A stretch of 54,778 nucleotides of DNA from Prorocentrum cordatum (GCA_963575745.1 CAUYUJ010000211.1:62001-116778), one strand, 5' to 3'. Positions 1 through 54,778 are shown, counted from the stretch's first letter. Numbers and translations: made by a program. The notes: generated by a model from the sequence alone, not told the origin.

Positions 1-24
1 GCGCGCTGTACGGAGCCGCTGGCG
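1..24 (+). CDS. Probable upstream exon (3' part) of NiCoT/UreH-like transporter gene: ...ALYGAAG(G)
   Basis: The frame from nt 3 reads A-L-Y-G-A-A-G-g, then a G|GC donor at 25-26. The phase-1 end joins the phase-1 start of exon 5314 to give GAAGGLLH (GxxxG-x-LH spacing before the HxxxxDH motif). Short and cut by the window edge. Confidence 0.55.
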
Positions 25-89
25 GCGGCAGCGGCGGCGACCCCCCCCCCTTTTGTGGTGAGCCATGCTTCCGCTGTGTAGATACCTCT

Positions 90-875
90 GTATGCGTACG
101 TACATGCATGCATGCAGGCGTGCGTGCACATGTACATACACACATGCAAGCATACATCTAGGAATACAAGCATGCACCCATGCATGCATGCAAACGTACA
201 CAGACACACAGACACATACAGCCATACATACCTACATGCATGCATGTATGCATGCGTACATACATACACTCATACATACGTGCATGCATGCATCCATATA
301 TACATACAGCCATACATACATACATACACACATACACGCACACACTCATACAAGCATGCACATTTACACACACCCATCCATCCGCTCATCCATGCAAGCA
401 TACATCCACACAGACATACACACATACACATACACACAGGCACACATACATACATGCATACATACATACATACGTAGATACATGCATTCATCCATCCATG
501 CATGCATGCGTGCATGCGCACATACTCGAATACACGTTTATACTTGTACATACGTACAAACATACATACATCCACAATACATACATACACTCATACACAC
601 ATACGCACATACACCTACATAACTCGTCATACATGCATACGAGCATACAGGTCTTCACACATGCATTGACACATACGCCTACACAATTACACACATACAT
701 ACACACACCCATCCATCCATACATACTTACGCATACAAACACACACAACCACACACATCCGTACATACACACATGCATACGCACATCAATACATACACAC
801 ACACATACATACATATAATCGTACACACGTACACACATACATGCATGCATGCATACATACATATATACATACACG
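90..875 (+). repeat. Degenerate (CATA)n/(CA)n/(CATG)n microsatellite
   Basis: Directly visible. Confidence 0.95.
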
Positions 876-1009
876 CATTCCGCTAGGATCACCCGACGGG
901 GGATAGGGAGGTCGGGGGGGGGGGAATGGGGAGGTGGTCGACATGCGATGACTCCCACCTAGCGCCACCAAATAATGCGAGGGCAAACATAAACCCCCTA
1001 CTTCCGCTT

Positions 1010-1055
1010 GCTTCTATCTCACAACCCATCCATCTTTACATGTTTCTATCTATCC

Positions 1056-1094
<39 letters not shown>

Positions 1095-1405
1095 CTCGAT
1101 CGAGTCGACACAACAATCAGTCTATCTATCCATCTACCAACAATCTATCTATCTATCTACCGAGTCGATCCATCAACCAGTCCTATCTATCTACCTACCT
1201 ATCGGGACAACAACTTTCCGCACATATCCCCCAACATCCGATCTATGTATCTAGATATTTGCCTATCTGTCTATATGTACCTATCCACCTGCCTATATCT
1301 ATCTATATATGCTCCATCGGTATACCTATCTTTGTATCTACCTGCCTCTCTACATATTTAGGTATCTATATATACACATATATTTCTCGATCTATCTATA
1401 TATCT
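1010..1405 (+). repeat. Degenerate (TATC)n with a poly-T run at 1060-1092
   Basis: Directly visible. Confidence 0.9.
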
Positions 1406-1859
1406 GGTGGTGTCGGTGATGATGGTGAGTGGTGGTGGTGGTGATGGCGGTGATGGTGCTGGTGATGGCGTGATGGTGTGGTGGTGGTGGCCATGTGACA
1501 TGATTGTTTTTTTGGTACAGGCTGGTGCACGATATGCCAGCGTCACTTGGTGGCGCGCCCACTTCTATGCCGAACGGCCTCGCACTCGAGAAAAAACACA
1601 ACTGTTGCAATCCCACTCCCGCGGCTAACCCTCACGACCCGCTACCCGCTGTCAGAGCCTGGCGACGTAGGGAGGCTACGTGGGGCTGCCGCGGCGGTGC
1701 AGACGCGCATGCTTTAATGGCTTCGCACTCAAGACGAAAGTAAACTACTGCTGCAATCCATGGCACTTGCCACCGTTCTATCTATGTATCTCTCTATCGG
1801 TCCATGGATCTATCTATCTACCTATCTCTCGGACTATCTACCTATCTATCGCCCACTCT

Positions 1860-3625
1860 ATCGGGTCAACCGTCGGAACAACCATCGGGACAACCGTCGG
1901 GACAACCATCGGGACAATCATCGGGACAACCATCGGGACAACCATCGGGACAGCCATCGGGACAACCATCGGGCCAACCATCGGGACAACCATCGGGACA
2001 CCCATCGGGACAACCTTCGGGACAACCATCGGACAACCATCGGGCAACCATCGGGACAACCATCGGACAACCATCGGGAAAACCATCGGGGCAACCATCG
2101 GAGCAACCATCGAGACAACCATCGGGACAACCATCGGGACAACCATCAAGACAACCATCGGGACAACCATCGGGACAACCATGGGGGCAAGCATCGGGGC
2201 AACCATCGGGGCAACCATCGGGACAACCATCCGGACAACCATCGTGACACCCATCGGGACAACCATCGGGACAACCATCGGGACAACCGTCGGAACAACC
2301 ATCGGAACAACCGTCGGGATAACCATTGGGACAACCATCGGGACAACCGTCGGGACGCCCATCGGGGGAGGCATCGGGGCACCCATCGGGACAACCATGG
2401 GGACAACAATCAGGACAACCATCGGGACAACCATCGGGACAACCATCTGGACAACCGCGGGACAACCGCGGGACAACCACGGCACACGCGCCCGCCCGAG
2501 GGGGGGTGGCGGCCCTTTGGGCTCCATGTGGCTTCCACCAGTGCTGGAACTCGCGCAGCTTCGCGATTGGGGTCGCTTCCCGGTTGGGGCCACTTCCGAT
2601 TTCCTGGTTGGGGTCACTTCCGTTCGCACCCCCCAACTTCCGATCTATCAAATTGTCTATCTGCCACTGAGTATCCACCTATCTTGGACAACCTTCAGGA
2701 CACCCATCAGGAAACCCATCGGGACAACCATCGGGACAATCATCGGGACAACCGTCGGGACAACCATCGGGACAACCATCGGGACAACCATCGGGACAAC
2801 CATCGTGACACCCATCAGGAAACCCATCGGGACAACCATCGGGACAAACATCGGGACAACCGTCGGGACAACCATCGGGACAACCATCGGGACACCCATC
2901 GGGACAACCATCGGGACAACCATCGGGACAACCGTCGGAACAACAATCGGAACAACCGTCGGGATAGCCATTGGGACAACCGTCGGGACAACCGTCGGGA
3001 CAACCATCGGGACAACCATCGGGACAACACCGTCGGAACAACACTATCGGGACAACCATCGGGGCAACCATCGGAACAACCATCGGGACAGCCATCGGGA
3101 CAACCATCGGGCCAACCATCGGGACAACCATCGGGACAACCATCGTGGCAACCATACGGACAACCATCGGGACAACCATCGGACAATCATCGGGACAACC
3201 CGCGGGACAACCATCGGGACAACCATCGAGTCAACATTCGTGACAACCATCGGGACACCCATCGGGACAACTATCAGGACAACCATCGGGACAACCATCG
3301 GGACAACTATCTGGACAACCATCGGGACAACCATCGGGACAACCATCGAGTCAATCATCGGGACAACCATCGGGACAACCATCGGGGCAGCCATCGGGAC
3401 ACCCATCGGGACACCCATCGGGACAGCCATCGGGACAACCATCAGGACAACCATCGGGACAACCACCAGGACACCCATCGGGACACCCATCGGGACAACC
3501 ATCGGGACAACCTTCGCGATACCCATCGGGACAACAATCGGGACAACCATCGGGAAAACCATCGGGACATTCATCGGGACAACCATCGGGACAACCATCA
3601 AGACAACCCGCGGGACAACCATCGG
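1860..3625 (+). repeat. 12-bp minisatellite (GGGACAACCATC)n in two arrays (1860-2480, 2685-3625), each followed by a related GC-rich module
   Basis: Over 100 units visible. The modules at ~2500-2645 and ~3630-3795 share TCCATGTGGC and CGATTTCCTGGTTGGGG. Confidence 0.95.
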
Positions 3626-3789
3626 GGGCGGCGGCCAGCCGGGGGGGGGCGGGGGGGGGCGGGTGATCTTTTTCAGTTCCATGTGGCCTCTACAACTTCA
3701 GGAGCCCGTGCGGCTTCGCCTCGCCCGCACGCACGACACGAACCGAAACCGATTTCCTGGTTGGGGCCATTTACTCCCCCCAACCTCCG

Positions 3790-4285
3790 ACATGCATACC
3801 CACTCACATACATACATACATACATACATACATACATACATACACACATACATACATACATACATACAAACATACATACATACATACATACATACACACA
3901 TACATACATACATACATACATACACACACATACATACGTACGTACGTACGTACGTACGTACGTACATACATACATACATACATACACACATACACACATA
4001 CACACATACATGCATACATACACACATATACACATACACATACACACATACACACATACATACACATACACATACATACAAACATACATACATGCATTCA
4101 TTCATACATGCACACATACATACATACAAACATAAATACATACATACATACATACAGACAGACCGACAGGCAGACCTATAGACAGACATACATGCTTGAA
4201 GGCATGCGTCTGCACGTGCAGACATACACACAAACGTCCACACATGCATACATACACACATACATACATCTATCTACATACATAC
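3790..4285 (+). repeat. (CATA)n microsatellite with a (CGTA)n patch
   Basis: Directly visible. Confidence 0.95.
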
Positions 4286-4289
4286 ACTG

Positions 4290-6105
4290 CCGATGCTACT
4301 GCTTAGGGTGACTACGACACCTACGATGATGATGCCGATGACGATGATGATGCTGCTGGTGATGATGGTGAAGGTTGTGATTATGGTGATGGTGATGCTC
4401 ACGATGATGAGCTGCCAGTTATTGTCGCTACTGATGAAACGAGTGATTGCGATGGCGATACTGGCGATGATGGCGATGCTTGCGATGAAGGCGATGCTTC
4501 GGTGATGCTTGTGGTGCTGAATCTGATCATGATGATGGTGATAAGGATGATGGTGGTGGGGATGATGATGATGATGATGTGGATGTTGATGGAGAGGCTC
4601 ATCGCCATGAAAGCGCACGATCATGATCATGACTACCATTGGTGGTGATGCTCCTGGCGAGGATGCTGCTGTGGAGGCTGAGGTTGAAGTATATGGTTAC
4701 GCGGGGATGTGGAGGATGAGAGGAGGAGGATGAGGAGAACCCTGCAGCACCTGCAAAACCGATCTCGCACGCCCCCCGCGTCTCTTAAGTGGTTGCGTGG
4801 ATCCCGATGGTCGCGAAGGTGGCCAGCGGGGAGTCGCTGTCTTGCTCTGCCATTCGCCCGTCTTCTTGCTCCTTCTCGCCCTCCTCTTCTCGGCGACGCT
4901 GGTTCCTCCTGCTCCTCCTGTTCATGCCCCACCTCCTTGTCGCTTTCCTCCTCCTTCGCCTCCCTTTCTCCTCCACCCCTTCCCCTCCTTCTCCTCATCT
5001 TCCTTATCCTCCACCTCCTCTTCCTCGTCCGCCTCCTCCTCCGCCTCCGCCTCCTCCTCCTCCTCCTCCTCCTCCTCCCGCTTCTGGTCCTCCTCCTGCT
5101 CTTCCCCTCCCCTGCGCCTCCTTCTCCTCCTCCTCCTCCCCATCCTCCTCCTCGAACTTGTCGGAACACGCTCGGACCAGACGATCGGGGCGGATCCAGC
5201 CCTGGTGGCGAGGGCCCTTTCCCCCCAAGTTCGAATGGGATTCCCCCGTCCTTGTCCTGTTCGTACCCCTGCTGCTGCTCCTCCCCCTCTTCCTTCTCCC
5301 ATCCCTTCTCCAGGACTGTTGCATGTCCTTGGCCCTGACCACATCGGGACCCTGATCACCCTCAGGCGAGCAGCCCGAGTTCGAGGGTGATACTGGCGAG
5401 GGGAAGGGCGAGGTGGAGGAGGAGGAGGAGGAGGAGGAGGAGGAGGAGGAGGAGGAGGAGGAGGAGGAGGGGGAGAAGGAGAAACAGGCAGGAGGATGCG
5501 GTAGGGGGTGTGGGTGGGGGGAGGGGAGCGAACGGGGTAGGGGGGAGGGTTATATGAGGAGGAGGAGGAGGAGAAGGAGGAGGAGGAGGGGGAGGAGCTT
5601 GAGGAGGAGGAGGAGGAGGGATGGGATCATATCCCCGATTCCTGGACGCCCCCTCTTCCCGAAAGTATGGTTATGGTAGTGCTGGTGATGCTGGTGCTGA
5701 TGATGATGATGCTGCTGATGATGAGGATGATGATGATGTTTATGCTGCTGCGACTGATTATGATGCTGCTGCTGATGAGGATGATGATGATGGTGATGAC
5801 GATGCTGATGTTGCTGCTGATGCTGATGATGTTTATGCTGCTACTACTGATTATGATGCTGCTGATGACGATGATAATGATGCTGATGCTGATGATGATG
5901 ACGCTGATGATGATGAAGCTGATGATAATACTAATGACGACGACGACCACGACGACGATGCCGATGGTGATGATGCTGTTGCTGCTGATAATGATGGTGA
6001 CGGTGGTGGTGATGACGAGGCTGTTGCTGCTGGTGTTGTTGTTCTTGTTGCTGATGTGGTTGCTCTTATTGTTGTTGTAACTGTTGATATTTTGCTGTTG
6101 TTGTT

Positions 6106-6136
<31 letters not shown>

Positions 6137-6247
6137 TTGCTGTTGTTGTTGTTGTTGTTGTGGTTGTTGTTGTTCTTGTTCTGGTTCTTGTTGTTGTTGT
6201 TCTTCTTGTTGTTGTTGTTGGTCTTGTTATTGTTATTATTGTCGTCG

Positions 6248-6286
<39 letters not shown>

Positions 6287-6295
6287 TTGTTGTGG
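4290..6295 (+). repeat. Compound trinucleotide tracts (GAT)n, (CCT)n, (GAG)n, (GAT)n, (GTT)n around the 5314 exon
   Basis: Directly visible. Confidence 0.9.
5314..5365 (+). CDS. Exon of NiCoT/UreH-like Ni/Co transporter: (G)LLHVLGPDHIGTLITL(S)
   Basis: Pyrimidine tract plus CAG|G acceptor at 5311-5314 and AG|GC donor at 5364-5367. Encodes the HxxxxDH signature (HVLGPDH) of NiCoT/UreH-type transporters. Phases match the flanking exons. Confidence 0.85.
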
Positions 6296-6744
6296 AGTTC
6301 CCACTATTGACGATTAATTATCGTTGACCCCCTCCGGTGACCATTGTGTTTTTTAATTGAAGTGCATCCTCCGGGACTCGCACCTTGTTTTTAACAGGGA
6401 AGGTCACGGGGCTCAAACTGGGTTGTTGGCCCCGGATTGCAACAACAACGGCTCCTGCCTGAGACTTCCTCACAATTTAACCAGGACCCCCGCTCCCGCC
6501 TGAGACTTCCTCGCACTTTACTCAGGAATCGCGCTATCGCTTGGGAGTGCTCACAATTTATTCCAGAATCGCTTTCTCGGTTTCTGGAGTAGCGCTCACG
6601 CTGGAGACTTGCAATTTACTCCAGAATCGCACTCTTGCGTTGGAATTCCCGCAATTTACTCAAGCGCCGCGCTCCCGACACTCAGGCACCCAGGAGTCGC
6701 GCTCACGCTTATGATTCCCTCACATCTTATTGAGGAGTCGGGAT

Positions 6745-7815
6745 CTCGCTGCCCTTCGTGGCCCCGTTGCAGCCCTTCGTGGCCCCCTCGCTGTCCTGCG
6801 TGGCCCCGTTGCAGCCCTTCGTGGCGCCCTCGCTGGCCTTCGTGGCCCCGTTGCTGCCCTTCGTGGCCCTCTCCCTGCCCTTCGTGGCCCCGTTGCAGCC
6901 CTTCGTGGCCCCGTTGCAGCCCTTCGTGTCCCCGTTGCAGCCCGTCGTGGCCCCGTTGCAGCCCTTCGTGGCCCCCTCGCTGCCGTTCGTGGCCCCGTTG
7001 CACCCTCGCGGTGCCCCCTCGCTGCCCTTCGGGGCCCCGTTGCAGCCCTTCGTTGCCCCCTCTCTGCCCTTCGTGGCCCCGTTGCACCCCTTCGTGGCCC
7101 CCTCGCTGCCCTTTGTGGCGCCCTCGCTGGCCTTCGTGGCCCCGTTGCAGCCCTTCGTGGCCCCCTCGCTGCCCTTTGTGGACCTGTTGCAGCCCTTCGT
7201 GGCCCCCTCGCTGCCGTTCGTGGCCCCGTTGCACGCTTGCGCGGCCCCCTCGCTGCCCTTCGGGGCCCCGTTGCAGCCCTTCGTGTCCCCGTTGCAGCCC
7301 GTCGTGGCCCCGTTGCAGCCCTTCGTGGCCCGCTCGCTGCCCTTCTCGGCCCCGTTGCAGCCCTTCGTGGCCCCCTCGGAGCCCTTCGTGGCCCCATGTA
7401 TGTACGCCCTTCGTGGCCTCCGCTCGGTCGCGCCCGTCGCGACCCCATATGCATGCGCTTTGTGGCCCCGCTGTCGCTCGCTGCCCTTCGTGGCCCCGTC
7501 GCTGCCCTCAGAGGCCCCCTCGCTGCCCTCTGCGGCCCAATATACGTAAGCCCGCTGTGGCCCCCGCTGGTTCGCGCCTGTCGTGGCCCCATATGCATGC
7601 CCTTCGTGGCCCCGCTGTCGCCCTTCGAAGCCCCTTCGCTGTCCTACGTTGCCCCGTTGCTATCCTCAGTGGCCCGGTCGTTGCCCTGTGGCCCCGCATT
7701 ATCTGCCCTTCGTGGCCCCCGCTTGTTCACGTCCTTCGTGGCCCCATACGCATGCCCTTCGTGGCCCCGCTGTCGCCCTTCGTGGCCCCCTTATTGCCCT
7801 TCGTGGCCCCGCTGT
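6745..7815 (+). repeat. 21-bp minisatellite GCCCTTCGTGGCCCC + variable hexamer (GTTGCA/CTCGCT)
   Basis: Dozens of tandem units. A shorter related array lies at ~10650-10890. Confidence 0.95.
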
Positions 7816-7866
7816 CGCTCTCGCTCTCGCTCTCGCTCTCGCTTTCGCTCGTCGTCGTCGTCGCCG

Positions 7867-7940
<74 letters not shown>

Positions 7941-8280
7941 ATCGTCGTCGTGGTCGGTCCCCTGTCCGTCTCTCTTGGGGTCGGGTTGCCGCCGATCAGC
8001 GCTGCAGCTGGCCAGGCCGACGGTCCGCGGCCGCCCCGCCGCTTGCCTGGGCCCAGCCTGCAGGGAAGAAAATGTATACCTCCCAAATGGGTACGATTGA
8101 AGACGAAGAGGGCGGGTATCGAGGGTTTGGGAAATACGCGTCGAATGACACTCGATCAGATAAGAGCGAGCAGTCTTAAACTGATTGTTGTTGTTGTTGC
8201 CCTTCGTGGCCCCGCTGTCGCTCTCGCTGTCGCTCTCGCTCCCGCTTTCGCTTGTCGTCGTCGTCGTCGTCGCCGCCGCA

Positions 8281-8316
<36 letters not shown>

Positions 8317-8935
8317 ATCGTCGTCGTGGTCGGTCCCCTGTCCGTCCCTCTTTGGGTCGGGTTGCCACCGATCAGCGCTGCAGCTGGCCAGGCCGACGGT
8401 CCGCGGCCGCCCCGCCGCTTGCCTGGGCCCAGCCTGCAGGGAAGAAAATGCATACCTCCCAAATGGGTACGATTGCAGACGAAGAGGGCGGGTATCGAGG
8501 GTTTGGGAAATACGCGTCGAATGACACTCGAGCAGATAAGAGCGAGCAGTCTTAAACTGATTGTTGTTGTTGTTGTTGCCCTTCGTGGCCCCGCTGTCGC
8601 TCTCGCTCTCGCTCTCGCTCTCGCTTTCGCTTGTCGTCGTCGTCGTCGTCGCCGCCGCAGTCGTCGTCGTCGTCGTCGTCGTCGCCGTCATCGTCGTCGT
8701 GGTCGGTCCCCTGTCCGTCCCTCTTTGGGTCGGGTTGCCGCCGATCAGCGCTGCTGCTGGCCAGGCCGACGGTCCGCGGCCGCCCCGCCGCTTGCCTGGG
8801 CCCAGCCTGCAGGGAAGAAATATATACCTCCCAAATGTTTACGATGGAAGACGAAGAGGGCGATGATCGAGGGTTCGGGAAATACGCGTTGAATGACACT
8901 CGAGCAGATAAGAGCGAGCAGTCTTAAACTGATGG
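7795..8935 (+). repeat. Three tandem ~375-400-bp units: (CTCGCT)n + (GTC)n + conserved ~225-bp tail + (GTT)n
   Basis: The tail GGTCGGTCCCCTGTCCG...GAGCGAGCAGTCTTAAACTGAT ends at ~8185, ~8561 and ~8933. A fourth, diverged copy lies at ~10990-11240. Confidence 0.95.
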
Positions 8936-8969
8936 TTGTTGTTGTGGTGATTGTTGTTGTTGTTGTTGT

Positions 8970-9001
<32 letters not shown>

Positions 9002-9066
9002 CTGTTGCTGCTGTTGCTGTTGTTGCTGTTGCTGTTGCTGTTGCTGTTGTTGTTGTTGTTGTTGTT

Positions 9067-10184
9067 GAACATTATTTATTCTAAAGAATAATTATTGTTG
9101 GGCCCCCTGGTGCGCGCCCCCCCTGCGCCGCCTAGGCCGCAGCTACATTTTCATCATTTTCGTGAGGAAGCCTCAGAAAAGAGGGTGTGTACAGGATCCG
9201 GTTGTTTTGTTGTAATCCGCTTTCCCTTGCAAAAAACAATAGAAAATGACATTTCTTGTTCTAATATAATCAAATTTCAAGAATCCCTTGCAAAAAATAA
9301 GGTAAAGTGGACATTCGCGCGCGCAAGACGAAATCCTTCCAAAACCTTAGTGTTCGCAGCGATTTTAACATAAAAACATCAAAAAACCAATGGTTTTTCA
9401 ACAAAAAAATTGTCAAAATCTCATCCCGCGCGCTCTTGCGGATTCGTAGGAAACCCAACACTTTTTAAACATTTCTGTCAAACGGGCTTTTGCGAGCAAC
9501 TTTTTCGAACTTCTGCGACAACGGTTGCGCACCTGCCAGGGCCATCATCCCTGTCAAATAATACCATGCGGGACACATTCGTTTTTTCTTCGCGCGCGCA
9601 CGCCGAAATCTCCAAAAACCATTGGGCTTCTTAAGAATTTTAGCACCGCGCATCATAAAATCACACGAATCGCACCGTAGGTCCTCGAAAAACACCTGCA
9701 CGACTTTTCAAAATTTCTACCCGCGCGCGCTGTCCGAATCCTAAAAAAACCAATGGTTTTCCAACATTTATGTTACATGAGCTCGCGCGAGCTACTTTCG
9801 CACGCTCTTGCAACGGGGTTCGCGCGCCTGCCAGGGGCCACAATCCCTTGCGGTTGCGCCATAGGTTGCGCCCTCGGCCGCCGAGAATAAAACGTCCCCC
9901 TATTGGTTGCGCCATAGGTTGCGCCCTCGGCCGCCGAGAATAAAACGTCCCCCTACTTCTGTGGGTGTGTACTCCACGCCAGTGTAGTAGCCACGGTCGT
10001 CCGCAGGCCACGAAGTGAAGTGTCCGAACGTCATAGGGCGGGAAGCTGGGTGTGGGTGGTGGCGAAGAGTCGTGTGGATATTTGGTAGAGCTTGCACTGC
10101 CCCCCCACAAAGTGGGGGTATTGGCTGGCGTCGCATGAAAACCCTGGCACTGGTGAGAACACTGAGCGTTCGGGTAAAGTGATT
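9067..10184. mobile_element. ~1.1-kb non-coding interspersed element, copy 1, flanked by (GTT)n
   Basis: Nearly identical to 12223-13277 except for one swapped internal segment. Contains palindromic AAAAACCAATGGTTTT sub-repeats. No credible ORF. Confidence 0.75.
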
Positions 10185-10186
10185 GG

Positions 10187-10232
<46 letters not shown>

Positions 10233-10917
10233 GATTTCTCATTTTTGAAGAATAATTATGGTTGATCCCCCCACCGGTGCATTTTGTTTTTTCTCAATCA
10301 AAGTGTGCCCCTCGACGCTCGCACCCCATCTTTTGACAGGGAAGGTCTTCCTGCTCGAACTGGGCCCCTGGCCCCCCAGTTACAACAACAACGGCTTCCG
10401 CTTGAGACTTCCTTACAATTTAGCCAGGACCCCCGCTCCCGCCCGAGACGTCCTCGCATTTTATTGAGGAATCGCGCTCTCGCTGGGGACTTCCTTACAA
10501 TGTACAAAAGGAATCGCTTTCCTGGCGCTCTGGAGTCGCGCTCTCGCTGGAGACTTGCTTGCAACTTGCTGAAGAATGGCCTTGCGTTGGAATTTCTTGC
10601 AATTTGCCTAAGCGCCGCGCTCCCGACACCCCGGCACCCAGGAGTCGCGCCCGTTGTGGCCCCATGTGCAGGCCCTTCGTGGCCCCGCTGTCGCCATGTG
10701 TGTCCCCTTCGCTGTCCTACATGGCCCAGTTGCTACCCCCAGTGGCCCCAATAGTTGCCTTCTGTGGCCCCGCATTATCTGCACTTCGTGGCCCCCGCTC
10801 GTTCGCGCTCTTCGTGGCCCCATACGCATTCCCTTCGTGTCCCCGCTGTCGCCCTTCGTGGCCTACGTCGTGCTCTTCGTGGCCCTGCTGTCGTTCTCTC
10901 TCGCTCTCGGTTTCGCT

Positions 10918-10957
<40 letters not shown>

Positions 10958-11260
10958 TTCGACGTCGTCGTCGTCGTCGTCGTCGTCGTGGTCGGTCCCC
11001 TGTCCGTCCCTCTCGGGGTCGGGTCGACGGTCCGCGGACGCCCCGCCGATCAGCGCTGCCGCTGGCCAGGCCGACGGTCCGCGGCCGCCCCGCCGCTTGC
11101 TGGGGCCCGGCCTGCAGGGAAGAAAGGTATACCCCCCAAAAGGGGTTCGATCGAAGACGAAGAGGGCGGGTATCGAAGGTTTGGGAAATACGCATTATTG
11201 GACACTCGAGCATATAAGGGCGAACAGTATTAAACTTATTATTGTTGTGTTGTTGTTGTT

Positions 11261-11391
<131 letters not shown>

Positions 11392-11479
11392 GTGTTCATT
11401 GTTAGCTAATTAGTAATGTTGATATCCAGAAGCAGTTCCGCGAGCTCTCGCCTCGACGCTGGCTGCAACTCCTCTGAAA

Positions 11480-13274
11480 ACGAGGCTCCCGCTTGAGCGA
11501 TGTCTTGATTGTAAATGTGTGCCCTTGGAGGCCCGGCTACGACGACAACGGCTCCCGCTGCATACTTCCTCACAATGTACCCCGAAACACCCTAGCCACA
11601 GAGGCCCCCGAATTAAGGAACGGCGCTCTCGCTCGAGACTTCCTCGCAATTCGGTCAAGTTGGCGAAGGCCCAGCCACGACGACAAGGGCTCCTGCTCGA
11701 TACCTCCTCACGATTTATTCAGAGAGCCCGTGGCCACAGAGGCCCCCGCACTCAGGAACGGCGCTCTCGCTCGAGATCTTGTCGCCAACTACGACGAAAA
11801 GGGCTCTCGTTCGGCATTTCCTCGAGATGTATTCGCAGAGGCCGTTGCCAGAGAGGCCTCCGAACTCCAGAGTGGCGCTCTCGTTCGAGACTTCTTCGTA
11901 ATTCCAGCAAGGTGGTGGAGGCCCAGACGCGGCGACAAGGGCTCGCGTTCGATTTTTCTCAATTTGTATTCCGAGAGCCCCTGGCCTGGCCAGAGAGGCC
12001 CCCGAACTCAGGAACGGCGCTCTCGCTCGAGGGTTCTTCGCACTTCAGTCAGGGGCCGACAAGGACGATATTCCCCCCCGAAAGTGGGTGCGATCGAAGA
12101 AAAAGTGGGCAGGTATCGTGGGTTGGGGTAAACAGAATGCAAGAATTATTGCTGTTGTTGCTGCTGCTGCTGTTGTTTGTTGTTGTTGTTGTTGTTGGTT
12201 GTTGTTGTTGGTTGTTGTTGTTGAACATTATTAATTCTAAAGAATAATTATTGTTGGGACCCCTGGTGCACGGCCCCCCTGCGCCGCCTAGGCCGCAGCT
12301 ACATTTTCATCATTTTCGTGAGGAAGCCTCAGGTAATTCGATGTGATCAAGATCCGGTTGTTTTGTTCCCCCCCGCTTTCCCTTGCAAAAAACACTATAA
12401 AATGACATTTCTTGTTCTAATATAATCAAATTTCAAGAATCCCTTGCAAAAAATAAGGTAAAGTGGACATTCGCGCGCGCAAGACGAAATCCTTCCAAAA
12501 GCTTAGTGTTCGGAGCGATTTTAACATAAAAACATCAAAAAACCAATGGTTTTTCAACAAAAAAATGTCAAAATCTCATCCCGCGCGCTCTTGCGGATTC
12601 GTAGGAAAACCAACACTTTTTAAACATTTCTGTCAAACGGGCTTTTGCGAGCAACTTTTTCGAACTTCTGCGACAACGGTTGCGCACCTGCCAGGGCCAT
12701 CATCCCTGTCAAATAATACCATGCGGGACACATTCGTTTTTTCTTCGCGCGCGCACGCCGAAATCTCCAAAAACCATTGGGTTCTTAAGAATTTTAGCAC
12801 CGCGCATCATAAAATCACACGAATCGCACCGTAGGTCCTCGAAAAACACCTGCACGACTTTTCAATTTCCACCCGCGCGCCGTCGCGAATCCTAAAAAAA
12901 CCAATGGTTTTCCAACATTTATGTTACATGAGCTCGCGCGAGCTACTTTCGCACGCTCTTGCAACGGGTGTGGGTTCACAAGTTGTTAAGCCTTGTGGGT
13001 TCACAAGGCTTAACAACTTCTGTGGGTGTACGAACGTAGGCTTAACAACTTCTGTGGGTGTGTACTCCACGCCAGTGTAGTAGCCACGGTCGTCCGCAGG
13101 CCACGAAGTGAAGTGTCCGAACGTCATAGGGCGGGAAGCTGGGTGTGGGTGGTGGCGAAGAGTCGTGTGGATATTTGGTAGAGCTTGCACTGCCCCCCCA
13201 CAAAGTGGGGGTATTGGCTGGCGTCGCATGAAAACCCTGGCACTGGTGAGAACACTGAGCGTTCGGGTAAAGTG

Positions 13275-13305
<31 letters not shown>

Positions 13306-14025
13306 AGGCTCCCTCTTGGGCGCGTTCTTGATTGTAAATGTGTGCCCTTGGAGGCCCGGCTAGGACGACAACGGCTCCCGCCGGATACTTCCTCACAATC
13401 TACCCCGAAACACCCTAGCCACAGAGGCTCCCGAACGAAGAAACGGCGCTCTCGCTCGAGACTTCCTCGCAATTCGGTCAAGTTGGCGAAGGCCAAGCCA
13501 CGACGACAAGGGCTCCTGCTCGATACCTCCTCACGATTTATTCAGAGAGCCCCTGGCCACAGAGGCCCCCGAACTTAGGAACGGCGCTCTCGCTCGAGAT
13601 TATCTCGTGATTCAGTCAAATTGTTGGAGGTCCAACTACGGCGAAAGGGCTCTCGTTCGGTATTTCCTCAAGATGTATTCCCAGAGGCCGTTGCCAGAGA
13701 GGCCCCGAACTCGAGAATGGCGCACCCACTCGAGACTCTCTTCTCGTAATTCCGGCAAGTTGGTGGAGGCCCAGACACGGCGACATGGGTTCCCGTTCGA
13801 TATTTTTCAATGTGTATTCCGAGAGGTCCTGGCCAGAGAGGCCCCCGAACTCAGGAACGGCACTCTCTCTCGAGAGGTCTTCGCACTTCAGTCAGGGGCC
13901 GACCAGGACGATATTCCCCCCGAAAGGGGGTGCGATCGAAGACAAAGTGGGCAGGTATTGTGGGTTGGGGTATACAGAATGCAAGACACGCGTGCCAGTG
14001 AGACTGAACAGTCCTACAATGATTG
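11480..14025 (+). repeat. Two copies (11480-12145, 13305-14025) of a ~0.7-kb element built of ~120-bp sub-repeats (CAGAGGCCCCCGAACTCAGGAACGGCGCTCTCGCTCGAGA core)
   Basis: The copies align from GAGGCTCCC..TCTTGATTGTAAATGTGTGCCCTTGGAGG to ..CAGAATGCAAGA. Both end in (GTT)n. Confidence 0.85.
12223..13277. mobile_element. ~1.05-kb non-coding interspersed element, copy 2, flanked by (GTT)n
   Basis: Same termini as copy 1 (GAACATTAT..ATTCTAAAGAATAATTATTGTTG ... GTTCGGGTAAAGTGATT). Confidence 0.75.
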
Positions 14026-14532
14026 TTGTTGTTGTTGTTGTAGTATGTAGTTGTCTGTGGTTGATTGTTGGTTGTGTCGTTGTCGTTGTCGTTGCCGTCG
14101 TCGTCGTCGTCGTCGTCGTCGTTCTCGTTGTTGTTGTTGTTGTTGTTGTTTTTGTTGTTGTTGTTTGTAGTGATGATCACGATGACGATGACGACGACAA
14201 TGATGATGATGCTGAGAATGATGATGATTCTGATGGTGATGCTGGTTATGGTGATGTTGATGAGGAGGATGAGGATGGTGATGCTGATGATGATGACGAT
14301 GAGGATGCTGCTGCTGCTGATGATGATGATGATGAGGACGATGATTCTGCTGATGATGATTATGCTGCTGATGATGACGATTATTGATGATGATAATGAT
14401 GATGATGTTGATGATGATGATGCTGATGACGATGATGATGATGGTCGTGGTGGTGATGATGGTGATGGTGGTGCTGCTGCTGATGATGATGGTGATGATG
14501 GTGATGATGATGCTGATGATGACGATGATGAC

Positions 14533-14619
<87 letters not shown>

Positions 14620-15646
14620 AGAAAGAACGTCTTCGGAACACGCGGGGGAGGTCGGGGGGGGAGGGTCGAACGGGGGTCCGAATCCTCCCCCTCCCCTGCC
14701 TCCCCAGAGTGAACCTCGGGAGGGGCCGACCTCCCCCCCCGGGCGCAGGCAAGCGAAGAGGACGACGGCGACGACGACCACGACCACGACCACCACGACC
14801 ACGACCACGACGACCACGACGACCACGACGACGACGACGACGTCGTGTCCCGCCCGCCAGCCAGACGACCGAGCCGCCCACGGCGACGACGATGTGTCTA
14901 ACCCACTCCTGGGTGTGGGTTCGAGCCCCCCCTCCCCCTGGCGCCCGCAAACGACGACTGCGAGGACGACAAGGACGACGGCGTGCCCCGCCCGCCGGCC
15001 CGACCGACTCGCCCTCCACGGCGTCTCCTGCCCGCCCGCCTGACCGACCGTCTCGCTGACGACGACGACGACGGTGACTACGAGGGGCGACGGTGACCGC
15101 GACCGCGACGACGCCCGTCGCGACGGACGATTTCGGCGATGACGTCGTTTGCCGGCGAGGGGGCAGGGGGAGGGTTCTGTCCACCCCGCCCCTTCGATCG
15201 ACCGACTCGCCGACGATGACGTCGACGGCGACGACGATGGCGTCGGCGACGACTCCCGTCGCGACGGACGGCGACGACGACGACGACGACTACGACGACG
15301 ACGCCGTTTGCTGGCGGCGGCGAGGGGAGGAGTCGAACCCCTTCCCAACGGCTATTGTGGGGAGGTTCACGGGGCAGGGTTATCGCCGGGCACGGGGGGG
15401 GGCGACTCCTGGTTCCGGAGAGGAGAGGGTGTGGGGGATTTTCGAAGGGGGCGGCGGTTCCCTGGGAGAGGGGGGTTGGCCACCAGTGCAGCGTACACAG
15501 AAGGTACCTCTCTTTGATGACGATGGTGATGATGGTGAAGATGATTACGATGATGATGATGGTGGTGATGATGACGACGGTGATGCTGATGATGATGCTG
15601 ATGGTATGATGATGATGTCGATGATGATGATGATGCTGATGATGAC

Positions 15647-15689
<43 letters not shown>

Positions 15690-15868
15690 CTGATGATGGT
15701 GTTTATGATGACGACGATGGTGATGATGATGAGGATATGTATGATGACGATTCTGACGATGCTGTTGATGATGCTGATGCTGATGACGCTGATGTTGATA
15801 TGCTAATAATGATGAGGATAATGATAATGGTGGTCGTGATGATGATGATGATGATTTGGACGATGATC

Positions 15869-15918
<50 letters not shown>

Positions 15919-16500
15919 AATGATGATGATATGATGGTGATGATGATGACGATGATGATGATTCTTATTATTATGCTGACGATGATGATGATGTATGATG
16001 ATGATGCTCATGGCGAGACTGCCGCTGCTGATGCTGATTCGCAAACTGCTGCTGATGCTGCTGATGCTTATGATGATGCTGTTGACGATGATGATGACTA
16101 TGGCGATGACGACGACGATGATTATGATGCTGAGGATGATGGTGCTGGTGGTGAAGCTGATGATGCTGATGATGATGATGATGACGATGCTGATGTTGCT
16201 GCTGATGCTGCTGCTGATGATGATGATCATGCTGCTGATTTTGATGATGATGATGATGATTATGATTGGGAGTATCTTGAGAGGGGATGCTGCTGATGAT
16301 GAGGATGATTATGATGATTATGATGATTATGATTATGATGCTGCTGCTGATGATGATGAGGATGATGCCGATGAGGATGATGGTGTTTGCGATGCCGATG
16401 ATGAAGTTGATGATGATTATGATGATGATAAGGGTGATGCTGATGACAGTGATGATGTTGGTGGTGATGATGGTGGTGGTGTTGATGATGGCGATGATTA
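14025..16500 (+). repeat. (GTT)n/(GAT)n/(GAC)n compound microsatellite field
   Basis: Directly visible. Confidence 0.9.
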
Positions 16501-16759
16501 CTCACTGCGTGGAGCTCCCCATATGTGCATCCTTTTTTAAAGGTAATATTGTATATGGGTCTACAGGAACACACGTAAAACACCATGGACTCGTGCCCCA
16601 GGAGAGGCCCAATATATAGGAACAAAAGTAAAACAAGTAGGATTGCTTACACAGGAGAAGGACAATATATAGAAACATACGTAGAACATCAAAGAATCGT
16701 GCTCCAGGTGAGGCCCAATCGATAGGAGCATACGTAAAACACATGGGATTGGAGCCACT

Positions 16760-17020
16760 CCTGTTGCCTTCTGAGGCCTCCTGCTCCTGGGGCCTCTCGG
16801 GGCCTCCTGTTGCCTTCCGAGGCCTCCTGGCGCTTCCTGTTGCCTCCTGGGGCCTCCTGTGGTTTCCTGAGGCCTTCTGGAGCTTCCTGGGGCCTCCTGG
16901 AGCCTCTTGGGACATCCTGTGGCCTCTTGAGTCTTTCTGTGGCCTCCTGATGCCTCCTGGGACCTCATGTGGTCTCCTGGGGCCTCCTGGAGCCTGTTGG
17001 AGCCTCCTGTGGCATCCTGA
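16760..17020 (+). repeat. Degenerate 10-bp repeat (GGCCTCCTGN)n
   Basis: Directly visible. Confidence 0.85.
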
Positions 17021-17099
17021 GAAGAATCTGCGCCCACGAGCCTGGCCACCAAAACAGCAAACCGATCGAGACATCCTCAAAATCTGGCCCACCTGGGGG

Positions 17100-18355
17100 G
17101 TGAAAATGAGCGCCTCGCTCGAGACATCCTCCAAATCTGCTCCGAAAGCGAAGGATGTTGGGCACAGAAACAGGCAAACCGCCTGAGACATCCCCACAAA
17201 ATGGCCGCGAACGAGCCCGTGCAACCACCCCTGGCGGCTCCCCTTAGGGGTGCTGAAATGAGCGCCTCGCTCGAGACATCCTCCAAATCTGCTCCGAAAG
17301 CGAAGGATGTTGGGCACAGAAACAGGCAAACCGCCTGAGACATCCCCACAAAATGGCCGCGAACGAGCCCGTGCAACCACCCCTGGCGGCTCCCCTTAGG
17401 GGTGCTGAAATGAGCGCCTCGCTCGAGACATCCTCCAAATCTGCTCCGAAAGCGAAGGATGTTGGGCACAGAAACAAGCAAACCGCCTGAGACATCCCCA
17501 CAAAATGGCCGCGAACGAGCCCGTGCAACCACCCCTGGCGGCTCCCCTTAGGGGTGCTGAAATGAGCGCCTCGCTCGAGACATCCTCCAAATCTGCTCCG
17601 AAAGCGAAGGATGTTGGCAAGAAACAGGCAAACCGCCTGAGACATCCCCACAAAACGGCCGCGAACGGGACCGTGCAACACCCCTCGGCGGCTCCCCTTA
17701 GGGCTGCTGAAATGAGCGCCTCGCTCGAGACATCCTCCAAATCTGCTCTCCAAGCGAAGGATGTTGGCAAGACAAACAGGCAAACCGCCTGAGACATCCC
17801 CACAAAACGGCCGCGAACGGGACCGTGCAACACCCCTCGGCGGCTCCCCTTAGGGCTGCTGAAATGAGCGCCTCGCTCGAGACATCCTCCAAATCTGCTC
17901 TCCAAGCGAAGGATGTTGGCAAGACAAACAGGCAAACCGCCTGAGACATCCCCACAAAACGGCCGCGAACGGGACCGTGCAACACCCCTCGGCGGCTCCC
18001 CTTAGGGCTGCTGAAATGAGCGCCTCGCTCGAGACATCCTCCAAATCTGCTCTCCAAGCGAAGGATGTTGGCAAGACAAACAGGCAAACCGCCTGAGACA
18101 TCCCCACAAAACGGCCGCGAACGGGACCGTGCAACACCCCTCGGCGGCTCCCCTTAGGGCTGCTGAAATGAGCGCCTCGCTCGAGACATCCTCCAAATCT
18201 GCTCTCCAAGCGAAGGATGTTGGCAAGACAAACAGGCAAACCGCCTGAGACATCCCCACAAAACGGCCGCGAACGGGACCGTGCAACACCCCTCGGCGGC
18301 TCCCCTTAGGGGTGCTGAAACCAGCGCCCCGCCTGAGACATCCTCGCAATCTGCT
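17100..18355 (+). repeat. 152-bp satellite, 8 full copies plus a partial, two sub-types
   Basis: AAATGAGCGCCTCGCTCGAGACATCC recurs at ~17103, 17255, 17407, 17559, 17709, 17861, 18013 and 18165, with a diverged start at 18317. Confidence 0.97.
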
Positions 18356-18374
18356 GTTTATCGAATAAGTCAGA

Positions 18375-18630
18375 CAATGAGAAGGTCTGAGTATGAGTAA
18401 TTCTGAGTATGAGTAAGTCTGTGTATGAGGAACTCTGAGTAAAAGGAGGAGGAGAAGGAGGAAGTCTGAGTATGAGTAAGTCTGAGTATGAGTAGGTCTG
18501 GGTATGAGTAGGTCTGAGTATGAGTAAGTTAATGTGATCAGGTCTGAGTATGAGTGAGTCTGTGTATGAGTAAGTCTGTGTATGAGTAAGTCTGTGTATG
18601 AGTGAATCTGAGTATGAGTGAGTCTAAGTA
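18375..18630 (+). repeat. 16-bp repeat (GTCTGAGTATGAGTAA)n
   Basis: Directly visible. Confidence 0.9.
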
Positions 18631-20269
18631 GGAGGAGACGAGAAGAGGGGAGAAGGAGAATGAGGAGTAGGAGGCGTCCAAGTAATAACAAGAACCCCAT
18701 CTTAGGATATGGGGAATTATTATTACCATGTTGATGATGATGCTGCTGATGCTGCTGATGATGATGATGAGGAGGAGGAGGAGGAGGAGGAGGAGGAGTG
18801 GAAGGAGGAGGAGGATGATGGAGAGGAGGAGCTTAACACCCAGAGCTCTTCATTAGCCTTCATCGCCCTGAGAAGGAAAAGAGGGGGAGGAGGCTCGCAG
18901 GAGCATCGTAGTGCACTGCTGATGCCCTTGAGGATCGGCGTAGCCCTGTGGAGTCGGGTGGGGCACATGGGCTCTCCCATACTTGAAGCGGTGCTCGTGA
19001 AGATTGGGACGGCAAGCCTTCTGTTCCCAGACTCTGAAACAGGGACGTTGTTGGCACCTGGTATTGGTGGATGCTATTTGTAGTCAACGCACCCCGAGAA
19101 AGACCCTTCTTCTCGACCTGTAGTGTTCGACGGGGTGGCGCTCTGGGGTAGCCCCTATCGCCGCCGAGCGTACAGGTGCAACCTCACGTTGCGTGTCTCA
19201 CCGCCTGCTCCTCCGCAGGAAGGACTGCCGTCCCGGTGGTGACGGGGGGGACCCGGCCCACAACGCGGCAACATCCGAGACCTGCTCTGCAGCAGGCCGG
19301 GGCGTCACCCACGGGGTGTCAGGGGGACCTGCTCCACCGCAGGGCGGCTCACCACTCCGGGGGCGGCACGGGTGGCCAGCTCTCGGGCAGGACGTTCGCC
19401 CCCCTCCAGGGTGAACGGGGCGGGCCCGCGCCGCTCTCGGGCAGGACGCTCGCCCCCCCAAGGGGGAACGGGGCGGACCCGCGCCATTGCCGCCACTGCC
19501 GCCGCTGGAGGGGTCACAGGGGCCCTGCTGCACAGAAGGGCCGACCGCCTCCCTGGGGAGGGTCTGCGGGCCCCCTCCGCAGCTGGGCATCTTTCCATCC
19601 TGGGGGTGCCAAGGGCGACCTGCTCCAACGCGGTGTAATCGCCGCGCTAAGGGTGACGGTTTTCGGTTCCCCAGCACGACGGGTCGCCGGCCTACCAGCG
19701 ACAAGGTGAACCCGATTGACAGCAGGGCGGAACGCCACCCGAGGGGACGATGGGTCGACGCATGCTCGAAGACAAGGCGATCACCGCTCTTCGACCGCCA
19801 GCCAAAGCATACGTCGATTCAGTGCGCCCAGGGCGTCGTGCCCCCCCGAGCGCGCCTGCATACACCAGCGCATGGCGTCAACAGCTGTCCCCCCCCGCCG
19901 CGGATGCACCGCTCGGCGCGCGGCTGCGCCACAGCGTTTTGGCTTTCGTCGGTTGCGCCCCGCCTACCCGCGGCGGCCTCCCGGGGACCTCGTGCTCCTC
20001 GTGGTGCGGAGGGACGGGTGGCAGGCGCTCCCGGATGCGGGGAGAGGAGACAGGGATGACACGGAGGGCGGATTCAGAAGCACCCTCCTTGGCTCCCACT
20101 CGCTACGGCTGCAGTGCAGCGCGGGGTCGCGAATTCCGTCGGTCCGGATGCCCCCCCACCACCTTTCAACGGCTGGGGCAATCAACAACATTGGGCCCCC
20201 CCTGTGAGGGGAATGGGAAAGGCGATTCTTCCTGTAGCGTTCTTTGGCATGTCATCGTTTTAAGGGAGA

Positions 20270-21812
20270 CGAGCCGTGATGAACGGATAGATGTGAGAGC
20301 GTGCAGGACCACTGACCTTGCCGCCAGATAGTGTCCTTGAGGCGACTGCTTCGCAACGGGGTTTGCGCGCAGAATCTGTGGATGCACGACAGCTGGCGTT
20401 GCTGCAGGGCAGCGTCCCAAAAGGAACGAACCATGGTAATCAGGTCAACGTGAGAGGGTGCAGGACCGTCGGCTTTGCCGCCAGGCTGTGTCCTTGGAAC
20501 AACTGTCTTGCGACAGGGCAAATGTGCACAATCTGTTGACGTACGAAAGCGCTGCTGCCAGCCAGTGCCCAGGAATGGGACGAACCGTGGTAACAGGAGA
20601 GACGTGGGAGTGCGCAGGGCTGCCGGCCTTGCTACCGGGCAGTGTCCTTGAGGCTGGTGCCTCGCGACGGGAGTAATCGCGCAGAATCTGTGGACTCACG
20701 AAAACTGGCAAAGCCGCCAGTCAGAGTCCAAGAGGAGACGGACTGCGGTAATCGGGGAGGCGCGCCGTGGTAGCGTGTAGCGGATGTATGCGCGAGTGTG
20801 TCGGGCCGCTGGCCTTGCTGCTGGGCCGTGTCCTTGAGGCGCATGCGACATGGGTTGGCGTTCTTAGTCTGTGGATGCACGAATGCCAGCATGGCGGAGG
20901 AGCAGCATGCACAGGAGGGGTAGGAGAAGCAGGAGTAGGAGGACGGGCCGGAAGAATGGGATTCATAGTGAGGACGAGTGACGATGGCAACTGCCTCGCG
21001 ACGGGGGTGAGCGTGCATAATCAGGCTGGCAGTGCCGCAATCCAGCGCCCCGAACCTCCAGTAATGGGTAGTCGTGAGAGTTTGCAGGGCCGCTGGCCTT
21101 GCCGCCAGGTTGTGTCCTTGCGGCAACCGCTTCGCGACGAGGGTCGGCGTGCAGGATTCGTAGATGCACGAAAGCTTGTAATGTTGCCAGGAGGCGTCCA
21201 GAATGAGACGAACCGTGGTAACACGGGCGACGCGAGAGTGTGCAGGACCGTCGGCCTTGCCGATGAGCTGTCTCCTCGTGTCCACTGCCTCGCGAGTCAA
21301 CTGCCTCGCGACGGGGGTGAGCGTGCACGGGTGACAGCCTTGCTTCCAGCCTTGCTTCCAGCCAGCGTCGCAAAGGATACGTAACGTGGTAAACGGAGAG
21401 ACGTGAGAGTATGCAGGACCGCCGGCCTTGCCGCCAGTCTGTGTCCTTGAGGCACCTCGCGACAGGGTGAGGGCGCACAATCCGTAGATGCACGACAGCT
21501 GGCATCGCCGCCGGGCAGCGTCCGAAACGAAACGGACCGTTGTAACCACGGAAACGTGAGTTCGTGCAGGACCGCTAGCCTTGCCGATGGGCTCAGTCCT
21601 TGAAGAAACTGCCTCGCGACGGAGATGAGGGTGCATAGATGTGAATGTGCGAGTGCTGGCTGGCATTGCCCGCAGCCAGCGTCCAAAATGAAACGTACCG
21701 CGGTAACGTGTAGCGGATGTAGGCCTTGCCGCCGGGCTGTGTCCTTGAGGCACATGCCTCGCGACGTGGGTGAGCGTTCTTAGCCTGTAGATGCACGGAA
21801 GCCAGCATTGCG
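20270..21812 (+). repeat. Old, diverged ~155-170-bp tandem array (~9 units)
   Basis: GTGCAGGACC..GCCTTGCCGCC..GTGTCCTTGAGG..CCTCGCGACGG..GTGGATGCACGA recurs at ~20300, 20458, 20610, 20800, 21082, 21240, 21411, 21564 and 21720. Confidence 0.85.
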
Positions 21813-21894
21813 GAGAAGAAGGAGGAACAGGAGGAACAGGATAAGCAAGAATAGGTGGAGGGGCCGTAAGAATGGGATGAAAAGTGAGGGGGAT

Positions 21895-24060
<2,166 letters not shown>

Positions 24061-24082
24061 GAAACAAGGGTGCCCCCATCAG

Positions 24083-24155
24083 GCACTGCCTGGGCATGGT
24101 TGTCATCGGCGGTGCTTTCCTCCTCGCGGACGAACTCTCAGGAGGGTTCGTGGAG
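24083..24155 (+). CDS. Exon of the same transporter: (G)HCLGMVVIGGAFLLADELSGGFVE
   Basis: CAG|G acceptor at 24080-24083. The first G completes GG|G (Gly) and restores WGCGH, followed by a hydrophobic helix. GAG|GC donor at 24156. Confidence 0.85.
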
Positions 24156-24699
24156 GCTTTCCCAGGAGGGATGTGGAAGGAGGTGGGGGGAGTGATGCGA
24201 GGCAAGGGGGAGGAAAGAGAAAGGATGAGGACACCCCTCCTGCCTCTTCCCCTCTCTCTCTGTCTCTCTCCATTTTCCTGCGCCTGCCCTTCCTCCTTCT
24301 TCCTTTCCCGTTCCCTTGCCCCCCTGCCCAATCTGGTCTCTCCCTTTCTCTTTCTTGTTATTCTCTCTCTCTCTCTCTTTCTCTGTCTCTCGCTCTCTCT
24401 CTTTCTCTCTCTCTCTGTCTTTCTCTGTCTCTCTCTCTCTATCTCTCCCCTCTCTCTCTCTCTCTTTCTCGCTCTTCTCTCTTATCCGTTATGGCTGTAT
24501 CTTTGTGTTCGCGTGTCTATTTCGCTGTATCGTTACATTTTTATGTTATGCATCTCCGTCGATGCCTCTTTCCTTCTCGCTTTCCCATTCCCTCTCTCTC
24601 TGTCCCCTTCCCTTCCCCCTCCCCCCCTCTTTCCGTTTCCCCCCAATGCTGTCTTTTCTTCTCCTCCACCTTTTTCTCCTTCTCCATGCCCTTTCCCTG

Positions 24700-25403
24700 T
24701 AGATCGGAGGTTAGGGGGCGAGGTCGCAGTGGAATGGACAGCCCCTCCAGCGGGAAATCGATTTCGGTTTCGTGTTTGTGTCGTGCGCCTGGGCGAGGCG
24801 AAGCTGCGTGGGCGCGCGAGAAGAGTGATGCCGCCGTGGCTAGGGGCTGTGCTGGAGCCCGTTGTCCGCCCCCAACCCCCCCGGGCGCGCGGCGGCTGGG
24901 GGTGTCCCGTCGGTGGCGTGTCGGTGTACCGTCGGTGTCCCGGCAGTGTCGCCGCCGTGGCTGGGGGCTGTGGAGCCGGTTGTCCGCTCCTTCCCCCCCC
25001 CGGGCGCGCGGTGGCCGGGGGTGTCCCGTCGGTGGCGCGTCGGTGTCCCGTCGGTGTTCCGTGTCCCCGAGCAGGGCGGCGCGAGCCAGTGTCCCCGAGC
25101 AGGGCGGCGAGGTCGATAGTGAGATCGTGGGGGAGATCGAGTGTGAGATCCATTGTGAGATCGATCGTGAGATTTGTTGTGAGATGGATGGTGAGATCGC
25201 TTGTGAGATCTATGCTGGGATCGACATTGAGATCGATGATGAGATCGACTGTGAGATCGATTGGGAGGTCGATTATGAGACTGATCGTGAGAACACTGTT
25301 CTGAGATCGATCGTGAGAGATCGATCGTGAGTTCGATTGTCAAATCGACGGTGAGATCGATTGGGAGATCGATAGTGCGATCTGTTGTGAAATCGATCGT
25401 TGC
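24700..25403 (-). repeat. Inverted relative of the 1860-3795 element: head module plus 12-bp array (GAGATCGATTGT)n at ~25110-25400
   Basis: 24753-24812 is a reverse-complement relative of ~3705-3757, followed by a 12-bp-period array. Confidence 0.75.
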
Positions 25404-25689
25404 CAACCCGAGGGCGCATCACCGACATAATCCTCATCACAAACACCAATATTGCGATCAGTTTTTTTTCCGTCCACCTCCTTAACGCCCGAAGGGTGGT
25501 CGTATAGGTAGCTCTTCTGTACCGCGCATCCAGGCCTGTCGGTAGGGCGGGCCGCGCGTTTCGCTTGAGCCTTCCTCACCGCTTTGAATCCTGAAGTTTG
25601 AAAGCCTCAGCAGTTGCAAGGACGGGGCTCGTGTGGTTTTGAAAACGGGGATCTCGCCGTAGCGCCGTGCACATCCGTCTTACAAGCTT

Positions 25690-26490
25690 GTAGCTTGCAG
25701 CAGTCGCAAAGATGGAGGGCGGGTCGTGGAGCGTGGGTGCCCTCCGCTGCGTTAGTCGCGGAGCGTATCCCCTGGGAACGCAAGCGCTTCGAGCAGCAGG
25801 CCCAGGGTATCGAGCCCCTCGAGCCCTGCTCCTCCAAGCGCTGACCTGTGAACCTTCTCGATGTTGGCCTTTGCCTCGACATGCTGTTTGTCGAGGTCCT
25901 TGAGACGCTGCTTCTCTGACGCGATTTGCTCCGCAATCTTGGATTGCTGCTTTTCCAGCTCGCCGAACTTGTGGGTGCACTGCCACTTATGCTACTCTTT
26001 GGATCCTCCTCGCACTTGGCGGCCAGTTTCCCGAGCGTGTCTGCGATGTCCTTGCCTGCATCATCTCCTCCGAACTCTTCCTTGAGCTCGATGAAAGCTG
26101 CGTGATTGACTGGCGTCGAGTTGCGCTTGAGGTACGCGAGGGAAACGATCAGGCCACAGTCCTGCACGCACGTTAACACCAATGTCGACGCGGCCTACCA
26201 GACGTCCCTCGCCATCCTCCACGAGGCAGCCGACGAAGCCGAGAATGAAGGTGACGCAGCTATGGAAGGAGTTGCCAGCAGCTCTGGCGGTGGCGGTCTC
26301 AGGCCTGGTGCTGATGGGGCACCCGCTCGCGGCCAAAGCGCTGGCAGCCGAGGAGCGGCACTACCACCCGAGCAAGGGCCCGACTGGGAAGACCCAGACC
26401 TGCTGGACAAACTCACCGCCAAAAGGCCGCCGGATGAAGGACCAGAGGATTGGAAACCACGCCACGTGGAGATCCTTGCAGCAGCGGCCG
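25690..26490. pseudogene. Putative LINE ORF1 remnant with a block reading on the - strand
   Basis: The + strand gives a Cys/Trp-containing start (SWSVGALRCVSRGAYP) and an acidic C-terminal part (NVDAAYQTSLAILHEAADEAENEGDAAMEG...). The - strand of ~25801-26160 gives a coiled-coil-like reading (ELKEEFGGDDAGKDIADTLGKLAAK / KFGELEKQQSKIAEQIASEKQRLKDLDKQHVEAKANIEK). Confidence 0.5.
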
Positions 26491-29400
26491 AGAGGCAGAC
26501 AGTTCAACGGCATCGTGTGCCGCGCGTTCAACGCCGACACCGAATGCAAGTTCCGCGACGCCCTAGACTGGATCGAGGAGAGGGCCATCGTGCCGGTAGA
26601 GGCGGCGCTCGGACAGACCAGGGAGGCATTTTCCGACGAGGCCTTTCGCAGCCAGGCTGGGTCTTCTTGCGTGGCACCCGAGTCAAGGAGAGCGGCCTCG
26701 AGCAGGTCAGGCGATGGCACGACGAGAGGGGCTTCGACTTCGACCTGGTGGCAATCGAAGCCATTGGCGAAGCGGCCTCAGCAGTCTCGGGCGGTGCTGG
26801 GCTTAACGCGAGATGACGCTGGGCCGCAGCCGCGCGCGACGCCGACTACGCCCAGCCGCGCAGGGTGCTCAGCCAGATCTTCATGATTAGTGGCAAGGTG
26901 GGGTTGGGCACCGCCACCGCTGTCTACCTGCGGGATGGGGATGGGGCTCAGCGACAGCAGCTCCGAGATCCTATGGGGCCCCGCCTTCAGGTTGAGGGGG
27001 GGGGCCCAACACCCTTTGACTTCAACGTGGAGCCGCGCCGCCAGGCGCCCTCTCCGAGATGGACTTGGATGCTGCGGGCAAGGAGTTCCAGCACCGCACG
27101 CGCCCGCGTCGGCCAGTCCCCAGCGCGCCTGGGCCCCCGCCATAGCCCAGTCCTCTTCGAGCTCCGCGGGCTCATGGAGGACAAGTCTGCGCGGCAAATC
27201 AAGAAGTTCGCTGGGCCCCCCCTGGACGGGCCGATCGGCTTCCAGCCGGCGCCGCCCAGCGGGGCTGGGGCTGGCCATCTGGCACGGGGCCCCCAGAGCC
27301 AGACGCAGCCGCGTGGCAGTGGGTCCACGGCGCCAAGGAGCTCCTAGTCAAGTACCTCGAAAAGTACGGCGACGAGGGCCCTTCAGTTCAAGGGCAGGGA
27401 GGGGCCTCGGGTTTCAGTTCCAGCAGGGCAGCTTGCAGCAGGCGGCCAGGGGGAGATGGCCGCAGCTACGCCCCCAGATGTCGCATCGGTGGGGGGGCTT
27501 CGCTAGCGTGCTGCGGAGGCTCGCCCTCGTCGAGCGGACGCTGGCGCCGGACAGACGTCGGGCAGGCGGGGGGGGCGGCCGGCAGTGCCGGCGACGAAAA
27601 GCACTGGGGCCTCCTTATCAGGCGGCAGTAGCTGGTGGAGCGCATCACCCTCCGCCCTCGCCAAGGCTACGACGATGCCGGGGCCGGGCCGGGGCCTCCG
27701 TGGCCAAGCCGACCTTCGCCTTCGTCTGCGCGCAGCGCGCGCTCCTCCATGCTCAGAGGGCGGGCGTCGACGCCTCGCGGGCGGAGTGGGCCGACTGGGT
27801 CCAGGGCGCGGTCGGGAATGGGGGGGTGCTGGCGCGCCGCTTCGCCAAGCCATCGTCCGCGGCTGAAGCAATGGCCGCCGCCCCCGCCGACGACAAGGCA
27901 GTGCTCCTGCTCGGCGCCGGCGGGGCAGCGTAGCAGCTGCAAGCGGTTGGGAATGGGGGGTGCTGGCGCGCCGCTTCGCCGAGCCATAGTCCGCGGCTGA
28001 AGCAATGGCCGCCGCCCCCGCCGACGACAAGGCAGTGCTCCTGCTCGACGCCGGCGGGGCAGCGCAGCAGCTGCAAGCGGATTGGCTCTTCCCGTGGCAG
28101 GATGTCAGGATAGCTGGCGGAGGAGGGCGCCGCGTCCTGGCGGACTACCGACCCCCCTTCCCGCTTGGAGGTGGCCGACCCGAGAGACGTCATCAAGCGG
28201 TGAGGCAGGCCTGGGCGGCCTAGGCTGGGGCCAACTCCATCCCGGGCGCCTGCGGCTCCTGGGCGATTCTATATGGAGGCTGCTGTCCATTTTCGAGGGC
28301 CAGGAGGGGCCTGCCGCGCGCTTGCCGCGACTGGCTCACCGCCGCCGGCGAGCGCGGGCCCGCGTGGTTTGCCTGCTCTCAGACGTGCCCCTTGTCGGCG
28401 CGCGCGGGCAGGGGGGAGGCCGGGGTTCTGGGGGGGCGGGGGGGCCCTCCGTGAGAGCTGGTTCCTCGGGGCCTCCGACTTCGCCTTCGAGCGCGCAGGC
28501 AGGGCCCACCAGACAATCACCGCCGTCGCCCGCGAGAAGGGCCTCAGCTCAGGCACGGTGCTGGGGGGCCTCAGGGTGTGCCGCAGGCGCATCGGCCGCG
28601 TCAAGCTCAAGGTCGTTGCGTAGGCCGGAATCTTCGACGTCTAGCTTGTCAGGGCTGGTTGCGCGCTCTACGAGATCTGCGGGATCATCGCGCGCGACCG
28701 GGCCTGCAGCGACGTCCTTGGGGTCGACGGGGCGGTGCTGCCCGGGTACTCGCGCGCCGCCTGATTCGCCGCGCTCCCACCGTGCCGGTCTTCCAAGAGG
28801 GTCGCGGCGAAGCGCGTCGGCGCCGGGCTCGGGGGCGTCGTCGGCGACTTCGCCCGGCAATGCGTCGGGCGCCGGGAGGTGTCGGCCAGCGAGCTGCCAG
28901 GTCGCCGCCGCGATTTGCCTCCCGTGAATACAGGATCAGCGAGTTCCCGTCCACGCGGGCGAGCTCTGCTGCCTCGCGGATGCCCCCGCCGTGGCGACAG
29001 CTCTGGGGGAGTGTTGGCCGGGCGACAGCAACGGCAGGGCCATCGGCGGCAGGGGCCTCCGGCGCGACAGCCGCGATGGGAGGTGGGGGGCAGTCGGCGC
29101 GGTGGCGGCGAGTGCGTGCAAGAGCAGGGCCCGAGCCACGAGACTCCTTCGCCTAAGGGCGGCATGGGGGGCCCCGCGGTCGCGGCCTCCTCGAGGCCCG
29201 CGATCGCTGGCCTGGCCCCAATCGGCGCCCCGTGGCCTCCGAGTCTCAGCGGCTGGGGGCGAGGGCAAGCTGGCAGCGGGGGCCCCGCTGGAACTCCGAT
29301 TCCGTTGGTTCGCCGGGAGCTTCGCGAGGAACCATGCGGTCGTCGGCGCGGGGCTGGTGCTCGAGGAGTGCGCGGCGTGCTTCTGGCGCGGCCCGCCCGG

Positions 29401-29791
29401 CGTTCATCGTCGGCGCCCGCGGCCTGCTCCAGAGGGCCTGGCGCTCGCGGGTCCAGTGCAGGGGCCCAGTGGCAGCTGCGGCGCTCGCCGAGTGCATGCT
29501 GGGCTGGCAGCTGCTGGGCAGCAGGCGCGCCGCCGCCGACGTCGGGCAGCAGTTCGACCTCGCGAGGGCCCCCCCGCGTTGGCGCGGGAAGTGGGCGCGG
29601 GGGCCTAGTCGGCCGAGCGTGTCGGACTGGGCGGCCGCGCGGGCCCAGTGTCCCAGTCGCGAGGGGCCCCCTCATTCGGGGGGCCGGTCAGGAAGCTCGA
29701 CAAGCTGCGACCTCAACGGGGTTGGGGGCGCCACCGACGGTCAGCCCTCCGCTCAGCCACCGCGGGCTCCGCGGTCTGCAAGGCCAAACTC

Positions 29792-29822
<31 letters not shown>

Positions 29823-30570
29823 GTGGGTGGGGGGTGGGGGGCGCCTGGATGCGGGGGCTGCGCCCTCTGCGAGGCGGCTTCGGGTGCCCACTTGCACAGG
29901 TGCTATCGGTATGACGCCGGTGTCGTCTTCAGGAGGGCCGGAAGGTCGGACAAGCTGCGTCGCGGCCTGAGCAGTGGAAACCCTGGCACGACGAGCTGTT
30001 CGCGAGGCGCCTCTCCCCTTCGATCGGGTCGATGACCCCCGGGCGCGACGCGAACTGCGGGGGGTCTTCTGGCGCTGCGTGCCGAGCCGCGGCTTCCTCA
30101 GCGGCCCCGCCTTCGCGGACGGCGGCGCAGTGGGCGCTCGCGGGACAGAGCTGCAACGGGCTGGCTGGTCACCTGCGCGCTGCGACCGCCTCGGACAGTT
30201 GGAGGCGTCGGCCCGCGGCTGGGCGGCGATGCCCATGGCGTCCAGACGGGGCGCGCGCCGGGGAGGGCGGCGCCTGCAACTTGGCGTCCTTCCTCTGCGA
30301 GGGCCCCGTCTACTTCTAGACTGGCTGCAATGGGGCAGTGGGCTGCGCCGTGCGAGGTCAGGGGCGGGCGTGCCGAACATCCTCCAGCGGGGCTCACATG
30401 GGGGGGCCTTTCGCGCGGTGTTCGAAGTAGACTGCGGGCGCGCAGTCACCGCGGTGTTCGGCCGCGCGACGGAGGCAGACATCGATGCGGGCATGTCGAC
30501 GCATCGGCAGATGGCGGGCAACCGCCGCGCCGGCCGCATCGCGAAGCAGGGCGCGCGCCGCGCGCCCCCT
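26490..30570 (+). pseudogene. LINE ORF2 pseudogene (APE ~26490-27170; RT ~28200-29000; RNase H ~30060-30570)
   Basis: Motifs as above. Multiple frameshifts and stops, catalytic Asp codons changed to Gly, an internal 135-bp duplication, and a (GT)n tract at ~29794-29822. Confidence 0.8.
27814..28085 (+). repeat. 135-bp tandem duplication inside the LINE
   Basis: GGGAATGGGGGG...GCAGCTGCAAGCGG starts at 27814 and again at 27949, with a few substitutions. Confidence 0.95.
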
Positions 30571-32139
30571 GATCACCGCCCCGACATCGCCTCCGGACTC
30601 GGCGAGGTTTCCAAGGCAGCGATACTCTGCGCGGGAACGAAGCTGCGCGCGCAGGCGGGCCCACAAGACCAGGAACTATGCGGCAGGCATCCTCCTGGAT
30701 ATGCCTGGCTTCGAAGAGCTCGACGAGGCGTCGGGCAATGCGGCGGGGAGTTCAGCGACCGGGGCGAGACCAGTGGCGGCGGCGGCCGCGGTCGCGGCGG
30801 CCGCGGCCGCGGCGGCGGCGGCGTCTGGCGAGGCCGGCAGTGTCGACGGCGATGCGCCCACTCCACTGCTGGCCGCCAGTGGGCCACCCGGGCGTCGGCA
30901 GCAGGGGCGGCCCATCCCGCCAGCGGCCAGCGGGGAGGATGGCGTCGACTTCAAGAATCATATTGTTGTCCAGCGGCGCATCGTTGCAGGGCCAGGACGT
31001 CCCGCCCCTCAGCCCGACTCGGTTCACGCCTGCCAGAGGCGCTGCAGCTGCGGGCGCAGCTGCGGGCGCAGCTGCGCGCGCAGCGGGCTCGCCGGGCCCG
31101 CTCGCCCATAGAGGTGCGGCGACGGCGGCGGCGCAGCCATCGAGCCCAGGAAGGGTGCGATCAACGCGGGGATGTGGCCAGACGCCCTCGTGGCCGCCAA
31201 GAGGACGCGGAGTCTGGGGGAGGCAGAGACGCCGAGCCAGGACTGGCAGGGCGCTTACCGCAGCCTCGACGACAAGAGGAGGGGGGCCGCCCAGGCTGCC
31301 CGCGGCCGCGACGGCGGGGCACTCGTGGGTGTGGGGGCAGGTGCGGCGGCGGCTTCCCCGGCCGCAAGGGGCCTGCTGGGGCCGCGGCGATGCCGACCCC
31401 TCCGAGGCAGGGCCCGTCGCCCTCGGCAGCGCTCAGCTGGCGCGGCATCTCGCCCGACGGAAATGCAGGGTTCCAAAGGTGTGCGAAGGGCGCCGCCCAG
31501 CGCGCCGCTCCACGGGGCGACCCCGCCGGCGCCGCCGATGAGGAGGTCGCCAGCGCTTGCGAGCACCAATTGGCGTTTTTTTTTAGTTGTTCCTCTTTTT
31601 TTGTTTGTTTTTCCTTCTTCCTTTTTTTTTTTTCTTTGTTTGTTTTTTTTGTTCTTGTTTTTTTTACTTCTTCTTTTTTTCCCCACCTGTCTGTCTGTCG
31701 GTCTCTCTCTCTCTCTGTCTATATATACATATATGTATATATAATAAAGAAACGCACATGTTTTTTCCATTTCCCTTGCCTTTCTCTTTATGTTTCTCTC
31801 TCTTCGCGCTCGGCTCGCGCTCGCCCGCTTCGCCCTCGGCGCATGGCCGGCGGCTCGAGTGTGGCAGGCCTGTCTGTGTGTCGGCCACGGGCTCGGACTG
31901 CCCCCCGTTGGTGTGGGGGCTGTTATATCAAACCGTGAACACTTCACTGTGCGCTGCTCTGTTCTTCTCTTCTTTTCTCTTCCCCACCCTATTATGTGTT
32001 TTTTGGATGGCCTTGCGGCTGGTGCCGCCGAACCTAAATTGGGGACGACGGCGACGACGACGGCGGCGTCGGCGGCGACGACGACGTTCACGTGGGGCAG
32101 AGTCCTCAAGGATGCTTCGTGGGGCCTCGTCGGAACGCG

Positions 32140-32735
32140 CTCGTAGGTCTCAGAGGGGGCAGTTTTGCTGCTTTTTGGGAGCATCTTGGGGGCCTGTTGG
32201 GAGCCGCGTGGCTGTCATTTCGCGTTTTTTGGGGCCTGTAGGGGGAAGGGCCTTGTGGGGGCCTGTTGGGGGCCTCTTGGGGCCTCCCGGGAGTTTTTCG
32301 GGCCGAAGGCTCGACATGTTCGTTCGGGCTTCTGTGTGGGCACCGTTTTGGAGCCTTTTTTGGGGCCTCTGGGGCCGTCTTGGGGGCCTCTAGGGCCGTT
32401 GTGGGGCTGTCTTGGGTCGTTTTGGGGCCGTCGTGGGAACCTTGCGGGGGCCTCTTGTGCCGATCTTGGTTGCCTCTTGGGCCGTCCTGGGGCGTCGGGA
32501 AGCCGCAGAAAGGCGATAACGCCAGCATCTGTCAAAAACCAACAAAAGGTTTCATTGATTTTGGCCTGTTGGGCCGTCGGTGTGCTGTCGCAGGCCTCTT
32601 CGAGCGTTTTGGTAGCCGCTTGGGTTGTGAAAAGGCCACCTGTGGCGTTTTGGGTTGTTCGTTGGGCAATTCGGGGCCCTCTTGGGCCTTGTTGGGGGCT
32701 TCTTGGGCTGCCCTGAGTTTTTTTGGGGGCCCAGG
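32140..32735 (+). repeat. Degenerate ~10-11-bp repeat (GGGGCCTCTTG-like); related array at ~44150-44425
   Basis: Directly visible. Confidence 0.75.
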
Positions 32736-32892
32736 GACCCCCCATGCGAATATGGTTATTCCGACCCGGGACACCCCCCCTCTCCCCCCGCTTCCCGTCG
32801 AGTCAACTACGACGTTGTTCAAGCTTCGTTTGGTTTCGCCTTGGCTGGCGCGCTCGAGGCTTCGGTTCGGTTTCGCTGTGGCTGGCGCGTCG

Positions 32893-33210
<318 letters not shown>

Positions 33211-36200
33211 CCCGTGACTTCGGCGACGTCCACGACGACGACGTCGACGACAATGTTGTTGTTGACGACGACGACTTCCACACGCCTAAGTCGGCGGATT
33301 CTACCCCATTCGATTACATTATCTACTCTACTCTACTCTTCTCGTCTCTAGTCTACTTTCTGTTACCGTGCCCTACCCTAACCTACTCTATTCAACTCCT
33401 GTTCTACCCTCCTCCTACCCTACTCTGCTCTGCAAGCCTTTCCTTTCCCCTGCTCAAATGGTATGCTCGTCTCTATCCCGCTCTGGTTCTACTCCGCTTT
33501 GCTCTGCTCTGCCTTCCTCGACCCCATCTTGCTATGTACTTCTGGATTTGACGACTGTCGTGCGATTACTGGGACGCCACTGGAATAGCCACTCACCACC
33601 CACCAAACCACCCCAACCTAACCCGAAGGGTCAGATTTACCCTCGATTTCTAGTGGGGGGTCCGGGAACATCGACAAAAACACGTATGGAGCCCATACCC
33701 CCTCCAACCCGAAATTCGGGTCTTCGGGTTGGGTTGGGGTGGTCTGGTAGGTAGTCAGCCACAGGACGCCAATGGAATAGCAGGGGACGCCATGCAGATA
33801 CAGATGGAACCGTGCGGATACCAGAGGAAGCCTTGCGGATACATAGGAAGCCATGCGGACAACCGAGGAAGCCATGCGGAAGCAGGGGGGGCTGTGTGGA
33901 TAGCAGTGGGAACCTTTCGTGTGCAGAGAAAGCCCTGCGGATAGGTTGACGGTAGCAGTATCAAACTTGTGGACATGTCCCCCGGGTGTTCCCCAGGGAT
34001 GGAGCTAGGACTCTTCTGGAATATCCGTACGTGGGCCTGGGGGAGGCTCATGTTGAGGGTGCGGGCTCCCCTCGCAAGGGGAGGCCCAGAGACGCTTTAG
34101 CGTTCGCATTGGCGTTGCCTCGGTAACGATGCTCGGGCCACGGGACAAGAGAAGTCCGATGCAGCATCGTCCAGAGCCAACAGGGGCGGGGAAGGCCTTT
34201 TGCCCCGCAATGACAGGCGCGCTCGTTGCTTCTTTCACGCGGCTCGGTGTCTCCCAGGTTTCGGTGCAGTTGGTAGTGGGTCAGTCGTTCGACGGGTCCA
34301 CGCCCTTGGCAGCTCATTAACAGGTCCGCGTGCGCGTTATCAGCACTGTGTATCACGGCGATGCCTATGTCGATTTCAGTGGGACAACATCGCGTGAATA
34401 GCCGAATTACGTACTTTCGTTGAGAGCGCTGCAGCTCCATTGAAGTCTTGGCATGGCCGTTCGCCTTCTGAAGCTTCCAGGCCTCGTCGTGCCCCCATGG
34501 CGGTTTCACAGGCTACTCGTGCTCGTCTGCCGCAGCAGTTGCGCGTCGAAGAGGCTCGCGACGAAATCAGACAGCTGCGCGACACTTTGTTTTTCGATCT
34601 CATTCTGTCGCCCCTGCTTTCGGCGAGGCGCACTGCGGGGATCTAGGCGGCTTCCTTTGGATTCGAGAACCGAAGGCATCCTCGGGCCGACTCGTATTGC
34701 TTTCAGCTTGTAAGCGTGAAACAGCACCAGGTGGTCTCCGTTGACGCTCAGGCTGGTGCTGTATCCAGGCTGCAGCTATTGCCAATTCCGTCCAGGGGCT
34801 TTCAGTGTGTGAGCGTCGGGCCCAGCCCAGGGACCGTCCTTTGGGTGTGGAGGCCAGTGAGGCTGGCGAGAGCTCGCTCCTGCACGGCCGCCGCTGCTGT
34901 TTTGTTTTCTCCGTGTCTCCTCCTTCCTGGTCCGTGTTGGTAAGGCCTTGCTACGGCCGGTGCCGCACGTGCCGCCGACCCTGAAGGGGGACGACGACGG
35001 CGGCGGCGGCGACGACGATGACGCTGAAGCTCCGGAGCCCTTCTTCGGGCTCTCTTGGGAGCCTCTTGAGCTCTTAGAGGGGAGCCTCTTGGGGAACTTC
35101 TTGTGAAGCTCTGCGGTCATTCGGAGCCGCCTCGGAGCGGAACTGAGGCCTCGTGGAGGCATATGGGAAAACACGCAGCACCCCGCAACAGAGGATGAAC
35201 ACGAGGAGGGTGCCTCTGGGGGGGAGAGGTCCAGAAGAGCGGGTGGCCTTGTCCACACGGGGGAGAGGCGGGGGGAGGGGTCCTGAGCTCCCTTGCCTGC
35301 ACGGAGACCGCCCCCCTGTTCTCCTTCTCTACAGGGGGCTCCCCCCGGGGGGGGGGGGGGGGGCACGACTCCCAGGGCCCCACTGGGATCCCCCCCGCTG
35401 CCCCCCCCCCAGGACCCCCTGGGAACCTCTTCTCCCGACAGGGAAGGGATTACAGGGAAGGGGCTCCCCTTCGAATCAAGGACGACGGTCTTTGACTTCA
35501 GTCTGGCTGGATCGCTTCAGGAGGAGGGCCCGGGGCAAGAGGGGGTAGCGGCGACGGGGACGACGACGGCCCAAACGGAAAAACGTCTCGCACACGCCGA
35601 CAAGGTCGCCAGGAGGAGAGGGCGCACTCATCCTCTCGTCATCGGCTGCGCCGCCACTCGCGAGGACAAATGTATAGGATTCGCTCGCCTGTGATGTGAC
35701 ATGCCTTTTTGCTTGTTTTTTACAGTCGTGTAAACCTTGCTTGCCTTCAAATGCACGGTTGAGTAGATGCATCTTGAGACTGCTGGTAGCCCTGCCGATT
35801 GGAAAATCAAGCTGGTTAGATATCCCACTCCCTTGACGCCTAGCCTGCAATTCGCACGTCGTTCCGTTGCAGCTGGCCCAGCGCGCCTTCTGCCCATCGG
35901 TGGCTGCTGCGCTTCTTGGTCGATCTGTGGATCGCCAGTCGCTACGGAATGGGGACGCCCCGCTGTTTGTGGGCGGGCTGTCTGATCTCGCGGTGGCCCC
36001 TGCTCACCGAGCAGCGCGCGGTCGAGCGCAAACCCTTCGTTGCAAGGTGGCAGCTCGGCGGTTTGGTGCGCGCGCAGTGGTCCAGCAAATGCTGCAGCGT
36101 CGTGCGAGGAGGAACGGTGCCGCGGCGACAGCGCACTTCGACGAAGCTGGGGGCTGGCCGAGCAGCCTCGCGCCCGAGGAAGCTCGGGCCATTTTGGTTT

Positions 36201-37009
36201 CCGGCTTCGGCGCGCGAGGAGTCCCGGGGAGTATATGCGCAGCCAACCGACAAGCCGTTCTCTGGCGCGGTTTCTGGAGCTCGAGGCCTGGACCGACCGC
36301 GGGGCCTAGCCCTCCCGCAGTCGGGCGGTCACAGAGCGGACGTGCTTGGCATCGCTCGGACGTGTGCATTTTTCCTTCGGCGAGGGCCATCGAGGAACAT
36401 CCTTGACCATTTGGCGAAAGCACCACGCACGAGACCGAAAAAAAAACAAAAAATGGACGTCCGAGCGATGGCGAGTGTGATGTCGCCCCCAGAGAACACA
36501 AACAATTTTCTTGTATAACAAACACGACTGGATTGCATCAGTCGCGTCCTGGGACATCCGTAGCCGCGGCATCGAGGAGCTTCGTCTTGGCAGTTCATGT
36601 TTAGGTCATCCTTGGGATGCCACTCACCGCCAGGTCCCAGAGTGGCACAAAACATGGCGTTCTGACCTGGTGTCTCACAGAGTCGCTTTGGACGTGGGTC
36701 AGATGGTGTGAGAAGATGCGGGTTGAGCCACTCGGACCTTTCACTGCGGGGTGCCTTCGCAAGGCCTCACCGGCCACGAAAGCGAGGGCTGGGCTCGGGA
36801 TCGACCTCGTTTTCTTTGTCGTCTTTGTCATCTTCGTCTCTGTCCTCGACCTCGTCTGCGCCGTCGCAGTCGCGTGGTCTTTCTCGTCGTCCTCGTCGTC
36901 TGACTAGAACTCGCTCAAAATCGGACCCCGCACTCCTCCCAGAGTCTATCCCGGCCGCGTCCAGCCGTGACGACGGAAGTTCCCAGAGACGTCCCAACTG
37001 CCTCCGGAA

Positions 37010-37780
<771 letters not shown>

Positions 37781-37939
37781 ACATTGCGACGGCAGCCCAG
37801 GCGGGCTATTCGATTCAGTCGATCAGCCGATCAGCCGATCAGACGCTGGTCGACCGCTGATCGGCTGATCGGCTGGTCGACCGCTTATCGGCTGATCGGC
37901 TGATCGGCTGGTCGACTGGTGATCGGCTGATCGGCGGCC

Positions 37940-38745
37940 GTCCAGTTTCGCCTGAGATATCCTCGCAGCTCTGGGCTAAGAGGTCCCCTGATCCGAAGTG
38001 GTCGGGCCAGCCTCGCCTGCGACATCCTCGCAACTCCGGGCTCAGATATCCCCTGACCTGGGGTGGTCGGGCCAGTCTCGCCTGAGACGTCCTCGCAATT
38101 CCAGGCTCAGAGATCCCCTGCCCTGAGTTGGTCCAGCCAATTCTGTCTGAGACATCCTCGCAACTCCGGGCACAGAGATCCCCTGGCCTGAGGTGGTCGG
38201 GCCAATCGGGCCTGAGACATCCTCTTCCTTATATTTTCCTCCTCCGTCTCCTTTCTACCCCTCCCCTCGTCCCCATTATCCTTCCTCCTCCTCCAGTTTT
38301 GCTTGAGACATCCTTTACATTTTGGTTTCAGAGAGGCCCCGCACGAGGTGGTTCAGCCAATTCCGTCAGACATTCTCGCAATTCCGGGCTCAGATATCCC
38401 CTGACCTGAGGTGGTCAGACCAGTCTCGCCTGAGACGTCCTCGCAATTCCAGGCTCAGAGATCCCCTGCCCTGAGTTGGTCCAGCCAATTCTGTCTGAGA
38501 CATCCTCGCAACTCCGGGCACAGAGATCCCCTGGCCTGAGGTGATCGGTCCAGTCGGGCCTGAGACATCCTCTTCCTTATATTTTCCTTCTCCGTCTCCT
38601 TCTACCCCTCCCCTCGACCTCATTATCCTCCCTCCTACGCCAGTTTCACTTGAGACATCCTTTAAATGCTGGGCTCAGAGAGGCCCCGCACGAGGTGGTC
38701 CAGCCAATTCCGTCAGACATTCTCGCAATTCCGGGCTCAGATACC
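37940..38745 (+). repeat. ~60-bp sub-repeats (CCTGAGACATCCTCGCAA..CCGGGCTCAGA.ATCCCCTG) with a higher-order ~348-bp tandem duplication
   Basis: CCGGGCTCAGATA at 38036, 38384 and 38731. Confidence 0.9.
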
Positions 38746-38979
38746 TTCTTTTCATCCTCATCTTCGTCCTCATCCTCTTCATCCTCTTCTTTATCCACAT
38801 TGCAGGCGTTTGGCCCACATGGTGTTCAATCCAGTGGGGTACTGCCCCCATCGGGGTGGAGGGGGCCCACACAGCAAACACCAAACACGTTGCGTGGACG
38901 CAGATGGCAAGCCATGCTGTCGAGCCCATGGGGGTCATGAGCTGCCAGGGCACAGGCTTGACGGGCTCCGCAGAGGGTC

Positions 38980-39830
38980 GATGAACATCCGCGAGCGCGT
39001 CTCGGAGCTGGCAGCCTATGCCAACGCCGCCGCGGTCAGCACGCTCGAGAAAATGCACGGCGCGGCCGCGGCAGAAGCTTTCTTTGACAAAGTGTCCGTG
39101 GACCCGGCAGTGTTGCAGCTATTGCAGAATTCGGCGATCTGGAAAAGCATATTCAGCTGACATGGCGCGGTGCTTGTTTAGATTTCCGAGCCGTGCGTGC
39201 CCCTCCACTTTGCTTGCGTGCCCCTCCGCTTTGCTTGCGCTTTCCCTGCGTGCCGTTCGGCCTTGCCTGCGTGCCCTTCCGCGCCGCCTGCTTTGCCAGC
39301 CCCCGTGCCCGCTTGCCGCTTGCTTTTATCGATGCGGCCGTGAATGTTTGGCTCCGCGGCCTGTGAGTTGGGCCTCCTTTTGCTGATCGCTGGAAGGACC
39401 CTCAATGGTCAGAACACGCAAGGGGGGAGAGCAACTACCAGATGAACAGCGCGGACATGTATTTCTTCAGCGAGTTCATTGGTGCACGCTTTAACGTCCA
39501 GCTTCAGTCTGTGTGGGTGGCCCGGCTGTGGTTCAACTGCGACGGCGGCGTCGGGCGTGCCCAGGCAGGGTGCGCAGCAGAGGCCAGGGGGGAGATGGCC
39601 GAGGATCGCGAGTTAGACTTGGCCGCCTTCTACCGCGCGGCCAAAAAGTGCCCCGTCCAGCAGGCTTATCCTCGGTGCCAGTGCCATTTGTTTACTGCCG
39701 AGGCGAAGCGTCGGGGCTTGCGCTTGGGCGAGGATGCCGAGGGCGAGGGTCAGCTGCGCATGCTGGCCAAGGTGCTGGGCGCGCTCTTGCGTTCGCGGGC
39801 TTTCTCGGGCGCAGCCAGAGCGCTGGAGGC
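38980..39830 (+). pseudogene. Coding-like exon remnants, possibly the upstream part of the same transposase
   Basis: Non-repetitive, protein-like readings (NIRERVSELAAYANAAAVSTLEKMHG...LQNSAIWK; MNSADMYFFSEFIGARF...ELDLAAFYRAAKKCPVQQAYPR) separated by a pyrimidine-rich intron-like stretch. Same strand as the hAT-like block. No diagnostic motif. Confidence 0.3.
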
Positions 39831-40287
39831 ATGTCATGAACGCTGCGTGGCCGGCCGGCTTCTGTTCTCCGGGCTCTCCAGGATTTGTTGGGCAAGCCTT
39901 CTGGTTCCCCAGGTTCTTTGGTTTTTCTCTGGGCAAATCAAGTCTACATTAATGAATGCCTTTCCTGGCCGCTGGCTGGTGGTCATGCAATATTGTTTGC
40001 AGCCGCAGCGGCGTTGTCCCGATGGCGGCGGCGCAGGCCCTCTTCGCGGGTGGTCAGCTGATTTCGCGAGGCCCCAGCCAGCCCCGCCCCCTGCGACGAT
40101 GCCAGGGCAGTCTGGGGGCAATTTTTTGTGTATGCCATGAACCCCATCAAAGCGATATGCAGGCGTATAAGCCGAACGTTTATACGCCAAACACGCCCTG
40201 TAAAAAATATCCCAGTGCGACCCTACCTAGGAGTTCGAGCCTCTAGGACAACAACATTAGTATATATATATAGCAACAGCAATAGTG

Positions 40288-40605
40288 GATGCTGTGCTGC
40301 GCTGCGCTATGCTGTGCTATGTTCTGCTCTGCTCTGCTCTGCTCTGCTATGCTATGCTCTGCTCTGCTCTGCTCTGCTATGCTATGCTATGCTGCGCTAT
40401 GCTATGCTATGCTGGGCTATGCTATGATATGCTGTGCTGCGCTTTGCTATGCTACGCTATGCTATGCTATGCTGTGCTCTGCTATGCTAAAGCTCCGCGG
40501 AGCTAAGATGAAGGTAAGCTAAGATCAACCTGAGCTAAGATGAAGCTAAGCTAAGCTAAGATGAAATAAGCTAAGCTAAGATGAGATAATCAACGCTAAG
40601 CTAAG
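40288..40605 (+). repeat. Pentanucleotide repeats (GCTAT/GCTCT)n, then (GCTAA)n
   Basis: Directly visible. Confidence 0.95.
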
Positions 40606-40845
40606 GGGACGTAGCTGGGGGAACCGCGGGGCGGATGCTGGGGGAACCGCCCGGGGCGGGGAGCGCTGCCAGGCCCTTTAAGACCACAGGGTAAGAACCC
40701 TTCTAGGCAGAGCCTAGGTAGGGAACAAGTGGCGGCATGCACCGAAAATGGTGCGCGCCAATCACCTGAGCTGGGATTTCGGGCTGCGGACTGTAGGTCG
40801 ATCGGCAGTAGGTCGGAGGCAATCGTGCATCTGGCCGATCCTTAG

Positions 40846-42864
40846 TCGCGTAGATCGGCTTCGAGATCCACGCCCTGGCCGACGGGCGGCGCTCGGGGCC
40901 CGGCCGATCTGGACCTGCTTGGCCGATCGATCTCCATCGCGGGCCATCTGAGGTCATTGCGTTGCGGCGCTGCGTGAGCCCGTCGTGCAGCGACTGCCGC
41001 GAGTTCATTTACGACCGCCAGGACATTTTGTCACGTCTGTCAGCGCCGCCTCCTGACGCGCCGCCTGCCGGGTAGGCGCCCGCGCGCCCGCGTCCCGGGA
41101 TCTCTCGGCGGCGGGCGTTTCGCTGCTCAGGGCCGCGTTCGAGAAGACCGTGGCGGCGTTCTAGGCAAGCGTGGCCGAAGGCGCCGACGGGGTGCGGACC
41201 TTCGACGCTTCCTGCAGTTGCCGAACGTGTCCAAGTGCCGCCTCTGGAAGAAGCAGTTTGGTGCGTGCCCCCCGCGGGTGTTGGCGTCGCGCATCGCGCG
41301 GCGCGCCGGGGTTCAGGTGGGCTCGTCCACGAGCTTTCGCGGGCGCGCCCCCCCAAGGGGTTCAAGGCAGAAGTCCGCAGGGATGCGAGGTGGCACATGC
41401 CAGGCCGCCGATCCACCCGCAGGCGTCGGGGAATTATCTGCGACAGGAAGCAGCCCGAGCACGTCCGCGGCCTTCGCAGCGTCTGGGCCGTCAAGGTCCG
41501 AGCGCGTTACCGCCGCCGTCTGAAGCCACTCCGGCGTGAGGGGCTGTGGGCCTGGCAGTCGGCGGCGCTGGCGATCCGCTCCGCAGGCGTGCCCGTTCAG
41601 TCGGGCACTGTGCCTGTGGAGCGCCTGCGGGAGTGTCTCAGAGGGATGCTCCCGCGAGGCGCCCGCGCAGTGTCGCTTCGCTGGTTCAATGCCCTCAGCC
41701 AGCTTGCGTTCTTGAGGTTCAATTACCGGCGCTATGGGGCGGGGTGCCTGCCCGCGCGGGCAGAGCGGGCCTCCGTCCTGGCCCAGCGCGTGGAGGGAGT
41801 CCCGGCTGATCGGGATCGATCCCTGATCGCGTAGATCGGCTCCGAGATCCACGCCCTGGCCGACGGGCGGCGCTCGGGGCCCAGCCGATCTGGATCTGCT
41901 TGGCCGATCGATCTCCGTCGCGGGCCATCTGAGGTCATTGCGTTGCGGCGCTGCGCGAGCCCGTCGTGCAGCGACTGCCGCGAGCTCATCTACGACCACC
42001 AGGACATCTTGTCACGCCTGTCAGCGCCGCCTCCTGACGCGCCGCCTGCCGGGCAGGCGCCCGCGCGCCCGCGCCCCCGGGATCTCTCGGCGGCGGGCGT
42101 TTTGCCGCTCAGAGCCGCAGTCGAGAAGACCGTGGCGGCGTTCCAGGCAAGTGTGGGCGCAGATGCCGACGGGGCTGCGGACCCTCGACGCTTCCCGCAG
42201 TTGCCGAACGTGTCCAAGTGCCGCCTCTGGAAGAAGGAGTTCGGCGCGTACCCCCCGCGGGGGTTGGTGTCGCGCATCGCGCGGCGCGCCGGGGTTCAGG
42301 TGGGCTCGTCCATGAGCTTTCGCGGGTGCGCCTCCCCCCTGGGGTGCAAGGCAGAAGTCCGCAGGAATGCGAGGTGGCACATGCCAGGCCGCCGATCCAC
42401 CCGCAGGCGTCGGGGCCTTATCCGTGACAGGAAGCAGCCCGAGCACGTCCGCGGCCATCGCAGTGTCTGGGCCGTCATGGTCCGAGCGCGTTACCGCCGC
42501 CATCTGAAGCCTTTCAGGCATGAGGGGCTGTGGGCCTGGCAGTCGGCGGCGCCGGCGATCCGCTCCGCAGGCGTGCCCGTTCAGTCGGGCACAGTGCCCG
42601 TGGAGCGCTCGTGGAAGTCTCAAAGGGGTGCTCCCACGAGGCGCCCGCGCAGTGTCGCTTCGCTGGTTCAATGTCCTCAGCCAGCTCGCTTTCTTGAGGT
42701 TCAATTACCGGCGCTATGGGGCGGGTTGCCTGCCCGCGTGGGCAGAGCGGGACTCCCTCCTGGCCCAGCGCTTGAAGACCGTCGTCATACTCGTAGTTGA
42801 GCTCGACGAGACGGAAGGCGCATCAGTCGACCATCTCAGGCATCTGCCCGCACCTTTCCTCTGA
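40846..42864 (+). pseudogene. Two tandem ~981-bp copies of a decayed, intron-containing hAT-like transposase C-terminus
   Basis: Copies start at 40846 and 41827 and align to 41789/42771. The combined translation ...SAALAIRSAGVPVQSGTVPVER.W..LKG.LPRGARAVSLRWFNVLSQLAFLRFNY resembles the hAT C-terminal pattern (S..xERxFS...R.....L.FL..N). Copy 1 has TAG stops (~41073, ~41162); copy 2 has a 1-nt frameshift near 42618. The duplication is certain; the family call rests on motif resemblance only. Confidence 0.55.
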
Positions 42865-45800
42865 CCAGGCTCGCCATCGCGCGGGCGCATGCCGCCGCCC
42901 GCGCGGGCCCTGGCTGGCTTGCGCAGACATTATTTCTGCCTTTGGCTCGGATGTCTTTTTGGGCTAGGGCGCGCCCTACGAGCAGGTGACTCTAGCCCGC
43001 GCGGCGCGCAATTCGAGGAACGCTGTGCATCTGCAGACATGTTTGATGAACGTTTTCGGGGCCGCGACCTGCGGGGCAGGTCGCAGAGAGCAACTGCGGC
43101 TGTGCATCCGCGAACAGAGTGCAGCCACGTGCGCGCAGAGACCGAAAATGCCCGCGCCGGGGTGGTCGCAGTCGCTTGCGCCGTCGCCAAAACAGGGCGG
43201 CGATGACGACGACTATGGCGGTAATCGAAAGTAGAAGGCAGGAGGGGGGTGCAGGAGCAGGAGGGGGAGGAGGAGGGTAAGGAGAAGAAGAAAAAAAGGA
43301 GAAGCCAAACTCTGGGACGAGCCTTACGATTCAAGCAAAAACCATAGGAAATCCCGTGCGTCACCCTTGAATTGCTCCAAACACTGCGTTTTCACGCATT
43401 TACTTGCGACGAGATCATGCGCCCCCGTGCGCGCGAAAGTATCGAGAACTGGTCGGTCAAGGAAAATAGGAACCAAATTATGGGTTTACGAAGAAAGAGG
43501 GGGTTACGCACGGGAAAACACAGTGCGTTTTGCGTGCACAACCCTTCGGGAGTACATCCCGGTAAACTAACACAGGCTCTCGCGGCGATAGAACTTCGCC
43601 CGCGTTCGAAGGAGTGGGGCGTTCGCTCGAGGCAGACAAGGGGAAACATTGGAGGGGTGGGGTGGAGGGGGAGAGGCGGAGAGGGAGATAATATGGATAT
43701 GGGAACAAGGGAGCAGGAAACTGTCAAAGAGGAACGGGAAGAGGAGTGAACAGGACGGCTGGGCTTGCGAGGCATCTCGGCGTGGCTCTTTTTCTTGTCC
43801 CTCATACTTCTAATTTCCTTCTTGCTGGTGCCAATCCTGCGGTTTATTGTTTATTGGGAGCCTGTTGGCACCATGTTGGGTTCCTCCTCGCGGGCCTCTG
43901 GGAGCGTATTGGGGGGGCCCTGGAAGCGTAGGTGGCGGTTTCGGGAACCATCGAAGACGCCTACGGCGAACCACCGCCGCCCCTTGTCTTTTGGAAGCGC
44001 CTATGTGGCTAAACGTGGGGCCAAAACTGGGCCAAGTTGTTGGACCATGCCTTCCGCCAGCCGTTGTGGAAACCTGTCGGGGAACACTTGGGGAAGGAAG
44101 AGGGAGACCAGGAGAGGGAAAGAGGAACATGGAAGAGAGAGGAGGAGGGCTCTTGGGGACCTTTTGGGGCCTCTTGGGGAGTCATGGGAGCTTCCTGGCG
44201 GCCTCTTCGAGGCCTCTTGGGAGCCTCCGTAGGCTTCTCGGGGGCCTTTGGGAACTTCTTGGGAGCTTCATTGGCCGTCTTGGGGCGTCCCTGGCCCGTC
44301 TGACGCCGTCGGAAGTTGCCTTGGAGGCCTCTCTGAACCGACTTGGGGCCCTCTTGGGGCGTTTCAGGGCCGTCTTGGAGTCCATATTGGGCGTCTTGGC
44401 GACCTCTTGGGCCGTCTTGGGGCCGATCAGCCGGTCAGCCGATCAGCGGTCGGCTGATCGGCTGGATTCGGATACCACCCTGGGGCGCCGTCGCCAGAAT
44501 ATTAATACTAGTAATTCTAACAGTATTGATAATAGTAATCGTAATGATACTTGTATCGCTCACATTAATAATCATGATCGTATTAATTAGAAGAAAGACA
44601 GATCATAAGGAGAGGGAGGGAGGGAGGTAGGGAGGGAGAGAGGGAGTGAGGGAGGGAGGGAGGAAAGGAGGAAGGAGGGAGGAGGAGGAGGAGGAGGAGG
44701 GGAGGGGGGAGGAGAGGTTGTGGAGGGATGGATGAATGGGAGAAGGAGGAGGGGGAGCAGGAGAAATACATACTTTGCGTGAAAGGATTCGAGAAGCCTG
44801 CACCAGCTTGACTTTTTTGTTAATGCTTTCGGGCCTCCGGGCCGGGGGACCTGGTGGGGCCTCGGGGGGACCCTCCTCCTCCTCCTCCTCCTCCTCCTCC
44901 TCCTCCTCCTCCTCCTCTTCCTACTTCTCCTGCTCCTCCGTGCACTGGTATATACCGTCTGCTCCCACGGCTCTGTCTGGTGAGCACTACTAGCCATGGC
45001 CTTCTGGAGCTTGGGCCCGAGGAGCTTCGGTCCGCCTACCTTGGGCTTTGTCTCGGCTTTCGCTCTTGGGAGCTCTCTCTCCTGGGCCTCGGGCGAGGGG
45101 CCTGGCTGTCGTTACTGTTCGCATATCTACTCAGGAAAATGTAGGTGGCTCTGGTCCTAATGGCCCGATTCAGGGCCAAGCCTACTTGCGCAGCTGTACT
45201 CCCACCTGTCGCAAGTTGGATCTCCGTGGCAACCTGATTAGTCAGTTTACCCGCGATGATGTTCCCGACGTAGGCACACACAAGGGTACCTTTCAGGGCT
45301 GCTCTCTCGGGGCCCATGTGCGACTCGATCTTAGTCATGGTGACCGTGCGGGACTCTCGAGCCTCTGGGACTATTTTGCAAACAGTCTGTACCTGTCGGG
45401 GAAGATGCAAATCTTGAGTTTCTCGCTATCGGTGACGTAGACGAGCTGGAGACCTGGCGGGGAGTCCTCGAGGAACCTCAAGTCGGGTTTGAGCTCGCCG
45501 TGATTGGCTGTCTGTTCATTCTTAACTGCACCTTCTGCCTGTCTGGCCACTTCTAGTGGCGGGACTTCGAGGCTGAGGTCGAAGGGCTGGAAAACGATGC
45601 AAGCCAAATAACTCTTCGAACAATACCTGACGCCGAATATGGTCCTTCCGAGGCTTCTCCCGTACTAGAGATGATGCCAGCACTAGGGAACTTTCTATGC
45701 ACATGCTGGAAGCTGGAGTGCTCGCTCGGCGGTGCGGTGACTTCGTTCCAGGAGGCCTGTGTTACGCCTGGAAGCCAGAGATCGGGTTGGGCCTCGCACT

Positions 45801-46889
45801 GTGTGTACGCGAGGGGCGTCAATATTAGATGTCTTGACAGCCGTCAGCTCCTGATTGTGTGTGCAAGCTCTCGCTCGGTTAAGCCCTGATTGCACCTCAT
45901 CTCCATATCGATAACATAGTTCTGAGTAATCGCCAGGGCGCTTGTAGTCATCCTGATCCTTGACTGGGCCACTGTCCTCGCGTCGCGACTGTGAGCAAAG
46001 AACCTGCCCAAGCATACTGCTCAGCTGCTCGGGCGGCTTTAAGCTGGCGGCGTACATCTTCTGGGTACAAACCTCCTGCTAAAATCCTTGCTCTTGTAGT
46101 GCACGAGGAGGAGGAGGAGGAGAAGGAGAAAGAAGAAGAGGAGGACCTCGCGCCAGGCGCTTTGCGTGGGCGATCTCGTGTCGCTTGTGGTTGGCAGTCA
46201 GCGTTGGGTCCCTGCATATAATGGGGTCGTGTCATGCCGCCGCCATCTGTCGAGCAGCACGTGCTCCGCAGGGGTCTCCGCTCGCGTGGTGCAGCTGTCC
46301 TCGCCTCGGCCTTCTGCAGCACCGCGCCCGCACGACACGGACCCCCCTCCGCGGAAGCAGCGCGAGCACCGCCGCGCCGCCCACACCATGGGCCGCGCGC
46401 GGTGCCCTCGCCTGCAGCGGCCTGCCCCGCGCGGCAGGCCGCTGCAGAGGGCCCGGTCGGGCTCTCTGCGGCGACGCGCGCGCGGCAAGAGCGCGTGAGC
46501 GCTGGGAACGACAGGTCCAGCGAGGGTAGCCATGGAGGCCTCCTCCTCCTCCTCCTCCTCCTCCTCCTCCTCATCCTCCTCCCCCTCCCCCTCCCCCCCC
46601 TCCCCCTCCCTCCTTCTCTCCTCTCCTCCTCCTCCTCCTCTCCTCCTCCTCCTCCTCCTCCTCCTCCTCCTCCTCCTCCTCCTCCTCCTCCTCCTCCTCC
46701 TCCCTCCCCTCCTCCTCCTCCCCCCCCTCCTCCTCCACGACTACTCAATATGAATACTACTCTCCCTCGTCCCCTGATGACGGTTTGAAAGTGTCCGATC
46801 CCCCCCCCCGCGGATCGTTTTTTACACAGGTTTCCCCAGAGTTGGGTTTTCGCCTGCATTTTTTTCAAACTGCTGCTCTCGCTGAGGCG

Positions 46890-47062
46890 CCGGCCTCATT
46901 TTCGGGCCCCGCTCGTTCCGAATCGTGCTCCCGCTGCAGCGCTGGCCTCATTTCCGTGCTTCCGCTCGTTCCGAATCGTGCTCCCGCTGCAGCGCTGGCC
47001 TTATTTCCGCGCTTCCGCTCGTTTCGACTCGTGCTCCCGCTGCAGCGCTGGCGTCATTTCCC
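46890..47062 (+). repeat. 53-bp tandem repeat x3
   Basis: CCGCTCGTT..CGTGCTCCCGCTGCAGCGCTGGC at 46909, 46962 and 47015. Confidence 0.9.
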
Positions 47063-48372
47063 ATGCCATGCCACGGCGTGCAATGCAATGCTAGGTTGAT
47101 GCTACGCTTTGCGGTGCTCTTCTACGCCATGCCATGCCGTGCTCTGCAATGCACCGAGTACCCTTTCGGGATCATCGCCCTGCTCGACATCCGACTGTGC
47201 GAGTAGAGAGGGGATCTGCGCCATGGTCAGGGATGGGAGGGAGGGGTAGGATGTCAGATATGACGCGAGCGCACCTAGCTTGTCCCCCTCCCCCTCCTCC
47301 GCCTCCGCGTCCGCCTCCTCCTCCTCCTCCTCATCCTCCTCCTCCTCCTCCTCCGCCTGCTCCGCCTCCTCCTCCTTCTCCTCCTCCTCCCCCTCCGCCT
47401 CCTCCTCCTTCTCCTCCTCGGCGCGCGCCCGTGGCATGGGGCCAGGATCGCGATGGGGGGGGGGGGCGGCGGCGGGAACGAGAAAGGGAGGGAGCCCCGC
47501 AGCGCGAGGGCCACCGCTGCGGGCCTGCCCCCGCCCAGGGCCGCCGCGCGAAGGCCACCGCTGCCATGCGCCTCGGCCAACTGTCGCCGCTCCCCCTGTC
47601 TTCCCCCCCCCTCTCTATCTCTCTATCTCTCTCTCTCTCTCTCTCCTCTCTATCTCTCTCTTTCTGTGCTCCTCTCTCCTCCTCCTCCCTCCTCCTCTCC
47701 TCCTCCTCCTCCTCCTCCTCCTCCTCCTCCTCCTCCTCCTCCTCCGCCCGCGCCGCCCCCCTCGAGAAGGGGGGTGCTGCGGCCGCGGGTCCTCTCCCTC
47801 TATCTCTCTTTCCCTCTCTGTCTCTTTCTGTTTCCCTTTTGATGTCATCACATGTGTCGCCTCCTCCCTTCCCCTCTGCCATGCTACTTCCCTACTTCCT
47901 ACACTCGGTTCCCCCCCCCCCCTGAGGCGCTACGCCGTCTGGTGGGGGGGGGCGCGTTCGTGGAACCCTGAGGCCATCAGAGCGCAGAGCACACAGGAGG
48001 ATGAGGATGTGGAGGACGGGGAAGGAGGATCAAGGAGGAACAGGGGGCCGATGATGATACTGATGATGATGCTGATGATGATGCTGATGATGGAGAAGAT
48101 GTCAATGATGATGCTGATGTTGATGAGGATGATGATGAGGATGCTGATAAAGATGATGCTGCAGAGGATGCTGCTGATGATAATGCTGCTGCTGATGATA
48201 ATGATGACGCTGCTGGTGATTATGGGGAGGATGAGGAACATGATGATGCTGCTGCTGCTGATGATGCTGGTGACGATGATGATGATGCTGCTGATGCTGA
48301 TATTGACGATGCTGATGATGTTGATGCTGATGCTGGTGATGGTGCTGCTGCTGATGATGACGATGCAGCAGC

Positions 48373-48449
<77 letters not shown>

Positions 48450-48628
48450 CTGATGCTTGGTGGTGGTGGTGATGATGGTGCTGATGATGAGGAGATGGAG
48501 GAGGATGAGAAGGAGGAGGATTCGGAGGAGGAGGAGGAGGAGGAGGAGGAGGAGAGGCATGAACACGACAACCACTGAACTGGGCAGGAAGAACAGGAAG
48601 AACACATGAGGAGGCCCAGCAGAAGCAG

Positions 48629-48691
48629 GATGCCTCGCGGTCCCTTGTGGGGCGGTCGGACTTTGCCTTCACCGAGTCGTGGCGCATCGAG
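48629..48691 (+). CDS. Candidate micro-exon DASRSLVGRSDFAFTESWRIE (gene assignment unknown)
   Basis: Unique island between (GAG)n and (CCT)n tracts. CAG|G acceptor, GAG|GTGCG donor, 63 nt, open in phase 0. Confidence 0.35.
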
Positions 48692-49333
48692 GTGCGAGGG
48701 AGGGAAGTCGACCAGCACCGCCTGGCACCAACCTCCTTCATCCTCCATAACCTCTTCCCTTCCTCCTGCCTCCCCTCCCGCTCCCTCCTCTCCCCTCCGT
48801 GCTCCTCCCTCCTCCCCCCTCCTTCCTTCCAGCTCCTCCTCCCTCCTCCTTCCTCCTTACACCCTCCTCCCTCTTCCATCCTCTCTCCTTCCTCCCACCA
48901 CCTCTTCCTCGTCGTCGTCCTCCACCTCCTCTTCCTCCTCCTCCTCCCTCCTCCCTTGGTTCCCCTTGGTGGAACGTGCGTCAATATCGGAGCTGCAGGC
49001 AAGATTAGCGCGGCCCCTGCGCAACAATGGCGCGCACAAGTAGAGAAGTGCGTACAGCTCTGGGCCGGGACGTAGGCTCCTCCTGCTCCTCCTCCACCAC
49101 CTCCTCCTCCTCCTTTTCCTCCTCCTCCTCCTCCTTCACCACCTCCTCCTCCTTTTCTTCTGGTCCTTCCTCCTTCCTCCTCCTCCTCCTTTTCCTCCTC
49201 CACCTCCTCCTCCTTCCCTTCTGGTCCCTCGGGGGGCCTCGTCGGCAGGGTGCTCCGATCGAATGATTCGGCTGTCCGGCCCTTCCGTTGCTCACCAGTC
49301 TCAGCAGCTTTTGGTTTTCCCTGCGCCGCGGAG

Positions 49334-49375
49334 GCCACCGTCACGGGGAGTCGGCTCCTCCAGGAGGCGCTACAG
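49334..49375 (+). CDS. Candidate micro-exon ATVTGSRLLQEALQ
   Basis: GAG|G acceptor after a pyrimidine-rich stretch, CAG|GT donor, 42 nt in phase 0. Phase-compatible with 48629-48691. Confidence 0.3.
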
Positions 49376-50065
49376 GTCACGCAGAGGAGGCAAGGAGGGG
49401 GGAGGAGGAGGAGGAGGAGGAGGGGGAGGACGAGGAGGAGGAGGAGGAGGAGGAGGAGGAGGAGGAGGAGGAGGAGGGGAGGAGGAGGAGGAGGAGGAGG
49501 AAGGAGGAGGAGGAGGAGGAAGGGGAGGCGGAAGAACAGGAAACGTAGGAAGAGGAGGTGGAAGAGGTCGAGGAGGAGGAGGAGGAGGAGGAGGAGGAGG
49601 AGGGGGAGGAGGGGGAGGAGGAGGAAGAGGAGGATGATGATGTTGATGAGGAGGAGGAGGAGGAGGAAGAGGACGAGGATGAGGGAGGAGGAGAGGATGA
49701 GAGGATGAGAGGATGATGCTGCTGCTGCTGCTGACGACGACGACGTCTACGACGACGAAGACGACGCCGACGCCGACGACGACGACGACCACGACGACCA
49801 TGGCGACCACGATTACGATGGCGATGACGACGATTACAATGACAATAACGATGATGATGCTGCTGATGATGATGCTGATGCTGATGATGCTGATGATGAT
49901 GATGCTGACGACGATGATGATGATGCTGGTGGTGGTGGTGGTGATGGTGATGGTGATTCAGATGATGATGATGATGATGACGATGATGATGATGCTGATG
50001 TTGATGGTGATTATGATGATGGCGACGACGACGATGATGATGATGATGATGACGAAGACGACGAC

Positions 50066-50096
<31 letters not shown>

Positions 50097-50183
50097 TTGT
50101 TGTTGTTGATGATGATGATGATGCTGGTGATGATGATGGTGATGATGATGGTGATGATGCTGATGATGATGATGATGATGATT

Positions 50184-50219
<36 letters not shown>

Positions 50220-50265
50220 CTGATGCTGATGCTGCTGCTGATGCTGATGCTGCTGCTGATGATGC

Positions 50266-50302
<37 letters not shown>

Positions 50303-50319
50303 GGTGGTGGTGTTGGTGG

Positions 50320-50350
<31 letters not shown>

Positions 50351-53300
50351 GGTGGTGGTGTTGGTGGTGATGATGATGATGAGGAGGAGGAGGAGGAGGA
50401 GGACGAGGAGGAGGAAAGGAGGACGAGGATGAGGAGGATGAGGAGGAGGAGGAGGAGGAGGAGGAGGAGGAGCGGAGGAGGAGGAGGAGGAGGAGGAGGA
50501 GGAGGAGGAGGAGGAGGAGGAGGAGGAGGAGAGGGAGGAGGAGGAGGGATCGAAGGATTCGAGGCCGAGGGAGGAGGCATCGAGGGCCAGGGCCAGGGAT
50601 CGGCGAGCAGCAAGAGGCGAGATCCAGGGTGGAGGATCCTGGGGCCCGGGCGCCGAGCTCGGTGATCATCTTCCAGTTTTGCTTGTTTGTTTGTTTGTTT
50701 GTTTGTTTGTTGTTTTTTGTTTAAGAAGAAAGAAAAAGAAAAATCACAATCATGATTATTAGCATTGAAGAAAAACAGCAACATTATTATGTTAAAATCG
50801 TCAAGGCGTCAGAGGTGTGGCTCGAGGAGATCTCTAGATCGTTATCGTTATTTTCAAATAGTCCAGGCGTCAGAGGTGTGGTTGAAGGAGATCTCTAGAG
50901 GCCTCCGAGGCGCCTCGAGGCTCTTCCGGAGGCCGCTCAGACAAGGGCCGAACAGCTCTGGGGCTACTTGCGAGCCCAGCCTGCCCGAGGGGTGTCCTCG
51001 ACGCCGGGGTACGGTGAGGGCATTGGATACAGAGCCATTGGATCAGGAATCCAGCGTCTGGCAGCCTGTGGGACTCCAATCGTGGCTTGGCCATGGATGT
51101 TATCGCCGTATTACCGCCGCCCTCGTCAGAGAAGGAATCCCTCAAGGTCTGAAGCCTCCTGGGCTCATTCCTCCACGAACTCCCCCGCTGCATAGGACAC
51201 CCCCGCTGGAGTTAATTAGGCTGCAGACGTCCCCTCGAGTTCTGAACCCCAACCGGCGTTTCAGAGATCTGGTACACAAGGGGGCACTCCAGATTTCACA
51301 AAAAAAGAGGGGGGGGGCCACTTTTGGGGGGGGTCTGATTTGAGCTGTTTCGGAAGATTCCAGGGGGAGGGGGTCTGGGCAAGAGGCCACCCGCTCCTGG
51401 CTGGTCTGGGGGGGTGGTTGTGAACCCCCACCCCACTTTCTATGACGAGATGTGGAGTCGGGTTCCCATGTGGCTCGCCAGCAGCGCCCCCGATCTTTCC
51501 GAGCCTCGGGCTCCAGCCTCGGCCACGAGGTGCACGCCGACGGCAGCAGCACGCTGAAGGCGTGCGCCTGCTGCGGCCCGGCCAGCGCGGACGCCGCCAG
51601 CGAGACGAAGGCCCTCCGGCGACCACAGCCAACGCACCGACGCCGGCCCTGGCCAGCACCGTCCTGGGCCCAAGATCTGCGTGCACGCCGTCCTGGCCGG
51701 TGTCAAGTCGGGCACGTTCATCTACAGGAGAGATTTCCAAAAACAGTCAAGAAATAGTCTGGGGACGATTATTTGATTTTTTTTTTTGGTTGAGTATTTT
51801 TTGGCTACCTTTTCCAGGTTTCGTCCAAAGTCCGCCTGTAGGAGGACGTGCTCGACCTAAGGCCAGTACCGTCCTGTGTCCAAGAGGGGCGTGCAGTCAT
51901 CGTGCTGCCATCAGGACCGCCAATCTAGGGAGCGAAGGGGCTTTTCTGCAAGGGCGAGCCTCGGCCACGAACGGGTTCCGCGACCCAGGTCTTGGGAACG
52001 GCCCGAAGGCGATTTCCCCTCCTCAGCCTAACGTGGTCCCCGTTTCGGCGTCCTGGCCGCACGCGCTGGTCCTGGGCCCCATTTCTTGTGGGGGTGGAGG
52101 GTCGCGCCAGTTCTTGGTGTCAGGGACGTTTCGCGCTCCCGCCAGAGCGCTTCGCCAGAGCGCTTCGCAGGGGAGGAGGAGGAGGAGGAGGAGGAGGAGG
52201 AGGAGGAGGAGGAGGAGGGAGGAGGAGGAGGAGGCGGGGAGGAGGGAGGAGGAGAGGAAGGAGGAGGCGGAGGAGGAGGAGAGGAGAGGAGGAGGAGGAG
52301 GAGGAGGAGGAGGAGGAGGAGGAGGAGAGTGAGGAGGAGGAGGAGGAGGAGGAGGAGGAGGAGGAGGAGTAGAGGAGGAGGAGGATGAGGAGGAGGCGGA
52401 GGAGGAGGAGGAGGAGGAGGAGGAGGAGGAGGAGGAGGAGGAGGAGGAGGAGGAGGGGAGAGGAGGAGGAGGAGGAGGAGGAGGAGGAAGGAGGAGGGAA
52501 GGAGGAGGAGGCAGAGGAGGAGGAGGAGGAGGAAGGAGGAGGGAGGAGGAGGGGAGGAGAAGGAGGAGGAGGAGGAGGAACAGGCGCGAGGAGGAAGGAG
52601 GAGGAGGAGGAGGAGGAGGAAGGGGAGGAGGAGGAGGAGGAGGAGGAGGAGGAGAGGAGGAGGAGTGAGGGGGTGGGGGGGGGGGGGGGGGGGGACAGGA
52701 GGAGGACAGGAGGAGGACAGGAGGAGGAAGGAGGAGGACAGGAGGAGCGACAGGACGATGAGGAGGAGTGAGGAGGAGGAGGAGGAAGGAGGCGGGAGGG
52801 AGGAGGAAGGAGGAGGAGGAGGAGGCAGGAGGAGAGGAGGAGGAGGAGGAAGGAGGAGGGGGAGGGGGAGGGGAGGGGCGAGGAGAGGAGGAGGAGGAGG
52901 AGGAGGGGAGGAAGGAGCGAGAGGAGGAGGAGGAGGAGGAGGAGGAGGAGGAGGAGGAGGGGAGGAGGAGGAGGAGGAGAGGGGAGGAGGGAGGAGGAGT
53001 GGGAGGAGGAGGAGGAGGAGGAGGAGGAGGAGGAGGAGGAGGAGGAGGAGGAGGAGGAGGAGGAGGAGGAGGGGGAGGAGGAGGTGGAGGGCAGTCGTTC
53101 GTGCAACAGGATGGTGGCGGTGAGTCCGCGGAGGGCCGCTCCGTCGACACCGGGCCCAGGATGGGCCCATGGCAGGCTCGCGCTGCGCCGACGGTCGGCG
53201 GTGAACCCAGTGCGGACGTGAAAGGTTGAACGCCGCCAGTGGCATGCAGCGGGCGGGCATCGAGCGACCCACGCCGTCGAACAATCGCGGTCGTTCGTGG

Positions 53301-53615
53301 TTGATCGACCCACGCGATGCCAGAAACCAACGGCCACGTCGTCGCAGCGCGAGCCCGACACCAGGAATCGGCGCGACTCCGCGCCGGTTTCTGGTGTCGT
53401 CGCTGGGCTCCCCTCCCAGCTTCGGATCTCCGAGAGTTTGTATACGTGTCGATCTTTGCCTCTCCGGATCCGGGGTCCCCTAGCTGCGACCGTTTGGGTT
53501 GCCGCCGCGCAGTCTCCACGACTCCCTATTACGTGTGTCTTTGGCGTTGTGTCGCAAAGAAGGAAGCAGTAAGAAAGAACGAGAGATGAAGAGAGAGCGA
53601 GAGAGTTGGGGAGTT

Positions 53616-53663
<48 letters not shown>

Positions 53664-54099
53664 AGAAGAGAGTCAAGCGCAGAACGAGACAACAGAGGGC
53701 TGAGTTGGTGGCGCTGGCCACCCTCCCCAGACCTCCGACGGACCGTCTTTTGTCCATCCGCGGGCCCAAGGGGTCTCGACCCCCCAGGCAGCCTTTTGAG
53801 TGTCCGGGGCGGAAAACCATCCTGTGGTGTTGGGCCCTCGTTTTGAAGAGACAGCGCCCGGCAGCTCACCTCCTCCCGCTGCCCCCTCCGTCCTCCCTCC
53901 TCCCTCCTCTCATTCCTGCTTCTGCTCGCTCCTCCCATTCCTGCCCTCCCTCCTCCCTCCTCCCATTCCCCATTCCCCGCAGGTCGCCCCGCGCTGCAGA
54001 CCCACGGTCTCGCTGTCGCTGTGCTCTGCTTGGCTCAGTGCCCACTGTTTGATAGCTGTAGCTTTGCGGGCCCCCCAAAAAATCGCCGCATGTCTGCAA

Positions 54100-54778
54100 T
54101 GTCGGCACACCCCTTACGAGGATCGTGGCCCCATCGGGAGCTCCACCGAAGGCCCCAGCGGCAGGGTTTGCATGCGTCCCCGCGCCCAATTCGGCACACC
54201 CCTCCCGAGGATCGTGGCCCCGTAGGGAGCTCCACCGAAGGCCCCAGCGGCAGGGTTTGCATGCGTCCCCCCGCCCATTTCGGCACACCTCTCACGAGGA
54301 TCGCGGCCCCATGGGGATCTCCACCGAAGGCCCCAGCGGCAGGGTTTGCACGCGTCCCCGCGCCCATGTTGGCACACCCCTCACGAGGATCGCGACCCCA
54401 TGGGGAGCTCCACCGAAGGCCCCAGCGGCAGGGTTGCATGCGTTCACCCGCCCATTTCGGCGCACCCCTCCCGAGGATCGTGGCCCCATAGGGAGCTCCA
54501 CCGAAGGCCCCAGCGGCAGGGTTTGCATGCGTCCCCGCGCCCATGTCTGCACACCCCTCCCGAGGATCGTGGCCCCATGGGGAGCTCCACCGAAGGCCCC
54601 AGCGGCAGTGTTTGCATGCGTCCCCGCGCCCATGTCTGCACACCCCTCCCGAGGATCGTGGCCCCATAGGGGGCTCCACCGAAGGCCCCAGCGGCAGGGT
54701 TTGCATGCGTCCCCCCGCCCATTTCGGCACACCCCTCCCGAGGGTCGTGGCCCCATAGGTAGCTCCACCGAAGGCCCC
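54100..54778 (+). repeat. 89-bp satellite, >7 copies, running off the window end
   Basis: GAGGATCG..CCCC..GGAGCTCCACCGAAGGCCCCAGCGGCAG at 54118, 54207, 54296, 54385, 54473, 54562, 54651 and 54740. Confidence 0.97.

What the first reader, a model, noticed from the sequence alone, without database searches (positions are those of the whole stretch)
26490..30570. LINE decay dominated by A>G / T>C transitions (a 'reverse-RIP'-like signature)
Seen, with ancestral states inferred from family consensus: most broken motifs are restored by reverting G to A. Examples are RT xxDD>VVGD (GAC>GGC, 28843), WDQ>WGQ (~28230), DL>GL and IDH>IGR (~28567-28599), and RNase H TDGS>ADGG (ACG>GCG, AGC>GGC, 30115-30126), HAT>RAT (~30463) and ADR>AGR (~30532). 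Possible Cys>Arg (TGC>CGC) changes occur in ORF1. This is the opposite of the usual C>T decay of methylated repeats. Established: dinoflagellate DNA replaces part of its thymine with 5-hydroxymethyluracil. Inference: a T-directed mutational or repair process (e.g. hmU-linked), strong GC-biased conversion, or A-to-I editing of the RNA intermediate is inactivating repeats.
Basis: partly seen in the sequence, partly recalled or inferred. Interest (0 to 1): 0.75.

Follow-up and report, generated by a model that had tools for sequence, protein, structure and literature searches.

The report
GC-ward decay of a dead LINE
A long-dead jumping gene in this dinoflagellate DNA, and eight younger copies of the same family, have changed A:T pairs into G:C pairs about three times as readily as the reverse, the opposite of how dead repeats decay in most organisms, and the pattern points to a process acting on the DNA and not on an RNA copy.

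Summary
Window 25755-31575 is one decayed LINE. Pfam does not detect it, but 14 relatives in the protein library match it, and the closest are labelled Prorocentrum cordatum.

**Spectrum in this copy.** Against the family consensus, at first and second codon positions:
- A>G 149 of 411, T>C 72 of 385
- G>A 80 of 872, C>T 30 of 432
- AT>GC 325 of 796 against GC>AT 195 of 1304

The excess survives alignment filters, anchored columns and a simulation of the pipeline.

- The copy was dead on arrival: its 5' part is inverted and truncated. These changes therefore did not inactivate it.
- Two of the assumed ancestral motifs were wrong, and the "ORF1" is the endonuclease region.

**Family-wide pattern.** Private changes in eight younger copies show the same bias (186 of 6411 against 91 of 9730).
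- A>G and T>C are equal on average (85 of 3471 and 70 of 2940).
- The A>G share differs between copies (p=0.002), and some copies are richer in T>C.
- This argues for a DNA-level process with a strand polarity set at each locus, and against sense-strand RNA editing.

Tyr codons (TpA) are the most mutable. Whether repeats are targeted is open. This scan has raised the same claim in at least seven other windows of this genome.

The parts
25755..26194 (-). Inverted 5' segment of the element, encoding the ORF1-like coiled-coil part of the family protein. This is the structure that twin priming leaves in LINE-1.
   Evidence: 25755-25991 (-) is the best of 971 six-frame pieces against an HMM of the family N-terminus (positions 170-224, E 1.9e-5). 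26194-25994 (-) matches positions 102-148 weakly (E 1.8). P0001 residues 47-82 match 25958-25851 at 67% identity.
26217..26660 (+). Start of the direct part: the linker between the ORF1-like part and the endonuclease. It resumes within a few residues of where the inverted part ends.
   Evidence: P0021 residues 253-420 align to 26217-26810 (E 1e-14). The inverted piece ends at about residue 248-250 of the same protein (alignment).
26661..27257 (+). Decayed apurinic-type endonuclease domain.
   Evidence: P0002 residues 41-247 align here. Pfam PF03372 matches P0002 residues 7-171 at E 2.9e-6.
27808..28085 (+). Tandem duplication of 134 bp inside the element. The two copies are 95% alike.
   Evidence: There are 5 substitutions between the copies. 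Only 2 can be polarised from the family, and both are A>G.
28204..29000 (+). Decayed reverse-transcriptase domain. The family motif VVDD reads VVGD here (GGC at 28843-28845).
   Evidence: P0003 residues 146-290 align to 28462-28896. Pfam RVT_1 matches P0003 residues 108-317 at E 8.4e-9. Site check.
30061..30657 (+). Decayed RNase H domain. Two of the four conserved acidic positions are now Gly: 30323 in the T-D-C motif and 30532 in the L-A-D motif.
   Evidence: P0010 residues 60-251 align here. A model of P0010 (mean pLDDT 69) matches retroviral, human and E. coli RNase H (3v1o E 4.5e-6, TM 0.67 on the target). Sites.
30658..31575 (+). C-terminal Cys-rich region and 3' end of the element. GC falls from 0.75-0.78 to 0.30 at about 31575, and no poly(A) follows.
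   Evidence: P0002 aligns up to 31258. The profile alignment runs to about 31570. GC profile, sequence.

Best explanation
**What it is.** Window 25755-31575 is one old copy of an endonuclease-RT-RNase H LINE. The closest relatives found are all labelled Prorocentrum cordatum. It was inserted with its 5' part inverted and truncated, so it was never functional at this locus.

**What happened to it (inferred).** The copy then decayed under a substitution process that acts on the DNA and turns A:T pairs into G:C pairs, mainly by transitions. Per site this runs about three times as often as the reverse change.

**It is a family property.** Eight younger copies show the same bias. Averaged over the family, A>G and T>C are equal. 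Each copy nevertheless leans to one strand, which suggests that the local setting fixes which strand is hit more, for example the direction of replication or of transcription through the locus.

**In this window** the + strand, which is the element's sense strand, takes the A>G changes. Hence Asp>Gly, His>Arg, Thr>Ala and Tyr>Cys dominate the broken motifs.

**Shown versus inferred.**
- Shown: the element, its anatomy, the direction and size of the bias, the family-wide symmetry and the differences between copies.
- Inferred: that the cause is a mutational bias at A:T pairs acting after integration.
- Not shown: that it is aimed at repeats.
For: **Size and robustness of the bias in this copy.**
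- AT>GC 325/796 against GC>AT 195/1304. With states backed by an outgroup or sister copy: 134/369 against 98/756.
- It persists in anchored columns: 58/137 against 29/199.
- At columns conserved in core and outgroups: 10/53 against 10/119.
- Sites at codon positions 1 and 2 rose from 0.62 to 0.68 GC. That moves away from the 0.598 of non-repeat DNA outside the element.

**Controls.**
- The sister copy P0001 has as many private changes (115 against 110) but the opposite balance: AT>GC 23 against 53 in the window, GC>AT 52 against 34, p=1.4e-4.
- Satellite arrays in the same window give 175/2293 against 205/3748, which implies an equilibrium GC of 0.58.

**Family-wide, and on the DNA.**
- Private changes of the eight young copies: 186/6411 against 91/9730, p=1.7e-20.
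- A>G 85/3471 and T>C 70/2940 are equal.
- The A>G:T>C share differs between copies, p=0.002.

**Mostly transitions.**
- Window, transitions to transversions: AT>GC 221:104 against GC>AT 109:80.
- Young copies: 155:31 against 64:27.
- Satellites: 111:64 against 135:70.

**Spread along the copy.** No clusters and no strand-coordinated runs: 98 runs observed against 98.2 expected.

**Dead on arrival and long dead.** Searches show the inverted 5' part. The aligned path carries 10 in-frame stops and 25 frame changes.

**Strand polarity.** Non-repeat flanking DNA has A<T and G>C on the + strand, the same direction as the copy's polarity.
Against: **Limits of the data.**
- All relatives are proteins. 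Ancestral bases are therefore known only at first and second codon positions, where past selection also acted.
- The 'young copies' are translations of gene models.
- P0001 may contain wrongly modelled stretches.

**The strand asymmetry is not unique to this copy.**
- The window gives 68/184 against 28/194.
- Smaller asymmetries appear in P0001 (26/114 against 18/141) and in the intact distant relative P0003 (29/179 against 17/206). Part of the asymmetry may therefore come from the genetic code or from the active lineage.

**Fixation bias is not excluded.**
- AT>GC transversions also exceed GC>AT transversions per site: 104/796 against 80/1304.
- GC>AT changes look low compared with P0001. Both are what a fixation bias predicts.

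**The inverted 5' segment shows no GC-ward bias** (29/103 against 37/117). Its alignment is poor, at 39 of 130 residues identical.

**The satellite control has its own dynamics,** because arrays evolve in concert.

**Other caveats.**
- Third positions are still 0.83 GC, so most of the element's high GC is inherited from its codon usage.
- Many tests were run, and the weaker p-values (0.01-0.07) should be read accordingly.
Confidence: 0.5

Rival explanations
1. GC-biased gene conversion or another fixation bias. Mutation is ordinary, but G:C alleles are fixed more often. This could happen at this locus or through ectopic conversion among LINE copies.
For: - Both strands are affected on family average.
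- AT>GC transversions are about twice GC>AT transversions per site in the window (104/796 against 80/1304) and in the young copies (31/6411 against 27/9730).
- GC>AT changes are fewer than in the sister copy P0001 (34 against 52).
- Biased gene conversion has been discussed for dinoflagellate codon usage (PMC7299967, passages read).
Against: - The excess lies mainly in transitions. The odds ratio of transitions to transversions, AT>GC against GC>AT, is 1.56 in the window and 2.11 in the young copies, against 0.90 in the satellites.
- The bias stops at the element. Flanks and non-repeat DNA stay near 0.60 GC, and nearby arrays imply an equilibrium of 0.58.
- The differences between copies in strand polarity (p=0.002) are not expected from conversion.
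- Conversion between copies should pull a copy towards the family, not to new residues at catalytic sites.
Confidence: 0.2
2. A directed genome-defence mutator. An adenine deaminase, or a process linked to thymine modification, would be aimed at retroelement DNA, like the TpA hypermutation of integrated viral DNA in Bigelowiella natans.
For: - The bias is stronger in LINE copies than in satellites of the same window (per-site ratio about 3 against 1.4).
- It differs between copies of one family.
- It is transition-rich.
- Tyr codons, the only TpA inside a codon, are the most labile. In young copies 17 of 132 are lost, 7 to Cys and 6 to His. A>G after T is 7/132 against 42/2282 in other contexts, p=0.016. 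In the window 2 of 18 Tyr are kept.
- Precedent: B. natans preprint 10.64898/2026.01.13.699255 (abstract, section 7 and passages read).
- 5hmU is enriched on repeats in Amphidinium carterae (10.1101/2023.11.30.569493, abstract only).
Against: - The TpA preference is about threefold, not exclusive. In B. natans all GC-biased mutations fall on TpA.
- Only 221 of 735 changes in the window are A>G or T>C, and other classes are common.
- There are no clusters.
- No comparison with neutral non-repeat DNA was possible, so targeting is untested.
- T>C is not raised at TpG, the motif reported for 5hmU peaks (8 of 64).
Confidence: 0.2
3. A-to-I type editing of the LINE RNA before reverse transcription, which would leave A>G on the sense strand only.
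For: - In this copy A>G exceeds T>C 2 to 2.6-fold.
- The excess holds at sites where the change is radical (48/158 against 40/264).
- At conserved columns A>G is 7/25 against T>C 0/28.
- The pipeline alone does not produce this. Of 418 symmetric simulations, 0 reached the observed ratio of 2.58.
- A>G is lowest after G (38/140).
Against: - T>C is itself raised well above C>T (72/385 against 30/432).
- Family copies P0019 (7:14) and P0020 (8:15) are rich in T>C, and the family mean is symmetric.
- There are no hyper-edited clusters.
- There is no preference for a 3' G.
- The inverted 5' piece, which would come from the same RNA, shows no A>G excess (11/70, weak alignment).
Confidence: 0.05
4. 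No process at all. Gly, Arg and Ala codons are simply what a 73% GC sequence holds wherever a motif is lost or the alignment is wrong.
For: - Misaligned columns would mimic an AT>GC excess equal to the present composition.
- G>C (90/872) and C>G (71/432) are oddly frequent, as noise would make them.
Against: - The bias is as strong or stronger in anchored columns, in one-step codons (144/499 against 73/949) and in high-reliability subsets.
- A>G exceeds A>C 149:62, where composition predicts about 1.2:1.
- Young copies that differ from their consensus at only 2-3% of sites show the same bias.
Confidence: 0.05

Closest known systems
TpA-directed A:T>G:C hypermutation of integrated viral DNA in Bigelowiella natans (preprint 10.64898/2026.01.13.699255; abstract, section 7 and passages read)
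   Same: - Direction: A>G and T>C, against the usual AT-ward bias.
- It acts on both DNA strands.
- It hits some integrated or foreign sequences more than others.
- TpA is the most mutable context here too.
   Different: - There the changes are almost exclusively transitions (210 of 211 and 20 of 20), all at TpA, and were measured as new mutations.
- Here the transitions are 221 of 735 changes and the TpA preference is about threefold.
- The evidence here is old substitutions, and targeting is not shown.
GC-biased gene conversion and GC-ward compositional drift of dead repeats
   Same: A net AT>GC excess on both strands that includes transversions, and a gradual, unclustered accumulation.
   Different: - The excess is mainly in transitions.
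- It is confined to the element.
- It moves the copy further from the composition of the surrounding DNA.
- Strand polarity differs between copies.
Repeat-induced point mutation (RIP) of fungi (features recalled, not taken from a call)
   Same: A directional transition bias seen in repeated elements.
   Different: The direction is opposite. C>T is 30/432 and G>A is 80/872, the rarest transition classes here. No link to duplication was tested.
ADAR editing of retroelement RNA followed by retrotransposition in mammals (recalled)
   Same: An A>G excess on the sense strand of this one copy.
   Different: The family mean is symmetric, copies rich in T>C exist, there are no clusters, and there is no 3' G preference.
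Transcription-associated strand asymmetry of mammals, with A>G above T>C on the non-transcribed strand (recalled)
   Same: A strand polarity that varies from copy to copy, with flanking DNA skewed the same way (A<T and G>C on the + strand).
   Different: The overall bias there is not GC-ward by threefold. The direction of transcription here is unknown.
LINE-1 5' inversion by twin priming (recalled)
   Same: An inverted 5' segment that ends where the direct segment begins, with upstream sequence missing.
   Different: No target-site duplication or poly(A) tail was found. This is a different LINE clade.

Membership tests
Non-LTR (LINE) retrotransposon with apurinic-type endonuclease | Endonuclease domain of the exo-endo-phosphatase type upstream of the RT | tested here: met
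   Met by homology only. 26661-27257 aligns to P0002 residues 41-247, and P0002 carries PF03372 (E 2.9e-6). Pfam finds nothing on the window itself.
Non-LTR (LINE) retrotransposon with apurinic-type endonuclease | Reverse-transcriptase domain with the catalytic xxDD motif | tested here: met
   28462-28896 aligns to P0003 residues 146-290 inside its RVT_1 match (E 8.4e-9). The family motif is VVDD, and the window has VVGD.
Non-LTR (LINE) retrotransposon with apurinic-type endonuclease | RNase H domain after the RT (present in some clades) | tested here: met
   A model of the relative P0010 matches solved type-1 RNase H folds (E 4.5e-6, 48 matches at E<=0.001). A sequence profile found no PDB match.
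Non-LTR (LINE) retrotransposon with apurinic-type endonuclease | Poly(A) or simple-repeat tail, and a target-site duplication | tested here: inconclusive
   No poly(A) follows the 3' end, only a T-rich tract at 31575-31680. A target-site duplication was not searched for systematically.
RIP-like C>T repeat mutation | An excess of C>T and G>A transitions in repeats | tested here: not met
   C>T 30/432 and G>A 80/872, against A>G 149/411 and T>C 72/385. CpG observed/expected is 0.99.
Imprint of A-to-I RNA editing | A>G on the sense strand only, in every edited copy | tested here: not met
   The family mean is A>G 85/3471 against T>C 70/2940. P0019 (7:14) and P0020 (8:15) are rich in T>C.
Imprint of A-to-I RNA editing | Clusters of edited sites | tested here: not met
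   Runs of changed and unchanged A sites: 196 against 190.7 expected. Strand-label runs: 98 against 98.2 expected.
Bigelowiella-type TpA hypermutation | Mutations restricted to TpA dinucleotides | tested here: not met
   There is a preference only. Young copies give 7/132 at TpA against 42/2282 elsewhere. The window gives 10/18 against 84/264, p=0.067.
Bigelowiella-type TpA hypermutation | Restricted to integrated foreign or mobile DNA | tested here: inconclusive
   The per-site AT>GC to GC>AT ratio is about 3 in LINE copies against 1.4 in satellites. No neutral single-copy DNA with known ancestry was available.
GC-biased gene conversion | Equal favouring of AT>GC transitions and transversions | tested here: not met
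   The odds ratio of transitions to transversions, AT>GC against GC>AT, is 1.56 (p=0.022) in the window and 2.11 (p=0.018) in the young copies, against 0.90 in the satellites.
GC-biased gene conversion | AT>GC alleles segregating at higher frequency, and a link to recombination rate | not testable with these tools
   No population data and no whole genome are held.

The most novel reading that the evidence does not exclude
Dinoflagellates may carry a DNA-level mutator that converts A:T to G:C in integrated retroelements. It would prefer TpA and hit one strand at a time. That would make it a relative of the hypermutation just described in the chlorarachniophyte Bigelowiella, and so a 'reverse RIP' genome defence shared by distant algal lineages. 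It would also help explain why the repeat-filled dinoflagellate genome is GC-rich.
Probability: 0.2. Interest if true: 0.85.

Novelty: new variant of a known kind. Interest (0 to 1): 0.55.

Why it matters
In most eukaryotes mutation is AT-biased, and dead repeats drift towards A and T. Here one LINE family drifts the other way, by about 3 to 1 per site, towards an implied equilibrium (0.73-0.79 GC) well above the 0.60 of the surrounding DNA.

If this is a mutational property of dinoflagellate DNA, or of its retroelements, it bears on three questions:
- how these very large, repeat-rich genomes got their composition;
- how their modified bases behave;
- whether algae use base editing against mobile DNA.

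My four literature searches touching on this turned up no report of it for dinoflagellates. The nearest was the 2026 Bigelowiella preprint.

There is also a practical lesson. In this genome, Asp>Gly, His>Arg and Tyr>Cys at catalytic sites mark decay, and standard domain models miss such copies altogether.

Tried and rejected
**Searches that found nothing.**
- Pfam on the window's ORFs and read-through frames: nothing.
- Word-indexed protein search with the read-through translation: none scored. Low-complexity words swamped it.
- Whole genome: not held.
- Sequencing runs: none was listed, so no reads could be laid.
- Metagenome scan for DNA of relatives: 523 pattern matches, none confirmed. Third codon positions and untranslated parts therefore could not be polarised.
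- Second copy in the window: none.
- Pfam on 125 other ORFs in the window: nothing.
- PDB sequence profile for the RNase H region: no match. The fold search succeeded instead.

**Neighbour context from present-day bases.** ApC and GpT looked favoured. I dropped this after classing sites by ancestral residue gave 50/135 against 44/147, p=0.21. Thr>Ala and Val>Ala, both mild changes, account for most of it.

**A first amino-acid-only count undercounted T>C.** Arg and Leu outcomes are ambiguous at the first codon position. I recounted with parsimony, though Trp>Arg and Phe>Leu still drop out.

**The inverted 5' segment as a natural test of strand or timing.** Its alignment is too weak to use: 39 of 130 residues identical.

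**The idea that the copy is simply drifting to the genome's composition.** Rejected for this copy, because positions 1 and 2 began above 0.60 GC and rose further.

Full report
**What is there**

- The stretch 27001-31000 is 72-74% GC, while its flanks are 57-64%.
- Pfam sees nothing in it. There was no RT, RNase H or endonuclease family in 19 of 19 + strand ORFs at E<=1, nor in 10 of 10 frames read through stops at E<=10.
- An exhaustive phmmer search of the read-through translation of 27991-30600 found 14 relatives at E<=0.001 among 1.84 billion representatives, the best at 8.5e-27.
- Among the relatives, P0002 carries the endonuclease family PF03372 and P0003 carries RVT_1.
- P0002 residues 7-1336 align collinearly to 26530-31258 on the + strand, across several frames.
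- Eleven of the 12 proteins returned with P0002 as query (P0002 included) are labelled Prorocentrum cordatum.
- A model of the relative P0010 (mean pLDDT 69) matches solved type-1 RNase H folds, with the best hit at E 4.5e-6.
- A frameshift-aware alignment of the window to the family profile runs from about 26610 to 31300. It carries 10 in-frame stops and 25 frame changes.
- The window holds no second copy.

- The ORF1-like coiled-coil part of the family protein lies on the minus strand.
  - 25755-25991 (-) is the best of 971 six-frame pieces of the window against an HMM of the family N-terminus (positions 170-224, E 1.9e-5).
  - 26194-25994 (-) follows in the right order, but weakly (E 1.8).
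- The + strand resumes at residue 253 of P0021 at 26217. That is within a few residues of where the inverted piece ends.
- This is the layout twin priming leaves in LINE-1 (recalled). The first roughly 100 residues and any 5' leader are missing.
- The copy was therefore most likely dead on arrival.

**The cited examples**

- Confirmed against the family:
  - 28843 GGC for Asp, in the motif VVDD;
  - 28229 and 28567 GGC for Asp;
  - 30124 GGC for Ser;
  - 30463 CGC for His;
  - 30532 GGC for Asp.
- Further cases: 30266 and 30323 GGC for Asp, and 30269 GGC for Tyr.
- Corrected:
  - 'IDH' is I-S-H in this family;
  - the Thr of 'TDGS' is a variable column, where P0002 and P0001 have Ala.
- Some derived states recur in other members: VVGD in P0022, WGQ in P0001 and one core member, and Arg for His in P0011.
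- Cys>Arg occurs in 2 of 22 consensus Cys columns.

**The spectrum**

I compared the window's bases with the bases the family consensus residue fixes at codon positions 1 and 2.

| Change | Count |
|---|---|
| A>G | 149/411 |
| T>C | 72/385 |
| G>A | 80/872 |
| C>T | 30/432 |
| A>C | 62/411 |
| T>G | 42/385 |
| AT>GC (all) | 325/796 |
| GC>AT (all) | 195/1304 |

- The implied equilibrium GC is 0.73.
- With ancestral states backed by an outgroup or sister copy, AT>GC is 134/369 against GC>AT 98/756.
- A>G plus T>C make up 221 of 735 changes. They are the largest class, but not a majority.
- Asp>Gly occurs in 18 of 71 Asp columns, while Gly>Asp occurs in 1 of 125 Gly columns.

**Is it an artefact?**

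- Misaligned columns would mimic the bias, so I restricted the count to columns whose two neighbours are identical to the consensus. That gives A>G 33/72, T>C 12/65, G>A 7/134, C>T 6/65, and AT>GC 58/137 against GC>AT 29/199.
- Codons that differ at no more than one of the first two positions give 144/499 against 73/949.
- Columns conserved in both core and outgroups give 10/53 against 10/119, with A>G 7/25 and T>C 0/28.
- I ran 418 simulated copies, decayed with strand-symmetric rates, through the same pipeline.
  - The A>G:T>C rate ratio averaged 1.14, with a maximum of 2.11. The observed ratio is 2.58.
  - Five of the 418 reached the observed difference at the conserved columns.

**Composition**

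- In the aligned frame the copy is 0.717, 0.635 and 0.828 GC at codon positions 1, 2 and 3. The family residues fix 0.718 and 0.505 at positions 1 and 2.
- Most of the element's high GC is therefore inherited codon usage. What has risen is position 2.
- On identical sites, positions 1 and 2 went from 0.62 to 0.68 GC. That moves away from the 0.598 of non-repeat DNA outside the element.
- CpG observed/expected is 0.99.

**Controls in the same data**

- The sister copy P0001 shares derived residues with the window. It has as many private changes (115 against 110) but the opposite balance: AT>GC 23 against 53, GC>AT 52 against 34, p=1.4e-4. A recount by parsimony gives 23 against 41 and 40 against 27, p=0.009.
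- Ten satellite arrays of the window, polarised by majority rule, give AT>GC 175/2293 against GC>AT 205/3748, an equilibrium of 0.58. An eleventh array, with too few copies to polarise, gave no counts.
- The distant intact relative P0003 shows no bias (85/385 against 176/740).

**The family as a whole**

This result moved my reading most. I took private differences of eight closely related copies (P0002 and P0015-P0021) from the majority of the others, in well-matched stretches.

- AT>GC is 186/6411 against GC>AT 91/9730, a ratio of 3.1 (p=1.7e-20).
- A>G is 85/3471 and T>C is 70/2940, which are equal (p=0.87).
- The share of A>G differs between copies (chi-square p=0.002).
  - P0016 is 15:3 and P0018 is 12:2.
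  - P0020 is 8:15 and P0019 is 7:14.
- Transitions dominate AT>GC more than GC>AT: 155:31 against 64:27, odds ratio 2.11. The window gives 221:104 against 109:80, odds ratio 1.56. The satellites give 0.90.

**What this says about mechanism**

- Editing of the sense RNA cannot make copies rich in T>C, or a symmetric family mean. In this copy the changes are also evenly spread (98 strand-label runs against 98.2 expected).
- Pure biased conversion does not predict three things: a transition-specific excess, confinement to the element, or strand polarity that differs between copies.
- A mutational bias at A:T pairs acting on the DNA after integration fits best. Its polarity would be set by the locus.
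- Here the + strand takes the A>G changes. Non-repeat flanking DNA has A 0.188 below T 0.214, and G 0.308 above C 0.290, the same direction.
- The strand asymmetry of this copy persists at sites where the change is radical (48/158 against 40/264). Smaller asymmetries also occur in P0001 and P0003, so I do not treat it as special to this copy.

**Context**

- Prompted by the Bigelowiella preprint (all hypermutations at TpA; section 7 read), I tested Tyr codons, the only TpA inside a codon.
- In the young copies Tyr is the most often lost residue: 17/132, of which 7 go to Cys and 6 to His. A>G after T is 7/132 against 42/2282 after other bases, p=0.016.
- In the window only 2 of 18 Tyr columns survive. 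A>G there is 10/18 against 84/264 (p=0.067), and T>C is 6/18 against 11/99 (p=0.024).
- This is a preference, not a rule.
- T>C is not raised at TpG (8 of 64), the motif reported for 5hmU peaks in Amphidinium (abstract only).

**Limits**

- No DNA of any relative could be obtained. Third positions, untranslated parts and neutral non-mobile DNA are therefore untested.
- Targeting of repeats remains open.
- The relatives are translations of gene models.
- Many tests were run.

**Earlier notes of this scan**

Searches show that the same claim was raised in at least seven other windows of this genome. Most follow-ups read it as ordinary GC-ward decay, and one read it as sense-strand A>G hypermutation. 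The family-wide count here offers a way to reconcile them: the bias is general and symmetric on average, but single copies are polarised.

Noticed in passing
25755-26194 (-) joined to 26217 onward (+): The 5' part of the LINE is inverted and abuts the direct part within a few residues of the family protein. This is a twin-priming-like insertion structure in a dinoflagellate LINE.
   Followed up: partly
27808-28085: A 134-bp tandem duplication inside the dead element, with copies 95% alike. Of 5 substitutions between the copies, the 2 that can be polarised are both A>G (27981 and 27914).
   Followed up: partly
whole window: 41% of the window is tandem repeat by TRF, or 46% with low-complexity DNA added. 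It includes long trinucleotide arrays (TGA, GGA, GAT), a 12-mer array of about 146 units at 1860-3626, and a 152-bp satellite at 17104-18355 that is 97% alike. None of 125 ORFs outside the LINE has a Pfam match.
   Followed up: partly
about 13000-54778, + strand: G exceeds C almost throughout (the cumulative GC skew rises from -1.1 to +4.4), and T mostly exceeds A. Part of this comes from the satellites, but non-repeat DNA shows it too (A 0.188, T 0.214, G 0.308, C 0.290).
   Followed up: partly
P0001, P0004, P0022 and P0023 (relatives): Several Prorocentrum cordatum 'unnamed protein products' are gene models built on decayed LINE copies. P0001 joins an ORF1-like piece to RT and RNase H pieces, and P0022 carries the same VVGD as the window.
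   Followed up: no
young family copies (P0002, P0015-P0021): Tyr is the residue most often lost in private changes (17/132), ahead of Thr, Met and Val. Cys, Gly, Arg and Pro are the most stable. Val>Ala (30) against Ala>Val (13), and Leu>Pro (21), show the same direction.
   Followed up: partly
29794-29822, 30775-30823, 31044-31084 and 31575-31680: Microsatellites have grown inside the dead element: (GT)14, a GGC run and a 12-mer repeated 3.4 times. A T-rich tract of about 100 bases follows its 3' end where a poly(A) might be expected.
   Followed up: no
this LINE family: The RT motif of this family is VVDD, not the WADN reported by earlier notes for other LINEs of this genome. Its RNase H model aligns to canonical RNase H folds over 156-180 columns, so it is a different LINE family.
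   Followed up: partly
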